Source: an uncultured delta proteobacterium
GTDB lineage: Bacteria > Desulfobacterota > Desulfomonilia > UBA1062
Assembly: GCA_963798485.1 (NCBI GenBank)
Contig: CAWCTR010000017.1
Span: 128,001 to 192,000, forward strand
Length of the DNA stretch: 64,000 nucleotides
Reading direction: 5' to 3'
Shown one piece after another: positions 1-64,000 of this stretch (the first letter of the stretch is position 1; the number at the start of each line of letters is the position of its first letter). Made by a program: the position numbers and the translations under genes. The notes under the pieces were generated by a model that made no database searches, was not told the DNA's origin, and worked only from the letters and a program-made list of their open reading frames with translations.

Positions 1-1
1 T

Positions 2-655
2 GCCGATGCCATGCTGAAACTGGAAGAGGAAGGGTGTTCGAACATCAACCTGGTAAGCCCGACCCATTATACACCTTCGGTTATTACGGCAATTGTTACA
101 GCCCGCGCCCTGGGGATGAAGCTCCCAATCCTCGTGAACTCAAGCGGCTATGAGACTAGGGGATGCCTGGAACGCTGGAAGGGCCATGCACAGATCTATC
201 TCATGGATCTCAAGTATGGTGATAATCACTCGGGCAAGGTCTTAAGCGGTGTTGACGATTACTGGGACGTGGCTATGCAGGCTATTACGTACCTCTTTGA
301 GACTACAGGTGTCCTTGTCCTGGACAGTGAAGGAAAGGCGGTCAGCGGCCTGATGGTCAGGCATCTTGTTCTGCCGGAGATGCTCTCCAACCCGTTTCCC
401 GTGCTCGAGTTCCTCTCAGAGCTTTCCCTGGAGATGCCGCTGAGTATCATGTCACAGTATAATCCGGAGTTTTACCGTGGAGATTTGTCTGAAATGAGGC
501 GCCGCATTACTCCGGATGAATACGCCACGGTAATCGAGAGGGCAACCGCTTTAGGATTTGAGACGCTCTATTGCCAGGACATGGAGGCCCCTTCCACCTA
601 TAACCCTGATTTCCGCTCGGAAAGGCCATTCGCCGACATGACCAAGTTGTTTTAG
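2..655 (+). CDS. PflX-like radical SAM protein (putative PFL-activating enzyme family), 5'-truncated by window edge
   Basis: Motifs NINLVSPTH, NSSGYE, IYLMDLKYG, VRHLVLP and MSQYxP; frame stays open to the left edge and the CxxxCxxC motif lies outside the window. Confidence 0.8.
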   Translation, partial: ADAMLKLEEEGCSNINLVSPTHYTPSVITAIVTARALGMKLPILVNSSGYETRGCLERWKGHAQIYLMDLKYGDNHSGKVLSGVDDYWDVAMQAITYLFETTGVLVLDSEGKAVSGLMVRHLVLPEMLSNPFPVLEFLSELSLEMPLSIMSQYNPEFYRGDLSEMRRRITPDEYATVIERATALGFETLYCQDMEAPSTYNPDFRSERPFADMTKLF

Positions 656-745
656 ATTTTAATTATGCCGATCATTTGCCGATAGGACGATAGGATGAAA
701 TGGTATGTCTTCAGTTTATGTACATCCAACGGATGTAACCCTTTT

Positions 746-989
746 GAGAGGATCCGTGAATACTCCAAGGTGCCGGCTGAAGAACTTGCAAAGAAGACCG
801 AGTATGCCGGTTATATAAGAGGCGTTCTCACATCAGGCTGCTAAAGAGATCATTGTCGAGACTCGCGGAACCCACTTTGCCCCGGATGTTGTGGATTCAT
901 TCCTGGCCCATGAGGAAGATTTCCGCAGAACCAGACAAGAGTTTTTCCACGACAGGGGAAACGGGTCCTGCATCAGTTCGGCTGCGTGA
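746..989 (+). pseudogene. Internally deleted HD-GYP (RpfG-like) phosphodiesterase remnant
   Basis: 746-817 reads ERIREYSKVPAEELAKKTEYAGYI (N-part of HD-GYP); 819-989 in another frame reads EAFSHQAAKEIIVETRGTHFAPDVVDSFLAHEEDF (C-terminal GTHFDP-type motif); the catalytic HD and GYP segments are missing. Confidence 0.65.
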
Positions 990-1013
990 GAATAACAATC
1001 TTTTTACTACACC

Positions 1014-1586
1014 TCATTGCCCGGCAGGGGCCGGCTCGGTGGATGCGGTGTTGCCCCCACGGTAGCTCACGAGTTTTTGGGTTATGCCGGCAGCCTTTAC
1101 CGGTTCCATATAGGAAAGAATGCTGCCTGCAATGTCGCCCTTCATGCCGATAAATACCTGGACAGCAACATCGGCCTCAATATTGTTCATCAGGGTAGCT
1201 GCAGCATTGGGTTTCATGGAAGAATAGATCTTCACAAGTTGTTTGATTCGATCACCATTCACGACCTTATAGGCGTTGAGGTCGTTTTTAATAGAGGATT
1301 CTATGGCCTCCAACCGCTTGATCTTCTCTTGCAGCTGCTTCTCAAGCTCCTTGATCTCCATTTCACGGGTCTTGAGCCGCTCTTCCTTCTGCCGGATTAT
1401 CTCCATCTGGTCAGTAGGGCTCAATGTCAAGGGCTGCATCGCCGGTTGCGGCTGCTCCTGTCTGGCAGGCGCCTGGGTATTGTTCGTAGTATTACCGGCA
1501 GCCACTGGTGTGGATTGGGAAACCAGAAAGGCGGCTACAAAAACTATATTGATGAGCACCAGACCCAGCAGTATCTTTGCCTTCAT
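1014..1586 (-). CDS. MotE/FlbB-like flagellar protein (N-terminal TM, coiled coil, MgtE_N-like domain)
   Basis: Follows fliJ; TM helix, coiled coil and LVKIYSSMKPNAAA motif. Confidence 0.75.
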   Translation of the reverse strand: MKAKILLGLVLINIVFVAAFLVSQSTPVAAGNTTNNTQAPARQEQPQPAMQPLTLSPTDQMEIIRQKEERLKTREMEIKELEKQLQEKIKRLEAIESSIKNDLNAYKVVNGDRIKQLVKIYSSMKPNAAATLMNNIEADVAVQVFIGMKGDIAGSILSYMEPVKAAGITQKLVSYRGGNTASTEPAPAGQ

Positions 1587-2023
1587 CTTACACCCCCATG
1601 CCGTAAGACCGCTATCTCATCGAGAAAGATCATGTCCTTCTTTCTGAGCGCCTCATCGTACCGCGCCTGATGGATTTCCTTAAGCCTTGAGATAGCCTTG
1701 TATGACTGTTTCGCTTTTAATAGCTCTTCTCTCTTCACGTCCAGTTGTTGCTCAGCGGTTTTAATATTCTCATCGATGCGCTCCAGGCCTTTTTCCAGGT
1801 ATAAAAGATAATCATAGTATATCTTGACCTCGGTGGCGCTTATCCCTTGGCTCATCCGTGTCATGAGTTCAGCCCTGAGGATGTCCCTTCTCGCCAAGAC
1901 CTGATCCCTCATTGCCACCAGCGATCTTACATACCTCTGGGCCTGAGAGAATGCCTGTTGGGCAATATTCTCCTGTATTTTCCTCACATTCAGCAATGTT
2001 GAGAATTTGTACTTAAAGGCCAT
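1583..2023 (-). CDS. fliJ: Flagellar export protein FliJ
   Basis: FKYKFSTLLNVRK start, coiled coil, C-terminal LDEIA; immediately downstream of fliI. Confidence 0.85.
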   Translation of the reverse strand: MAFKYKFSTLLNVRKIQENIAQQAFSQAQRYVRSLVAMRDQVLARRDILRAELMTRMSQGISATEVKIYYDYLLYLEKGLERIDENIKTAEQQLDVKREELLKAKQSYKAISRLKEIHQARYDEALRKKDMIFLDEIAVLRHGGVR

Positions 2024-3355
2024 TTACGCATTTCCCGCATGCTTTACGTCTATGATCGCACCCATCTGTGCTACAGCCTGTTCAATAGAGGCCTTCTCAT
2101 TGATGCCCTGTTTCAGAAAGCTGTTGATCGAATCAATGTGGCGAATTGCATTATCGATCTCAGGATTATTACCGTTAACGTACGCCCCGATGTTGATAAG
2201 GTCGCGGGCCTCTTCATACACTGCGGTCATGGACTGGATAGACCGTGCTGCACTGAGGTGTTTTTCATCCATAATGTCGTTCATGACCCGACTCACGCTG
2301 CGCAGGATGTCCACGGCAGGGTAATGCCCTCTGGCCGCGAGGTCGCGGGATAGCACTATGTGGCCATCCACAATGGAGCGGACAGTATCCGCCACAGGTT
2401 CAGTAAGGTCATCTCCCTCTACAAGCACGGTGTATAACCCTGTAATACTCCCCTTTGACGAGGTGTTTCCCGCCCTCTCCAGGAGCTTTGGCATCTTGGC
2501 GAAGCAGGATGGGGTATATCCCTTGGTCGTAGGCGGCTCGCCGATGGCCAAGCCGATCTCCCGCATGGACATGGCAAAGCGTGTAATGGAATCCATCATG
2601 AGGAGCACGTCCAGGCCCTGGTCCCTGAAAAACTCTGCAATAGTAGTGGCGAAATACGCCCCCCTGATACGGATGAGCGACGGCTGGTCCGATATAGCGG
2701 TTACCACCACTGAGCGCTTGAGTCCTTCCTCGCCCAGGTCTCTTTCCAGGAACTCATTGACCTCTCTGCCGCGTTCGCCGATTAATGCAATCACGTTTAC
2801 ATCCGCCTTGGTATGGCGGGCCATCATCCCGAGCAGTACGCTTTTCCCTACGCCCGATCCTGACATGATTGCCATGCGCTGGCCCTTTCCCACCGTCGTC
2901 AGGCCATTGATAGACCTTATGCCAAGGTCGAGCGGCTCATCAATACGCCGCTTCTTTAAGGGGTTATAGGGGGTTCCATACAGCGGCATCTCGTAATCGA
3001 GCATGAGCGGTCCCTTGCCGTCTAAAGGCTCTCCCATCCCGTCAACGACGCGTCCGAGCATGTCGTTGCCTACCTTGACAATGGGTTGCGATTTCCTGGC
3101 AATGATTACGCTTCCCGGGCCGATCCCATTGAGGTCACCCAGCGGCATCAACAGAACACGCTTGTTCCGGAAACCTACAACCTCGGCCATGATGGAGCTC
3201 TTTCTTGCCTTGGAATAGATTTCGCACATGCCCCCTATGGAGCTTCCCGGGCCGTGACCTTCAACCACTAGGCCCACGATGTTTGTTACCTTGCCCCTGA
3301 CCTGGACAGGATCCATCTCATGCAAGGCGAGGAGTTGTCTTTTCAGGCCGGTCAT
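2024..3355 (-). CDS. fliI: Flagellum-specific ATPase FliI
   Basis: Walker A GSGVGKS, ALIGERGREV, MDSITRFA, DGHIVLSR, YPAVDIL. Confidence 0.96.
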   Translation of the reverse strand: MTGLKRQLLALHEMDPVQVRGKVTNIVGLVVEGHGPGSSIGGMCEIYSKARKSSIMAEVVGFRNKRVLLMPLGDLNGIGPGSVIIARKSQPIVKVGNDMLGRVVDGMGEPLDGKGPLMLDYEMPLYGTPYNPLKKRRIDEPLDLGIRSINGLTTVGKGQRMAIMSGSGVGKSVLLGMMARHTKADVNVIALIGERGREVNEFLERDLGEEGLKRSVVVTAISDQPSLIRIRGAYFATTIAEFFRDQGLDVLLMMDSITRFAMSMREIGLAIGEPPTTKGYTPSCFAKMPKLLERAGNTSSKGSITGLYTVLVEGDDLTEPVADTVRSIVDGHIVLSRDLAARGHYPAVDILRSVSRVMNDIMDEKHLSAARSIQSMTAVYEEARDLINIGAYVNGNNPEIDNAIRHIDSINSFLKQGINEKASIEQAVAQMGAIIDVKHAGNA

Positions 3356-3996
3356 TTCTCCTGCAGGACCTCATTCATGTGTTCAATCTGGGATCGTATG
3401 CTCGCGTCGATCTCACCATACTCCGTTTCGATGATGATGCCGCCGCGTTCAATGGCGGTGTCTTCGATAAAATGAATATTTCCATTGCCGGTGAGTTGTG
3501 TGGAGATGATCCGCTCGATCTCGCGGATATTTTCAAAGTCCGATGGATGAACCCTCAGGCGGATCTCATCGGTTTCTGTAAGATAGCTGCATGCATGTCT
3601 CACCGTATCAAGGATGATATCAGGTGAGAGCTGGATCTCCCGGTGGATGACCTTCTCGGCGATGAGGACGAGTATCTCAAGGATCTGATCCTGGTGTTTT
3701 TCGATTATGAGATGTCTCATCTTTTTCAGCTCTTCGATAGTATGCGAGAGCATCTGGATAAGGGGCTCGATTCTTTTAACCGCCATCATCTGTCCCTGGG
3801 TCTGGCCCTGGTCAAGGCCTTTGCGATAAGCCTCCATCTCGATGGCTTCTCTTTCAGCGCCGGCCTTTTTCAGGATAGCCTCTGCCTGGGCCTGGATATC
3901 TCTGAGATTACCCTTGTCTTGCATCTCTTTGACGCAATAGGGGGTGACCGTAGCGTCCTTCTGGCCACTGTCACGTATGATTCTAGACAAGGACAT
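3352..3996 (-). CDS. fliH: Flagellar assembly protein FliH
   Basis: GxxxG repeats, LRVHPSD, GGIIIETEYGEIDASI; lies between fliG and fliI. Confidence 0.9.
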   Translation of the reverse strand: MSLSRIIRDSGQKDATVTPYCVKEMQDKGNLRDIQAQAEAILKKAGAEREAIEMEAYRKGLDQGQTQGQMMAVKRIEPLIQMLSHTIEELKKMRHLIIEKHQDQILEILVLIAEKVIHREIQLSPDIILDTVRHACSYLTETDEIRLRVHPSDFENIREIERIISTQLTGNGNIHFIEDTAIERGGIIIETEYGEIDASIRSQIEHMNEVLQEK

Positions 3997-5002
3997 CCTC
4001 TCCGCCCTTTCCGCTTATCACGATCTTGTTTGCAGACTCCAGCTTTCTGGCTACACGCACAATGTTCTGCTGGGCTGTTTCCACGTCCGAGAGCTTCACC
4101 GGGCCCATGGTCTCCATATCCTCCAGGAGCATCTCGGATGCCCTGGACGACATGTTCTTGAGTATATGACCCTTGAGTGTCTCACTAGAAGTCTTCAGAG
4201 CCAGCGAAAGGTCCTCGTTTGTGATCTCCTTGAGTATTGTTTGGATGCCGCGGTTATCGATGTTGATGAGGTCTTCGAAGACGAACATCTTCTGTCGGAT
4301 GTTTTCTGCCAGGTCGGCATCGATCTCTTCAAGAGATCCGAATATATTGTTCTCGGTATTGTGATCGAGCTGGTTCATGATCTCGGCTACGGTCTCGATG
4401 CCGCCTATCTTCTTGCTTTCCACGCTCCCCATGGCCTCGATCTCTTTTTTGAGCACGTCATCCACATCTTCAATGACCCCGGCAGGCACCATGCCTAAGT
4501 TGGCGATGCGAAAAACGATCTCAGGCTGGAGTTTCTCGGGCATTTCCTTGATGATCTGGGCGACCTTTAAATGATCGAGGTGGGCCAGTACCAGGGCAAT
4601 GGTCTGGGGATGCTCACCCTTGAGGTAATCAACGAGGATAGAAGCATCGATGGCACGGAGAGATGAGAAGGCTGCGGTATCCATGGCCTGGGAGATGGAG
4701 TCTATGATAGGTTTGGCCTTTTCGGCGCCTAAGGAAGAAACAAGGGCATTCCGTAGGTAGTCAATACCTTTCCCCGTGACGCCGCTTACTTCCCCGCTGA
4801 GCTGCTGGAACTCGTCCATAATGTTCTGAACCGTTCCCACCGGGATAGTCACGTCCTCGAGGTTTGCCATTCCTCTTCCGAGAAGCTTGATCTCATGGTC
4901 GGTCAATCCCTTGAATACAGCCCTGGTGAATTCGTCACCCATTGCCGTGAGAAAGATAGAGGCCTTCTGGGGGCCATCAACCTTCTTGAGCTTACCCATC
5001 AT
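3983..5002 (-). CDS. fliG: Flagellar motor switch protein FliG
   Basis: EHPQTIALVL, GGIETVAEI, MFVFEDL, NMSSRA motifs. Confidence 0.96.
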   Translation of the reverse strand: MMGKLKKVDGPQKASIFLTAMGDEFTRAVFKGLTDHEIKLLGRGMANLEDVTIPVGTVQNIMDEFQQLSGEVSGVTGKGIDYLRNALVSSLGAEKAKPIIDSISQAMDTAAFSSLRAIDASILVDYLKGEHPQTIALVLAHLDHLKVAQIIKEMPEKLQPEIVFRIANLGMVPAGVIEDVDDVLKKEIEAMGSVESKKIGGIETVAEIMNQLDHNTENNIFGSLEEIDADLAENIRQKMFVFEDLINIDNRGIQTILKEITNEDLSLALKTSSETLKGHILKNMSSRASEMLLEDMETMGPVKLSDVETAQQNIVRVARKLESANKIVISGKGGEDVLV

Positions 5003-6612
5003 GCGCTCTCCTGCAGCCAGGACTTCACTACCGCCGTAGCGGTATTCATATCATTCTTTAAGACATTCTCGATGGCCTTGCGTTTGCCCTGGACCGCCCG
5101 CTTCATTTCCTCACTCTTGGGGGCAACCTCGAGCTGAGGCAGCTCGTCATTCTCGAGAAGACCCTGTTCCTCCATGGAAATACCCCTTTCGTGTGCGTGT
5201 ACCCGTTCAACCACCTTGACCGATTTTGTGAGCCACTTGAGCATGGGCCGTATTATGAAGAGCAGGACCAGGACAACAATAACAAGGAATAGTACCGGCT
5301 TGATGAGAGAAAGTATGAATTCCTTCTTCTTCTCCTTCTCGGAAAGTGAAGACAGGTCGGTGTCTTCCTGGGCAAAAGGCATGCAGGACACCGAGATCAG
5401 GTCTTCCCGGTCCGCATTGAACCCGACGGCTTGCTTTACGGCGTTCTCAATATCCTTCAGATCGGATGCCTGCCTTGGGACAAACAGCTTGTTCCCCGCC
5501 TTGTCCGTTTTATATGTCCCGTCAACCACAACCGATACTGTCAATCGTTTGACATCACCTGGAGATAATATCCGCTCCGTCTGGTTTTTGCCGATCTCAT
5601 AATTACGGACTACACTTTCTCCGCCAGTTGCCCCGTTCGGAGGGACCGCCTCCGGTCCACCCTTTCCTGTGGGTAGGTTTGACGGTGTGCCGGCAACCCC
5701 CTTTGTGTTCTTGTCAGAGCCGGTATACTGGTTCTTGACCTCTTCGGAGCGGACAACATGGACCTCGGGATCGTATGACTCCTGGACATTCTTGACCATA
5801 TCCATGTTTACATCCGCGCTTACCTTCACTATGGCGGCCTGCGGCCCCACGATCTTTTCAAGGAGGCCTTGTGCCCTTTCCTGGAGATGGTTTTCAATGG
5901 CCCGCTTATATTCAAGCCGGTCGCTGGCAAGGGCTACCGAATCGGAGTCCTTCTTCCCTTCATAGAGGATCTTGCCCTTGATGTCTATGATGCTGATATT
6001 TTCGGGGCCCAGACCCCGCACGCTCTTTTCCACGAGATACACGATACCCTGGACCTGGGAGGGGTTCATCTGCATGCCGGGCTTGGTCTTGATGACGATG
6101 GATGCCTTGGCCGGTTTTTCATCCTCGATGAAAATGCTTTCTTTGGGCATGGCTATATGGACCCGTGCAAAGGACACTTCTTCAAGCGACATGATGGTGT
6201 TGGCCAGTTCGTTCTGCAATGCCCTTTGATAATTGATCTTCTGGACGAACTCTGACTGGGAGAAGTCCGTTTGATCGAAGAGCGCAAACCCCTTACCCAC
6301 ACCACCCTTAGGCAGCCCCCTGGCTGCAAGGGCAAGGCGTGTTTCGTAGACATTGGCCTCAGGTATCATGATGGAAGTGCCACCCTTGGTGAGCTGATAG
6401 GATATGCGGCTCTCCTTCAGATCCTGGACGATCAGCGAGGCATCCTGTTCGGTCAGGTCGGTGAAGAGGTACTGATACTTGGGGGCCATGGCCCACATGA
6501 GGCTTACCACGACAACCGCCATAGCCAGGCCGCTCACGGCCAGAAGGCCGAACCTCTGCCCCATGCTCATGGCGCCGAACTTTGCAGGAAGCTGTTTAAT
6601 GAAGTCTGTCAT
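4999..6612 (-). CDS. fliF: Flagellar M-ring protein FliF
   Basis: Two TM segments, QKINYQRALQNEL, ARVHIAMPKESIF, AVGFNADRED. Confidence 0.95.
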   Translation of the reverse strand: MTDFIKQLPAKFGAMSMGQRFGLLAVSGLAMAVVVVSLMWAMAPKYQYLFTDLTEQDASLIVQDLKESRISYQLTKGGTSIMIPEANVYETRLALAARGLPKGGVGKGFALFDQTDFSQSEFVQKINYQRALQNELANTIMSLEEVSFARVHIAMPKESIFIEDEKPAKASIVIKTKPGMQMNPSQVQGIVYLVEKSVRGLGPENISIIDIKGKILYEGKKDSDSVALASDRLEYKRAIENHLQERAQGLLEKIVGPQAAIVKVSADVNMDMVKNVQESYDPEVHVVRSEEVKNQYTGSDKNTKGVAGTPSNLPTGKGGPEAVPPNGATGGESVVRNYEIGKNQTERILSPGDVKRLTVSVVVDGTYKTDKAGNKLFVPRQASDLKDIENAVKQAVGFNADREDLISVSCMPFAQEDTDLSSLSEKEKKKEFILSLIKPVLFLVIVVLVLLFIIRPMLKWLTKSVKVVERVHAHERGISMEEQGLLENDELPQLEVAPKSEEMKRAVQGKRKAIENVLKNDMNTATAVVKSWLQESA

Positions 6613-6614
6613 GG

Positions 6615-6902
6615 CTATCTCAATGTGTTGAGTTCTTTGTAGCCACTGATGATCTCATTGGTCATTTTCACGAGCAGCCTTAAAGATATGTCGGCCTTCT
6701 GCATGGCGATCATTGCCTCATGGATATTGCCGGACTTGCCCGATGAAAGGTCGAGGGCTGACTTCTCGGATTCCGAGAGAAGCTTATTCGTGGAATCGAT
6801 GGTCTCCTTGAGGGTATCAACAAAATCAAGGCCTTTAGCCGATGTTTTTCCCTGAGACGTAAGGGTGCCGGTTATGGTGAAATCAGATTTGTCGATACGC
6901 AT
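6615..6902 (-). CDS. fliE: Flagellar hook-basal body protein FliE
   Basis: IHEAMIAMQKADISL motif; lies between flgC and fliF. Confidence 0.9.
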   Translation of the reverse strand: MRIDKSDFTITGTLTSQGKTSAKGLDFVDTLKETIDSTNKLLSESEKSALDLSSGKSGNIHEAMIAMQKADISLRLLVKMTNEIISGYKELNTLR

Positions 6903-6904
6903 TA

Positions 6905-7312
6905 TTAACTCCCGCTGCTGATACTCAGCGACTTGAGCGCCATGTCCTTTTGTGCCTTCACAACAATGGAGTTGGCTTCAAAGGCCCTTGTGGCATTCAT
7001 CATGTTCACCATTTCTTCCATGAGGTTCACGTTGGGCATTGTGACATAGCCCTTAGCGTCCGCATCAGGGTTTCCCGGGTCATAGAGGCGTTCACCGGTA
7101 CTGGGGTTGGTCTGGATCCCCTCAACTTCAACGCTTGCAAGTTGGCCTTCGAAGGAGTTCTCTTTAAGGATAACGTCCCGGCGCTTGTAGGGGCCTCCTT
7201 CATCGGTATGGGTGGTGTGGGCGTTGGCGATATTGCTTGCAATGACATTCATCCTGGTACGCTGTGCCCGCATGCCGCTTGCACTAATGTCCATGGCTGT
7301 GAATAGGTCCAT
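6905..7312 (-). CDS. flgC: Flagellar basal-body rod protein FlgC
   Basis: SASGMRAQRTRMNVIASNIANA, YDPGNPDADAKGYV, EEMVNMM. Confidence 0.96.
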   Translation of the reverse strand: MDLFTAMDISASGMRAQRTRMNVIASNIANAHTTHTDEGGPYKRRDVILKENSFEGQLASVEVEGIQTNPSTGERLYDPGNPDADAKGYVTMPNVNLMEEMVNMMNATRAFEANSIVVKAQKDMALKSLSISSGS

Positions 7313-7695
7313 TACGAGATGCCTCCTATAGTGTTTTTGAGTTGATTGAGCTTGGCAGCGATGGTAGTTGTCAAGTGGGTGAAGAGGATCTGGTTCTGGT
7401 TGAGCTTCATCATCTCTCGGTCGATATCCACGGTGTTGGAGTCGTTGCCGATCCTTTCGAACGGGTCATCCACGGTTTGGTAAGGGTCTTGTGTGGGTGA
7501 TCCCTTCAGGTGTTGCTGGTTTGTGGTAGTGAGTTTTAACCTGGAGTCCAGCTCGCTCTCAAAGAGGGCTTCCTTGGCCTTGTAGCCAGGGGTGTCCACA
7601 TTGGCTATGTTGCTGGCTATGACTTCCTGACGATAGGTGCGGTAATTCAACTGCTTTGTTATTTCCGAGATGGTCTTTCCGAAGATATCGCCCAT
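7312..7695 (-). CDS. flgB: Flagellar basal-body rod protein FlgB
   Basis: RQEVIASNIANVDTPGYKA, NTVDIDREM. Confidence 0.95.
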   Translation of the reverse strand: MGDIFGKTISEITKQLNYRTYRQEVIASNIANVDTPGYKAKEALFESELDSRLKLTTTNQQHLKGSPTQDPYQTVDDPFERIGNDSNTVDIDREMMKLNQNQILFTHLTTTIAAKLNQLKNTIGGIS

Positions 7696-7719
7696 ATGAA
7701 TTCTCCTTGATCTCTATAA

Positions 7720-7736
7720 AGCAATTGTCATACCAA
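7720..7736 (-). promoter_or_regulatory. Sigma54 (-24/-12) promoter of the flgB operon
   Basis: Minus strand TTGGTATGACAATTGCT gives GG-N10-GC, 25 nt upstream of the flgB start. Confidence 0.8.
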
Positions 7737-7748
7737 TGGGGCCAAGGC

Positions 7749-9092
7749 TCATGTTTCCAGGGGTTCTTCAAGATCCGGGCCCCCGGACTTTGCCGGTTCA
7801 TCGTCAGAAATTTGACCACCATTGGTATATTCATGCAGCTTGTTCCGCAAGGTCCGGATACTTATGCCCAGCAGTGTTGCCGCCTTGGTCCTGTTGCCGT
7901 CGACCTTTTTCAAGGTTGAAAAGATGAGGTTTTTCTCCATATCGTGGATTGTTGTGCCCATGGCAGGCATCGATGCCGATATTGAGGAAGGCTCAGAGCT
8001 TAGTGCTATATGTTCTGTAGAAATCGTATCTCCTTCAGTAAGGATCATGGCGCGTTCGACAACGTTTTCAAGCTCGCGCACATTGCCGGGCCAGGGGTAC
8101 TTCAATAGGGCATCTTTTGCCTCCTTGCTGAGCACTTTTTCCTGCATGTCTTCCCGGGAGGCTACCACCTTGATGAAGTGTGTGGTTAAAGGGATGATGT
8201 CTTCACTGCGCTGTCTTAAGGGTGGGATCTTAATGGTGATCACATTCAACCGGAAAAAGAGGTCGTGCCTGAATCTCCCTGCATTGATTTCTTCTTCGAT
8301 ATCCCTGTTGGTGGTGGAGATGACACGAAAGTCCACCTTGATGGGGGCCTTTCCGCCTACACGGTCTATCTGCCTTTCCTGCAAGACCCGCAGGAGTTTT
8401 GCCTGCAAGGCCGGGGTGATCTCGGTTACCTCGTCCAGCAGGATTGTACCGCAATCCGCCTGTTCGAACCTGCCGATCCGGGTGGTATACGCCCCGGTGA
8501 ATGCACCCTTCTCATAGCCGAAGAGCTCACTTTCAAGCAATGTCTCAGGGATGGCTGCAAGGTTAATCCCCACATAGGGCCCGCTTTTCCGTTTACTCAA
8601 GGCATGGATGTTTCTCGCAATCACCTCCTTGCCCGTACCCGACTCTCCCTGGATAAGGATAGAGGCTTGAGTGGGAGCGACCTTCCGGATGATCTCCACG
8701 ATCCCCCTCATGGAAGGATCGGCCACAATAAATGATGTATCCTGATTGTTGAATTTTTGACCTTTCGGGGTCTTTAGCGCCTCGATGACGCTCACCATCT
8801 CATCGGCCCTGAAGGGTTTTTTCAGGTAGTATGAGGCCCCTGCCTTCAGGCATGCAGAGCCGTCTTTAATTCCGATTGCCACGATCTGAATGGAATCGTA
8901 TACCTGTTTCGTGCCTTCGATCACGTCGAGAAAGTCATCCGAGATGATCGCCAGGTTGTGATTTTTGGGATCGATCATCTCCAGAAACTTATCTTTGTCG
9001 GTGTAGGGTGATGGAGATTCGCCCTGTTCGGCAATGAGTTCTGCAAGGATATTCACCGTCTCTTTATCGCAATCTAAGATGGCGATTCCCAT
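7749..9092 (-). CDS. Sigma54-dependent flagellar activator (FleR/FlgR-like) with degenerate receiver domain
   Basis: [26 protein letters not shown] and a Fis-type HTH; REC domain shortened. Confidence 0.88.
   Translation of the reverse strand: MGIAILDCDKETVNILAELIAEQGESPSPYTDKDKFLEMIDPKNHNLAIISDDFLDVIEGTKQVYDSIQIVAIGIKDGSACLKAGASYYLKKPFRADEMVSVIEALKTPKGQKFNNQDTSFIVADPSMRGIVEIIRKVAPTQASILIQGESGTGKEVIARNIHALSKRKSGPYVGINLAAIPETLLESELFGYEKGAFTGAYTTRIGRFEQADCGTILLDEVTEITPALQAKLLRVLQERQIDRVGGKAPIKVDFRVISTTNRDIEEEINAGRFRHDLFFRLNVITIKIPPLRQRSEDIIPLTTHFIKVVASREDMQEKVLSKEAKDALLKYPWPGNVRELENVVERAMILTEGDTISTEHIALSSEPSSISASMPAMGTTIHDMEKNLIFSTLKKVDGNRTKAATLLGISIRTLRNKLHEYTNGGQISDDEPAKSGGPDLEEPLET
7803..7816. 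promoter_or_regulatory. Candidate enhancer (UAS) for a flagellar sigma54 activator
   Basis: Palindrome GTCAGAAATTTGAC (GTCA-N6-TGAC, FleQ-box-like) about 70 bp upstream of the sigma54 promoter, inside the 3' end of the upstream gene. Confidence 0.45.
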
Positions 9093-9097
9093 GGCCC

Positions 9098-11788
9098 TTA
9101 TTGTCCCCTCATCTTGGCTTTTTCATCATCGAACCTCGTAAGATCTTTCTGCAGATCTATGTCATTCGAAGTGAGGCGTGCTGCGGATAGCAGGAGTGGG
9201 TCCTTGGTAAGACGGATGACATTTGTGAGAAGGTTCTTCGCCGAAGTCTGATCTCCAAGGGTATATGCGATTTGTGAAAGATGGTACATGGCCCAGTAGG
9301 CATGAGATGATTTGGGATAGGTATCGAGCAGTATCTGGTAGAAGGTCTTTGCCTTGGCAATCTCGCCTTTGTCTTTGAGCTGGGCTGCCCTGAGGTAAAG
9401 GGCATCCTCTATGATGGGGGAGATCCTTTTACCGTGATAAGAGATTATCCTTTCCAGGGTCTGCTCCTCCTGCTGGGCCAGGCCGAGCCTCTGATATGCG
9501 CCCGCAAGGTATGAAAGAGAGTTTAATGCCAGCGGGCTGTCATTATTTGCCGAGGCCTCAAGGTAGGGTAAGGACTCTTTGAGACTGCCCAGCAGATAGA
9601 GCACCTCGCCACGACGGTCTCTCATAAGCCCTATGTCTTTGCCCGTCGGATAGCTCGTAAGGTACAGTGTATTCCAGATCAGGGCCTCCTGGTACCTGCC
9701 CTGTTTGACATTGATTACGAAAAGGAGATAGAGCGCCTGCTTTTTATACGGCGATTCGTCCCTGGTAGATGATTCGAGCACCATCCTGGCCTTATCTAAT
9801 TGGCCAAGACGATTCAGGGCGTCCCCGATGATGAAGAGGGTGGCGCTGTCGGAGAGCTCCTTGATGAAGTTATTCTGGTAGCGGGTATAAATCATATAGA
9901 TCTTATCATTCTTTGAGTCCCGATGCAGGATACGGACCCGCTCGATAATACTCCTTAGTGCCTCCACCTGGGCATAGTGATGGATCGTATCGGTCTTCTT
10001 CGTATTCAGCCATACCTCAAGGTAGGTATCAAGGGCCTTATCCGACTGACCGTGCTTTGCATAGGCCTGGGCTATCCGGACCTTCACCAGTGAGGACAGG
10101 GACTTGTCTTTATATTCTTCCATGGTTTTCAGCGTTTCATAGATGTCCATAACCTCATTGAATGCCGTCTCGGAGAGTTTGCCATGTTCGTCCGTATTTT
10201 TCTCTATGATGATCCGTGCCGACTTGAGTTTGGCCATCACAAGGTTTTCACCCGTTGATGTCAGGCTTTCAACCTGGGTGAAGGCTACCAGGGCCTTATC
10301 TTTTTCGCCGATCTGATAAAGACAGTCGCCCAGCATGAGGAGGTACTTCTGTTTACCTGACGGGTCGCCAAGGTTGAATGCCTGGATAAGGTAGTCCTTT
10401 GCCCCCTCGAAGTCGTTCATCTTGAATGCGGCCTCGCCCATGTGGGCATATAATCCCGGGAACTGTCTGATGAGTGTATGGTCTAACGTAAGGGCCTCTT
10501 GATAGATTGCAAATGCCTTTGTATAATCATTTAATCCGAGATAGGTTTCGGCCGCCACGGCAAGGTAGGTTGCCTTCAGCCCGGCAGGAACTCCGGCCTG
10601 GCCGAGTTCGTTTATCAACCGTTTGTTGGCGGCATAGGCATCCTGATAAGCACCATTATGGTTTAATATGTCGATTTCCCTGATACCGGCCTCGGCCTTG
10701 ATATCATCCCAGATAGACCTCTTCAGTGATTTCACCTGATCATAAGCTTGATTGGCCATGCCGGAGCTTATGAGCATGGAGCAGTATTCGAGCATAATCC
10801 GCTCACGATCCAAACCGTCCGGGAGCTTGTCAATGGCGGCATTCATCATGGAAAGGGCCCTGGCGGCGTTGTTTCCTGTCGGGTATGGAAATGCCAGTGC
10901 CCAGTATGAGCGGGCAAGGAGTATCTTTTCTTTGGCATCCAGTAATTGAACAGAAGGCTCTAATACTGTGATCACGCCCGCGATATTGCCTGCGCTGAAC
11001 AAGCTTTTTGCGCTCAGGTATCTGGTCTCAGGAGAGGCGGTATTCGTTGCCCTGATCTCAAAGATCACCCGGCTTTTCTCTTTGTCAATGCGTGTTTCCA
11101 TGAGGGTATACTGCTCGGTGATATTTAATGTGAGTACCGTGCCGGATGACATCTTCATGACACTACCGAACTTCAGCTGCGGCACAGGGGTGAGGAGTTT
11201 TTCCATGGTGTCGCAGGGGAAATCTGATGGGAAATGGATGTAGATCCTGCCGGACTTGGCGGTTCGAACCTCAGGGAACATGTCCGGTTCGATGTTCATG
11301 GATACACTCAAGAGAACCTTGCCGGGGATAACCTCGATTCGTTTGATAGGGCAAAGGGCCTTTTGCTCTTTCTTGGCAGTAAGATCAATGACGACGGAAG
11401 GTGGGCTCTGTCTGGTAGAGACCTTGTAGGTAAACGGGGTCTTTATGGCGATGGTCGCCTTTAACCCGTCAAAGGTGAACCCCTGGATCATAAACTGATC
11501 CTGAAAGGCCTGAGGGTCAGCAACAGTGTGGGGAAAATTGACGATCAGTGTCTGGTTTTGTTCCGATACATCAGGTACAATGGCAACCGTATCATTCAGG
11601 TTGAAGATGATCCTGGTGACATTCTCCGACCCCCCCGCATATATTCCTGTTGCGCACACCGGCCCTGCATGTACGGCGGATAGACACGCGATTACCAATG
11701 CACGGTATAGAACCGTCTTCAGGATACTTTTTATAGGGCTCTTGTTCTTCACCGTAGCATGAAAATACAACTTTCGTGCCATATTCAT
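9098..11788 (-). CDS. Exported tetratricopeptide-repeat protein in the flagellar regulatory cluster (true start probably slightly downstream)
   Basis: Signal-peptide-like N-terminus, beta-rich N-domain and many TPR-like helical repeats ending in LLDTYPKS. Confidence 0.75.
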   Translation of the reverse strand: MNMARKLYFHATVKNKSPIKSILKTVLYRALVIACLSAVHAGPVCATGIYAGGSENVTRIIFNLNDTVAIVPDVSEQNQTLIVNFPHTVADPQAFQDQFMIQGFTFDGLKATIAIKTPFTYKVSTRQSPPSVVIDLTAKKEQKALCPIKRIEVIPGKVLLSVSMNIEPDMFPEVRTAKSGRIYIHFPSDFPCDTMEKLLTPVPQLKFGSVMKMSSGTVLTLNITEQYTLMETRIDKEKSRVIFEIRATNTASPETRYLSAKSLFSAGNIAGVITVLEPSVQLLDAKEKILLARSYWALAFPYPTGNNAARALSMMNAAIDKLPDGLDRERIMLEYCSMLISSGMANQAYDQVKSLKRSIWDDIKAEAGIREIDILNHNGAYQDAYAANKRLINELGQAGVPAGLKATYLAVAAETYLGLNDYTKAFAIYQEALTLDHTLIRQFPGLYAHMGEAAFKMNDFEGAKDYLIQAFNLGDPSGKQKYLLMLGDCLYQIGEKDKALVAFTQVESLTSTGENLVMAKLKSARIIIEKNTDEHGKLSETAFNEVMDIYETLKTMEEYKDKSLSSLVKVRIAQAYAKHGQSDKALDTYLEVWLNTKKTDTIHHYAQVEALRSIIERVRILHRDSKNDKIYMIYTRYQNNFIKELSDSATLFIIGDALNRLGQLDKARMVLESSTRDESPYKKQALYLLFVINVKQGRYQEALIWNTLYLTSYPTGKDIGLMRDRRGEVLYLLGSLKESLPYLEASANNDSPLALNSLSYLAGAYQRLGLAQQEEQTLERIISYHGKRISPIIEDALYLRAAQLKDKGEIAKAKTFYQILLDTYPKSSHAYWAMYHLSQIAYTLGDQTSAKNLLTNVIRLTKDPLLLSAARLTSNDIDLQKDLTRFDDEKAKMRGQ
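11766..11781 (-). promoter_or_regulatory. Possible sigma54 promoter for the TPR gene
   Basis: Minus strand TGGCACGAAAGTTGTA: perfect -24 box, -12 box is TTGT rather than TTGC. Confidence 0.4.
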
Positions 11789-11816
11789 GCTTTGGTAAGC
11801 TTGCCGGCGAAGGGAA

Positions 11817-13220
11817 TTAAGATATATTTGATTCTGATGGTTTCTGAAGTTTCTGTTTCTTGATCTTTTCCACCAGCGTTGTCCTGTTCACATGAAGGAG
11901 TTTGGCTGCACGATTTTTGACCCAGTTGCTTTTATTGAGGGCCTGAACGATGATGCTCCTCTCAAATTCATTGACTGCGGTGGAGAGGTCGATGCCTGTT
12001 TCGGGCAGATCGATCCGGGGGACGGCCGATGCCTCCAGAGTGGGCCCGGTGAGTAGTTTATCCGGCAGGTCTGCAATATCAATAATGGGAGAATCGCTTA
12101 AAACAACCATACGCTCAACAAGGTTTTCCAGCTCGCGTACATTGCCGGGCCAGCGATAGCGCATGAGTACGGGTATTGCCTTTTTCCCGAACTCAACCTT
12201 CTTGAGTGACTTGCCGTTTATAAATTTGTCAAGAAAGTGTTTGATGAGCAGCGGAATATCATCGGTCCTTTCCCTTAAGGGAGGGAGGTGGATAGGTATG
12301 ACATTGAGCCGGTAGTAGAGATCTTCCCGGAATCTACCTTCTGCAACCTCTTCTTCGAGGTTTTTATTCGTTGCAGCGATGATCCGTACATCAACCCTTA
12401 TGGTCTTTACCCCGCCGACGCGCTCGAACTCGCGCTCCTGGATGACTCGGAGCAGCTTTACCTGGAGGTTCGGGCTCATCTCTGATATCTCATCCAAGAA
12501 TATACTGCCGCCGCAGGCAAGCTCGAACCTTCCGATCCTGGTCCTGAATGCGCCGGTGAAGGCGCCCTTTTCATGTCCGAAGAGCTCGCTCTCCAGAAGC
12601 TCTTCGGGGATGGCGCCGCAGTTCACGGGGACAAATGCATTGGTGGACCTCATGGAATTATAATGCAGTGCCCGTGCGACAAGCTCTTTGCCTGTACCCG
12701 ATTCCCCAAGGATCAGGACTGTGGAGTCTGTGGAGGCGACCTTGTCGATGAGGCTGAAGACCTTCTGCATCTTGTCGGAAGTCCCTATGATGTTCTCGAA
12801 CTTGTAGCGGGCCTTGAGCTGCTGTTTCAGATAGGTGTTTTCCTCCTGTAAAGCGAGGTGGTCCAGCGCCTTTTTGACTACCACCTTAATCTCGTCGGCC
12901 TTGAAGGGTTTGGTGATATAGTCGAAGGCCCCGAGTTTCATGGCATCCACTGCTGTTTTTACCGAGCCATAGCCTGTATACAAGATACCGATGGTATTCA
13001 GTCTGTTCTCAATGAGGTATTCGATTACACCGAGCCCGTCAATCTCAGGCATCTGGAGATCGGTGAGTACTACCTGGAAGGTATCCTGTGAAAGCTTATT
13101 GATGGCGTCATTCCCGTTGACGGCTGTAGTGACGGCATATCCTTCATCGGAGAGGATCTCGGAAAGGTACTCTCGATTCTGGATTTCATCGTCAACAATC
13201 AGTATAGAATGATTACCCAT
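11817..13220 (-). CDS. Sigma54-dependent response regulator (FleQ/FlrA-like master flagellar regulator candidate)
   Basis: Intact REC (VDDE, TDLQMP, ITKPF), AAA+ with GAFTGA, HTH ending [11 protein letters not shown]; ATG at 13220 preferred. Confidence 0.88.
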
Positions 13221-13234
13221 AAATTTGTAGGGCA

Positions 13235-13274
13235 AGGATATCACACGAAATCAAATGCGTCAATATATAGACGC
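13235..13274 (-). promoter_or_regulatory. Sigma70-type promoter overlapped by a palindromic operator
   Basis: TTGACG-N17-TATCCT on the minus strand; GCGTC-AATATATA-GACGC palindrome at 13257-13274 covers the -35 box. Confidence 0.5.
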
Positions 13275-13317
13275 TCTCAAATAAAAAAAAGTTCCGGACA
13301 GAGTTTTTGGAGGGTTA

Positions 13318-13599
13318 TCAGGCCTTGCCGTTCACCCGATCTCTCATATCTTTGCCTGATTTAAAGAAGGGCAGGGTCTTTGTCTTTACCTGGATTTTCT
13401 CGCCGCTCTTTGGGTTCCTCCCGATATAGGGTTTGTAATCCCTCATGACAAAGCTTCCGAACCCACGGATCTCGACCCTGCGCTTGCCCTTCATGGCAAT
13501 AATCATGGAGTTGAGGATGGAGTTCACCAAGGCCTCTGCCTTTTTCGGGTGGAGAGCCATGCGCATGGATAGTTCTTCAATCAGTTCCGATTTGTTCAT
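13318..13599 (-). CDS. ihfB: Integration host factor beta / HU family DNA-binding protein
   Basis: MNKSELI, RVEIRGFGSF, GRNPKSGE, PFFKSGKDMR. Confidence 0.85.
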   Translation of the reverse strand: MNKSELIEELSMRMALHPKKAEALVNSILNSMIIAMKGKRRVEIRGFGSFVMRDYKPYIGRNPKSGEKIQVKTKTLPFFKSGKDMRDRVNGKA

Positions 13600-13657
13600 G
13601 TATCTCCTCCTGTTTTTGTCTAATTATTGATAGATTATAAAGACCTCCATGCACATG

Positions 13658-14389
13658 TCAAGGTTTTTTATGTTTTTTTAGTATCTTATAGAGGGCTCCC
13701 TCTTCCGATTGGCTCAGTCGGCGGATCTGACCGGGAGACATCCCCTTGAGCATTATTGGCCCGATGCTTATCCTTTTGATGGATTCAACCCGAAGCCCCA
13801 CCGCTATGGCCATACGCTTGATCTGGTTCTTCAGCCCCTGAACAAGGGTGATTCTCAAAGCGGATCCATCAGGACCTGCATGTTCTTCTGTCACCTTTGC
13901 CGGCAGCGTTTTTCTGCCATCGAGAAAGATGCCTGTTTCCATTTGCCTTATAGCATCAGGGGAGGCCTGGGGTGAAACGTTGACCAGATAGACCTTCGGA
14001 ACATGGAAAGATGGGTGATGCAGAGAATGTGACAAATCTCCGTCATTCGTTAAAATGAGGAGTCCTTCCGCGTCAAAATCCAGCCTACCCACCGGGAACA
14101 CCCCCTGGAGGTGCTTGGGGATGAGATCCTGAATGCACGGCCTCCCCTGGGGATCGTTCATGGTGGTTAAAATGAACTTGGGCTTATACATGGCGACCAG
14201 GAGCGTATTCTGGCGGGCAACGGTCTTGCCGTCGAGGGTCACTGCATCCTGATCCGGGTCCAAGGTGTCCCCTAAGACGGCCTTGTTGCCGTTGATCTTC
14301 ACACGGCCTTGAGTAATAAGATCGTCGGCCTTTCTCCTGGAGATCGTACCTGTTGAGGCGATATATCTGTTGATGCGCACCTTGGCCAT
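13658..14389 (-). CDS. rluB: rRNA pseudouridine synthase (RluB/RsuA family)
   Basis: S4 domain SRRKAD, catalytic PVGRLDFDAEGLLILTNDG. Confidence 0.88.
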   Translation of the reverse strand: MAKVRINRYIASTGTISRRKADDLITQGRVKINGNKAVLGDTLDPDQDAVTLDGKTVARQNTLLVAMYKPKFILTTMNDPQGRPCIQDLIPKHLQGVFPVGRLDFDAEGLLILTNDGDLSHSLHHPSFHVPKVYLVNVSPQASPDAIRQMETGIFLDGRKTLPAKVTEEHAGPDGSALRITLVQGLKNQIKRMAIAVGLRVESIKRISIGPIMLKGMSPGQIRRLSQSEEGALYKILKKHKKP

Positions 14390-14435
14390 AAGGTCTTTAC
14401 TATACCGTAAAAGACCTCATCAGGGGAGGTGTCTC

Positions 14436-14912
14436 TTAAACGGCCTGGTAAAGACGGGTTCTGCATGCCTCACAGGCCTCGTTGCAGTAAGGCTCGCTGT
14501 CGTTGTAGATGACCAGACCAACATCATCTCCCATCCCGAAGCGTTCTGTGCACGTGGGGCAGAAAAGCCGGCCTATACTGTCGAGATATCCTACCACTGG
14601 CTTATCCATGTTGGGCTCGTATGCCGTGTCTGCCTTGAACGAGCTGATAAGACCGAAAGAGCCGCAGTGGGGGCACTGGAATCCAAGATCTGCTTCCCAG
14701 AACGTGGTTGGACATTTTCTGTTGGCGCAGTAGTATTGTGAAACCCTGGTCCTGTTTTTCTCAAGCAGTGCCTTTATGGTGTCGGTATAAATGTTGTCGT
14801 TCGCAGATGGTTTTCTGGTGAGGGCCTTCCTGGATGAGTTGGTTATATCTTCACGGGACGATCCTTTATCGTTCTCTTTTCTTGCCAATATCAGTTCAGT
14901 TTCCTTTTTCAT
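14436..14912 (-). CDS. Hypothetical multi-Cys (zinc-ribbon-like) protein
   Basis: AGGAGA RBS before ATG 14912; CANRKC, CPHC, CPTC and CNEACEAC motifs. Confidence 0.6.
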   Translation of the reverse strand: MKKETELILARKENDKGSSREDITNSSRKALTRKPSANDNIYTDTIKALLEKNRTRVSQYYCANRKCPTTFWEADLGFQCPHCGSFGLISSFKADTAYEPNMDKPVVGYLDSIGRLFCPTCTERFGMGDDVGLVIYNDSEPYCNEACEACRTRLYQAV

Positions 14913-15049
14913 ATCATCTCTCCTTTGCGAATGCCATCGCTTGTGAGCATGTGGTTCAGATTCGATACTTGAGTAGGGCCGAGTACATCCTATTTCAATG
15001 CAGCTAACTTTTTGACACCTTGTCTTCCATAAGGTATAAGGCCTGAACA

Positions 15050-15682
15050 ATGAACGACATCAACCATATTATCAGCCAAATCGCACTATTGATGGTGCCT
15101 GTGCTGCTGTCCATCACCGTCCATGAGGTGTGTCACGGGTATGCCGCCTTTTTTTTCGGTGACCCGACTGCGAAGGATGCAGGCAGGCTCACCCTTAATC
15201 CCCTCAAGCATATCGACCCCGTGGGCCTCCTTGTGCTTTTTATTACCGGGATAGCGGGCATGGCGATTGGGTGGGCCAAGCCGGTACCCGTGGACCCCAG
15301 ATATTTCAAGAAACCCCGTATTAATATGATGTGGGTCTCACTGGCAGGCCCCTTGTCCAATATTGCATTGGCTATCGTAACTGCATTTGTTTACAAACAG
15401 TTTGGGGGTCTTCTCTCACAGACTATTTTCTATCCGCTTGTGATTATGGCAGAGTATATGATTATGATCAATGTGGGGCTTGCCGTCTTCAACCTCATCC
15501 CCATCCATCCGCTGGATGGGAGCCACATCATGGAGGGGCTGCTTCCTTTGAAGGCGGCATACGCTTATTCCAGGCTGCAGCCTTACGGATTCATGATCCT
15601 GCTCGTCCTTATATTCACGCGTGCAGTAAATGTTGTGATCTTTCCAATCATCGGTGTCATTTTGAATATCCTCATGAAATAG
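15050..15682 (+). CDS. Site-2 protease (peptidase M50)
   Basis: HEVCH zinc motif, AGPLSN, FNLIPIHPLDG; upstream of trpS. Confidence 0.92.
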   Translation: MNDINHIISQIALLMVPVLLSITVHEVCHGYAAFFFGDPTAKDAGRLTLNPLKHIDPVGLLVLFITGIAGMAIGWAKPVPVDPRYFKKPRINMMWVSLAGPLSNIALAIVTAFVYKQFGGLLSQTIFYPLVIMAEYMIMINVGLAVFNLIPIHPLDGSHIMEGLLPLKAAYAYSRLQPYGFMILLVLIFTRAVNVVIFPIIGVILNILMK

Positions 15683-15694
15683 AAAAGGAATACT

Positions 15695-16681
15695 ATGGAC
15701 AAGAAGCGCATCGTATCCGGCATCAGGCCCACAGGCGATCTCCATCTGGGGCACTATCTCGGGGTCCTCAAAAACTGGGTGAGCCTCCAGGATGAATACC
15801 AATGTTTTTATTTCATTGCCGACTGGCATGCGCTGACCAGCGAGTATAAAGACCCCTCCATTATCGCTCAAAGCGCTAAGGACATGGTGACTATCTGGCT
15901 GAGTGTAGGCCTGGACCCTGAAAAATCGGTCATATTCCGTCAGTCGGACATCAAGTCGCATGCCGAGCTGTTCCTGCTCCTGACCATGATCACCCCTTTG
16001 TCCTGGCTCGAGAGGAACCCAACCTATAAAGAGATGAAAGAAGAACTCAAGGAAAAGGACCTGAGCACCTTTGGTTTCTTGGGATATCCGGTGCTCCAGG
16101 CTGCGGATATCGTGATCTATCATGCCGACAGGGTCCCCATCGGGGCCGACCAGCTCCCTCACCTGGAGCTTACCCGCGAGATCGTACGGAGATTCAATTA
16201 TCTCTACGGGGCCGACATCTTGAACGAGCCCAAGGAGATCTTGACCGAGGCTCCAAAGGTCCCGGGGCTCGACGGCAGAAAGATGTCAAAGTCATACGGC
16301 AATGCCGTCTTTATTGACGAGACCGAGGAGACGTTGAAGCCCAAGGTGATGCAGATGCTCACGGACGTCAAGCGTATGAGAAAGACCGACCCCGGCGAGC
16401 CCAAGGATTGTAACCTGTATCCATTCCATGACTTCTTCACGGATGATGCCGCCAGAGAGGAGATCCAGGCAGGCTGCAGGAGCGCCAGGCTGGGGTGTGT
16501 GGACTGCAAGCGCATACTTATTACGAAACTTATACAAGAGTTCAAACCGATATGGGAAAAGATTGAGTATTACCGTGGCCATGAGACCATGGTGGATGAT
16601 ATCCTGAAGGCGGGATGCGATAGGGCCACACATGAGTCAGCTCTCACCATTAACCGGGTGAGGGAGGTCATGAAGCTCTAA
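15695..16681 (+). CDS. trpS: Tryptophan--tRNA ligase
   Basis: HLGH, YPVLQAADI, GADQ, KMSKS. Confidence 0.97.
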   Translation: MDKKRIVSGIRPTGDLHLGHYLGVLKNWVSLQDEYQCFYFIADWHALTSEYKDPSIIAQSAKDMVTIWLSVGLDPEKSVIFRQSDIKSHAELFLLLTMITPLSWLERNPTYKEMKEELKEKDLSTFGFLGYPVLQAADIVIYHADRVPIGADQLPHLELTREIVRRFNYLYGADILNEPKEILTEAPKVPGLDGRKMSKSYGNAVFIDETEETLKPKVMQMLTDVKRMRKTDPGEPKDCNLYPFHDFFTDDAAREEIQAGCRSARLGCVDCKRILITKLIQEFKPIWEKIEYYRGHETMVDDILKAGCDRATHESALTINRVREVMKL

Positions 16682-16698
16682 GGGTATAAGGGGTTGGA

Positions 16699-17418
16699 AT
16701 GGAACAAACCGTAAGTGCTTCGGCCGCAGGCAACGAGTTCGTGCTGCGCCTGCCCATGTTCGAGGGCCCGCTCGACCTGCTGTTGTACCTTATTGAGAAG
16801 AATCGCTTTACCCTGTCCGACCTCGAAATCTGCCCTATTATTGACCAGTACCTGGCTTATATCGAACGGATAAGATCCCTTGACATATCGCTGGCCGGCG
16901 AGTTTCTCGACATGGCATCATACCTTATCTGGCTGAAGTCACGCCTGCTGCTGCCCCTGGAACTAACCCACAAGGAGGAAGAAGGCAAGAACCCGGCCGA
17001 CGAGCTCAAGGAGATGCTGCTCGCCTACCAGTCTCTCAAGGTTGCCTCCCGCGAGCTCGGCATGAGGCCCATGCTCTACTGGGATACCTTCCCCAAGGGT
17101 GCGTTTGCCGACGAGAGAGATGTATCAATGACTTCTCTCGGCCCCTTGATGGAGGCAATTGCCGCTATTCGCGCCCGCACCAAGCAGCTCATCATGAATG
17201 TCATGCCCATGCGGTTTTCCATCCAGGATATCATGACCCATATCGCCTCACTCTTTTCTTCAAAAAAGAAGATTGCACTGCATGAGGCAGCCCCGACCGG
17301 AGAAAGGACCGAGATCATCGGTACGTTCATGGCAGCCCTGGAGATGTCGAAACTGAGCATTGTCAGACTCATTCAGAAAGGCCTGTTCTCAACCATTTAT
17401 CTGATCAAGAGGGTATAG
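16699..17418 (+). CDS. scpA: Segregation and condensation protein A
   Basis: FEGPLDLLLYLI, AGEFLDMASYLIWLKSRLLLP. Confidence 0.92.
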   Translation: MEQTVSASAAGNEFVLRLPMFEGPLDLLLYLIEKNRFTLSDLEICPIIDQYLAYIERIRSLDISLAGEFLDMASYLIWLKSRLLLPLELTHKEEEGKNPADELKEMLLAYQSLKVASRELGMRPMLYWDTFPKGAFADERDVSMTSLGPLMEAIAAIRARTKQLIMNVMPMRFSIQDIMTHIASLFSSKKKIALHEAAPTGERTEIIGTFMAALEMSKLSIVRLIQKGLFSTIYLIKRV

Positions 17419-17470
17419 AGCGATTGAGGCGGGTGGGGATAGTGGCGAAGATTGGAGGGGCCGGTTAAAA

Positions 17471-17974
17471 ATGGGGAATCGGGAGATCGTTGAGGCGCTT
17501 ATCTTTTCATCCGGCAGAGCGCTTTCAATCAAGGAAATCATGAAGATCCTGCCCGGATTGTCCCTCGAAGAGACCAAGCGATGTATTGAGGACCTCAATG
17601 GCATCTATGAGATCTCCAACCGGAGTTTCAGGATAAACCTTGTTGCAACCGGATATATGTTTGTGACCTTGCCCGAGCATGCATCTTTCATCAGGCAGCT
17701 CGTGACGCCGGTGAAGCTCACAGGCGCCGCCCTTGAGGTACTTGCCGTTATTGCCTATAAAGGGCCGTGCTCCAAGCAGACCATCGACGGTATAAGGGGT
17801 GTGGATTCCACCTCAAGCCTCAAACAGCTTCTTAAGCACCAGCTCATCGACATCAAGTCAGGCAAACCCATGATGTATTACATTACGGACAAATTCCTGG
17901 AGGTCTTCGGCCTTGCTTCTTTATCGGAATTGCCCGACATCACCCAGTTTGAAGAGGTCTTTGGGGGCGGGTAA
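17471..17974 (+). CDS. scpB: Segregation and condensation protein B
   Basis: VEALIF, LEVLAVIAYKGP, IRGVDS, FLEVFGLASLSELP. Confidence 0.92.
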   Translation: MGNREIVEALIFSSGRALSIKEIMKILPGLSLEETKRCIEDLNGIYEISNRSFRINLVATGYMFVTLPEHASFIRQLVTPVKLTGAALEVLAVIAYKGPCSKQTIDGIRGVDSTSSLKQLLKHQLIDIKSGKPMMYYITDKFLEVFGLASLSELPDITQFEEVFGGG

Positions 17975-17979
17975 GGACT

Positions 17980-18005
17980 AGGAGACAGAAGACAGAAGTC
18001 AGAAT
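17980..18005 (+). repeat. Short heptamer tandem repeat (about 3.5 copies)
   Basis: AGGAGAC AGAAGAC AGAAGTC AGAAT just after the scpB stop. Confidence 0.5.
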
Positions 18006-18097
18006 AACCTGCGAACAGCCCTGCCGTATAGACAAGATCGAGACCGGCATAGAGATCTCTTCCATTTTACGGGAAGTATTCAGAAGAACTTTATTTC

Positions 18098-18583
18098 TTA
18101 AGCGCACTCGCTCATGTCACCGCCGAGTTTGTCCAGGGCGTGGGGCAATGCGGGTGCAATGCCTTCGAGGCACTCCCTGGCCGCTTTGGGGCTGCCGGGG
18201 ATGTTTACGATGAGTGTGTGCTTCCTCACGCCAACCACAGCCCGTGAGATCATGGCATGGGGGGTCTTTTTGAGGCTTTCGAGGCGCATCACCTCTTCCA
18301 TGCCGGGAACGCGCTTGTCGATGACCGTCAGTGTCGCATCAGGTGTTACATCCCTTACGGACAGGCCTGTGCCCCCTGTGGTGATGATGAGGTCAAGGTG
18401 TTGTTCATCGCACCAGGCAATGAGACGATCTTTAATGAGGCCCTGATCGTCCGGGATAATCTCTGTGATCTCCACGGATATGCCCAAGCCCGTCAGGATC
18501 TCCCGGATAATGGGCCCGCTCAGGTCCTGGCGCAGCCCGGCTGAACCCTTATCGCTCAAGGTGAGCACCCCTGCCTTCTTCAC
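18098..18583 (-). CDS. mog: Molybdopterin adenylyltransferase MogA/MoaB
   Basis: GTG start after GGAGGT; LTLSD, DLSG, TTGGTG, RDVTPDAT, NIPGSPKA. Confidence 0.92.
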   Translation of the reverse strand: MKKAGVLTLSDKGSAGLRQDLSGPIIREILTGLGISVEITEIIPDDQGLIKDRLIAWCDEQHLDLIITTGGTGLSVRDVTPDATLTVIDKRVPGMEEVMRLESLKKTPHAMISRAVVGVRKHTLIVNIPGSPKAARECLEGIAPALPHALDKLGGDMSECA

Positions 18584-19014
18584 CGTTTCACCTCCTTGAG
18601 CCTGCCCTGGGCCGCTATCACGATGGCCCTGGGTACGCCCTTGCTCTTGGCAAGCAGGCCGAGGTCCCGCTGGTTGAGGTAGGTAACCTGCGCCATGGCA
18701 ATAGAGAGCGGGGTCTTGGGGTTGTTCACCAGTGCGAACCTGATCTGATAGTTCCTCAGCCACTCCCGGTTCTTTGCAATCTCTTTAAGGACCTCGTCAT
18801 TCACCTGGCGGTTAGTGGCAATGGCCAGTATCTCGCCCTCGGTGATCTTCGGGGAGTTGACCACAGCCAGTTGGACGAGCTTGTTGGAGTCGCGGATAAG
18901 GATCGAACGTGCTTCCTTGGACGCCTTGCGGGCAAGGTCAAGCTTTTCCGAGACGGACATGGTCTGGATTTTCTGGAACAGACTCCTTATGGAATCCGAC
19001 CCGTCATTTTCCAT
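18580..19014 (-). CDS. Conserved hypothetical helical-repeat protein
   Basis: ATG at 19014 overlaps the EF-G stop region; ARSILIRDSNKLV and ALVNNPKTP motifs; translationally coupled to mog. Confidence 0.7.
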   Translation of the reverse strand: MENDGSDSIRSLFQKIQTMSVSEKLDLARKASKEARSILIRDSNKLVQLAVVNSPKITEGEILAIATNRQVNDEVLKEIAKNREWLRNYQIRFALVNNPKTPLSIAMAQVTYLNQRDLGLLAKSKGVPRAIVIAAQGRLKEVKR

Positions 19015-21088
19015 CTTTTGCTGCCTTCGCCTCCTCAACGATCTTGTCCTGGAGATTGAACGGCACCGGGTCCAGGTGTGAGAAGCCCATGGTAAATGTG
19101 CCCCGTCCCGAGGTGATGGAGGTGAGGCTGGCTGCATAGGTGAGCACCTCGGCCAGAGGAATCTGGGCCTTGAGCTCCTGGTACTTGCCCCTGGAGTTCA
19201 TGCCCTCTATCTTGGCCCTGCGGCTGTTGAGGTCGCCCATGACATCACCCATGCACTCCTCGGGTACGGTTACCGTGATGTTCATGATGGGCTCTAATAG
19301 GATCGGCCTGCACTGCTCCATGGCCTTCTTGAAGGCCAGTGAACCGGCGATCTTGAAGGCCATTTCAGAGGAGTCCACCTCGTGGTACGAGCCGAAATAC
19401 ACAGTGACTTTAATGTCCACTACAGGGTTTCCCGTCAACGGTCCTGTCTGCATGGATTCGATCACTCCCTTTTCCACGGCCGGGATATACTGTCTGGGGA
19501 TGACCCCGCCCACGATGCCATTGACGAAATCGAAGCCTGCCCCTCGTTCCTGGGGTTCCACCCTGAGCCAGCAATCGCCGAACTGGCCGTGGCCGCCGGT
19601 CTGTTTTTTGTGTTTGCCCTGCACCTCTGCGCTTGTGGTGATGGTTTCTTTGTAGGGGACTTTGGGCGTCTTCAGATCCACCTCCACTCCGTACCTTCTC
19701 TTGAGCCTGTCTACCGCGATCTCGATGTGGAGCTGGCCAAGGCCGGACAGGATAAACTCGCCGGTCTGTTCGTCTCGGAACACCTTGAGCACCGGGTCTT
19801 CATCCATGATCTTATGAAATGCAGGCATGATCTTTTCCACGTCCGCCTTGGTCTTGGGGGTTACGGCCATGTTCATGATGGGTTCGGGGAAGGTCGGGCT
19901 CGGGAGCGTAAAAGGAACAGATTCCGAGAGCAGTGTGTCGCCTGTCTTGGTCTCTTTCAACTTTGCAACGGCAAAGATATCGCCCGGACCTACCAGATCA
20001 AGGGGTTTCTGGGTCTTACCCTCGAGCAAGAGGATGGATCCCACCCGCTCCTTGACCTCGCGTTTTGCGTTATACACGCTTGAGTCGGGGCTTAAGCTGC
20101 CCGAGAGGCACCGGATGAGGCTCAAGGTCCCGGTATACGGGTCGCTCATGGTCTTGAAGACGTAACCGCAGAAGGGTTGATCTTCGGCAGGCTTATATTC
20201 TTTTGTCTCACCCTTGCTGTTTTGTAGCGGGGGTAGTGACCTCTTATCGGGGGTTATGAATGAGGAGCTGATAAAGTCCATAACAGGCTGAATACCCATG
20301 TTCAGCAGGGCCGATCCACAGAACACCGGGAGGAACAGGCCTTTGGCAAGCCCGGCAGCCAGCGCATTATCGAGCTCGGACTGAGAAAGCTCTCCGCCCT
20401 CGAGGTATTTTTCCATCAAGGCGTCATCAACCTCGGCCAGGTCTTCGATGACCTTTCCATAGACCTCTTCAAGCTGGTCTTGCATGTCCGCAGGAACAGC
20501 GGCTTCTTTAAAGGACCCTGAGCCATCCTTTTCATAAAGGTAGGCCTTTTTCTTGAGCACGTCCACTACGCCTGCAAAGCTGTCCTCGGCGCCGATGGGC
20601 AATGTCAGGGGTAATGGCTTTATCTCAAAGACTTCCGATATGTCGGTGAGCACCTGTTCGTAATTGGCGCGTTCCCTGTCTATCTTGTTGACAAAGCATG
20701 TTTTGGTCAGGCCTTCCGCACGCGCCATCTTCCAGAGATTTTCGGAATAGGGCTTGATGGAATCTATGGCATCGATGACGAAAAGCGCGTTGTCACATGA
20801 TTTTAAGCCGAGAATGACCTCAGAGGTGAAGTTGGTGTCGCCTGGCGTGTCCAGCATGATAACCCCTGTGTTCTTCCACTTGAAATTGTGCAGGGCGCTG
20901 AAGATTGAAGACTGGCGTTTGATCTCTTCAGGCTCAAAGTCAAGGACGGTATTGCCGTCGAGCACCTTACCGAGTCTGGTAGTGGCCTTGGCGTTGAATA
21001 AGAAGGCCTCACCGAGAGATGTCTTCCCGGCGCCGGATTGTGACATGATGATCACATCTTTCAAGTTTTCCGTGCGAAATTTCCTCAT
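19004..21088 (-). CDS. fusA: Elongation factor G paralog (EF-G II type)
   Basis: All five EF-G domains; G1 is SQSGAGKT, plus DTPG, NKID, KKQTGGHGQFG and HEVDSSEMAF; not in the rpsL-rpsG operon. Confidence 0.9.
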   Translation of the reverse strand: MRKFRTENLKDVIIMSQSGAGKTSLGEAFLFNAKATTRLGKVLDGNTVLDFEPEEIKRQSSIFSALHNFKWKNTGVIMLDTPGDTNFTSEVILGLKSCDNALFVIDAIDSIKPYSENLWKMARAEGLTKTCFVNKIDRERANYEQVLTDISEVFEIKPLPLTLPIGAEDSFAGVVDVLKKKAYLYEKDGSGSFKEAAVPADMQDQLEEVYGKVIEDLAEVDDALMEKYLEGGELSQSELDNALAAGLAKGLFLPVFCGSALLNMGIQPVMDFISSSFITPDKRSLPPLQNSKGETKEYKPAEDQPFCGYVFKTMSDPYTGTLSLIRCLSGSLSPDSSVYNAKREVKERVGSILLLEGKTQKPLDLVGPGDIFAVAKLKETKTGDTLLSESVPFTLPSPTFPEPIMNMAVTPKTKADVEKIMPAFHKIMDEDPVLKVFRDEQTGEFILSGLGQLHIEIAVDRLKRRYGVEVDLKTPKVPYKETITTSAEVQGKHKKQTGGHGQFGDCWLRVEPQERGAGFDFVNGIVGGVIPRQYIPAVEKGVIESMQTGPLTGNPVVDIKVTVYFGSYHEVDSSEMAFKIAGSLAFKKAMEQCRPILLEPIMNITVTVPEECMGDVMGDLNSRRAKIEGMNSRGKYQELKAQIPLAEVLTYAASLTSITSGRGTFTMGFSHLDPVPFNLQDKIVEEAKAAKDGK

Positions 21089-21244
21089 TGATCCTCCCAT
21101 TAACCCAAATCTTTTAAGCTTAGGCTTTTTAACTGAAAAGGCCCTATCAAGTCAAGGTGAGGCTTATGCGTTGAGGCAGGTATCCGGATATGGGTGTATA
21201 AACAGGTTTGCATAAAATTCCCCTTATGCGGTACATTGTTTCAT

Positions 21245-22150
21245 ATGTGGAAGGACATCCAAGGACACGGCCACATCACAGAACTGCTTAGGGCTTACTG
21301 CCTATCCGGCAAGGTGCCTCATGCATTTTTGTTCGCAGGGGCTACTGGCCTTGGTAAGACCTTTGTGGCAAAGGAGTTTTTCAAGGCACTGAATTGTCTC
21401 GAAAGATCAGGCGATTCGTGCAATAAATGCAGGAGTTGCCTGAAGGTGATGGCAGGGACACATCCGGACCTTACCGAGTTGAACCCTTCTACCAGATGGA
21501 TCAAGGTGGACGATGTGAGGGAAGTCCTCTCAGAGGTCGGATTAAAGCCCTTTGAGGCACACATGAAGGGTATTATCATAGAGCCTGCCGAGCACCTTGG
21601 CAATGAAAGCGCCAATGCCCTATTGAAGACCCTCGAAGAGCCGCCTTCCAGCACGGTGATCGTGCTCATCAGCCACAGGCCGAAGCTGTTACTGCCGACT
21701 ATTGTCTCCAGGTGCCAGCTTATCCGCTTTAGCGAGGATGAGGCCGGCCGGTTTCCCGGGCAAGGCATAAACGCCTTACACCCTGAACGCGAAAGTGCCG
21801 AAATGAGGGATGCTTATGTCATGCGCCAGGAGATCGTCGCCCTGCTGAACGGCAGTGATCCGGCCTTGCTTTCCAGGAAATATTTCGATTCCGAGGGATG
21901 GGAAGTATTGCCGGAGGTGCTGGTGATAGTGGAATCGATGATTCGGGATATCATGGCGCTCCGGCTCGGCTGTGAGGTGGTGATGAACGAATCTTTAAGA
22001 CAGACCCCTATAAGATATGCAGGTATGGAGGAGATCGAGAACATAACAAGCCTTATCAGCACCATGCGGCGAGGCGTGAATGAGAATATCAATTTGAGGA
22101 TTGCAGCGACCGAGCTGTTTATCATGATAAGTCAGCTCTCTGGGGCATAA
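21245..22150 (+). CDS. holB: DNA polymerase III delta-prime subunit
   Basis: PHAFLFAG, Zn cysteines, HPDL, ANALLKTLEEPP, LLPTIVSRCQ. Confidence 0.9.
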   Translation: MWKDIQGHGHITELLRAYCLSGKVPHAFLFAGATGLGKTFVAKEFFKALNCLERSGDSCNKCRSCLKVMAGTHPDLTELNPSTRWIKVDDVREVLSEVGLKPFEAHMKGIIIEPAEHLGNESANALLKTLEEPPSSTVIVLISHRPKLLLPTIVSRCQLIRFSEDEAGRFPGQGINALHPERESAEMRDAYVMRQEIVALLNGSDPALLSRKYFDSEGWEVLPEVLVIVESMIRDIMALRLGCEVVMNESLRQTPIRYAGMEEIENITSLISTMRRGVNENINLRIAATELFIMISQLSGA

Positions 22151-22162
22151 GGGATAAGCGTC

Positions 22163-22225
22163 TGTAGGAGCGGCTTTAGCCGCGATTTCTTATTTGTGCC
22201 GATCGCGGCTAAAGCCGCTCCTACA
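22163..22225. repeat. REP doublet (REPIN-like) of the GTAG class
   Basis: Perfect 24-bp inverted repeat TGTAGGAGCGGCTTTAGCCGCGAT / ATCGCGGCTAAAGCCGCTCCTACA with a 15-nt spacer; each arm is GTAG plus an internal GCGGCT-AGCCGC hairpin. Confidence 0.85.
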
Positions 22226-22230
22226 ATTTT

Positions 22231-22935
22231 CTATAGAGGTCTCTTCCACTTTGATTTCACCGGCCTCTTTTTAAGAAGCACATACATCGCCCCTGTGCCG
22301 CCATCATAGGGGCGGGCCGAACAGAAGGCCAGCACCAGGTGTGATAGGGTCCCGGTGGTAAGCCACCTTACCACCCCCTCCTTGAGAACGGGACCGGTAT
22401 CCGATTTCAGCCCCCTGCCATGGATGATGAGGAGCGAGCGGTACCCCATGGCATGGCAGTTCTGAATGAAGTTCACAAGGGCGCTCTTTGCAGCTTCCTT
22501 CACGTGGCCATGGAGGTCGAGATGGGCCTGGATGGTCAGCTCGCCTGATTTCAACTGTTTCAACACCCTGGGGTCCAGCGCTATAACATTTCCTTCCAGG
22601 TATTCACCCGTGCAGGTGATGTCAAAACGTGTCTTTCCCGATACCAGGGCATGGAGTGTATCCATGACCTCTTTGTCCTGTCTGCGTGAATTTTCTCGTA
22701 CCTGATGGGCGATCTCTTCCTGGTCCAAGGGTTCAGGGGTTACACGGTCGTTGGGCAGCAGCAAGACCCCCTCCATGGCCTTGGTGTATATTGTAGAATC
22801 ATCTTCATCGTTTTGGGTGTTTACCGGGGGCTGAACCTGTGGTGTCTTCGAGGGTTTGGGCTCGGGCTTCCTCTCTTTCGGCAGCCTTAGTCCTTTGAGC
22901 CCTGAGAAGGGTGTATTGAAGAGTTTATCAGCCAT
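22231..22935 (-). CDS. Smr domain protein (SmrA/SmrB-like endonuclease)
   Basis: LDLHG, IIHGRGLKS, GGTGAMYVLL. Confidence 0.9.
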   Translation of the reverse strand: MADKLFNTPFSGLKGLRLPKERKPEPKPSKTPQVQPPVNTQNDEDDSTIYTKAMEGVLLLPNDRVTPEPLDQEEIAHQVRENSRRQDKEVMDTLHALVSGKTRFDITCTGEYLEGNVIALDPRVLKQLKSGELTIQAHLDLHGHVKEAAKSALVNFIQNCHAMGYRSLLIIHGRGLKSDTGPVLKEGVVRWLTTGTLSHLVLAFCSARPYDGGTGAMYVLLKKRPVKSKWKRPL

Positions 22936-22949
22936 GATTATTTATTAAC

Positions 22950-23033
22950 AAAAAAAAAGGGCCCACTCAAGTAATAGGTGGTAGTGGGCCTAAAAGGAGG
23001 TCTATAGCCCTTAGAAGGATTGCTATAGGCTGC
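22950..23033 (-). ncRNA. Candidate small RNA with two hairpins, an anti-SD motif and an intrinsic terminator
   Basis: Own promoter; CTATAGC/GCTATAG hairpin, single-stranded CCTCCTTTT, GGCCCACT/AGTGGGCC stem followed by T9; no ORF. Confidence 0.55.
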
Positions 23034-23037
23034 GGTG

Positions 23038-23097
23038 TTTATATAGGAGCTACTTCGACCATGTCAAATATTTTTCTCTTATGATATTGTTAAATAA
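23038..23097 (-). promoter_or_regulatory. Sigma70 promoter divergent from lysR plus a LysR T-N11-A box
   Basis: Minus strand TTGACA (23067-23062)-N18-TATAAA (23043-23038); TTAT-N11-ATAA dyad at 23079-23097. Confidence 0.55.
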
Positions 23098-23124
23098 AAG
23101 TAAATCGTGCTGTAAGGGAGTGTT

Positions 23125-24039
23125 ATGAACATACACCAGGTATACATCTTCAATATAACTGCGCGGACGTTGAGCATCACCAAGACCGCCAAGAAGATGC
23201 ACCTGTCGCAGCCGTCGGTGAGTATCCAGATTAAGGACCTTGAAGATTCGTTGAATGTCCGCCTCTTTGACCGGATTAACCGCAAGATCACCCTAACGGA
23301 TGCCGGGAAGACATTCTTTGAATACTCGGAAAGGCTCCTTCATCTGATCGATGAGATCAATGGCGTGATGAATGAATTCAGCTCCGGGGATGTCGGCAGA
23401 CTGGTGCTCGGCGCCGCCAACACCGTAGGGATCTATGTCCTGCCGAAGTTCCTGGGTGAGTTTAAAGAGCGTTACCCCAAGGCTGAAATCGCCCTGAATA
23501 TCCAGAATCGGCAGGAGGCAGTGGAACAGTGCGTGGCTGGCGAGCTCGATTTTGCCTTTATGCAGGACCCGCCCAAGCACCCCGACCTTCAGGCTGAATT
23601 CTTCATGAATGACGAGTTGGTCATTGTGTGTTCCCCCAAGCACCGCTGGGCGGAAATGGGTCACCTCACCATGAAGACGCTGTCTTCCGAGCCCTCGGCC
23701 ATCATTCTGAGGGAGGAAGGGTCCGGTACAAGGGGGATCATCGAGTATGTGATCAAGCGCTTTGGTATAGAGCGCAAGGTCACCATGGAACTGAGTTCGT
23801 CGGAAGGGATAAAGAGGGCGGTCGAGGCTAACCTTGGGGTGGCGGTGCTCTCCAGGAATGTCATCAAGAATGAAGTTGAAAACAAGACCCTCGTCGCGCT
23901 TCCCATAAAAGACCTGAACACTAAAAGGGAGTTCTTTATCGTAAGGAATAAGAAACGGAAATCCCTGCCTCTCATGATGAAGTTCTATGACTTCATCCTC
24001 GACAAGCGGGCTGCAATCGAAGATCCTGGTTCTAAGTAG
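23125..24039 (+). CDS. LysR-family transcriptional regulator (CysL/CbbR-like)
   Basis: HTH SITKTAKKMHLSQPSVSIQIKDLE, LTDAG, REEGSGTR. Confidence 0.95.
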   Translation: MNIHQVYIFNITARTLSITKTAKKMHLSQPSVSIQIKDLEDSLNVRLFDRINRKITLTDAGKTFFEYSERLLHLIDEINGVMNEFSSGDVGRLVLGAANTVGIYVLPKFLGEFKERYPKAEIALNIQNRQEAVEQCVAGELDFAFMQDPPKHPDLQAEFFMNDELVIVCSPKHRWAEMGHLTMKTLSSEPSAIILREEGSGTRGIIEYVIKRFGIERKVTMELSSSEGIKRAVEANLGVAVLSRNVIKNEVENKTLVALPIKDLNTKREFFIVRNKKRKSLPLMMKFYDFILDKRAAIEDPGSK

Positions 24040-24131
24040 CCTGTCTTTTCTTGACAGTTCTTGACAGCAAAAGATCAAGGATGATATGAATCACCATTCA
24101 GTTTTCGTTCAATTTCTTGACAGGAGTGAGT

Positions 24132-24680
24132 ATGCAGGAAATAAGGTTTCACGGGAGAGGCGGTCAGGGTGCGGTCACTTCGGCTGAGCTCATAGCCATA
24201 GCTGCGATCAACAAAGGCAACTGCGCGCAGGCTTTTCCAAGTTTCGGACCGGAGCGGCGTGGTGCGCCGGTCGTTGCATTCTGCAGGGTCGACGACAAGA
24301 AGATCAATATCAGGGCCAAGGTATATAACCCCGATGTGGTCATCGTGCTTGACCCGGGGCTGCTCACGCTCCTCGATCCGGCCGAAGGCCTGAAAGAGGG
24401 CGGCATTCTTCTCATCAACACAAAAAAGAGCCCGGATGAGATTGCAAAGCCGAATGTCGGCTACAAGGTCGCTACGGTGGATGCGAGCACGATCGCCATG
24501 GAAGAACTGGGGAGAGTGATTGTGAATACCACCATGGTCGGTGCATTCATAAAGGCAACGGGGCTCATCACCATCGAGGATATCAAGGGACCGCTCTTGG
24601 AGCGTTTTGGGGCGAAGCTCGGCGCCAGGAACATGAAGGCCCTGGAGCGCGCCTACAACGAGGTAGTGATCAAGGGGTAA
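24132..24680 (+). CDS. porC: Pyruvate/2-oxoacid:ferredoxin oxidoreductase gamma subunit
   Basis: EIRFHGRGGQGAVT, FPSFGPERRGAPV. Confidence 0.93.
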   Translation: MQEIRFHGRGGQGAVTSAELIAIAAINKGNCAQAFPSFGPERRGAPVVAFCRVDDKKINIRAKVYNPDVVIVLDPGLLTLLDPAEGLKEGGILLINTKKSPDEIAKPNVGYKVATVDASTIAMEELGRVIVNTTMVGAFIKATGLITIEDIKGPLLERFGAKLGARNMKALERAYNEVVIKG

Positions 24681-24684
24681 TGCC

Positions 24685-24978
24685 ATGGCAAAACCAATGG
24701 AGAAGATTACGTGGCAAGAATTAGAGACCGGTGCGGTTGTCGTTGAGATAGGGAATGCCCGGCAGTATGAGACGGGCTCCTGGCGTTCCGAACGGCCGAT
24801 TGTGGATAAGAGGCAGTGCATCAGGTGTGGAGTCTGCTGGCTGTTCTGCCCGGATATGAGCATCGTGAGGGCGTCAGAAGGTCATTTCGAGGCCAACCTC
24901 ACCTACTGCAAGGGGTGCGGCATCTGCGCCAAGGAATGTCCCGTGGGCTGCATCAAGATGGTCAGCGAGGAGGAGTGA
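24685..24978 (+). CDS. porD: Pyruvate/2-oxoacid:ferredoxin oxidoreductase delta subunit, 2x[4Fe-4S]
   Basis: TGSWRSERP, CIRCGVCWLFCP, YCKGCGICAKECP. Confidence 0.93.
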   Translation: MAKPMEKITWQELETGAVVVEIGNARQYETGSWRSERPIVDKRQCIRCGVCWLFCPDMSIVRASEGHFEANLTYCKGCGICAKECPVGCIKMVSEEE

Positions 24979-24981
24979 GAA

Positions 24982-26160
24982 ATGGGTAAGGTACGCAAAG
25001 GAATCGAGGTTTCCATCGCTATCGCCGACGCCGTCGCGCAGGCGGACGTGGACGTTATCGCCGCGTATCCCATCACACCGCAGACACATATCGTGGAGCA
25101 CCTTGCCGACATCGTGGCCGAGGGTGAGCTCGACGCCGAGTTCATCCCGGTGGACAGCGAACATTCAGCCATGAGCGTCTGCTGCGGATCAGCCGCCGTG
25201 GGCGCAAGGACATTCACCTCCACGAGCTCCCAGGGGCTCGCGCTCATGAGCGAGATCTTCTTTATAACCGCAGCCATGAGGTTGCCCGTCGTCATGGCGC
25301 TGGCTAACAGGTCGCTGTCCGGGCCCCTGTCCATCTGGAACGACCACACCGACGTCATGATGGTCCGCGATGCCGGCTGGATCCACCTCTTTACGGAAAA
25401 CGGCCAGGAGGCCTACGACAACACATTCTGCGCCTTTAGGATTTCGGAAGACCCCAAGGTCATGCTGCCGGTTGCCGTGAACTTTGACGGGTTCATCCTC
25501 ACGCACATGATCGAGCCTATAGAATACGAGGATGACGAGCTCATCAAGCAGTATCTGCCCAAGTATGAGATGAAGAATGCACTTCATCCGGACAAACCCG
25601 TATCCATGGGCTGCTTCGCAATGCCCGAGATCTACACCGAGGCCCAGATGAACAGGGAGCAGGGCGTAGTGAACTCGTATCCCCTTATCCTCAAGGCATG
25701 GGAAGAGTGGGGCAAGCTCACCGGCAGGCACTATAAGCCGGTAGAGACCTACCGGGCGGATGATGCGGAATACTGCATCGTCACCATGGGCTCCTACGGC
25801 GAGACGGCCGGTGAGGTGGTGGATGCGCTCCGCGAGAAAGGTGAGAAGGTGGGACTGGTGAAGATCCGTTTATGGAGGCCGTTCCCCTTCGAAGATTTCC
25901 GCAAGGCAGTGCTGGGGAAGAAATCTCTCATCGTGATCGACCGCGCCATCAGCTTCGGCGGGCCCGGCGGCCCTGTGGCGCTCGAGCTGCGCTCCGCTCT
26001 GTACAAGAAGAAGGGAGCACCGACAATCGTCAATTATATTGCCGGTCTTGCCGGTAGAGACGTTTCCCGGAAGGATTTCACGAACATCATCCTGGAAGGC
26101 AAGAAAAAGGCGGCATCCAGAAAAACAGACGGGTTCACCCTTTATGGGTTGAGAGGATAA
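24982..26160 (+). CDS. porA: Pyruvate/2-oxoacid:ferredoxin oxidoreductase alpha subunit
   Basis: AAYPITPQT, SEHSAMS, TSSQGLALM, NRS, DGFILTH. Confidence 0.94.
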   Translation: MGKVRKGIEVSIAIADAVAQADVDVIAAYPITPQTHIVEHLADIVAEGELDAEFIPVDSEHSAMSVCCGSAAVGARTFTSTSSQGLALMSEIFFITAAMRLPVVMALANRSLSGPLSIWNDHTDVMMVRDAGWIHLFTENGQEAYDNTFCAFRISEDPKVMLPVAVNFDGFILTHMIEPIEYEDDELIKQYLPKYEMKNALHPDKPVSMGCFAMPEIYTEAQMNREQGVVNSYPLILKAWEEWGKLTGRHYKPVETYRADDAEYCIVTMGSYGETAGEVVDALREKGEKVGLVKIRLWRPFPFEDFRKAVLGKKSLIVIDRAISFGGPGGPVALELRSALYKKKGAPTIVNYIAGLAGRDVSRKDFTNIILEGKKKAASRKTDGFTLYGLRG

Positions 26161-26170
26161 GGAGACGGGT

Positions 26171-27097
26171 ATGGATCGATTCTCGGTTTTTTCAGCGCGG
26201 CTTGTCGACAAGTCTGAGAATTTCACCTCGGGCCACAGAGCATGTCAGGGTTGTGCAGAGGCCCTGGCCGTGCGCCACGTGGTTAAAGCCCTGGGCCGGG
26301 ATACCATTATAGCTATGGCAACGGGCTGTATGGAGATCATCTCATCGCCGCTCCCCTTGACCTCATGGAAGCTGCCCTGGATTCACAACGCCTTTGAAAA
26401 CCCCGCTGCCGTTATCTCCGGCTGCGAGAGGGGTATGAAGGCCATGATGCGCAAGGGCAAACTGCCTCAAAAGAAGATCAACTTCGTAGCCATGGGCGGA
26501 GACGGTGCAACGGCCGACATCGGCATGGGATCGCTCTCCGGTGCGCTCGAGCGCGGACACGACATGCTCTATGTGTGCTATGACAACGAAGCCTACATGA
26601 ATACCGGTATACAGCGGTCGAGTTCCACACCGTTCGGAGCAAGCACCACCACAAGCCCTGCAGGCAAGAAGAGCATAGGTCAGACTACCCAGAAGAAGAA
26701 CATGCCGAAGATAGCCGTTGCGCACAACATTCCGTATGTGGCTACGGCATGCTCCAGCTTCCCCTTCGACCTCATGGAGAAGGTGAAGAAGGCTGCGGAG
26801 ACGCCAGGACCTGCCTATGTGCACGTACTCTCGGTATGCCCCACCGGGTGGAGGATACCGCCCGATGAAGCCATCAGATACGGAAGATTTGCGGTGGATT
26901 CATGCGTGTTCCCGCTGTACGAGGTTGTAAACGGCAAGTACAAGATCTCGTATGAGCCCAAGAAGATCATCGCCGTCAAGGAGTACCTGAGCGGCCAAGG
27001 CAGGTTCAGGCACCTGACGGACAATGAGATCGAGCAGATTCAGGAAGCAGTGACCAGAGACTATCAGAAGCTCGTGAAACTGAGTGAAGAGGAATAA
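26171..27097 (+). CDS. porB: Pyruvate/2-oxoacid:ferredoxin oxidoreductase beta subunit (TPP-binding)
   Basis: GHRACQGC, ATGC, GGDG...DNEAYMNTGIQRS, CPTGW. Confidence 0.94.
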   Translation: MDRFSVFSARLVDKSENFTSGHRACQGCAEALAVRHVVKALGRDTIIAMATGCMEIISSPLPLTSWKLPWIHNAFENPAAVISGCERGMKAMMRKGKLPQKKINFVAMGGDGATADIGMGSLSGALERGHDMLYVCYDNEAYMNTGIQRSSSTPFGASTTTSPAGKKSIGQTTQKKNMPKIAVAHNIPYVATACSSFPFDLMEKVKKAAETPGPAYVHVLSVCPTGWRIPPDEAIRYGRFAVDSCVFPLYEVVNGKYKISYEPKKIIAVKEYLSGQGRFRHLTDNEIEQIQEAVTRDYQKLVKLSEEE

Positions 27098-27099
27098 CC

Positions 27100-27558
27100 A
27101 TGGCTGTAGATATCAAAAAGGTAGACGAGATCATCTCCCGGTACGATAAATCAGAGGAATCGCTTCTGGCGATCATGCAGGACTTTCAGAGGGAGTTTCA
27201 CTACGTTCCTGAAGAAGGGATGAAGAGGCTCTCCGATTACCTGTATGTCCCCGAAAGCAAGATTTATGCGATGGGGACTTTCTACAGGGCCCTTTCGCTG
27301 GAGCCCAGAGGCAAATATACCGTCAAGGTCTGCATGGGTACTGCCTGCCACCTCAAAGGTTCCGGACAGATCATGGAGGTCATTGACCGGGAGTTGGATG
27401 TAACACGGAGCCATACTACCGTTGACCAGCGGTACACCATTGAGAGCGTGAACTGCCTGGGCGCATGCGCTATGGCCCCTGTAGTGGTGGTGGGAGAGGA
27501 TTATTACGGCCACATGAGACCCTCAAAGATCATGGATGTCCTTAACAAATACAAGTAG
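27100..27558 (+). CDS. NuoE/HydC-like [2Fe-2S] subunit
   Basis: VCMGTACHLKG and CLGACAMAPV; starts 2 nt after the porB stop. Confidence 0.92.
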   Translation: MAVDIKKVDEIISRYDKSEESLLAIMQDFQREFHYVPEEGMKRLSDYLYVPESKIYAMGTFYRALSLEPRGKYTVKVCMGTACHLKGSGQIMEVIDRELDVTRSHTTVDQRYTIESVNCLGACAMAPVVVVGEDYYGHMRPSKIMDVLNKYK

Positions 27559-27565
27559 AAGGTGA

Positions 27566-29428
27566 ATGCAGATGGAATCTATAAGGTCTTTCGAGCAGCT
27601 GGAACAGTATAGAGGGAGACTCAAGGCATCAGTGAACGCAGATCTCCCCACGGTCATGATTTGCTTCGGCACGGGCTGCCAGGCGAACGGCTCCCGCGAA
27701 GTGGCCGATGCCTTTGCCGAGGAGATCAAGCAGCAAGGGCTCAAGGTGAATGTGGAAATCGGGCTCAAAACCACCGGTTGCCATGGATACTGCGAGAATG
27801 GTCCGCTGGTTGCGCTTCGTCCGAGCGATATCCTCTATCTGAGGGTGGCTCCTAAAGATGTCCCCGAGATCGTGGAAAAAAGCATCAAGAACAATGAGGT
27901 CATTGAGCGGCTCGTCTATACGGATGTGAACACCAAAGAGAAGATCGCCCAGTACCAGAGCATACCCTTCTATAAATTCCAGAAGCGCATAGCACTTAGG
28001 AATATCGGGCATATCGACCCGACATCCATCGACGATTACCTGCTCTCTGATGGATATAAGGGTCTTTCCAAGGCACTCACCATGGACTCGGAGGCCATCA
28101 TAAAGGAAGTCGAGGCCTCGGGTCTGAGGGGGCGCGGAGGCGGAGGGTTCCCCACGGGCACCAAATGGCGCTCCTGCAAGGCCGTAGAATCTGATGTCCG
28201 CTATGTCATGTGCAACGGCGACGAGGGCGACCCGGGTGCATTCATGGACCGTTCCATCATGGAAGGCGATCCGCATTCCGTGCTGGAGGGTATGATCATC
28301 GGCGGGTATGCAGTAGGCGCACATATGGGTTACATCTACGTGCGCGATGAATACCCCCTTGCCGTGAAAAACCTTCAGGGTGCACTCCAGGAAGCCAGGA
28401 AAGCAGGCTTCATCGGGAAGGACATCCTGGGATCGGGCTTTGATTTTGATATAAAGATCAGCAGGGGCGGAGGCGCGTTCGTCTGCGGTGAGTCTTCGGC
28501 GCTTATGAGATCGCTGGAAGGCAAGGTGGGCGAGCCCAGGGCAAAATACATCCGCTCTGTTGAAAAAGGTCTCTATGACAAACCCTCCGTGCTCAACAAC
28601 GTGGAAACCTGGAACAATGTTCCGGTGATCATGTTGAACGGCGCCGATTGGTATGCAGGGTTCGGCACCAAAGGCTCCAAGGGGACGAAGGTATTCTCCC
28701 TGGTGGGCAAGGTGAACAACACCGGCTTGGTGGAGGTGCCAATGGGCATCACCATCAAAGAGCTCGTAGAGAAGATCGGCGGCGGGGTACTGGGCGGCAA
28801 AGGATTCAAGGCCGTGCAGACCGGCGGACCATCCGGCGGATGCATCCCGAAGAAGCTCTCGGACCTTCCTATAGACTTTGACAGCCTTACCGAGGTCGGG
28901 TCCATGATGGGCTCCGGCGGTATTATCGTCATGGACGAAGACACCTGCATGGTGGATGTGGCCAAGTATTTCATTCACTTCCTTGTAGAGGAGTCGTGCG
29001 GAAAGTGTACGCCCTGCAGGGACGGGCTGCCCAGGATGCTGAGCATCCTCACCGCCATTACAGAAGGAAAAGGCAAAGAAGGCGACATAGAGGCCCTTAA
29101 AGAACTCTGCGATGTACTCAGTTACGGAGCCCTGTGCGGATTGGGGACTTCGGCGGCGAACCCGGTGCTCTCTACCATCAAGTATTTCGAGGACGAGTAT
29201 ATTGCCCATATCAAAGACAAGAAATGTCCTGCCGGTGTATGCAAGAAACTGATCACCTACCGGATCGACAAGGAAGCATGCACGGGATGCACGCTGTGTG
29301 CGAAAAAGTGCCCCCAGGAATGCATCATGGGCGAGCGCAAACTGGCGCATATTATTGATGAGAGCCAGTGCATCAGGTGCGGCGTATGCAAAGACGTCTG
29401 TAACTTCAATGCTGTCAGGATCGAATAG
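27566..29428 (+). CDS. NuoF/HydB-like FMN- and NADH-binding subunit with N-terminal [2Fe-2S] and C-terminal 2x[4Fe-4S]
   Basis: [64 protein letters not shown]. Confidence 0.94.
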
Positions 29429-29437
29429 GAAGCTGCC

Positions 29438-30166
29438 ATGGAAAACGTCAAAATCATCATAAACGGACGAGAGGTCGAAGCTGTCAAGGATCAGAGCGTT
29501 CTGGACGTAGCGAGGGAGAACGGTATTCATATACCTGCCCTGTGCTATCATCCTGAAGTTACCTCGAGCGGCGGCTCCTGCCGTGTATGCCTCGTGGAGG
29601 CTCATCAGGGCGGGAAGATGAGGCTCGTCACCTCCTGCAATTACCCGGTGAGGAAAGGGCTTGAGATAAAGACCGATACGGACCTCGTGAAAAGGATTCG
29701 CAAAGGCGTGCTTGAACTCCTGCTTTCGAGGGTTCCGGACTCCGACGTGATCAAGAATATGGCCCTGAAAGACGGCATTACCCAGCCCCGGTTTTTCACG
29801 GATGAAGGTGAGGAGAACCGCTACAAGTGCATCTCATGCGGGCTCTGTGCGGCTGTATGCGAAGAGGTGGTGGGAGTCAGTGCCATTTCCATGCTGAACA
29901 GGAGCCGCGACAAGGCGCCTGGAACACCCTATAATAAACCGAGCACTACCTGCATCGGATGTGGTGCGTGCGCATATGCCTGTCCCACTAAGGCCATCTC
30001 CATGAGAGACAAGGATGATACCAGGAGGATCTGGGGAAAGCAGTTCACCATGATCAAGTGCAGTGTGTGCGGCATGCCGTATATCCCCGATGCGCAGGTG
30101 GATTGGATCGTCAAGACTACAGGCAAGGACAGGGCGTTCTTCGATAAATGTCCCGACCATCGGTAA
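29438..30166 (+). CDS. Short NuoG/HydA N-terminal-like Fe-S subunit without catalytic domain
   Basis: [2Fe-2S] IPALC...CRVCLV...SC, two [4Fe-4S] motifs, C-terminal CSVC...CPDH; only 242 aa with no H-cluster or molybdopterin domain. Confidence 0.88.
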   Translation: MENVKIIINGREVEAVKDQSVLDVARENGIHIPALCYHPEVTSSGGSCRVCLVEAHQGGKMRLVTSCNYPVRKGLEIKTDTDLVKRIRKGVLELLLSRVPDSDVIKNMALKDGITQPRFFTDEGEENRYKCISCGLCAAVCEEVVGVSAISMLNRSRDKAPGTPYNKPSTTCIGCGACAYACPTKAISMRDKDDTRRIWGKQFTMIKCSVCGMPYIPDAQVDWIVKTTGKDRAFFDKCPDHR

Positions 30167-30351
30167 CACGTAGGCCTGTTCTAAACCCTTTTCTTGGACC
30201 GGGCATGTGTTTGGTCTTTGGTGAATCTCTAAGCCCCGGCCGATTCTCAGGGGAACCATCGCACCATCCAAAGGTCTTTCGTCTTTCATTGACAGGGAAT
30301 ACCGGGATTGGATAGCATAGGGTTCGGCTAGAACGTTTTGGAGAAGAGAGC

Positions 30352-31821
30352 ATGTTGGAATTGATATCCGATGGATTTCGCAAGGCCCAGAATATCTTCC
30401 AGGGCAAGGTCACTATTCAGGAAAAGCACATCGAGGACGCCTTAAAAGAGATCCGGATCTCGCTGTTGGAAGCGGATGTGGAATTCCATGTGGTCAAGGA
30501 ATTTATCGATAAGGTCAAAGATAAGGCCCTTGGTGAGATCGTTCACACAAAGGTCACCCATGGCGGAAAGAAGCTGAAGGTCTCCCCGGAGCAGCATTTT
30601 GTAAAGATCTGCTATGATGAACTCGTGGGTATCATGGGCCCTGTCGATACCTCGTTGAAACTGACCGGCCGTGTGGTGAGCGCGGTCATGATGGTAGGGC
30701 TTCAGGGAAGCGGCAAGACCACTACGACTGCAAAGCTTGCGCGGTTCATCCAGAAAATGGGCAAGAAGCCCATGATGGTTGCCGCCGACGTATACCGCCC
30801 TGCAGCCATTGACCAGCTCAAGGTCTTAGGGGGCCGGCTCGACATCCCCGTGTTCTATGCCCCGGGCAAGACCCCTGTCCAAATCTGCAAGGACGCTATG
30901 GAGGCGGCCCAGATCAAGGGCTGTGATGTCGTGCTCTTCGATACCGCAGGCCGGACTATTCTTGATGATACCCTCATGCAGGAGCTGGAGGATATCAAGA
31001 ACGCCACAGGGCCGGAAAATATCCTGCTCGTCGTGGATGCCATGATCGGCCAGGAGTCGGTGAATGTTGCCAAGGAGTTTGACCGAAGGCTTGACCTATC
31101 GGGTTTCATTCTCACGAAGCTCGACGGTGACGCGAGAGGCGGTGCTGCGCTTTCCATCAAGGAAGTTACCAAGAAACCCGTGAAATATCTTGGCATGGGC
31201 GAGTCTCTGGACAAGCTCGAGGAATTCCGTCCCGACGGCCTCGCATCGCGCATACTCGGACATGGCGACATCGTCGGGCTGGTGAAGGACTTCGAAGAGG
31301 TCATAGACGAGAAGAAGGCAGAGGAAGATGCCGCAAAGCTCATGCGGGGAGACTTCTCGTTCGACGATTTTCTCAAGCAGCTCAAGATGATGAAAAAGAT
31401 GGGCTCACTCACGGACATCATCGGCAAGCTGCCGCTGGGCCAGTTCGGGCTGCCCCAGGGTGTCCAGGTGGACGACCGGGAGCTTGTCCGGGTGGAGGCC
31501 ATCATCCACTCTATGACAACCTACGAGAGGGAGAACCCGGACTGCCTGAACGATAGCCGTATCAACCGTATTGCCAAGGGATGCGGCCAGCCCAGACAGA
31601 GGATAACAGAACTCATTACGCGCTTTAGCACCATGCGGCAGATCATGCAGGGCCTGGGTATGGGAAAGAAGAAGGTCCTCTCCAGGCTCGGGGTGAATCC
31701 GAATATCGCAGGCATCCTGGAAAAGGGCGCACCTAAGCCGCCCAAAAAAAACCTGGTGGATCTGAAGAGACGCAAGGATAAGAAGAAGGCTTCAAAGAAG
31801 TCCAAGAAACATAACCGCTGA
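30352..31821 (+). CDS. ffh: Signal recognition particle protein Ffh
   Basis: LLEADV, GLQGSGKT, DTAGR, TKLDGDARGG, M-domain IIHSMT. Confidence 0.95.
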   Translation: MLELISDGFRKAQNIFQGKVTIQEKHIEDALKEIRISLLEADVEFHVVKEFIDKVKDKALGEIVHTKVTHGGKKLKVSPEQHFVKICYDELVGIMGPVDTSLKLTGRVVSAVMMVGLQGSGKTTTTAKLARFIQKMGKKPMMVAADVYRPAAIDQLKVLGGRLDIPVFYAPGKTPVQICKDAMEAAQIKGCDVVLFDTAGRTILDDTLMQELEDIKNATGPENILLVVDAMIGQESVNVAKEFDRRLDLSGFILTKLDGDARGGAALSIKEVTKKPVKYLGMGESLDKLEEFRPDGLASRILGHGDIVGLVKDFEEVIDEKKAEEDAAKLMRGDFSFDDFLKQLKMMKKMGSLTDIIGKLPLGQFGLPQGVQVDDRELVRVEAIIHSMTTYERENPDCLNDSRINRIAKGCGQPRQRITELITRFSTMRQIMQGLGMGKKKVLSRLGVNPNIAGILEKGAPKPPKKNLVDLKRRKDKKKASKKSKKHNR

Positions 31822-31887
31822 AGTACAGTGTCGCGAGCAAGCACATGTAATTTATTATGGGTTAGGTCTAAGGGGACAAGGGAGACC

Positions 31888-33864
31888 ATGGAAAATAAGG
31901 AGCTCATCATCTTCCGAAGGATTAATGAGGCCATTTCCCTTGCCCCTGATGTCGAGGCTGTGGCCCGGTCTATCCTGGACATCGTTATTGACGATACCCC
32001 GGCGGAGAATGCCTCTATCATGATGCCCACGTCCGACAACTTAAGGCTTGAGATCAAGGCCGCCAAGGGGAGGAAAGATAAAAGAAGCCGTTATTCGGAA
32101 GAATCGCTCGGCCAGGTATTCTCCATCGGGGAGGGTATTGCGGGTGTGGCGGCGCTCGGCGGCAAGCCCATCATCATCCACGATACTTCAAAGGATGAAA
32201 GGTTCCAGGCCAGGGACAGCAAGATCAATATCGGGTCCATCCTAAGCCTACCCCTCATTTACAACAAGGACGAGCTTGTGGGTGTTCTCAATCTGAGTCA
32301 TCCAAAGGCCTTTGCCTTTGAAGACGAGGATCTCCATCTGATCTCCATACTGCTCTCTCCAGCAGCCCTGGCGCTCAGGAATGCCAAGCTTATGAGGGAG
32401 GTGGAAGAGATCAATAGAATGCTCAAAGCCGAGCTTTCCATGACAGACAAGGCCATGCTGGAATTCGGTAAGAGCATTCTCAAGGTATTCAACTGGATGT
32501 CAATGGGGGTGCTCACCACGGATACAAAGGGCATCATCACCACCATGAACAAGCGGGCGTCCGAGATGATCGGAAAAAGGGCGGGAGAGAGCCTGGCCGA
32601 TATTGTCGGCGATACGGTTATACAGAAGATCGTATCCGACAAGGAGGGGGCTACGCTTGATGTTGAGGCCAAGGGAAAGATCTTCAGTTTTGACCTTTCA
32701 CCCTTGCCGCTGAAACCGTCCTGGCAGGTGGTGGCATGTATCAGGGACGTAACGCTCGAGCGGTTTAAAGAGAAAGAGCTCGTTCGTGTCAAGGACCAAT
32801 ACAAGGACATGGTGGAAAAGGCTATTGACGCCGTCTACATCATCAAGAACGGGCGCTTCCTGCTCGTAAACAGAAAGTTCCAGGAGATGCTCGGCTATGA
32901 GCCCGATGAGATCCTGAATAAACATTTCAGGCGCATCGTTGCAAAAGAATCCATCCATGCATTGGCTGATGCGCTCAGGTCACAGAAGGGAAATATATTT
33001 GTGCCAAACCTCGAACTCCAGGCCATACGCAAGGATGGCCAGAGGGTCTATCTTGAGATTTCTATCGGAAGGCTGATGATAGAAGACGATGAGTGTTATG
33101 TAGGGGTAGTCCGCGATATCTCCAGCAAAAAAGAATTGCTCACTTTAAAGACCAGGTTCCTGAATGTAGCCTCCCACGAGATACGTGTGCCTTTAACCGT
33201 GATCAGGGGGTACGGAAGGATGCTGGCCCGCGATAAGGAGTGCGTCCTTAGTGATGGACAGAAAGAGTGCGTTGATGAGATCGAGAAGCAGTGTGAGAAA
33301 CTGCTTCTCTTTTCCAACTCTTTGCTGGATTTTGCAAAGATCCATTCCGAGAAGTTCGTCCTGAATCGGGAGAAGGTCGCTGTCGGTGACTATATTCAAA
33401 GGATAGTCAGGAACATGCAGATCGGCATCCGCGACAAGAAAATAACCATAACCTTCGAGGATACAGGCGGCATTGACACCTTATTCATAGACCCCATCCG
33501 GTTTGAGCAGGCCCTCACGAACCTCATTGATAATGCCGTAAAGCACTCCCCTGAGGCATCCGAGGTAACGGTAAGCATCGGTAAGGCAAAATCCGATAGC
33601 GAGGCACTGAGGATGTTTCTGAACCAGGAGTGCGCCGTTATCTCAGTGCGTGATCAGGGGCCGGGCATCAGGGCCGATGAGGCCAGGGAACTTTTCAGCG
33701 ATTTTTTTGTGGGCGCAAGCGGTAGGGCCAAAGGAGGCATAGGGCTCGGGCTTGCCATTACCAAGGAGATCGTACATGCCCATGGCGGCCAGGTGGAGGC
33801 CAGGGCATCGGATTCGGGTGGATATTTTGTAATCACAATACCCTTGAAGTTGCAGGATTATTAA
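31888..33864 (+). CDS. Cytoplasmic GAF-PAS-PAS sensor histidine kinase
   Basis: GAF (GEGIAG), PAS (RKDG), H-box SHEIRVPLT, NLIDNAVKHS, DQGPGI, GLGLAI. Confidence 0.92.
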   Translation: MENKELIIFRRINEAISLAPDVEAVARSILDIVIDDTPAENASIMMPTSDNLRLEIKAAKGRKDKRSRYSEESLGQVFSIGEGIAGVAALGGKPIIIHDTSKDERFQARDSKINIGSILSLPLIYNKDELVGVLNLSHPKAFAFEDEDLHLISILLSPAALALRNAKLMREVEEINRMLKAELSMTDKAMLEFGKSILKVFNWMSMGVLTTDTKGIITTMNKRASEMIGKRAGESLADIVGDTVIQKIVSDKEGATLDVEAKGKIFSFDLSPLPLKPSWQVVACIRDVTLERFKEKELVRVKDQYKDMVEKAIDAVYIIKNGRFLLVNRKFQEMLGYEPDEILNKHFRRIVAKESIHALADALRSQKGNIFVPNLELQAIRKDGQRVYLEISIGRLMIEDDECYVGVVRDISSKKELLTLKTRFLNVASHEIRVPLTVIRGYGRMLARDKECVLSDGQKECVDEIEKQCEKLLLFSNSLLDFAKIHSEKFVLNREKVAVGDYIQRIVRNMQIGIRDKKITITFEDTGGIDTLFIDPIRFEQALTNLIDNAVKHSPEASEVTVSIGKAKSDSEALRMFLNQECAVISVRDQGPGIRADEARELFSDFFVGASGRAKGGIGLGLAITKEIVHAHGGQVEARASDSGGYFVITIPLKLQDY

Positions 33865-33900
33865 TGTATTTTGTATCTTGCGATATATAGGGCAAGAATA

Positions 33901-35322
33901 ATGATGAGAGAAAATATCAGGATACTGGTTGTTGATGATGACGAGAGCATACGGAGGTACATCGTCAAGCTGCTTACCCAGGGTGGGTATGATGTCTATG
34001 CGGTTCCAAGCGGCAAAGACGCACTGAAGGAACTGAGGGCAGGCCAGGAATTCTCGCTGGCCATCCTTGATATCCTCATGCCCGACATGGACGGACTGGA
34101 GACGCTCGGTGAAATCAGGAAGATATCCAAGGACCTTCCAATCCTCATGCTTTCCGCCTTGGGGCAGACCACCATTATCGTGAAGGCCATGAAGGCGGGT
34201 GCAACCGATTATCTGGTGAAGCCCTTTGAAGAAGAGGAACTCGAACTTGCCATCACCAAATCCCTGGAAAAGAGAAGGCTGCTCTCCGAGATAACGAGTC
34301 TGAGAAAACAGCTCCGCGTGGATGAGCTCAAGGGCGATTTCATCTATAACAGCCCCAAGATGCAGAAGGTGAAGGACCTCACGGACCAGGTGGCCGAGAC
34401 GGATGTGAGCGTGCTTATCGAGGGTGAGAGCGGCACCGGCAAAGAGCTCGTAGCGCGGGCGCTCCACTACAAATCGCGGTTGAAGGACAAACCCTTTATA
34501 AAGGTCAACTGCGCTGCCTTGCCCCATGAACTCCTGGAGTCGGAACTCTTCGGCTACGAGCGGGGCGCCTTTACCGGGGCATACCGGTCCAAACCCGGCA
34601 AATTCGAGCTTGCCAACAACGGGACGATCTTTCTTGATGAGATAGGCGAAATGGACCTCAGCATCCAGTCCAAACTCCTGCAGGTGCTCCAGGAAGGCAC
34701 CTTTTCACGCCTCGGCGGCAAACAGGACGTTCAGGTGAATGTCCGCATAATAACCGCCACAAACAGAGACTTGAAGAAGGCCATCGAGCAGGGGACCTTC
34801 CGGGAGGACATCTATTATAGACTGAATGTCGTGAGCATTCACATCCCCCCCCTGACCGAAAGGAGAGAGGATATCACCTATCTGTTTGAGTATTTTCTGG
34901 ACACCTACAATGAGAAGTATGGGAAGAACATCCAGGTCAACAAGGAGGACATGTATCCCATGCTGATAGCCTACCAATGGCCGGGAAATGTAAGAGAGCT
35001 GAAGAATCAGGTCAAACGGCTCGTGATCTTGGGAAATATCGAAGAGATGGTCCTTTATTTGAAGGGCGGAAGCAGTATTATTGTGGAGAAGAGGTCTCAG
35101 GATGTCAAGGACCGGGTTCTTGAGATGATTACCCCTAATGATCCGGACGAGATAGTACCGCTCAAGCTTGCAGCCAAGGAGGCAACGGTCAAGGCCGAGA
35201 GGGACATGATCTTGAAGGCGCTGCGTGGAACGAACTGGAACAAAAAGAAGGCGGCCAATCTCCTCCAGGTGAGTTATAAGGCGCTCCTATACAAGATCAA
35301 AGAATGCGGGATCGAGAAATGA
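33901..35322 (+). CDS. Sigma54-dependent response regulator (NtrC family)
   Basis: Intact [37 protein letters not shown]. Confidence 0.94.
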   Translation: MMRENIRILVVDDDESIRRYIVKLLTQGGYDVYAVPSGKDALKELRAGQEFSLAILDILMPDMDGLETLGEIRKISKDLPILMLSALGQTTIIVKAMKAGATDYLVKPFEEEELELAITKSLEKRRLLSEITSLRKQLRVDELKGDFIYNSPKMQKVKDLTDQVAETDVSVLIEGESGTGKELVARALHYKSRLKDKPFIKVNCAALPHELLESELFGYERGAFTGAYRSKPGKFELANNGTIFLDEIGEMDLSIQSKLLQVLQEGTFSRLGGKQDVQVNVRIITATNRDLKKAIEQGTFREDIYYRLNVVSIHIPPLTERREDITYLFEYFLDTYNEKYGKNIQVNKEDMYPMLIAYQWPGNVRELKNQVKRLVILGNIEEMVLYLKGGSSIIVEKRSQDVKDRVLEMITPNDPDEIVPLKLAAKEATVKAERDMILKALRGTNWNKKKAANLLQVSYKALLYKIKECGIEK

Positions 35323-35336
35323 AAAGGGGGCTGGCG

Positions 35337-35879
35337 ATGAAAAGGCACCTATGGTGTCTGCTTTTGTATATGCTGATGCCTTTGAGTATGACTGCCCAGG
35401 AATCGAGCTACCTTATCGGGGAATCGGATCTGCTGGAGATATCGGTCTGGGGTGAGCAAAATCTTTCGAGACAGGTAACAGTGAGGACTGATGGTTTTAT
35501 ATCTTTACCGCTTATCGGTGACATCGAGGCTGCCGGGAAGACACCGCCGAAACTGAAATCCGACCTTGAAGCCGGGCTATCGAAATACATCAAGGATCCA
35601 CGATGCGCAGTAATTGTCTTAGAGCCCCGGAGCAAGAGATACTATGTCCAGGGAGAGGTTACCCGTCCCGGTCAGTATACTCTTGATCAACAGCTCTCCC
35701 TTACCCAGATCATCCCCATTGCCGGAGGATTCACCCAGTTTGCCGATAAGGGGTCCATTGTCATTATCCGTATCGAGGGGGAGAAGAAGATAAGGATGGA
35801 AGTCAATTATAAAAAAATACTCAAGGGTAAGAACGAGGACGTCCCCATCAAGCCGGGAGATACCATTATAGTCCCGTGA
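35337..35879 (+). CDS. Short periplasmic OPX (Wza-family) polysaccharide export protein
   Basis: Poly_export motif YLIGESDLLEISVW...DGFISLPLIG, SLBB domain ending PGDTIIVP; no lipobox and no C-terminal outer-membrane helix. Confidence 0.88.
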   Translation: MKRHLWCLLLYMLMPLSMTAQESSYLIGESDLLEISVWGEQNLSRQVTVRTDGFISLPLIGDIEAAGKTPPKLKSDLEAGLSKYIKDPRCAVIVLEPRSKRYYVQGEVTRPGQYTLDQQLSLTQIIPIAGGFTQFADKGSIVIIRIEGEKKIRMEVNYKKILKGKNEDVPIKPGDTIIVP

Positions 35880-37096
35880 GGAAGCATGCGCTCCTTGGTA
35901 TCCTTGGCTTGGTTTGCGTCCTGTTGTCAGGACATGATCTTCTGGCCTTTACCTTTGAGGCCCATCCAGGCCTCTATACATCCTATGAATATACGGATAA
36001 CTACCGGGGGACTGTGCAAAATGAGCAGGGTGATAGTATCTATTATATAGGGCCGAGCCTGGGATTAACGTGCACGTCTCCCTCTACGAACTTTGACCTC
36101 ACCGGAAGGTATACCAAGGGTTTTCACTATAGGTTTTCCGAGGACGACAGTCCTGATATAAACCTTATAACACATGCCTCTTTCACAGCACCGCGACAGG
36201 AAACCAGGTTTTCCTATGAGTTTGACCAGACATTGACACGGGAAAGCCTGAACGAGCCCTTTGGCGAGGTAAAGCGAAACATCGGGAGCATCGGCTACAC
36301 TGACGCGCTGACCCAAAATACAAGCATTAGTGCGGGGGGAAATATCCTGACAGAAAAATGGAATAGTGCTGCAGTAGGTGCGCAGGACTTGTTAAACTCG
36401 GGCGGAAATGTAGGTATCACCCATCAATTGAATCCCCTGGACACAATCTCTTTTACGGCGCGGAGAGATTATTACTGCTATGAGATCAACCAGGATGTCA
36501 TAGAAACGAAAGGTACGATGGATATCAAGCATGTTTTATCACCGGTTTTCAGTCTCGGCCTTGGCACTGTCTACAACCATGACGACAGGGGGCATGACCC
36601 CAGTGATGACCGTTATGATGCCAACCTGACGGGGCAATACAAAATGAATCAGTCCACAATGATGAGTGTTACAGGTGGCTACAGCTGGCTTATCATGGAG
36701 CGGCAGGATCGCCAAGCATCCTATATTACGAGCGTATCCCTTGACAAAAGCCTGAAGGAAGACCAATTCCATTTGAGTATTGCAAAGGGATATACTACAG
36801 AATTTACTACCAACTTCTATGGCACCTATGATACTAAAAGTGCTTCGCTCTCCTGGGTAAAACAGTGGGCGCACACATGGTCTTCTTCTACAGGTATTAC
36901 GATTTCTGAGCAAAAACCCACAAAGGGAACAGCAGGCGAGGATGAGACGGATTCCAACGCAAATATCTTGCTTACCTGGAAACCCATTGAATATTTCACA
37001 GGGGACCTTAAATATGAACATCTTCAGACAAAATATAGGACTTCAGGCACAGTACAGGAAAACCGATATACAATGGCAATAGAGGTGAGATATTGA
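35876..37096 (+). CDS. Outer-membrane beta-barrel associated with polysaccharide export
   Basis: Signal peptide, alternating aromatic-rich strands, YTDN motif, C-terminal ENRYTMAIEVRY; coupled to OPX and PCP genes. Confidence 0.75.
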   Translation: MRKHALLGILGLVCVLLSGHDLLAFTFEAHPGLYTSYEYTDNYRGTVQNEQGDSIYYIGPSLGLTCTSPSTNFDLTGRYTKGFHYRFSEDDSPDINLITHASFTAPRQETRFSYEFDQTLTRESLNEPFGEVKRNIGSIGYTDALTQNTSISAGGNILTEKWNSAAVGAQDLLNSGGNVGITHQLNPLDTISFTARRDYYCYEINQDVIETKGTMDIKHVLSPVFSLGLGTVYNHDDRGHDPSDDRYDANLTGQYKMNQSTMMSVTGGYSWLIMERQDRQASYITSVSLDKSLKEDQFHLSIAKGYTTEFTTNFYGTYDTKSASLSWVKQWAHTWSSSTGITISEQKPTKGTAGEDETDSNANILLTWKPIEYFTGDLKYEHLQTKYRTSGTVQENRYTMAIEVRY

Positions 37097-38628
37097 CAGA
37101 ACAGAAACAGGCCATAGGTATTCAGGATCTCATCGATGCCCTCATCAGGAAATGGTACTGGGTGAGTATGCCGCTGATATTTTTCATCCTGGCAGGGATC
37201 TGGTTTTTTATCGTGACCCCAAGGACCTATGAGGCCACTACCTTGATCCTTGTACAGCCACAGGAGATCCCGAAGAATTATGTTGAGGCAACCGTAAGCT
37301 CCGGGGTGGAAGAACAGGTGAGGACCTTATCCCAGGAGGTCCTTTCCCGGTCGAACCTGGATGCCATCATCAAGGAAATGAACTTGTATACAAGGGAGCG
37401 GGGTAAGGGCACACCCATGGATATTCTGGTTGCCTCACTTCGTAAAAAGATCACCATAATAACGAATGTCGGCCAGCCGGGACAGGTGAGTTCTTTTTCC
37501 ATCGCTTTCAGAGGGGGAAATCCCAAAGAGGTGGCTGATGTGACCAACAGACTGGCATCCTATTTTATTGACAGTAATCTCAAGCTCAGGGAGCGCCAGG
37601 CTACTGAGACCACGGCATTCCTGCAGAAGCAGCTCGAAGAACTGAAGACCTTGCTGACCCAGCAGGAGGCCAAGGTTCAGGAATACCGGAACCGATACCT
37701 CGGAGAGCTCCCTGACCAGCTTACCAGTAACGTTTCCACCATCTCGAGCCTCCAGATGCGCCTTGAATCACTCCAGAGCTCACTTACCGAGGCCATGAAC
37801 CGGAGGCTCACCATACAAAGCCAGCTCTCGAAGGCTGAGGCAGGCACACCTGGTACATCATCGCAGAGAGGACAACGCCTTGCTGATCTAAAAAATCAGC
37901 TTGATGAAATGAAGACAAAGTACACCCCCGATTACCCGGAGATCAAACGGCTTGAGAATCAGATAGCAGAGCTTGAAAAACATCCTGAAAAGTCCGCATC
38001 AGGCCACATGGACCCCCAGGTGGCTGATATGCGTAGCCAGCTTAACAATGCCAATGGTGAAGTGAATATGATCCGCAATGATTTGGACAGGATAAAGACA
38101 CAGGTAGAACATTACCAGGGAAGGGTGGAAGATACCCCCAAGAGAGAGCAGGAACTCGCCGGGCTCACGCGTGATTATAACATTACGCAGCAGAACTACC
38201 AACGGCTCCTGGATAAATATTATGAGGCCAAGCGTGCGGAGGACATGGAAAAGAGGCAGCAGGGTGAACAGTTCAGGGTGGTGGATTATGCCGAGACACC
38301 CCAGACCCCTGTGAGCCCCAATCCGATGAGGATCGCCCTTATCTTCCTTGCCCTTGGTCTTGGGACAGGGGCAGGCATCATCGTGCTGCTCGAGATGTTT
38401 GATACCACGGTCAAGGGGGTCAAGCAGCTTGAGGGCTGGTCCGGCACTATACCCTGCATCACGGCTATCCCTCTGGCCCAGACAGAGAGTGACAAGCATA
38501 AAGAGCGGTTCATGAATATGGTGTTCCTTGGTATAAATGGCGCCATCTTCTTGGTAGGGACAACGATAATAATAATTTCGAAGTTCTCCCATGTTGTCTT
38601 TACCCTGCCGGTGCCCCTCCCATTTTAG
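37093..38628 (+). CDS. Polysaccharide co-polymerase (Wzc/Wzz-like chain length determinant)
   Basis: N-terminal TM, YEATTLILV, VLSRSNL, long coiled coil, YTPDYPEI, C-terminal TMs. Confidence 0.9.
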   Translation: MTEQKQAIGIQDLIDALIRKWYWVSMPLIFFILAGIWFFIVTPRTYEATTLILVQPQEIPKNYVEATVSSGVEEQVRTLSQEVLSRSNLDAIIKEMNLYTRERGKGTPMDILVASLRKKITIITNVGQPGQVSSFSIAFRGGNPKEVADVTNRLASYFIDSNLKLRERQATETTAFLQKQLEELKTLLTQQEAKVQEYRNRYLGELPDQLTSNVSTISSLQMRLESLQSSLTEAMNRRLTIQSQLSKAEAGTPGTSSQRGQRLADLKNQLDEMKTKYTPDYPEIKRLENQIAELEKHPEKSASGHMDPQVADMRSQLNNANGEVNMIRNDLDRIKTQVEHYQGRVEDTPKREQELAGLTRDYNITQQNYQRLLDKYYEAKRAEDMEKRQQGEQFRVVDYAETPQTPVSPNPMRIALIFLALGLGTGAGIIVLLEMFDTTVKGVKQLEGWSGTIPCITAIPLAQTESDKHKERFMNMVFLGINGAIFLVGTTIIIISKFSHVVFTLPVPLPF

Positions 38629-38639
38629 GGGGATGACCC

Positions 38640-40214
38640 ATGTACAGAGAACATTTCGGTCTCAAGCTGAAACCTTTCTCCATCACCCCTGACCCGAAAT
38701 TTCTCTACATGAGCCCGGTTCATAAAGAGGCGTTAGCGCACCTGTTGTATGGACTGAAGGAAGGGAGCGGGTTTGTGGTGATTACCGGGGAGGTGGGCAC
38801 CGGCAAGACCACAATCTTAAATGCCTTTCTGCTGAAGCTCCCGCCTAGAATTCCCAAGGTGGTGATCAAGAATCCCCACATCAATCCCGACAACCTCTAC
38901 TTCCTTTTGGGGGAAGCTATCGGCATGCCTGAGGAGAAGCGTTCCCGCAACTATATCAATGAGTTCGAGGACAGGCTCAAGACCACCGGTGGGGCTGTGC
39001 TCATCGTAGATGAGTCCCAGGGACTCTCTGTTGAGATGCTTGAAGAGATAAGGTTGCTCTCCAATCTGGAGACCGTGCATGAAAAGCTCGTACAGATCAT
39101 GCTATTGGGCCAGCAGGAACTCAATGAAAAGCTGAACAGCTCTCAGCTCAGGCAGCTTAAACAAAGGATCGGGGTAAAATACCACATTCCCCCTTTGGAT
39201 AGCAACGAGACCAAGGACTATATCGACCACCGGCTCAGGGTGGCCGGTTACGAGCCCAGGGAAGAAACCTTGTTTACCTCCTCGGCGCTTGGGGAGATTT
39301 ACCGCTACACCAGGGGGTTTCCAAGGCTCATCAACATTGTCTGCGATAACGTGCTGTTGGCTGCCTACAGCGATGATCTCAACCAGGTGAGTGCCGGCCT
39401 GGTGAAAAAAGTGGTAGGGGGTATGGAAAAGACCTATGCCAGACATACTCCCCCTATGCCTGGCCGACATATGAGTGAGAGAAAGGGCATCAGAGGCCTA
39501 TGGATTGGCTTGACAGCGGCTGCCGCCTTTTTAATTTTTTTCTCAGCGCTGGTTGTTGTTCTGCGCTCGCCGCTCGGGCGAAACATAATGGACAAATCCA
39601 AAGATATGCTGGGGATATCACATGAGACATCATCTTTATCTAATAGGGCAAAAGGACTTTTAAATCCGCTGAACATGAAAGAATCTGAAGGGGCGGCATT
39701 ACAAGACCTGCCGAAAGTATCCATACAGGACCAGGCAGGTGAGGCCGCATCTGTCCCACCGGACATGGGGGAGCAAAAACAAACGAAGGGCGTCACTATG
39801 GCGGTCGGCCCGGGCGACACGGTCGCCAAACTTGCTGCCAGGCATTACGGCAGGGTTGATTCCGTCATCCTGGATATGGTCCGAAAGGCAAACAGCAACC
39901 TGGGGAATATCGACCTGATCTATGAGGGACAAAAGATCAATCTGCCACCCATAACAGATACCACCAGGGTCATATTTACGGTGAGTGTGGCATCTTACCA
40001 TTCCATTAACGAGGCCACGGCAGTGTTTCTCGATCTGGTCAAGAAAGGGTTTAAGGCAACGATCTACCCGCATCTGGACATCCAGGGGAATACCTGGTAC
40101 CGGGTCACTATCGGGGCTTTCAGGGAACAGGACAAAGCGGACGTGTATGCACGGCAGCTCAAGACCCAAGGGTTTTTATATGCAAAATCCGTCAAGGTGA
40201 GCGTGGAGGGATAA
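38640..40214 (+). CDS. ExeA/GspA-like AAA ATPase with TM, LysM and SPOR domains
   Basis: MYREHFGL..PFSITPDP, GEVGTGKT, VDESQ, GFPRLINIVCD; TM; LysM VGPGDTV...IYEGQKINLP; SPOR WYRVTIGAF. Confidence 0.88.
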   Translation: MYREHFGLKLKPFSITPDPKFLYMSPVHKEALAHLLYGLKEGSGFVVITGEVGTGKTTILNAFLLKLPPRIPKVVIKNPHINPDNLYFLLGEAIGMPEEKRSRNYINEFEDRLKTTGGAVLIVDESQGLSVEMLEEIRLLSNLETVHEKLVQIMLLGQQELNEKLNSSQLRQLKQRIGVKYHIPPLDSNETKDYIDHRLRVAGYEPREETLFTSSALGEIYRYTRGFPRLINIVCDNVLLAAYSDDLNQVSAGLVKKVVGGMEKTYARHTPPMPGRHMSERKGIRGLWIGLTAAAAFLIFFSALVVVLRSPLGRNIMDKSKDMLGISHETSSLSNRAKGLLNPLNMKESEGAALQDLPKVSIQDQAGEAASVPPDMGEQKQTKGVTMAVGPGDTVAKLAARHYGRVDSVILDMVRKANSNLGNIDLIYEGQKINLPPITDTTRVIFTVSVASYHSINEATAVFLDLVKKGFKATIYPHLDIQGNTWYRVTIGAFREQDKADVYARQLKTQGFLYAKSVKVSVEG

Positions 40215-40217
40215 ACG

Positions 40218-40982
40218 GTGCACATCTTAAAGGCATTGGAGAAACAGGATCAGGGATTCGTCAAGGAGAACGGCGCTTCCGGTCCGCTTGATGATCACCT
40301 CTACATGCACCATATGCCCTATTCCTATACGGCAGAGCAGATCAGGAAGCTCAGGACCTACATCTTCCATATGGCCGACAGGCCTATGCCGAGGGTGATT
40401 ATGGTTACGAGCGCACTCCCCGGAGAAGGCAAAACTCTCATTTCATCAAACCTGGCCATTGCTATTGCAAAGGGGGAGGACCAGCAGGTGCTGCTTGTGG
40501 ACTGTGACCTCAGGAAACCATCGCTGCATGAGCTCTTCAAATATCCCCCCTCTCTAGGGGTGAGTGAAATCATACAGGGCAAGGCTGATATATCGGAGTG
40601 TCTTTTATCAACCCCCATAGAAAATCTTACTATTCTACCGGCTGCAAAAGAACCTCCGGCAAACCCTTCGGAGCTGCTTGAATCAAAAAAGACCGGCGCA
40701 CTCATTAAAGACCTGGCAGACCGCGACGGCAACTGGTTCATCATCATCGACTCGCCACCCATACAGGCCACAGTGGACCCAAAGATCCTGGCTGATGTGG
40801 TGGAGGGGATCATTATGGTAATAAGGTACCGGTATACCACGGAGGCTGAATTCAAGATGGCGCTTGAAGCCCTGCCAAAGGAGAAGGTCCTCGGCACGGT
40901 ATTAAATGCCGTGGATGAGCTCCCTGTAAAGAAATATAAGTATAATAAGTACAAATATTACAAGAACTACTACAATCGATAG
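40218..40982 (+). CDS. CpsD/CapB-family protein tyrosine kinase
   Basis: TSALPGEGKT, VDCDLRKP, IIDSPP, Tyr-rich tail KYKYNKYKYYKNYYNR. Confidence 0.92.
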   Translation: MHILKALEKQDQGFVKENGASGPLDDHLYMHHMPYSYTAEQIRKLRTYIFHMADRPMPRVIMVTSALPGEGKTLISSNLAIAIAKGEDQQVLLVDCDLRKPSLHELFKYPPSLGVSEIIQGKADISECLLSTPIENLTILPAAKEPPANPSELLESKKTGALIKDLADRDGNWFIIIDSPPIQATVDPKILADVVEGIIMVIRYRYTTEAEFKMALEALPKEKVLGTVLNAVDELPVKKYKYNKYKYYKNYYNR

Positions 40983-41057
40983 TAAGTTTTCATGTCTAAG
41001 GCGAATGTATACCTTTGTATATTGTGATAGCTCGGGGGTATATGGTAGACTCCATCA

Positions 41058-41744
41058 ATGCCGAAGAGCATCTTTTCCCACCTCTTTCCGGCCCGGTGCC
41101 TTGTCTGCGGGGCTTACTCAATAGATATCCGGCTTGGAGTGTGTGTTGGGTGCGTCAGTCGGATCAGGCCCATGCCGAGGCCTGTCTGCACCGTCTGTGG
41201 TGATCCGACAGGCACTGAGGGTGTGTGCCTGCGTTGCCTGATCGCACCGCCCCCTTTTGATCGGATGATAAGTGCTTTTATCTTTGAAGGACCCATCAAG
41301 GATATCATCCATTCCTTCAAATATGCTCATGCCACCTATTATAAAAAATATCTGGCACAGGTCCTGTTTGATATGATTAAGGCTGAGGGCGAGGCATGTG
41401 ACGTGGTCACCTTTGTTCCCCTGCATTGGACCAGGATGATTTTACGAGGCTATAACCAGGCTGCCCTTATCGCCGGGGAACTTGCAGGTTTGCTGGGACT
41501 TACCGTAAACTACAGCGCCCTGAAAAAGACGCGCGGAACACCCCCGCAGGTGGGATTGCGTAAGCAAGAACGCAAAATGAACGTGAGGGGTGCATTTCGT
41601 GCCTCCGGGGTTCGAGACAAGGCGGTCCTGGTTGTGGATGACGTAGTGACAACAGGGCAAACCGCCCGCGAGGTTTCAAATGCACTGAAAAAGACAGGCG
41701 CAAGGTATGTGCTCTTTGCCAGCGTCGGGAGGATCGTGCAGTGA
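41058..41744 (+). CDS. comF: ComF family protein
   Basis: Double zinc ribbon, VPLH, RGYNQA, VVDDVVTTG. Confidence 0.9.
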   Translation: MPKSIFSHLFPARCLVCGAYSIDIRLGVCVGCVSRIRPMPRPVCTVCGDPTGTEGVCLRCLIAPPPFDRMISAFIFEGPIKDIIHSFKYAHATYYKKYLAQVLFDMIKAEGEACDVVTFVPLHWTRMILRGYNQAALIAGELAGLLGLTVNYSALKKTRGTPPQVGLRKQERKMNVRGAFRASGVRDKAVLVVDDVVTTGQTAREVSNALKKTGARYVLFASVGRIVQ

Positions 41745-42646
41745 TTCCTTTAAGGCAGCCGGGCAAAAAAAACCCGAGATATCTGGAGGACATCACCTAT
41801 TCCATAGCAACGAAAGCGGAAAAGCTCGAAGATCTCTTATCGTCAAACAATCTCTTCATGGGGAAGTATGATGATAACAAGATGATGGCCAAGCTCGACC
41901 GTGCAGGCATCATCGGCATCCTCAGCAAGAAGGGGTATCGAAATCTTGTGGTGAGCATCATCAGGTCCGACGACTATACATCCAGGCTCTATGTGAATCT
42001 CGACTCTCAGGAGAAAGAGACGCGGCTCATAGAGCTTATCGTGCGTGAAGGTGTCTTTAAGCCCAGGGAGGACTTCATACCCTCATACGATTTTTCATCA
42101 GGGCTTTCCATGCTGCTCATCGAATGGGTTGCCTTGCAGGACCCGAAGGCCTCCTTCAGCCATGAAAAGCCCAGATTGCCCGGCCAGCAGTATCCAGGGA
42201 TCGGAGGACTCAAGAATATGCAGGAACTCCTCTATCATCTTTGTAAATCATCAGGCAAGGACGCCATTGTGGATGTCCCTGAATACTTCCATTCTGCCGC
42301 CATCTATTCCCGCATGTATACCGAGATCTATGACCGGATATATGCCTTCTTCTCCCCTGTAGACGCCGGGATTATGCAGGCCATGCTCAGGGACCTCACA
42401 GGCAGGTCGCTGGCGGATATTTCTTTTGCAGTGGCCTTTGATTGTCTTCTCGATGCCCGTACAGGCAAGGGTGTCAAATGGAGGACCTCCGAGCAGATCT
42501 ATCCCATTTCCAGGAAGCTTAAAAATTATGTGGAAGATGACCAGTACAAGAGAATAGTCATTAAGACCATGGAAGAGCATTCTTATGCCATAGACTGGGA
42601 CAGATTTGAACAAATCAAGGCCCATGGATTGATAGATGAGTTATAG
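41741..42646 (+). CDS. Conserved hypothetical protein
   Basis: Long ORF overlapping comF and the next gene; IEWVALQDP...[12 protein letters not shown] and PEYFH motifs. Confidence 0.6.
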
Positions 42647-43913
42647 ATTCGGGGTCATCGGTCTCGGACGGGTGGGGGGGGCCATGCTCACACTCCTCAA
42701 AGATGCAGGTCACGTGCCGGTTTGGGCAGTATCCTCCAATACTCATATTAATAATATCCCCGTTTATACTGATATCCCCTGCTCCCCTGAAGGGGTCCAG
42801 GTTGTTTTTATCGCAGTGCCTGACAGTCATATCAGCAGGGTTGCTGAGGAGATCAACGCGTCCTGGGGTCAGTCAGTAAAAGGTATTGTCTTTTTTCACT
42901 TCAGCGGGCTTCTCACCTCAGGCGAGCTTGCAGTCCTGTCCAGGGCAGGGGCGACCATCGGCAGCCTCCATCCCCTCCAATCCATTACCGATGCAGCCCA
43001 GGCCCGGCAGATTCTGAAAGGGAGCATCTTCACCTTCGAGGGAATGGAAGGGGCCGTCAGGATCGCCGGAGACCTTGTTGACTCAATAGGCGCGGTCATG
43101 ATGACTATCACACAAGAACACAAGGTGCTCTACCATGCCTCTGCCGTTATGGCGTCAAATTATCTGGTGGCGCTTCTCAATCAGGCGTCCGTGATCATAG
43201 ATAAAGTTGGTATGGGTCTGAATCACCTTATGCCGCTCATCAAAGGGACCCTGTCCAACATTGAGGAGCATGGCAGCAAGGCCCTGACCGGGCCCATTTC
43301 CCGGGGCGACTGGACAACGGTAGAAGGGCATGTAAAGGCACTCCGGGAACATTTCCCCGATTTTATACCAACATATATTGAACTAGGCCGGTCCTGTGCC
43401 CGCATGGCAGGAAGGCAGTTCCCATACGAACTCTTCGAAAGTCCAAAGCTCATGGATCTTGGTGAGCTTTGCAATGCACTGCTTTCCAAGCAAGCCCGGG
43501 GCATGAAGGTGGTCTTTACCAACGGCTGTTTCGACATAATTCACGCAGGTCATGTAACCTATCTAAGCAAGGCCAGGGCCCTGGGCGACTGTCTTGTGGT
43601 CGGGCTGAACTCCGATGTATCGGTGAAAAAACTCGACAAGGGCCCGGACAGGCCCATAAACAACGAGCGCGCGCGCGCAGCAGTGCTCGGTGCGCTTGCA
43701 TGCGTGGATCATGTGGTCCTCTTCGATGAGGATACCCCCCTGAACCTCATTGAAAGGCTACGGCCCGATGTACTGGTAAAGGGCGGCGACTGGGCAGTGG
43801 AGGACATCGTGGGTGCCGATACGGTAAAGTCCTCGGGAGGTAAGGTTCTCACCATCCCCTTTAAAGACGGTTTTTCGACAACCTCTCTCATCGAAAAGAT
43901 CAGACAGAAGTGA
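42636..43913 (+). CDS. Fusion of a Rossmann-like/DUF2520 oxidoreductase and an RfaE2 (HldC) heptose-1-phosphate adenylyltransferase domain
   Basis: [41 protein letters not shown]; then [31 protein letters not shown]. Confidence 0.85.
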
Positions 43914-44015
43914 TTCTTAAGGATTGTGGGTGGTGAAGGAACTGCAGAAACCGGGCGGGTTCACCCCTTGGGAACGGCTATTGCGTCTTGAAAGGTGAAC
44001 CAGCCCCGCACAAGT

Positions 44016-45077
44016 CTAGAATCCGAAGACAAAGCGACCGGCGTATCTCCGGTCTACCCTCTGGCCTGCATAGGCCCCTACCTCTTCGGCATAGGTCAAG
44101 AGATCGAACCTAACTATCCTGGCTTCAAGGTTCAGTCCCGCGGTGAGATATCCCTGATAAAGCCCTGCGCGCACGTTGATGATATCAAGGAATTTACATT
44201 CAACGCCGAGCCTGAGCCTCTTGGCGATGTCGCTGTCCTGTTTGAACTGGTTGAAGATGTCCACATAATCGATGGCGAACGTGGCACTGGTAAATTTAAA
44301 GTCCACGTCCTGGGCATACCCGATGTCGACGTGCTGGGTCGCATCCGCTGCATCGCCGAGGCCGCCGCCTATGAGATTGTTTGCAGAGATCCCGACCCGG
44401 GAATTCGCAAATTGGAGTTTGCTTAATTTATAGATGACTCCGAGGTCCACCAAGATACCATTGCCTTTTTTCAGATCATCATTGATCCTGTCCGAGAGCT
44501 TATTAGAGAGGTCCGCAATGGTGTATTCCTGGGTAAGGCTCTGCCGTTGGATATATTTTGCGCTGGCCCCCACCAGGAGGTTGTTATCGAGGAAGGGATG
44601 TGCATACCCTGCGCCCAGGCCGATATCGTTTATTACATCAACATCCAGCTTGGGATACTGACGGTCCCTCACATCCAGGTCCAGCCTCCCGGTACCGAGA
44701 ACACAGAAAGCGAACCGGGGCATGGAATAGCTTGGAACAATGGCAAGGCCGAGATGATCATGGTCCCCCATGTGGTCCCTGACAAACTGTGAACTCTCTG
44801 TGCCATTACTGAAGTCCGTTTTCAGGCCATCTTGTATGAGGGAAACGGTATTTTTGTCTGTTTCTATCTCAAGACTGAAGAGGGAGACGCGGGTCTTTTC
44901 AATATCAGCAAGGCCTGCCGGATTATAGAACAGGGCATTGGCGTCATTGGAGACCGCGACAAAGGCGCCGCCCATGCCCATGGGCCTGAATCCCTTGTAG
45001 ATATAGGGATATTCATCAGCCAGGCATAAGCTGGAAACAAATAACAAGAGAATCATCAGAAACATTGTCTTTCGCAT
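44016..45077 (-). CDS. Outer-membrane beta-barrel (TraF/FadL/PorV-like)
   Basis: AGGAGG RBS, signal peptide, RPMGMGGAFVAVSNDANALFYNPAGL, C-terminal Phe. Confidence 0.75.
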   Translation of the reverse strand: MRKTMFLMILLLFVSSLCLADEYPYIYKGFRPMGMGGAFVAVSNDANALFYNPAGLADIEKTRVSLFSLEIETDKNTVSLIQDGLKTDFSNGTESSQFVRDHMGDHDHLGLAIVPSYSMPRFAFCVLGTGRLDLDVRDRQYPKLDVDVINDIGLGAGYAHPFLDNNLLVGASAKYIQRQSLTQEYTIADLSNKLSDRINDDLKKGNGILVDLGVIYKLSKLQFANSRVGISANNLIGGGLGDAADATQHVDIGYAQDVDFKFTSATFAIDYVDIFNQFKQDSDIAKRLRLGVECKFLDIINVRAGLYQGYLTAGLNLEARIVRFDLLTYAEEVGAYAGQRVDRRYAGRFVFGF

Positions 45078-45087
45078 GTGCGGCCTC

Positions 45088-46102
45088 CTAATTGCCATTG
45101 CCTGCGGTGGTATACCCGAGCAGTTTGGTGTTGATGAATGTGGCAAGTTGCGTTGCCGTGAATGTCCTGATCTTCGGCTCTATGAGCGAGGGGTCAGACC
45201 CTTCAGGCAGACCCACGATATCACACATGAAATTATTGAAATCATTGGTGATATTTTGGTCATTTCCAAGATTTTTAATGAAGACATTCACCGCGTTGTA
45301 CACGTTTGTCAGGTCAGTTTGAAGGCCTCCATCCTGGTTTTGGGTATCCGTTACAAGGCCCCCATAGGTTCCTCCGGTCCAGCTTCCGTTGTATGCTGCC
45401 AGGCTGGGAGAATTAACGGTTAGGTATGAGTCCAAGTTGTTTCCCAGGGTAATCACATCCGGGGCAGTTGGGAACAGCTGCTGGTAGGCACTCTGTGATA
45501 AGGGGAGGTTGATATCAGTGCCGTTGGTAAACTTGTATTCTTTAGCCGTGACGTAGCCGATGTCCAGGATGAAGTGGAGGGCGGATGCTATGCCCAGTTG
45601 CACGGTAAGGTCATCATCTCCCTTGTTGGAGATCAGGGCGTTGTTGAGGTAGTATTCGGCCTTGGCTAAATACGTAAGGTAGGTAGTAACCGAGTCTTCA
45701 GATATGGTTACGTAATCTCCATTCGATCCGGTCGATTTCGCAATCACAGAAGATGAAGCGCCGGAATTGCCTGTATTGAGTGATAGGGCCGATGCAATAA
45801 TATCAAAGTTTCCCAGGTTATTGTTAACTGCCGATTGTCGAAATCATATTCGTAACATCAAGCCCGGCCTTTCCCATGTAGGCAGATGCAAGGAGGCCCG
45901 AGGTCTCCGCGTCGGCCGAGCTTTCATAACTGCTCAGGGAGGAGATGACCTTGTCATAGTTCCCATCGTCGAGGGCCATCTTGGCCTCTTCAACTTTTGC
46001 CTCTTTGCCGGTTTTATCTGCAAGGGGTCCCAGCATGTTGCTCTCACAGCCCATAATAGCCATGAGGAGGATAACGGTGAATGTCAGGAGAACGTTTCTC
46101 AT
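45088..46102 (-). pseudogene. Lipoprotein gene split by a single-base frameshift (pseudogene or assembly error)
   Basis: Lipobox IMGC; near 45826 the minus strand reads GGC AGT T AAC AAT AAC; removing one base fuses both ORFs into 337 aa. Confidence 0.7.
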
Positions 46103-46267
46103 AAATACCTCCGGTTCAGGGGTTTGGTTTAACCGTCTTTTCAACACAAGACAAAAGATAATACATTCGTATCACAGAATAGGGCTTTATTCAATATACC
46201 ATGGATTGCCATTTGAAAATACGGGCAGTGCCGCTTCGCCCCTGCCCATATAATATCAAGGAAAGGA

Positions 46268-47725
46268 CTATATCCCCGAAACAACCCTTCTGATATGGGG
46301 AATACAGATAAAGACAAGGCCAAGAAGCGACAGGAGAATCCTTGAAGGGGAGAATGGATCTGTTGAAGAACTTGTTATAAAGCAGCTGATTTTTTTATTA
46401 TCTTTAGTGTCAGAATCATTTCCTTCAGCACCCGCACCGAGAGAGACGGTAAGTGCGACAGTCGAACCGGCAACCACAGAGGTCCCTGCAGCAGGATCTT
46501 GGCTTATCACATTACCCGTAGGAACACTATCACTGTTGGCCTTGCTCACAGTCCCGACCACAAGCCCTGCACTGGTTAAGGTACTTGTTGCAATGACCTG
46601 GGTCATACCCACGACATTGGGCACGGTTACCCCTGAAGAAGTGGATGTCACCACCAGATCTATCGGCGTCCCGAGGTTTATCAGGCTGCCCGCTGTGATG
46701 GATTGGCTGATCACCCTTCCCGAAGCGATAGTGTTGCTTGATGCATAGGTCACCGTTCCGGTACTGAACTGGTGTAAGGTGAGAATGTTTGATGCGCTGG
46801 TCCGGCTAAGGCCTATGACACGCGGGGTGATATCATCAGTCCCAGGTGTGTTTGAGTAAAAATAGATTGCTCCTTTTCCCGAGTTGGAACTGTCGGACCA
46901 GTTACCTAAATACAAACCCGTATTATAATCAACAAGATAAAAGGTGATGCCCGTATGGTTTACAGTCACGGCAGCAGCGTTGCAGGTGCCCCCTGATAAG
47001 CTGACTGTTGAGGCAGTATTTCTATAAGATATATTGACACCGGAGTGGGCGGTATTCGTCTCGACAATATAATTGGTCGGAAGATCCCATACTATGTTGA
47101 GAGAGCCCGAATAGGGTGAACCGCCTTTGCTCGTTATTACCGCCGTTGCCAGTGGGTGCCCGGATGTGTCGAGTCCGGTAAAGTGGTACTCCCCGTGGAT
47201 ATCACCCTCGATATGGCCTCCGCTGAAAGACCCGGGCTGGTAATAATAGTACGTGGTGCCGGTGTAGGTGGTCCCTGATATGGTGCATTCCCAGTCCGAT
47301 CTCCCGAAGGTTGTGCCAGTGAGATTATATGATGGGCCGCTCAGGATATCATTGACATAGTACTCCACATTACTCCCGACAATGGTCCCGTTGCCCAGAG
47401 AACCTGTGACGTTCCCTGTACAGATATACCTCCTCTCATAGACAGTGGCGGTAACGGACGATAAGTCCTGGACAGAGGTGAATGACCCTGTTATTGAGAC
47501 ATTCATGCACTGCGAAAGGATATATTCGGCTGACCCGGAATACGTGACCCCCACTGCAGTGTCGGCATGGGTGAACTTAACGATAATTGCCGGAGTGAGG
47601 GTGGTGGGAGAGGTGTAAACATACATGGAACCTCTATGGGTCCAGTCCGCCCAAACCGATATGGGAGCAGTAATGAAGAATAGTATTGACAAGATGCCTA
47701 ATAAAAGAACGTGCTTCTCCTTCAT
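46268..47725 (-). CDS. Ser/Thr-rich surface protein with two PASTA domains and a C-terminal CFI-type sorting signal
   Basis: Signal peptide; TPRVIGLS...GRVISQS and VPNVVGMT...GNVISQDPAAG; SCFITSS + TM + RR tail. Confidence 0.78.
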   Translation of the reverse strand: MKEKHVLLLGILSILFFITAPISVWADWTHRGSMYVYTSPTTLTPAIIVKFTHADTAVGVTYSGSAEYILSQCMNVSITGSFTSVQDLSSVTATVYERRYICTGNVTGSLGNGTIVGSNVEYYVNDILSGPSYNLTGTTFGRSDWECTISGTTYTGTTYYYYQPGSFSGGHIEGDIHGEYHFTGLDTSGHPLATAVITSKGGSPYSGSLNIVWDLPTNYIVETNTAHSGVNISYRNTASTVSLSGGTCNAAAVTVNHTGITFYLVDYNTGLYLGNWSDSSNSGKGAIYFYSNTPGTDDITPRVIGLSRTSASNILTLHQFSTGTVTYASSNTIASGRVISQSITAGSLINLGTPIDLVVTSTSSGVTVPNVVGMTQVIATSTLTSAGLVVGTVSKANSDSVPTGNVISQDPAAGTSVVAGSTVALTVSLGAGAEGNDSDTKDNKKISCFITSSSTDPFSPSRILLSLLGLVFICIPHIRRVVSGI

Positions 47726-47739
47726 AAAACCTCCTCACC

Positions 47740-47777
47740 TTTAGAAAAGGTTCATTACGATTGAACCTTTTTCTAAA
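47740..47777. other. Imperfect inverted repeat (terminator or operator)
   Basis: TTTAGAAAAGGTTCA-N7-TGAACCTTTTTCTAAA between two co-oriented genes. Confidence 0.45.
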
Positions 47778-47808
47778 ACAGTATACGGGTTAAATCCCCC
47801 GTTGGGTT

Positions 47809-48384
47809 TTATTCATCCGCTTCCGATGTAGTCGATGGTGTCTTGGTCACATTCTGGGTTAATTCTTCAACGGTAAGCCCATATGTTTCTGCTGTATCGT
47901 GGACTATATTCATAAAGAGGATCTGGCCGATCGCTCTCCAGCCGACGTTATCTGTCATACTGCCGATTTTGTTTATCGCTTGTGCATCGCCTATGAAGTA
48001 AGACAATTCACGCTCGGTAAAATCAGCAGAGTTCATCCGGTTCTGGCTTTTTACAATGGGGGTCAAGGTAATCTTGATTTTATCATTTGCTTCTACGATT
48101 CGCCCCTTTATCTGCATGTAATAATCACAGGGAGGCTTATCACCCATGGATGCAAATTTTTTATATTCGGTTGTCACCAGGCCTGCCTCTTTGTTTGCAA
48201 ACTTGATATCGAACCCACGGTTAACAAAGATATTGGTTAAAGACGCCAGTGCCTGGTCTTTGGTGACATCCGCTTTCTCCAGGCCGAAGGATTGTATATC
48301 AACCTTGGTTACAGGCAGAGAACAGGAGGATAACAACAGTAACAAGAACAGAGAGCCGATAGACTTTTTCAACACATGCTTCAT
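47809..48384 (-). CDS. Hypothetical lipoprotein
   Basis: GGAGG RBS, lipobox LSSC, AGLVTTEY segment reminiscent of BamC-like folds. Confidence 0.65.
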   Translation of the reverse strand: MKHVLKKSIGSLFLLLLLSSCSLPVTKVDIQSFGLEKADVTKDQALASLTNIFVNRGFDIKFANKEAGLVTTEYKKFASMGDKPPCDYYMQIKGRIVEANDKIKITLTPIVKSQNRMNSADFTERELSYFIGDAQAINKIGSMTDNVGWRAIGQILFMNIVHDTAETYGLTVEELTQNVTKTPSTTSEADE

Positions 48385-48611
48385 TATAAAACCTCCCCGA
48401 TTTATGCCGTTATGCTGATGGTTTTTTCCAAGACCCTAACTTCTCATGCCCATCTTGATATCATTACATTATACATCTCCTTGGGCCTGATGTCTTCTTG
48501 AATATTATAAATACAAAAAGCATGTTCAATGCAAGAACGATAAACTCAATGCGAGATTATGTGCCCATGTTGTCATTGATATTGGTAATATGGTCTGTTA
48601 TAGCTCTAGGG

Positions 48612-49532
48612 ATGAACGATGACTTTGAGATACATCTCAAGGAGATCCTTAATAGCTCATCATCTTATACCGGTAGAATCGGTCAATATATCCTGGATTC
48701 CGGAGGAAAGCGCCTGCGACCGAAGATCGTAGGGCTTGTCGGCAGTGCGATAGGCCTGTCTCAATCGGCCTTGATGCCTTTTGCCTATACTGTTGAGCTT
48801 ATGCACACGGCCAGCCTGCTGCACGACGATGTGGTTGACGGAACGGAGATACGCCGTTCAAGACCCACGGCGAACCAGATCTTCGGCGACAAGCCGGCCT
48901 TGCTTGCAGGTGATTTCATTTCAGCATCGGCCATGGAAACCATGTGCGCACTGGGAGATATGCGCCTTGCCATGAGCGTGGTCCGGACGATCAAGAAGAT
49001 GTCCGAAGGCGAGCTCATGGAGCTTGAACACTCGCACTCCTTCCATGACAGCAAGGAAGTATACTTAAAGATTATCTATCTCAAAACCGCATCGCTGTTT
49101 GAACTCTGCAGCCTGGGCACCGGTATCATTGCCGGTCTTTCCGAAAATGCACTGGATGCCCTTGCTTCTTTCGGAAGGCTTGTCGGCATGGGGTTTCAGA
49201 TCGTGGATGACATCATCAATGTAAGCCCTGATGAAAGCGACAACAAAGATGCCTTCAATGATATTCTGGAGGGAAAGTCCACGCTGCCGCTGGTGATCCT
49301 TTTTAAGAATCGGCCTGAAGTGCTAAGAAAAACAGCGACATTTTCCAATCCCGAGGGAAAGAAAGATTATATTGTGCCCAAGCTTGATACGGCGATCCTC
49401 CGAAGCAGCAGGGCAATTGCCCAGGAATACCTTGATATGTCTATTCAAACCCTTCATGAGTCCGGCTATCTTACCAAAGAGCTCTCGGATATCCCTCGCC
49501 AGATCATTGCCCAGGTGGAAACCCGTTTCTAG
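48612..49532 (+). CDS. ispB: Polyprenyl diphosphate synthase (IspB-like)
   Basis: GGKRLRP, HTASLLHDDVVD..IRR, KTASLF, FQIVDD, EGKSTLP. Confidence 0.88.
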   Translation: MNDDFEIHLKEILNSSSSYTGRIGQYILDSGGKRLRPKIVGLVGSAIGLSQSALMPFAYTVELMHTASLLHDDVVDGTEIRRSRPTANQIFGDKPALLAGDFISASAMETMCALGDMRLAMSVVRTIKKMSEGELMELEHSHSFHDSKEVYLKIIYLKTASLFELCSLGTGIIAGLSENALDALASFGRLVGMGFQIVDDIINVSPDESDNKDAFNDILEGKSTLPLVILFKNRPEVLRKTATFSNPEGKKDYIVPKLDTAILRSSRAIAQEYLDMSIQTLHESGYLTKELSDIPRQIIAQVETRF

Positions 49533-49635
49533 TGTAAGATTACTGATGGCTTTTCCCTTCTTTATTCCTCGTATCTATTGATTTATTAGCGCATAATCCC
49601 TATGTTAAGAAACAAATGACCTATGGGGTGGGCAG

Positions 49636-50586
49636 TTGGAATATAAAGATTATTACAAGATCCTCGGCGTTGAGCGTAATGCGAGCCAGGAAGAGATAAA
49701 AAAGAAATACCGCAAACTTGCACGCACCTGTCATCCGGACATGTGCAAGAATGATCCTACAGCCGAAAAGCGTTTCAAAGAAATAAACGAGGCACATGAG
49801 GTCCTTGAAGATCCTGAGAAGCGCCAGCGCTATGATGCCTTGGGCAATAACTGGCAGGAAGGCCAATCTTTCAGGCCACCTCCGGGATTCGAGAATATCT
49901 TCACTGAGGGCGGCTTTGCTCAAAAGGGAAGACGCGCCGGGGGCAGAAGCTTCAGTTTCGAATTCGAACCCGGGGCCCGAGGCAGTGCGGGGCCAGGGGC
50001 ATTCTCGGATTTTTTCGAGACCCTCTTCGGAGAGTCGGGCATGGGCCGCCAGGGCGAGTACCGTTCCGCCTCTCCAAAGGGGAGCGACCTGGAGTCGGAG
50101 ATAACCGTCTCACTGGAGGACGCCCATAGGGGGGTCGCCAAGGAGATCCTCATCCAGGGACCTGGTGGAGAAAAGCGGCTGAATGTTAAGATACCCCAGG
50201 GCGCCTATGACGGTATGAAGATCCGTCTTGGCGGACAGGGCAATATGGGCCTTGGCGGGTCCGGAGACCTGTATCTGAAGATAAAGGTAAATCCTGACCA
50301 AAGGTACAAGCAGGAAGGATCAGACATCATCGTCGAGATACCGATAACCCCTTGGGATGCAGCCTTAGGGACCACCTGCGAGGTGGATACCCTGGATGGG
50401 AAACTCAACCTTAAAATACCCCCGGGTGTGTCTTCCGGCCAAAGGCTGAGACTCAAGGGCAAAGGCCTGGCCCACAAAGGGGATCTGCATGCTCAAATCA
50501 AGATAGTAACGCCAAAACGCCTGAGTAACGAGGAGAGGGAACTCTTTATTGAGCTGAAAAAGGTCTCATCTTTTAAGGCCGAATGA
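49636..50586 (+). CDS. DnaJ class B chaperone (CbpA-like)
   Basis: J domain with HPD, G/F-rich linker, FSDFF, C-terminal domain, no zinc finger. Confidence 0.92.
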   Translation: MEYKDYYKILGVERNASQEEIKKKYRKLARTCHPDMCKNDPTAEKRFKEINEAHEVLEDPEKRQRYDALGNNWQEGQSFRPPPGFENIFTEGGFAQKGRRAGGRSFSFEFEPGARGSAGPGAFSDFFETLFGESGMGRQGEYRSASPKGSDLESEITVSLEDAHRGVAKEILIQGPGGEKRLNVKIPQGAYDGMKIRLGGQGNMGLGGSGDLYLKIKVNPDQRYKQEGSDIIVEIPITPWDAALGTTCEVDTLDGKLNLKIPPGVSSGQRLRLKGKGLAHKGDLHAQIKIVTPKRLSNEERELFIELKKVSSFKAE

Positions 50587-50639
50587 AAGAAACCGATGCC
50601 GCCACCAAAAAACGGCGCCGGCTCAATACCCCTGCCAAC

Positions 50640-50978
50640 CTATTTTGTTTTTGAAGCGGTTTTCTTGGCTTCCTTCTGAGCCTGAGCAGGGATGTAGGTG
50701 TTCCGGCCTGTCAGGACGAGAGAGGGCCGTAGCTTATCAAGTTTTTTTTTGCTGATGCCCTTGATTTTTGTCAGGTCATCGATTGTCTTGAATGGCCCAT
50801 TCACCTGCCGGTATGCCACGATGGCCGCCGCTGTCTTTTCCCCTATCCCGGGCAGCATCATGAGTTCTTCCTTGGTTGCGGTATTCACGTTGATTACGCC
50901 TTGTGCCGCATATAATGGGACACTAAGGGCAAACAAGAATAAAAAGACACACCACACCACTTTTCCGACCTTCATCAT
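50640..50978 (-). CDS. comEA: ComEA-family helix-hairpin-helix DNA-binding protein
   Basis: Signal peptide, INVNTATKEEL..LPGIG..GPFK..IKGI. Confidence 0.85.
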   Translation of the reverse strand: MMKVGKVVWCVFLFLFALSVPLYAAQGVINVNTATKEELMMLPGIGEKTAAAIVAYRQVNGPFKTIDDLTKIKGISKKKLDKLRPSLVLTGRNTYIPAQAQKEAKKTASKTK

Positions 50979-51169
50979 TGAAAACTCCTTTCATAACAAA
51001 TTTGATTAATGATAATAGAACCGGGTACTACAAAGTCAAGATATACGAAATAAATCTCAAAAAAGTAAGAACAACAATATGACAGAATGATTACAAAAAC
51101 AGCACTGATTAAACTTTCCTCCCCATGAGCCGTATATATACCATATCATGTCATATTAAGGGGATGCCC

Positions 51170-52219
51170 ATGAACAAAACACTGTTGGCCTTGTTTGCCG
51201 GTGCCCTCATAGTCCTTGCCGGGTGCGGAGGCGGAGGCGGAGGCGGAGGTGGCGGAGGTGGAAGCAGTTCGAACAACAATGGAGCAGCCGGGACAAAACT
51301 GAGTCTGTTCACTGACCAAGTAAAATCCTGCGCGCCTTACCTCAGCATAGGCAGTCTCTCAAGCGCACCAGCCAATCCCCTTCTTGATGATTGGAATAGT
51401 TGGAGCCCTGATGTAAGCGGGTCAATCCTTGGTAAACTCTTTGATCCGGCAAACGGCAAGGATGAATGCATATACAGCCAGGTCCAGGTGCTCGATTCTC
51501 ATATTAACTTGGTAAACGAGTTCTCGGCTCTCTGGAACACTTCCGGAATATACACACAAGGCAATACCAAGGCAAATGTCGATACAACCGTCTCCTCGGT
51601 CACTATCCCCTTTCTTTCCTTAGATTTAGGTGCACTGGACCCTATGGACAGGCTTGTTACCCTGAGTGTGCCGGATCAAGATCTTACGATTAACATGGCC
51701 TTTTCACAAAATGGAGGCAATCAGACCATTGTGGAACAGTACACAATCGGGACAACTCAATCGTGTGTATTTCTTGCGCGAATAGTGGGAAATGATGTGG
51801 AGATATGGTGTGCAAGCATTAATGAAAGTACTCCTGTGAGCAAGGTCCAGATAATGTGGGAAGGGAATACCGGCTCCAAGACGTTCACGATCTCTGAGTG
51901 CACCAATGCTTCAGCAGGCAACAACTGGGAGGTAATGGGCGGAGGTAGTGTTGCAAGCTCCACAAGCGAAATGGCCTTTATGGCATGCAATTACCAGAAC
52001 GATGATTCATCAGATTCCGGCACATACTATATTACCACTACACTGAATGGTCTTGAGAACGGTACCTCGCAGCCGATTATCAATGCCGCTGCTATACCGC
52101 CCAACCCCAATACCGATATTGTACTGGCTTATATTAACGAGGATAACCCGGAATGTTTCGGATTCCTTGGTATACAAAATTATCCGAATACCCTTGAAGA
52201 TCTTGCCTGGCTCCAGTGA
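51170..52219 (+). CDS. Hypothetical surface lipoprotein with poly-Gly linker
   Basis: Lipobox LAGC followed by a Gly12 run; Cys- and Asn-rich body. Confidence 0.7.
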   Translation: MNKTLLALFAGALIVLAGCGGGGGGGGGGGGSSSNNNGAAGTKLSLFTDQVKSCAPYLSIGSLSSAPANPLLDDWNSWSPDVSGSILGKLFDPANGKDECIYSQVQVLDSHINLVNEFSALWNTSGIYTQGNTKANVDTTVSSVTIPFLSLDLGALDPMDRLVTLSVPDQDLTINMAFSQNGGNQTIVEQYTIGTTQSCVFLARIVGNDVEIWCASINESTPVSKVQIMWEGNTGSKTFTISECTNASAGNNWEVMGGGSVASSTSEMAFMACNYQNDDSSDSGTYYITTTLNGLENGTSQPIINAAAIPPNPNTDIVLAYINEDNPECFGFLGIQNYPNTLEDLAWLQ

Positions 52220-52253
52220 GTTCTGATTATCGAGTGATTTATCCGTAAAAGTC

Positions 52254-52293
52254 CGACAAGGGGGCCGGGCGTTCCCGCCCGGCCCCCTTGTCG
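52254..52293. terminator. Strong hairpin, probable bidirectional terminator
   Basis: Perfect 18-bp stem CGACAAGGGGGCCGGGCG-TTCC-CGCCCGGCCCCCTTGTCG downstream of the lipoprotein stop. Confidence 0.7.
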
Positions 52294-52306
52294 TTAACTG
52301 GCAAAC

Positions 52307-52417
52307 CTACTTTACCAAGCCCGATTTGACCATGATTGGTTTGATGCTGCCGTCTTTTTCCATAGACTCGTATGCCTTGTCGAATTCCTTTGTTGTCGTG
52401 ATGATATTTCCTTCTTG
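52307..52417 (-). pseudogene. Possible 3' remnant of a periplasmic substrate-binding protein gene
   Basis: Start-less fragment reading KEFDKAYESMEKDGSIKPIMVKSGLVK-stop, resembling family 3 SBP C-termini and ending at the hairpin. Confidence 0.35.
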
Positions 52418-52463
52418 TTACACTTGGTGTATAGAATAATCCCTTACAAGGAAGGATCAACCC

Positions 52464-53372
52464 ATGACGTTTAACAATGTAACAGATGTTCAAGAAAAAT
52501 TGCAGGTGGTCGGGTATATCACCTCCAGGGAGATTGCCACTGTTGTGTTCCTTGCCTCAGCCACCAAGAAGCCCATCCTTGTGGAAGGGCCTGCCGGCGT
52601 GGGCAAGACGGAGCTGGCAAAGGCGATCGCACGGGCGTTTGACTGCGAGCTTATCCGCCTCCAATGCTATGAGGGCCTTGATGAGGCCAAGGCGTTGTAC
52701 GAGTGGGAATATGCCAAGCAGCTCCTTTACACCCAGATGGTGAAAGAAAAGATCAGCGATGTCATTACCGGTGCAAAAACACTCTCCGATGCTGTTGACC
52801 GTATCGCCGACCAGGAAGACGCCTTCTTTTCCGAACGCTTCATCCAGCCCCGGCCGCTGCTTAAAGCGATCAGCTCAAAGGACCCCGTGGTCCTGCTCAT
52901 CGATGAGGTGGACAAGTCCGACCCTGAATTCGAGGCATTCCTGCTGGAGCTGCTCAGTGATTTTCAAGTCTCCATCCCCGAGATCGGTACCATGAAGGCC
53001 GTGAATATCCCCTTTGTCGTGCTCACCTCCAACAACTACCGCGACATGAGCGATGCATTGAAGCGCCGCTGCATCCATATCTATATCGAATACCCCGAGC
53101 GCGAGCTGGAGATGCGCATCGTCGCCATCAAGATCCCCGGGATTTCCGAGAGGCTTGCCGGACAGGTCGTTGATACCGTTCGAAACATCCGTAGCATTGA
53201 TCTGAAGAAGAAGCCGTGCATCTCGGAGACCATTGACTGGGCGCGGTCCCTGCTTGCCTTGAATGTAGAGGAAATCACCCCCGATGTTCTGCTCGAGACA
53301 CTGAACATGCTCTGCAAATACCGCTCCGATGCCCAGGCGGTAAAGGAAAAGGCGTTTACGCTGGTAAACTAG
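52464..53372 (+). CDS. MoxR-family AAA+ ATPase (CoxD-like)
   Basis: EGPAGVGKTELA, RLQCYEGLD, LLIDEVDK, DALKRRC. Confidence 0.92.
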   Translation: MTFNNVTDVQEKLQVVGYITSREIATVVFLASATKKPILVEGPAGVGKTELAKAIARAFDCELIRLQCYEGLDEAKALYEWEYAKQLLYTQMVKEKISDVITGAKTLSDAVDRIADQEDAFFSERFIQPRPLLKAISSKDPVVLLIDEVDKSDPEFEAFLLELLSDFQVSIPEIGTMKAVNIPFVVLTSNNYRDMSDALKRRCIHIYIEYPERELEMRIVAIKIPGISERLAGQVVDTVRNIRSIDLKKKPCISETIDWARSLLALNVEEITPDVLLETLNMLCKYRSDAQAVKEKAFTLVN

Positions 53373-53382
53373 GTTTGCCCTT

Positions 53383-54759
53383 ATGATCAACCCAATCCTG
53401 AAGTTCGTGGCATGCTGCAGGGCAGCCGGATATCGTATCTCCACCGCCGAGGTCATCGACTGCGTCGAGCAGCTCGAACTCGTCGACGTACTGGATGAGA
53501 CGGAATTCCGGGCAGCACTGCGGGCCAACTTTGCCAAGAGCAGGCGCGACCAGGCGCACTTTGACCGTCTCTACCACCTCTTCTTCCATGAACTCAGGGG
53601 GGACCTTTCCGAAGAGGAAGGTCTTGCCCAGAAGGCCGAGCAGGTAATCGGCTCCCTGAGAGATCAGGCAAACGGAGACCGTTCGCATAACGCCATCATC
53701 GAGTTCCTCTCGGGAGACCCGCTCATGTTCCTGGAGATGATGCGTCAGATCCAAACCCAAGGTGATACCCCCAGTTTAGGCATGAAATTCAACCTTGGTC
53801 CGTTGGCAAACAGGCTCAAGGTCATGGTGGCACTCAACAAGGTGCGTGATGAAATCGGCGGGTTTCTTCAGAAGAATCCCTTTGCGTTTAATAACGCCAT
53901 GCGCCAGGAGCTGACCAGATATTTCAATGAATATCTCCAAAGCGCCTTTGCACTTCTGCTCAAGGAGCCCAGGCCGTACACCGATGAGCAGCGGGGGTAC
54001 AAGACCCATGAAAAGCACCTCATGGAGCTCGGAGAAAGGCCCTTTGCATCTCTAACCGCCAGGGAGATAGAAGATGTCCGCGATGTCCTTGATAATCTTG
54101 TCCGGAAGCTCAAGGATATCATCTCATGCAGATATTCACAGAACCGTGAGGGCGTGCTGGATGTAAAGAAGACCCTCCGCAGGTCTGCCAGGTACAACGG
54201 TGTGCCTGTTGAGATCCTGTTCAGAAAACGACCCCCCAAAAAAGGTAAAATCGTCACCTTGTGCGACATCTCGTCTTCGGTCTGGTCGGCGGCCCGGTTC
54301 ATGCTCAATGTCCTGTACTCGCTGCATGAGTGCTTCGAGAAGGTGAACAGTTTTGTTTTTGTCGCAGGATTGAAGGAGGTCTCGGATGTATTCGACAACA
54401 ACGAGCCGAACCATGCCATCGAGATGATACTGAAAGACCTGGAATTCAACTATTATGTGCCTACGGATTATGGTGAGACCTTCAGGCACTTCAGACGCGA
54501 CCATATGGATGTCCTCACCAAGCGAACGACACTCATCATCATGGGGGACGCGAGGACCAACTACCTCCACCCGGAGGACAGGATCTTAGGGGAGATGAGG
54601 GAGCGCTGCCGGAGGGTCATCTGGCTCAACCCGGAGCCTTTGAGTAGTTGGAACACCGGGGACTCAGAGATGTATGCCTACAAACAGCACTGCCACGAGC
54701 TCAGGCAGTGCCGCAACCTCAATCAGCTCATCGAGTTCATTGAGGAGCTTATGCTCTGA
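53383..54759 (+). CDS. CoxE-like VWA domain protein
   Basis: LDVKKTLRRS, MIDAS-like CDISSSV, TDYG, GDARTN, WLNPEP. Confidence 0.9.
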   Translation: MINPILKFVACCRAAGYRISTAEVIDCVEQLELVDVLDETEFRAALRANFAKSRRDQAHFDRLYHLFFHELRGDLSEEEGLAQKAEQVIGSLRDQANGDRSHNAIIEFLSGDPLMFLEMMRQIQTQGDTPSLGMKFNLGPLANRLKVMVALNKVRDEIGGFLQKNPFAFNNAMRQELTRYFNEYLQSAFALLLKEPRPYTDEQRGYKTHEKHLMELGERPFASLTAREIEDVRDVLDNLVRKLKDIISCRYSQNREGVLDVKKTLRRSARYNGVPVEILFRKRPPKKGKIVTLCDISSSVWSAARFMLNVLYSLHECFEKVNSFVFVAGLKEVSDVFDNNEPNHAIEMILKDLEFNYYVPTDYGETFRHFRRDHMDVLTKRTTLIIMGDARTNYLHPEDRILGEMRERCRRVIWLNPEPLSSWNTGDSEMYAYKQHCHELRQCRNLNQLIEFIEELML

Positions 54760-55916
54760 TGCACATGGGATACGATCCAACAGATGATTTGAAGGATCTC
54801 CGGCAGCGCTCGGCTGATTTTGCGCTGCGTTCCATCGCCGCCAGGAAAGGACTCTCATCAAGCACCTCCTTTCCCCTGGACCTGTGGAGAGAATTCGGCG
54901 GCTCCGGTATGCTGGGCATCGGCACACCAAAGGAATTCACAGGCAAAGGGTTGGGTTATACCGGTATCCGTGCGGCAGGCAGGGCCATTGCAAGGCACGG
55001 CTGCTGCCTTGGGATCACGCTGTCCTGGCTCATGCACGAGATTGCAGCCAGATTTATTTTCAGTGAATATGCATCCTCAGACCAGAAACGAAGATACCTT
55101 CCGGCCATGGCAAAAGGTGAGGCTACCGCGAGCATTGCCATTTCCGAACCAGGTGTAGGAGGACACCCCAAGCACCTGAAAACCACGGCGGAGAAAACAG
55201 ACTCAGGTTATCTCCTTACGGGTGAGAAGACCTTCCTTACGAACGGGCCTATTGCAAACCTCTTCATTGTCCTTGCCGTAAGCGGCCAAGAGGGGGAAAG
55301 GAAATGCTACAGCGCCTTTATCGTACCCAGAGAAACACCCGGGCTCAGACAGGCCGAGCCTTTGGATTTCGGGTTCCTGCGGCCATGCCCACATGGCGGG
55401 ATTATTATGGATGCATGTATGATCCCCGAAGAGAATCTTTTGGGAATCCCCGGGACTGCCTATGAGGACATTGCGCTGCCCTTCAGAGAGGTCGAGGACG
55501 CCATGATGATGGGCCCCATCATTGGCGCCCAGGAAGCAAGGCTTTATGAGATAGCCACAGCCTTAAGGGAAAAGGCTTCCCCTTTGATGGGGGATATTCC
55601 ATTCCGGCTTGGCGGCTTAATCAGCACCTTGAGCGTGCTTGATATTATCGCGCTTGAGGCTGCGCAAAGGCTTGATGATGAAAAGGATCATGGGGGCATT
55701 ACCAACCTTATTCTTGCCTTCAGGCATATCTATGCAAAGATGCATCAGGAGTTTCATGAACTGATGACAATGACCGGTATAATCCCTTCCGAATCATATC
55801 AGGCGCTCACCCATGATCTTGACCACATCGTGCGCTTTGCCGAGCGGGTAGAGAGGATTAAACAGATGAAGCTTGGCCGGCTCTCATTTCTGCGGTTCAT
55901 TAAAACTCCCGGTTGA
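54759..55916 (+). CDS. Acyl-CoA dehydrogenase family protein (divergent C-terminus)
   Basis: QKRRYLP, AISEPGVG, LTGEKTFLTNGPIA, AFIVPRETPG. Confidence 0.82.
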   Translation: MHMGYDPTDDLKDLRQRSADFALRSIAARKGLSSSTSFPLDLWREFGGSGMLGIGTPKEFTGKGLGYTGIRAAGRAIARHGCCLGITLSWLMHEIAARFIFSEYASSDQKRRYLPAMAKGEATASIAISEPGVGGHPKHLKTTAEKTDSGYLLTGEKTFLTNGPIANLFIVLAVSGQEGERKCYSAFIVPRETPGLRQAEPLDFGFLRPCPHGGIIMDACMIPEENLLGIPGTAYEDIALPFREVEDAMMMGPIIGAQEARLYEIATALREKASPLMGDIPFRLGGLISTLSVLDIIALEAAQRLDDEKDHGGITNLILAFRHIYAKMHQEFHELMTMTGIIPSESYQALTHDLDHIVRFAERVERIKQMKLGRLSFLRFIKTPG

Positions 55917-55956
55917 TTTCAACCATAGGGTTTCTCGAAATAGGGGGCAATCTCCT

Positions 55957-56568
55957 TCAGAGCGGCAGGCACCTGATGCCTAGGGCCTTTTCCACATGGC
56001 CAACGGCGTGAAAGGCGGCATGCGGGATCCTGAACGGGATGCCGAAGAGCCTCCAGCTGATGAATTCCAGAACGAGACCGGTCTCAGCCACGGTATCCAT
56101 GTAGGCGAATTCCGTTCTCAGCGGTGTTGCCCGGATCGTGCCCCTTATCCATGTCGGGTAGCCGTGACTTTCAAGACGTGCTGCATGTACATCCACATTG
56201 TTCACCAGAAAGCCCAGGTGCTGTACGACCATGGGGCAATCAGGGTCTATGCAGTCCTTGTAGAAAGATGAACCTTCGCCCGGTTCCAGGAGTTCCACCT
56301 CGAAGCCCTTGTGATAGGCGATGCCCATCTTGCCCTTGAAATGTCCCAGCTTCCTGCGTTCATTCCAGAGGGCTAGACTGCCTGAGGCGATGAAAAAGGG
56401 GCCCAAGCCCTTTGCCTCCAGTTCTGCGGCAGCGGCTTGAACATCCGGCACCACGACTCCGATCTGGTGGATCAGGGGGAATTCGTATTTATCCCTGAAA
56501 TCTTTGGCGAGACGGGATACCGCCAGGGTGAAATTGTCGGCCTCGAGCAGATCATTGAAAGGTATCAT
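55957..56568 (-). CDS. VOC family protein (methylmalonyl-CoA epimerase/glyoxalase-like)
   Basis: HQIGVVVPD, EVELLEP, QHLGFLV, FAYMDT, LEF. Confidence 0.8.
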   Translation of the reverse strand: MIPFNDLLEADNFTLAVSRLAKDFRDKYEFPLIHQIGVVVPDVQAAAAELEAKGLGPFFIASGSLALWNERRKLGHFKGKMGIAYHKGFEVELLEPGEGSSFYKDCIDPDCPMVVQHLGFLVNNVDVHAARLESHGYPTWIRGTIRATPLRTEFAYMDTVAETGLVLEFISWRLFGIPFRIPHAAFHAVGHVEKALGIRCLPL

Positions 56569-56650
56569 GGTTAGCCTCCTTACAAGGATGATGTGTAAAC
56601 AGTGACCGTAAAATTTACCCCATTCGTCTAATCATCATTCACGAATCTGA

Positions 56651-56848
56651 TCACTTTACCGGCTCATGGGCCTTGCGGCCATATACCCTCTCATAGGCCA
56701 TGCAGAATGGACAGAAGCCACCCTCTATGTTCTTCACAAAGGAGTAGGCAAGGCCTTCCTGTTTCCTCCGGGCTGTCCTGCACACCGGGCATTTTGTACA
56801 CACAGAGGCCAAAGCCCTCATGAACATACCGGCCTGTTTATTTTCCAT
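56651..56848 (-). CDS. Small Cys-rich hypothetical protein (65 aa)
   Basis: CTKCPVC and CPFC motifs; co-oriented between the reductase and VOC genes. Confidence 0.6.
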   Translation of the reverse strand: MENKQAGMFMRALASVCTKCPVCRTARRKQEGLAYSFVKNIEGGFCPFCMAYERVYGRKAHEPVK

Positions 56849-56941
56849 GACCACCCCCACATAAAGGAATTGCTGATTACTATTATAAGCGTCCTGGTGG
56901 ATGCGGCAAGTATATTCAGGTTCTTTGTGCATGAATGTCAC

Positions 56942-58594
56942 CTATTCCAGGGCCAAAAGCTTCCGGTCCAGGAGCCAGGCATGAGCGGCAAGGGCTGCCT
57001 TGGCGCCGGCCCCTGCAGCGATGACGATCTGTTTTTCCGTCTCGTCCGTGACATCGCCGGCTGCAAAGAAACCCGGTATTGAGGTGGACTGATCGCGATT
57101 GACCTCAATCTCGCCCAGGTCATTGAGCTTCACCAGGTCCTTGACCGGCGCTGAGTTGGGGAGAAGCCCGATCTCAAGAAAGACACCGTCCACGTTCAGG
57201 TCAAGGCGCTCCGTCCCTTCCACCGCCTCCAGGCGGACACCCGCGAGCCTTTCCTTGCCGAGAAATTCCACAACCCGCATGCCGCCATGCAGGGTGACAT
57301 GCCGGGCCTCCTTTACCGTTTCAAAGAGCACCGCATCTGCCTGGAAACTTTTAAGGACATTGACGATATGGATCTCCTTGGCATAACCCAGCAGGTCCCT
57401 GGCTGCCGTGAAGGCGGAGTTTCCCCCGCCGATGACGGCTACACGCCTGTCGCGGTATAGCGGTGCATCGCAGGTTGCGCAAAACGCGATACCGTGGCCC
57501 AGAAAACGGCCCTCGCCTTCCACCCCCAAGGTGCGGTATTCCTTGCCTGCGCAGTAGATCACCGCCTTGGCCCGGTAAGTCTGTCCCGATGCCGTATTCA
57601 CCTCGAACAAGGAGTCTTTCCTTGTAATGGACGTCACCTTCTCGCCCATCTGCTCGGCAACGGCATAGCGTTCTGCATGGGCGCGGAATATGGCCGTGAG
57701 GTCCATGCCGCTCATGCCAGGGATGCCGAGCCAGTTCTCGATGCCGGCGGTGTTGGTGATCTGCCCCCCGAAGGCCTCACCAATCAGCGCTACTTCCAGG
57801 TTCTTTCTGATGGCATAGATGGCCGCAGACAGGGCCGCCGGACCTGCACCCACGATGATGATATCATAGGTACGCTCGGTCGTTGCAGGGATAGCCAGGC
57901 GCTCACCTGCGGCCTCACGCATCTGGGCGTCGATCTGCTCGTATTCCTTGGGCTTGACCACCTTCAGGACCTGCAGGATCGCCTGGAGGGGTGGCAGCGC
58001 ACCTTCGAAGGAGGCACCCTCATTGATGAGAGTCCTGGGCACACCGCTCACTTCGTAGCGCTGCACAAGCTGGGGGAACTGGGAGGATTCGATCATATCG
58101 GCGCGGATATTCTCGTTTGCAACAGCCATCTGGTGGGCAATGTGCACCATCTTGGGGCAATAGGGGCAGGTGAGCGTCACCATGACCTCCAGGTGCACCG
58201 GGACATCGATGACAGCAAGGAGGTGCTCGAGATCATGAGGCAGTCCTGATTGTCCGGCTGATACCATAAGCACGGCCTCGATGAGCGAGCCGAACTCATA
58301 GCCCATGGTCATGCCATAGAACCGGATGCCATAATCCTTCTCACCGATAAGGACCGTAGCAGGGACCTTGTTGACCCCATAGGTGCGGGCAAGATCGGCA
58401 TCAGCCAGAAGGTCTTTGATTTCCAGCGTGATCTTGTCCGAGAGTGCGGCAAATTCCGTCAACAGGTCCTCCTGCTCCCGGCACGCCACGCAGGGGTGCT
58501 CCTGGGTGAAGAACACGAGCCGGAGAGGGATCTTGAGGTGTTTCAAGACGGGCAGGAGTTCTTTCTTTGTCTTGGCATCAATAAGATCGGGCAT
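56942..58594 (-). CDS. AhpF-like fusion of protein-disulfide oxidoreductase and thioredoxin reductase
   Basis: Two thioredoxin folds (CVAC, CPYC), FAD motif GAGPA, FCATCD, GGGNSA, AAGDVT; AGGAGG RBS. Confidence 0.9.
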   Translation of the reverse strand: MPDLIDAKTKKELLPVLKHLKIPLRLVFFTQEHPCVACREQEDLLTEFAALSDKITLEIKDLLADADLARTYGVNKVPATVLIGEKDYGIRFYGMTMGYEFGSLIEAVLMVSAGQSGLPHDLEHLLAVIDVPVHLEVMVTLTCPYCPKMVHIAHQMAVANENIRADMIESSQFPQLVQRYEVSGVPRTLINEGASFEGALPPLQAILQVLKVVKPKEYEQIDAQMREAAGERLAIPATTERTYDIIIVGAGPAALSAAIYAIRKNLEVALIGEAFGGQITNTAGIENWLGIPGMSGMDLTAIFRAHAERYAVAEQMGEKVTSITRKDSLFEVNTASGQTYRAKAVIYCAGKEYRTLGVEGEGRFLGHGIAFCATCDAPLYRDRRVAVIGGGNSAFTAARDLLGYAKEIHIVNVLKSFQADAVLFETVKEARHVTLHGGMRVVEFLGKERLAGVRLEAVEGTERLDLNVDGVFLEIGLLPNSAPVKDLVKLNDLGEIEVNRDQSTSIPGFFAAGDVTDETEKQIVIAAGAGAKAALAAHAWLLDRKLLALE

Positions 58595-58976
58595 AACATC
58601 CTCCTAAAAGATGGGACATGGAGAAACGGCATCCTCTTTAATATTCTAATACCGGATGTGCATGATTTCAACAGATCGAGGAACAAGGGAGGTCCTATGG
58701 AGATTAAACCTTGCGGAATCCTCTGTACGGGCAATCATCCCTTTTCAACTGTCGAGCGATTTGGGCACTGGTATTATAGCAGAGGTCAAGACAAAAAAGC
58801 CGGTATACACTCATCAGGGATGAAGTGGTGGTTGTTTACAAAGGATAAAGATCTCGCTGTCAGGACAGCTAAATCACACATAGAATAATTTGACCACAGG
58901 GTGATGATCTCTTTCGGAGAGTATCGGTTCTCAGGCATTTCAAAAAACAATAAGTTATCGCAGGAATCATCATAAG

Positions 58977-59032
58977 GAATAACGTGCTGATCACCGGCAG
59001 CTGTAAGCCGTCCGGTGGATTAAGGGTTAGAC
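58977..59032 (-). mobile_element. attC site of an integron gene cassette
   Basis: Minus strand GTCTAAC (R'') ccttaatCCACCGG acggcttacagctg CCGGTG atcagcac GTTATTC (R'); the gene's TAA lies inside R''. Confidence 0.8.
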
Positions 59033-59975
59033 GGCGCACACGTCCAGATTTGCGATCCCGCCACCCCGAAGCACAACCACTGTTTCTGTTCTGCTGTAGA
59101 TTTGGCGATCCGAAAAGTAAACAGTGCGGCTATTAATAGCTGCAACCTGATTGGTGTTGACCTCGAATCTCGATTGAAGTGGATCTTCGAGTACACCCAA
59201 CAAGGCCTGGCGCGTGTTTAGTGGAAATGAGACTTCGGTGCCAGGCAAACCATAACCGATCGGTCCACGCATGTTTGGGTCCTTGAATATAACCGCCACT
59301 GGATGATCGCATGTCACGAAGTCTGGAGCATCAGTTTCTGCGATGATCAACGACCAATACCGAGTACCGAGCAAGTGGAGTACTTGTTGAAACACTCCTA
59401 GCTCTAATGAGAGGCTATCATTGGTGCTGATTTCAACAGTGTACTGATCGTCCTGTATAAACTTTCTCATTTCTTCGAACGACACGTTAACACCTTCGGG
59501 AACGAAGCCGTTCTTTTTAGACTTAGAAATTTGGTATTCGAAGAGGCGTTGATCCGAGCTAAGTATGCTGCCAATAATGCGTGCCGTATGCTGATGAGCA
59601 GCATTCATAGCTCTCCGACTCTTTGGGTTGCGGACAACAAGCAGCGCCATTAGATTAATAACATAGCTGAACTCCTCGTCAGGAGGCAATTCACCGCTAT
59701 CTCGAATACCTTGAAGGACAGAGCCGGTTCTACCCTCAAACGCACCTAGTGCCTGCTCTAAGGCATCTGGATCTTGACCGTCGATATCTATTCGATTGAA
59801 ATCACGCATGGCAGCAACATTTCTAGGCTTGGTCTGAAATATGGAACCCGACACGAGATCCGATGCATAGAACTGCCCATCTCGAGTTCCATCGTCCGTA
59901 AACCCAGCGAGGTAGACTTGTGGTACAAAATGATGATTTCTAGAGGTCTTTTTCATTGTGTTACTCATAGTCTAA
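58983..59975 (-). mobile_element. Solitary integron gene cassette (993 bp)
   Basis: G/TTAGAC one base before the ATG is the exact complement of the downstream R'' GTCTAAC; single promoterless ORF. Confidence 0.78.
59027..59968 (-). CDS. DUF4238 domain protein
   Basis: N-terminal HHFVPQVYLAGF, FVTCDHPV, FPL, N...IYS motifs. Confidence 0.8.
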   Translation of the reverse strand: MSNTMKKTSRNHHFVPQVYLAGFTDDGTRDGQFYASDLVSGSIFQTKPRNVAAMRDFNRIDIDGQDPDALEQALGAFEGRTGSVLQGIRDSGELPPDEEFSYVINLMALLVVRNPKSRRAMNAAHQHTARIIGSILSSDQRLFEYQISKSKKNGFVPEGVNVSFEEMRKFIQDDQYTVEISTNDSLSLELGVFQQVLHLLGTRYWSLIIAETDAPDFVTCDHPVAVIFKDPNMRGPIGYGLPGTEVSFPLNTRQALLGVLEDPLQSRFEVNTNQVAAINSRTVYFSDRQIYSRTETVVVLRGGGIANLDVCAV

Positions 59976-60041
59976 CGTATTACTATACTGCACTTTTGCA
60001 GTATATCACCATTGTTATCCGAAGCACAATTGCAGTATATC
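59970..60041 (-). mobile_element. Upstream att-like site (short attC-like hairpin or attI-like site with direct repeats)
   Basis: GGATAAC-N-TATACTGCA-AAAG-TGCAGTATA-N-GTTAGAC; GATATACTGCAA occurs twice as a direct repeat. Confidence 0.55.
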
Positions 60042-60523
60042 CAGATATTGAATGCAAGGTATTATGATGTTATAATATTTAAATCGTTGATTTCGTGCCA
60101 TAGCCCACGGTTTAATATGATGTGTCTTACTGTGTATGTTTCAACCCAAGATCTTCGTTTTTTGAAATCTCAAAACCGACAAGAAATCGCAGTTATGTTC
60201 ACCATGAGTAAAGTGACGATTTTGAGTTATAGTCTATGGTGGGTATTAATAAAACTTGGCTTAGTATGTTGGCACAATATCTATTTACATTCCAACATGT
60301 TATTAAATGAGTAAATTTAATTTTAACCCCATCTATTGACTTTCATTGAAGCAGAATTAATTTTTATAAATTAATCTATTAGTTATGCAAATTCTTTGTA
60401 GATACTATCAATAGTTTTTGATGAATAATTATTATCCCAGATTTTTTATTCACTTAGAGGAAAATCATTTACCAGAGGATTGGGATTAAAGAAATTAACT
60501 AATTGGAGAGAAAGGGGGTATCT

Positions 60524-63205
60524 ATGAGGAGAAAAACACGTATAGTTTGTTCAGTGCTGGTAGTTTGCGGGATTCTCACCGCTATTCCTGCAGCGTCCTA
60601 TGTTGTATGGATGTTGGCTGACCTCATGAATGTCGTTTCACCAACACAGCTGCAGACACTCAACTATCATCCTGTCGAGATCGTAGTAAACTTCAAGAAT
60701 GGAGCCATAGCAAATACCTTTACAGCTTCACTCAACGGGCATAATATCACAAGTGAGTTCACGCCTATCCAGGGAGGAGTACATGCCTATGTTACCCCGG
60801 ATGAAGGGCTGAACTGTTACATCATCGGTCAGAATTCGATACTGTCACAGATCAATTTTCTCGCCACGAGTATTCAGGGTAACGGTTATAAGTATGATGT
60901 AAATATCAATGAGTTCAATGTCAAATACTACCCGGTTAAGACAGCTCGGGACAATGTAGGAGTGTGGTTCATAACCGGGGGCGCTCTTGGTGATGTCATG
61001 GAGGCAATGGGGTATGCTGTGGCCACCGACAGGCTGTGGCAGATGGAGACATACCGCCGCACTGCAAGAGGCACACTTGCCGAGATATTAGGGTCATCTT
61101 ATTTATCAAATGATATCGGTGTGCGGACCATCAGCTATACCGATCAGGAACTCTCTGACGGGTTTGATGCCCTGGACAGGGATGCACAGATCGCCATATC
61201 AGAGTATGTAGAGGGTATCAATAAGCGTATCGACAATATCAAGGCAAATCCCTTACTGCTGCCGTTTGAGTTTTTGGCTGTGGGATTCCCACTCAATTAC
61301 ACCCCTGGTTATTGGACCGAAGAAGATATCCTTGCATGGATGTCATTCTTGTTGAGGGACTTCGATTGTGAGGCACTGGAATTTGGTCAGATCCAAAACG
61401 CTGCATTGTTCCAGGCACTGACAACTCAATATGGGGTCGCACAAGGCTACGGTATGTTCAACGACCTCAGGTGGTTAAACGATCCGAGCGCACTCACCTA
61501 TATCCCACCGGTTGCGACAACGGCTATGATGGCAGCCCCGGCCCTTGCTGCTCCCAGTGTCTCTGCCCAAGCACCTGCTATTCAGGGTATTTCGGGTGAT
61601 TTCCAAGGAGCTTATGAAGCCCTGTCTAACCAGAGAGATACCAATATAAATAACCTGAAAAATATCAATGCATTCGTGAAAATGGGGAGTTATGCATGGT
61701 CTATCTCAGGCAAAAAGACCGCGGACGGCAAACCGATTATTTACTCTGGTCCTCAGATGGGGATTACAGTGCCTCCAATCGTGATTGAAGGCTCTATAAT
61801 AGGTGGTGGTCTTACTATATCAGGGATGTCAGTCCCTGGTATCCCCGGCATCATTATCGGCCGGACACCGCATCATGCATGGTCCCAGCAGGTGGGGCAT
61901 GCGCATACGGTTGATTTTTACGTTGAATCTCCTTCGAGTATTACTCTCAACCGTGTGGAGACCATACATGTCGCCGGTCAGCCCGATTACACACTTCCCG
62001 TTTATCGTAGTAAGCATGGGCCGATTGTAAATCAAAGCCCACTACTTTCCTGGAAATACTCCCACTGGGGATATGAATTCAAGACGATCAAGGCGTACTT
62101 GAATCTTGCACGCGCACAGAGCATGGATGACTTCGGCAAGGCTATCGAGGATGTAGCTGTCAGTCAGCACTTCTGTTATGCAGACAAGGACGGGAATATC
62201 GCTTACTGGATGTCAGGCCGCGATCCTGTTAGGCCTGCTGGAGAATGGCGTCTGCCTCAGGGTATGATCGCTCCAGCACTTGAATGGGATGCCTCAGTCC
62301 TTATTCCGCGGTCAACGGATCGCAATAACGCCCAGGGTTATTACTGTGGATGGAACAACAAGAGCAACCCGAGCTACAATGATTCTATCAATAGTCCCGG
62401 CTACTTCTTCGGCCCGTTCGTCAGGGCTCACGTGATCAATGACTACCTTTCCACCAATAACAACCTCACCTATGAAGAGGTTCGGGACCTGGCCCTTTAT
62501 ATTGCTACCACTGATTCTTTTGGCCACGGGGGCATACCGTGGGATTTCGTGTCAGAGGATTTCACAAATGCCGTATTAAATAAGGCTGGAGGACCAAGCA
62601 CTGCTGAAAAGGCAGCCCTCAACCTTCTTTCGGCCTGGGACGGCAACTTTGTCGATGGAGGCCCCTCGGAATGGCGCGAGGGTGTAGACCGTTCCGATGC
62701 CTGGATACTCCAGGATGCCTGGATTCGAGAGGTTTTGAGGCTCACCTTTGCCAATACGCTGCCGTTCTATTTTGATGCCACTAATGATGCGGTAATATTC
62801 CGCCTGTTCAATGTATATCTCCACGCCATGGAAGGTGGCTTTAATAACTATCACTGGTTCCAAGGACAAGACACGAATGGCATCATTGTGACTGCGATTG
62901 ATAATGTACTTAAAAACCTTGGCCCGCAGCCATGGGGTACTGGGAAGCGCGGGGAGATCACGCTTGCAGATAGCTTCTTAGGCGGTACGGTTGTCGACAG
63001 TATACCATACGCTGAACGATCAACGTACGCTCATTGTGTTGAATTCGGTCCGAGCGGTCCCATTCGGATTGAAAGCATGTTCCCGCTCGGGGAATCGCAA
63101 AATATCCTCTTTAATGGCACAGGACCAGTATTCGATCCAAACTTCTTCAGCATGGTACCGATATACGACCCGTTTGAGCCAAGGTCATTCCCACTATTCC
63201 ACTAA
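60524..63205 (+). CDS. Penicillin acylase family (peptidase S45) Ntn-hydrolase
   Basis: GYAVATDRLWQME, cleavage site KMG/SYAW, GPQMG, YRSKHGP, YADKDGNIAY, WNNK; signal peptide plus an extra N-terminal domain. Confidence 0.9.
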   Translation: MRRKTRIVCSVLVVCGILTAIPAASYVVWMLADLMNVVSPTQLQTLNYHPVEIVVNFKNGAIANTFTASLNGHNITSEFTPIQGGVHAYVTPDEGLNCYIIGQNSILSQINFLATSIQGNGYKYDVNINEFNVKYYPVKTARDNVGVWFITGGALGDVMEAMGYAVATDRLWQMETYRRTARGTLAEILGSSYLSNDIGVRTISYTDQELSDGFDALDRDAQIAISEYVEGINKRIDNIKANPLLLPFEFLAVGFPLNYTPGYWTEEDILAWMSFLLRDFDCEALEFGQIQNAALFQALTTQYGVAQGYGMFNDLRWLNDPSALTYIPPVATTAMMAAPALAAPSVSAQAPAIQGISGDFQGAYEALSNQRDTNINNLKNINAFVKMGSYAWSISGKKTADGKPIIYSGPQMGITVPPIVIEGSIIGGGLTISGMSVPGIPGIIIGRTPHHAWSQQVGHAHTVDFYVESPSSITLNRVETIHVAGQPDYTLPVYRSKHGPIVNQSPLLSWKYSHWGYEFKTIKAYLNLARAQSMDDFGKAIEDVAVSQHFCYADKDGNIAYWMSGRDPVRPAGEWRLPQGMIAPALEWDASVLIPRSTDRNNAQGYYCGWNNKSNPSYNDSINSPGYFFGPFVRAHVINDYLSTNNNLTYEEVRDLALYIATTDSFGHGGIPWDFVSEDFTNAVLNKAGGPSTAEKAALNLLSAWDGNFVDGGPSEWREGVDRSDAWILQDAWIREVLRLTFANTLPFYFDATNDAVIFRLFNVYLHAMEGGFNNYHWFQGQDTNGIIVTAIDNVLKNLGPQPWGTGKRGEITLADSFLGGTVVDSIPYAERSTYAHCVEFGPSGPIRIESMFPLGESQNILFNGTGPVFDPNFFSMVPIYDPFEPRSFPLFH

Positions 63206-63234
63206 GAAGTTTTCTTATAGTGCAAATACACTGA

Positions 63235-63264
63235 CCCTGCCCGTACTCCCGGGCAGGGCTTTTT
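63235..63264 (+). terminator. Rho-independent terminator
   Basis: CCCTGCCCG-N6-CGGGCAGGG followed by CTTTTT, 30 nt after the stop. Confidence 0.75.
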
Positions 63265-63477
63265 CTAATATTATTGATCAATCATTAGTCTAAAACTTAT
63301 ATTATCAACTGGATATAAATGAGTGTTTCCCAATTCAGGTGAGATACTGTAGATTACGCAAAAGGATTATTGGTTTTATAAGCATGGAAAAACTATATAG
63401 TTCGTGCCATACACAACGTCCTGCCTATACTGATGATTCCTTTTGAAAATATATATTCTGGCTTATGGGCTAGTAAC

Positions 63478-63966
63478 TCAATCCTTGTTGGCGGCATTGA
63501 CCTTTATCACGTGGAAGGCCTTTTCTAGATCTTGCGGTTTAAGCTCTACCATGAAACCCCTCTTGCCGCCATTGATGAAGATGCGGTCCAGCCCGAATAT
63601 CGTGGACTCTCCATATACCGGCAGCCTTGTACGAGTGCCGAAGGGGCTGATACCGCCTACCATGTAGCCGGTATATCGATTGGCGTCTTTTTCATCACAA
63701 GGCTCAATGTGCTTCACGTTGAGTTCCCGGGCAAGCTGTTTGGTGGAGACCTCACGGTCGCCATGCATGAGCATGATGAAAGGCTTATTATCATCTGGTT
63801 CCATGATCAGGGTCTTGATCACCTGGTGTTCGGGGATGAGAAAATATTCAGATACATGATGGGTGCCGCCATGTTCGACAAAGGGGTAGAGGTGTGGGAT
63901 GAATGCAATCTTTTTGTCCCGCAGCAAACGGATAGCCTGAGTGATCGGGTAGTCCGGCCTTGTCAT
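63478..63966 (-). CDS. ybaK: Cys-tRNA(Pro) deacylase YbaK
   Basis: TQAIRLL, VIKTL, TGYMVGGISPFG, INGGKRG. Confidence 0.9.
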   Translation of the reverse strand: MTRPDYPITQAIRLLRDKKIAFIPHLYPFVEHGGTHHVSEYFLIPEHQVIKTLIMEPDDNKPFIMLMHGDREVSTKQLARELNVKHIEPCDEKDANRYTGYMVGGISPFGTRTRLPVYGESTIFGLDRIFINGGKRGFMVELKPQDLEKAFHVIKVNAANKD

Positions 63967-64000
63967 TGTCTTATCTTGTTGTCCCCTGTCAGATGCCATG

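Follow-up and report, generated by a model that had tools for sequence, protein, structure and literature searches.

A seven-gene porCDAB-bfuCBA operon in an uncultured delta proteobacterium that probably encodes a predicted Por-Bfu oxidoreductase

The window (the whole stretch of 64,000 nucleotides analysed here) carries seven open reading frames on the + strand at 24132–30166, in the order porC-porD-porA-porB-bfuC-bfuB-bfuA and separated by gaps of 4, 3, 10, 2, 7 and 9 nt; an earlier note on this DNA had described such a tight run with gaps of 2–10 nt, and the ORF coordinates agree. PorC (24132–24680, +), which is the gamma subunit in a 2-oxoacid:ferredoxin oxidoreductase (POR) of four subunits, matched Pfam POR (1.6e-41) and scored 235.1 bits with NCBIfam PRK08534.1 (pyruvate ferredoxin oxidoreductase gamma; cut-off 225). 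Its start is an ATG with GGAG 8 nt upstream, and the longest possible ORF would begin at TTG 24117. PorD (24685–24978, +), the delta subunit with a 4Fe-4S dicluster, scored 97 bits with TIGR02179 (cut-off 60), and its [4Fe-4S] ligands, C45/48/51/55 and C75/78/81/85, are invariant across 22 Por-Bfu PorD sequences. The alpha subunit PorA (24982–26160, +) matched Pfam POR_N (1.8e-72) and PFOR_II (5.6e-28) and reached 467.6 bits with PorA_Arch, below the cut-off of 550. The TPP-binding beta subunit PorB (26171–27097, +) scored 416.7 bits with NCBIfam PRK11865.1 (pyruvate synthase PorB; cut-off 405) and contains Pfam TPP_enzyme_C, a GDG at 110–112 and the proximal [4Fe-4S] ligands C25, C28, C53 and C223. 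Every subunit, cluster motif and TPP motif of the four-subunit PorABCD pyruvate:ferredoxin oxidoreductase/pyruvate synthase is present in the operon, which differs from plain PorABCD in running on into bfuCBA and in the residues of PorD and the PorB N-terminus that change upon bfu loss (see below).

The NuoE/HydC-like BfuC (27100–27558, +) matched Pfam 2Fe-2S_thioredx (1.3e-46), and the ligands of its [2Fe-2S] cluster C1 (C78, C83, C119, C123) were read from the translation. BfuB (27566–29428, +; 620 aa), which is NuoF/HydB-like by Pfam, ligand conservation and its match to 9mqx_B, combines 2Fe-2S_thioredx, Complex1_51K, SLBB, NADH_4Fe-4S and two Fer4 domains. It has an FMN/NAD(H) site, a Cys3His site and, besides the [2Fe-2S] cluster of the N-terminal domain, the [4Fe-4S] cluster B1 and a further pair of [4Fe-4S] clusters at the C-terminus (the ferredoxin site); across 126 aligned BfuB homologues, C461/H548/C554/C559 and C478/C481/C484/C524 are each 100% invariant. 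The full bifurcating-type architecture and all the motifs attributed to this subunit beforehand are readable in the translation, and the domain searches agree. BfuA (29438–30166, +; 242 aa) was assigned as a Type 2 'headless' A subunit from Pfam Fer2_4, two 4Fe-4S motifs and alignments. Ligands are present for one [2Fe-2S] cluster (C36/48/51/67) and for two clusters of the [4Fe-4S] type (C131/134/137/141; C172/175/178/182). A Zn-finger-type motif (C208, C211, C238, H241) follows at the C-terminus, and the chain stops at 242, one residue past H241. Searches with Pfam and NCBIfam gave no match in BfuA to NADH-G_4Fe-4S_3 (His-ligated cluster), an H-cluster or a molybdopterin domain, as the earlier note had stated.

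Directly upstream of porC lies a LysR-family regulator gene (23125–24039, +; at most 230 bits with the LysR models of NCBIfam, cut-off 250), which may regulate the por-bfu operon. It is kept in six bfu-carrying loci of the family (five full or nearly so; that of L112 is a fragment at the locus edge) and also in all six Bfu-less congeners described below. Farther upstream are SmrA-like, HolB and EF-G genes, and downstream are genes for Ffh, a histidine kinase, a sigma-54 regulator and polysaccharide export; Pfam/NCBIfam annotation of the neighbours found no adjacent hydrogenase, formate dehydrogenase or Nuo genes, in line with the first description. Direct reading of the leader (24040–24131, +) revealed one promoter-like site, consisting of TTGACA, a spacer and a TGATATGAAT-type -10 that continues into the inverted repeat TGAATCACCATTCA. 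A generic promoter scan did not pick up this site; among 15 related loci, both bfu-carrying and bfu-less, 14 have TTGACA 58–73 nt ahead of the porC ATG. All three matches of TCTTGACAG in the window fall in this leader (chance expectation 0.58). Contigs from an RNA library, derived from relatives 91–98% identical, span five of the six gene junctions, porB-bfuC included, which is weak evidence and not proof of a single transcript or even of transcription. No sign of separate transcripts was seen.

This arrangement has been published: Schut et al. (2022, PMC9304861) named it Por-Bfu from genomes and predicted it to be a BfuABC enzyme of Type 2, with Dehalococcoides mccartyi 195 as example; their class draws on 12 BfuB sequences out of 1558 together with a single expression data set. 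A literature search found no biochemical study of it. The earlier guess that such pairings might already have been predicted was right. The window operon is a member of this kind, and the arrangement itself is not new. As in the published description, the genes for BfuABC adjoin those for four POR subunits and the clusters of BfuA are limited to A1, A2 and A4, the headless state being the defining trait of Type 2 BfuA; we see no difference in kind from Por-Bfu as set out in PMC9304861. The published Por-Bfu BfuA is described as having a Zn finger and no C-terminal helix (PMC12318220), and the BfuA of the window is alike.

The closest solved relative is Wor-Bfu, WorABCSL of Acetomicrobium mobile (PDB 9MQX), for which bifurcation to NAD+ and ferredoxin has been shown and in which an external ferredoxin-like subunit passes electrons to A4 of a headless A subunit (PMC12318220). 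BfuB matched 9mqx_B (WorB) over residues 11–617 (E 1.3e-244), and BfuA matched 9mqx_A (WorA) both by sequence (E 6.5e-44) and as the best fold match of its predicted structure (mean pLDDT 85; E 1.1e-21). The two systems share the headless A subunit with Zn finger and a low-potential donor; however, catalysis in Wor-Bfu falls to a tungsten aldehyde oxidoreductase that has a polyferredoxin nanowire, whereas the catalytic partner in the window is a TPP enzyme, and WorA docks via a C-terminal alpha-helix (PMC12318220), an adaptor that the BfuA of the window does not have. The bifurcating HydABC [FeFe] hydrogenases (T. maritima, T. kivui; 7P5H, 8A6T) have a BfuBC core with the same cofactors (BfuB against 8a6t_B, E 1.6e-230), but are of Type 1, in which HydA itself bears the His-ligated cluster and the H-cluster.

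Conserved por and nuoEFG-like synteny had been proposed as a check, and the porCDAB-bfuCBA order recurs in 25 further loci. It was seen in 6 of 80 loci of BfuB relatives from genomes and in 8 of 80 metagenome loci. Within the family, every one of the 12 loci with a BfuA orthologue has it, 10 of them in full and 2 truncated where the contig ends. The porB-bfuC gap (median 1 nt, n = 24) is as tight as the gaps within por and within bfu. We regard it as fairly probable that all seven gene products belong to a single Por-Bfu enzyme, a Type 2 member of the BfuABC family. The tight synteny could also be accounted for by a co-regulated operon for two separate enzymes, a ferredoxin-dependent POR and a free BfuABC that recycles ferredoxin as a soluble ferredoxin:NAD+ oxidoreductase, coupled via diffusible ferredoxin. 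This two-enzyme arrangement appears unlikely in view of the phylogeny and of the substitutions described below, and no characterised Bfu enzyme covered in PMC9304861 uses only NAD and ferredoxin.

In the BfuA tree, 17 of 19 Por-linked sequences form one group adjoining Wor-type BfuA (support 85). L010 and L136 group together in the PorA, PorB, PorC, BfuA and BfuC trees, and L011, L123 and L139 in the PorA, PorB and BfuA trees (L011 and L123 in that of BfuC); the BfuB tree disagrees with these groupings. BfuA is therefore co-inherited with the POR genes and does not track its own BfuB, which argues against two independent enzymes, as does locus L139, where a BfuA-like gene remains beside porCDAB while BfuBC has been replaced by a GltD-like protein. 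The BfuB of the window is placed among Type 2 Bfu cores, adjoining Wor-linked BfuB (L130, L144). A single clade of Por-linked BfuB was rejected (delta lnL 307.65, p-AU 3e-12): Por-linked BfuB is polyphyletic, while Por-linked BfuA largely clusters.

All 10 of the family's other genera have BfuA orthologues, as do 2 of 14 congeners, but none of 16 sister-family genomes does. In all six congeneric genomes fetched, the orthologous locus reads LysR-porCDAB-ffh, with bfuCBA cleanly missing and PorA 81–86% identical to that of the window. These congeners are a single clade nested among bfu carriers (100/100). The bfuCBA genes act like an optional add-on, lost once within the genus. Because six congeners have an orthologous POR without any Bfu genes, POR works alone and coupling to Bfu is not obligatory, a point in favour of two separate enzymes. 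The fixed differences in the Bfu-less congeners, all of which go back to one loss in one clade, are however not evenly spread: per 100 columns they number 7.2 in PorD (7 in 97 columns), 3.3 in PorB, 1.1 in PorC and 0.5 in PorA, with none in the flanking LysR and Ffh, and 6 of the 10 in PorB fall within residues 2–19. This pattern suggests that PorD and the PorB N-terminus are probably the docking surface between the POR and Bfu halves. The clean absence of bfuCBA in congeners, the substitutions piling up in PorD and the PorB N-terminus, and the natural PorB fusions described next are what is new in this analysis.

Protein fusions give evidence on both sides. None of 103 longer BfuA homologues is a BfuA-POR fusion, which, like the missing Wor-type adaptor helix of BfuA, speaks against one complex and for separate enzymes. 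On the other hand, five protein clusters of 1049–1065 aa carry Fer2_4, GltD-like domains, [4Fe-4S] motifs and PorB in one chain, their Fer2_4 domain being 47% identical to BfuA 4–97, and such joining of a BfuA-like 2Fe-2S domain to PorB favours a physical association. PorB fusions with GltD-like/Nfn-type modules (P0106–P0137; P0153/P0163/P0170/P0179/P0216), the long chains with the 47% identical domain among them, unite a POR beta subunit with an NAD(P)H flavoprotein; they differ in that the link is covalent and that a GltD-like FAD module replaces or supplements the separate headless BfuA, and they come from other lineages, with PorB 46–67% identical to that of the window.

In a single Por-Bfu enzyme, PorABCD would decarboxylate pyruvate, with CoA, at the TPP site, and electrons would pass from the proximal cluster of PorB to both clusters of PorD, which is predicted to be the electron exit and to dock BfuA. 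The next acceptor would be A4, the outer [4Fe-4S] cluster of the 242-aa BfuA, and not free ferredoxin; from A4 the electrons would run through A2 and A1 to the [B1-FMN-C1] site of BfuBC, where they would be split between NAD+ (at FMN) and ferredoxin (at the two C-terminal BfuB clusters); the reaction would be reversible. The earlier proposal that POR itself is the catalytic partner is supported: of the refuting signs listed in the earlier note, none turned up among those open to computation. Gene anatomy, cofactor ligands, conserved linkage, the shared inheritance of BfuA and POR and the nearest solved relative are observed, whereas we infer the seven-subunit complex with its docking surface, bifurcation with obligate coupling of both acceptors, and the physiological direction.

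Pyruvate, at E0' ~ -500 mV (Table 1, PMC9304861), could reduce NAD+ or ferredoxin directly, which puts the benefit of bifurcation in doubt. One non-bifurcating complex might operate, an NAD+-dependent POR with NAD+ as the only obligatory acceptor, like the NADH-dependent phenylglyoxylate dehydrogenase PadEFGHI, and NAD-linked 2-oxoacid oxidoreductases do form an NCBIfam family. We consider this distinctly improbable, since BfuB retains every element that separates bifurcating from non-bifurcating homologues by the criteria given in PMC9304861, among them a dicluster domain of ferredoxin type at the C-terminus and the 2Fe-2S domain at the N-terminus. The Pad models scored far under their cut-offs (178 vs 300, 81 vs 150, 325 vs 700 and 245 vs 700), and Wor-Bfu, with an equally low-potential donor, is described as requiring both acceptors (PMC9304861).

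The genome has only two NuoF homologues and no NuoD, and therefore no complex I. Its only NuoEF-type [FeFe] hydrogenase, a HydA of the Type 1 kind on contig C2, is supplied with a separate HydB and HydC, so that neither a hydrogenase of this type nor complex I calls for the Bfu module. Two NuoG-like modules elsewhere have no adjacent NuoE/F genes, a further point against one Por-Bfu complex: a selenocysteine FdhA with a NuoG-like N-terminus (contig C30) and a trio of a NuoG-like protein with NiFe small and large subunits (contig C14). The BfuBC core might mainly serve these distant modules, its adjacency to por being incidental. Such partnering with a hydrogenase or formate dehydrogenase encoded elsewhere, raised in the earlier note, seems very improbable indeed, given that the operon carries its own A subunit and that the por linkage is conserved in 25 loci. 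Moreover, the congeners G002, G003, G005 and G009 retain the NuoG-like FdhA frame with a 1013-aa HydB fusion as their sole NuoF homologue; frame and fusion share a contig in all four genomes and lie ~10 kb apart in three.

The Por-Bfu locus of the window consists of seven plus-strand open reading frames, each with the Pfam and NCBIfam domains expected of it: porC (24132–24680), porD (24685–24978), porA (24982–26160), porB (26171–27097), bfuC (27100–27558), bfuB (27566–29428, 620 aa) and bfuA (29438–30166, 242 aa). The successive intergenic gaps of 4, 3, 10, 2, 7 and 9 nt bear out the tight run with gaps of 2–10 nt described in the earlier note, and its statement that no hydrogenase, formate dehydrogenase or membrane Nuo genes are adjacent also holds, the flanking genes being housekeeping and regulatory genes with no relation to POR or Bfu by Pfam and NCBIfam. 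The region 3' of ffh (window 31828–37096) encodes a GAF-PAS histidine kinase, a sigma-54 response regulator and PEP-CTERM/exosortase-associated polysaccharide export genes, likewise unrelated to Por-Bfu.

Pfam searches divide BfuB, in order, into an N-terminal thioredoxin-like [2Fe-2S] domain (2Fe-2S_thioredx, residues 29–105), a NuoF-type FMN/NAD(H) domain (Complex1_51K, 1e-44), an SLBB domain, an NADH_4Fe-4S domain (7.8e-32) and two C-terminal ferredoxin-type [4Fe-4S] motifs (two Fer4, 566–616), and the B1 cluster site is present. Across 126 aligned BfuB homologues, the B1 ligands C478/C481/C484/C524 are invariant and the Cys3His site C461/H548/C554/C559 is 100% invariant; C33/38/72/76, C572–582 and C602–612 are present as well. 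The N-terminal [2Fe-2S] domain, the Cys3His site and the C-terminal [4Fe-4S] pair are described by Schut et al. (2022, PMC9304861) as bifurcation-specific BfuB sites that are missing in non-bifurcating NuoF homologues, and all three occur in the BfuB of the window. BfuC has one [2Fe-2S] cluster (2Fe-2S_thioredx, 1.3e-46 by Pfam; ligands C78, C83, C119 and C123 in the translation). BfuA has one [2Fe-2S] domain and two [4Fe-4S] motifs, and the Pfam search gave no match to PF10588 (the His-ligated-cluster domain), the H-cluster domain or the molybdopterin domain, although PF10588 is present in the HydA, FdhA and C14 NuoG-like proteins of the same genome. BfuA is accordingly of the 'headless' Type 2, in which clusters A1, A2 and A4 are kept and both A5 and the His-ligated A3 are missing. 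The description of these subunits in the earlier note stands: the five BfuB motifs that it quoted are all readable in the translation, and the 242-aa third subunit is without the three domains it named as absent.

Judged by sequence, the window cluster is a member of a predicted class, real and well conserved. Schut et al., who define the BfuABC family, give the name Por-Bfu to an arrangement of the four POR subunits with BfuABC, assign to it 12 of 1558 BfuB sequences (clades 35, 44 and 45) and describe it as Type 2, with only the A1, A2 and A4 clusters in BfuA; they list it as uncharacterised in 2022, and propose for it either pyruvate oxidation or pyruvate synthesis from NADH and reduced ferredoxin (PMC9304861). 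Our literature searches met the term Por-Bfu only in that paper and in the 2025 report of the WorABCSL structure (PMC12318220), and found no biochemical study of the system. According to the latter report, the Por-Bfu A subunit has a WorA-type Zn finger but no C-terminal adaptor helix. The window agrees with the published class in the contiguity of porCDAB with bfuCBA and in having the Zn-finger motif without the helix. The four C-terminal BfuA ligands form a CxxC...CxxH motif that is partly aligned to the WorA Zn finger; conservation of C208, C211 and C238 is 90% or more, with either H or C at position 241. Since the chain stops at residue 242, one residue past the last Zn-type ligand (C208, C211, C238, H241), there is no room for the adaptor helix that WorA has in Wor-Bfu (PMC12318220).

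The closest solved relatives of both subunits come from the A. mobile WorABCSL complex (PDB 9MQX; PMC12318220): 9mqx_B for BfuB (E 1.3e-244, residues 11–617) and 9mqx_A for BfuA (E 6.5e-44, residues 4–220) by sequence search. BfuA was also modelled with AlphaFold2 from 22 orthologues (mean pLDDT 85, and confident at the C-terminus with 91–96), and 9mqx_A was again the top fold match (E 1.1e-21, TM 0.46). In Wor-Bfu, electrons of a low-potential donor are reported to enter A4 from a cluster of the external ferredoxin-like subunit 10.7 A away, and then to pass along A4-A2-A1-B1 (PMC12318220). By analogy, PorD of the POR would be the counterpart of this external dicluster subunit.

The likeliest substrate of the POR is pyruvate. 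PorB (416.7, cut-off 405) and PorC (235.1, cut-off 225) score over the NCBIfam equivalog cut-offs, and PorA (467.6, cut-off 550) and PorD (108.2, cut-off 120) score under them. Membership in the NADH-dependent phenylglyoxylate dehydrogenases (PadEFGHI) was rejected on NCBIfam scores of 178 vs 300, 81 vs 150, 325 vs 700 and 245 vs 700. The genome (4.3 Mb in 32 contigs, 97.5% complete, 7% contamination) encodes four POR_N proteins and CODH/ACS, and no PFOR of ~1170 aa; the alpha subunit of the nearest POR paralogue is 36% identical, and this paralogue is under all cut-offs.

Conserved por and nuoEFG-like synteny, on which the proposal of the earlier note could be judged, was recovered widely: porCDAB is contiguous with bfuCBA in the same order in the window and 25 further loci. 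Six come from 80 loci with BfuB relatives of 52–68% identity in the genome collection (L009, L010, L011, L014, L015 and L019); the MAGs with such loci include, by record titles, Deltaproteobacteria, Syntrophales and Dehalococcoidia. Two other associations were left out of the count and treated as different or incidental: L061, where bfuCBA precedes porCDAB, the POR is very divergent and BfuA is a 204-aa Bam-type protein, and L071, with only a weak OFOR, 31–33% identical and on the opposite strand. A full-length BfuA orthologue (67–87% identity) is found in 2/14 other genomes of the genus, in all 10 other-genus genomes of the family and in none of 16 sister-family genomes, and all 12 fetched loci, one of which is the same contig as L009, hold the gene order up to the contig ends (10 complete, 2 cut). 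A metagenome scan with the BfuA alignment yielded eight more porCDAB-bfuCBA loci, six complete and two cut. The porB-to-bfuC gap, at a median of 1 nt over 24 loci (range –8 to 84), is as tight as those within por or bfu. In one Dehalococcoidia Por-Bfu locus, porC and porD form a single 294-aa frame, a gamma-delta fusion (L015:4380–5264).

The porB-bfuC gap is too small for a promoter. Contigs from a sediment metatranscriptome, from relatives 91–98% identical, span five of the six gene junctions including porB-bfuC (records 17, 18, 20, 21 and 23), which, being contigs from an RNA library, is no proof of a single transcript or of transcription. A generic scan for promoters and terminators was at chance, with 4 promoter-like sites (5.6 expected) and 7 terminator-like sites (6.2 expected). 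By direct reading, 14 of 15 related loci, whether or not they carry bfuCBA, have TTGACA 58–73 nt upstream of the start of porC; after it comes a TGATATGAAT-type –10 element running into the inverted repeat TGAATCACCATTCA. The relatives have a single TTGACA core followed by this conserved repeat, which could be an operator. In the 92-nt LysR-porC spacer of the window, TCTTGACAG occurs three times exactly (24049–24123), with no other copy in the 64-kb window (0.58 expected). RNA run X20 gives no cover over the bin 23800–24023, a gap from which no transcript start can be concluded.

Other partners for the NADH module were sought in the genome. It contains only two NuoF homologues, and the second is a 1013-aa HydB, in which a NuoF core is fused to Fer4_20 and Pyr_redox_2 domains (GltD/NfnB-like) that replace the usual C-terminal ferredoxin dicluster. 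It belongs to a HydABC-type [FeFe] hydrogenase locus (G000:C2:27226–32961, L089 5226–10961, minus strand) with a full HydA (585 aa), HydC, a TM1266-like regulator and radical-SAM maturases, and the 1013-aa HydB frame is found in most congeners. Of the two remaining [FeFe] hydrogenases, one is a large/small-subunit type with cytochrome b and one a sensor type with a SpoIIE phosphatase. The NuoD profile (PF00346) gave nothing above its cut-off in the genome and was positive in 11 of 14 control genomes, so the bfu genes are not a detached N-module (NuoEFG) of complex I; the 242-aa BfuA, without the NuoG C-terminal domain, likewise speaks against this origin.

Two NuoG-like modules come without their own NuoEF. 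The first is a NuoG-like protein of 553 aa followed by NiFe small- and large-subunit genes, with no NuoE/F nearby (G000:C14:273690–277329, L095 11690–15329, minus strand); its domains are a 2Fe-2S, the His-ligated cluster domain, two [4Fe-4S] and Molybdop_Fe4S4, with no molybdopterin domain, and the three genes resemble an orphan 'ASL' hydrogenase module. The second is a selenocysteine FdhA (in-frame TGA) with a NuoG-like N-terminus and no NuoE/F beside it (G000:C30:107693–110386, L093 7693–10386). In four congeners (G002, G003, G005 and G009) the FdhA frame is on the contig of the HydB fusion, ~10 kb away in three, and the fusion is the sole NuoF homologue; FdhA is therefore independent of the Por-linked core. 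A tungstate/molybdate-type ABC transporter and FmdE are encoded 3' of the C30 FdhA gene.

That POR is the catalytic partner of BfuABC, as the earlier note had proposed, is supported as far as computation allows; the seven-subunit complex is predicted, and so is bifurcation, in which a third substrate would reduce NAD+ and ferredoxin simultaneously and neither acceptor without the other. With the potentials listed by Schut et al. (pyruvate ~–500 mV; E' ~–280 mV for NAD and ~–500 mV for ferredoxin; PMC9304861), splitting electrons between NAD+ and ferredoxin would make pyruvate oxidation more exergonic than with ferredoxin alone, and would keep it going at low pyruvate and a high ratio of reduced to oxidised ferredoxin. 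In the reverse direction reduced ferredoxin would be saved, but high acetyl-CoA and CO2 would be required. The interconversion of pyruvate and acetyl-CoA is the hinge between the Wood-Ljungdahl pathway and biosynthesis in anaerobes near the thermodynamic limit; should POR be permanently joined to a bifurcating core, the cell could set the NADH:reduced-ferredoxin yield of pyruvate oxidation without relying on Rnf or Nfn, and could likewise adjust the cost of pyruvate synthesis.

A POR_N search across the genus revealed 393/394-aa PorA orthologues in nine genomes with neither BfuA nor the 620-aa BfuB. All six of the non-carrier loci fetched have LysR-porCDAB-ffh at the same locus with bfuCBA absent, and a PorA 81–86% identical. 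In a tree of PorA+PorB+PorC the six form one clade (100/100), which stands beside the three carriers within the genus (99/99), and the genus itself branches within the family's carrier genera; one loss of bfuCBA is therefore indicated. A POR working alone in congeners fits an optional, tunable Bfu add-on. G002 and G012 have no 393-aa PorA, and the congener G007 has a strong POR_N match (E 3e-65) broken by four TGA stops, possibly a decaying porA (G007:C3:280529–281089); the POR locus is thus labile in the genus.

Fixed differences were defined as columns with 90% or higher conservation among 12 carriers (11 genera) and a different, fixed residue in the six non-carriers, a contrast that represents one loss event and one clade. 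PorD has 7 in 97 columns (A25S, G49M, V50F, F54Y, D57E, G88K and E97K) and PorB 10 in 307, six of them in residues 2–19, including F4T, F7S, R10K and L11N, compared with 2 in 181 columns of PorC, 2 in 392 of PorA, 0 in 232 of LysR and 0 in 395 of Ffh. The PorD changes fall within the first cluster motif, which we take to ligate the distal, electron-exit cluster in PFOR, and at the acidic C-terminus; G49 is invariant in all 22 aligned Por-Bfu PorD sequences. An aromatic-RL pattern like that of the PorB N-terminus also occurs in PorB-GltD fusions and is not found in the genome's own paralogue, so the PorB arm may not be Bfu-specific. Carriers and clean non-carriers in one genus, together with changes concentrated in PorD and PorB, single out concrete residues for testing.

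The subunits of the core differ in what they are inherited with. In both BfuB trees (126 rows, FastTree; 59 chosen representatives, IQ-TREE LG+G4), Por-linked BfuB sequences are dispersed among cores whose partners, by Pfam, are WorS/WorL (L130, L144), CODH/ACS (L022, L040), a Bam-like pairing of HdrA-like protein and enoyl-CoA hydratase (L026) or FlpD/FrhB (L143). A single origin of Por-linked BfuB is rejected, as a one-clade constraint on 17 rows costs 307.65 log-likelihood units (p-AU 3e-12). All rows in the starred clade formed by the BfuB of the window's family are Por-linked. Placing BfuB among the Bfu cores, a check suggested in the earlier note, puts this clade with Wor-, CODH- and FlpD/FrhB-linked BfuB (96–97, starred), a partner make-up that would be compatible with published clade 45. 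In the BfuA tree, 17 of 19 Por-linked sequences fall in one 25-row group beside Wor-type BfuA (support 85, unstarred), whose other members are L139, one archaeal F420-type row and six contigs of insufficient length for assignment; L014 and L061 lie outside.

Gene-by-gene trees of 18–20 loci recover the pairing L010+L136 for PorA, PorB, PorC, BfuA and BfuC, and the grouping L011+L123+L139 for PorA, PorB and BfuA (L011+L123 for BfuC), whereas the BfuB tree has L010+L011 and L123+L137. This agreement between BfuA and POR, set against the disagreement of BfuB, indicates that BfuA, and largely BfuC, is co-inherited with POR and that BfuB is exchanged. The BfuB of L010 and L011 is longer (638–642 aa) and groups with a CODH-linked core, while their POR, BfuA and BfuC pair with those of L136 and L123; BfuB has apparently been replaced here within otherwise co-inherited operons. 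On the metagenome contig L139 (2803–8571), porCDAB is followed by a 634-aa protein and a 235-aa BfuA-like gene. The 634-aa protein contains NADH_4Fe-4S, Fer4_20 and Pyr_redox_2 without an FMN domain and stands in for BfuC and BfuB, BfuC being absent; in this arrangement the same adaptor would join POR to a GltD-type NAD(P)H module. Retention of BfuA with POR while BfuB or BfuBC is replaced is as expected if BfuA is a POR-specific adaptor.

These observations can be tentatively combined, in a reading that we consider plausible if somewhat short of probable: bfuCBA is a detachable cassette coupling a ferredoxin-only POR to NAD+/ferredoxin, BfuA acts as a plug specific to its partner and co-evolves with POR, BfuB is swapped between lineages, and the single natural loss marks the docking surface. 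The marks would be PorD G49M, V50F, G88K and E97K and, in PorB, the remodelled N-terminal arm (F4, F7, R10 and L11). If true, this cassette reading would show, residue by residue, how a Type 2 Bfu core can take on a partner in the absence of a Wor-type adaptor helix. The carrier/non-carrier contrast in one genus, with changes focused on PorD and PorB, adds to the published prediction, as do the discordant histories of BfuA and BfuB and the L139 variant.

Among 103 longer BfuA homologues there was no BfuA-POR fusion; their fusion partners are FrhB, polyferredoxin, AFOR, GltD-like, H-cluster and molybdopterin domains. The best 120 longer PorB homologues include ~30 PorB-GltD fusions, 57–67% identical, and five clusters of 1049–1065 aa. 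The two long clusters checked by Pfam have Fer2_4, Fer4_20, Pyr_redox_2, [4Fe-4S] motifs and PorB in that order, and the Fer2_4 of the long fusions is 47% identical to BfuA residues 4–97; a POR beta subunit can therefore share one polypeptide with a 2Fe-2S scaffold of the BfuA type. In the ~30 PorB-GltD clusters (P0106–P0137, P0104/P0105/P0107 etc.; 775–808 aa, 57–67% identical to the window PorB) the GltD-like module is at the PorB C-terminus, and many archaeal PorB sequences contain inteins (Intein_splicing/LAGLIDADG).
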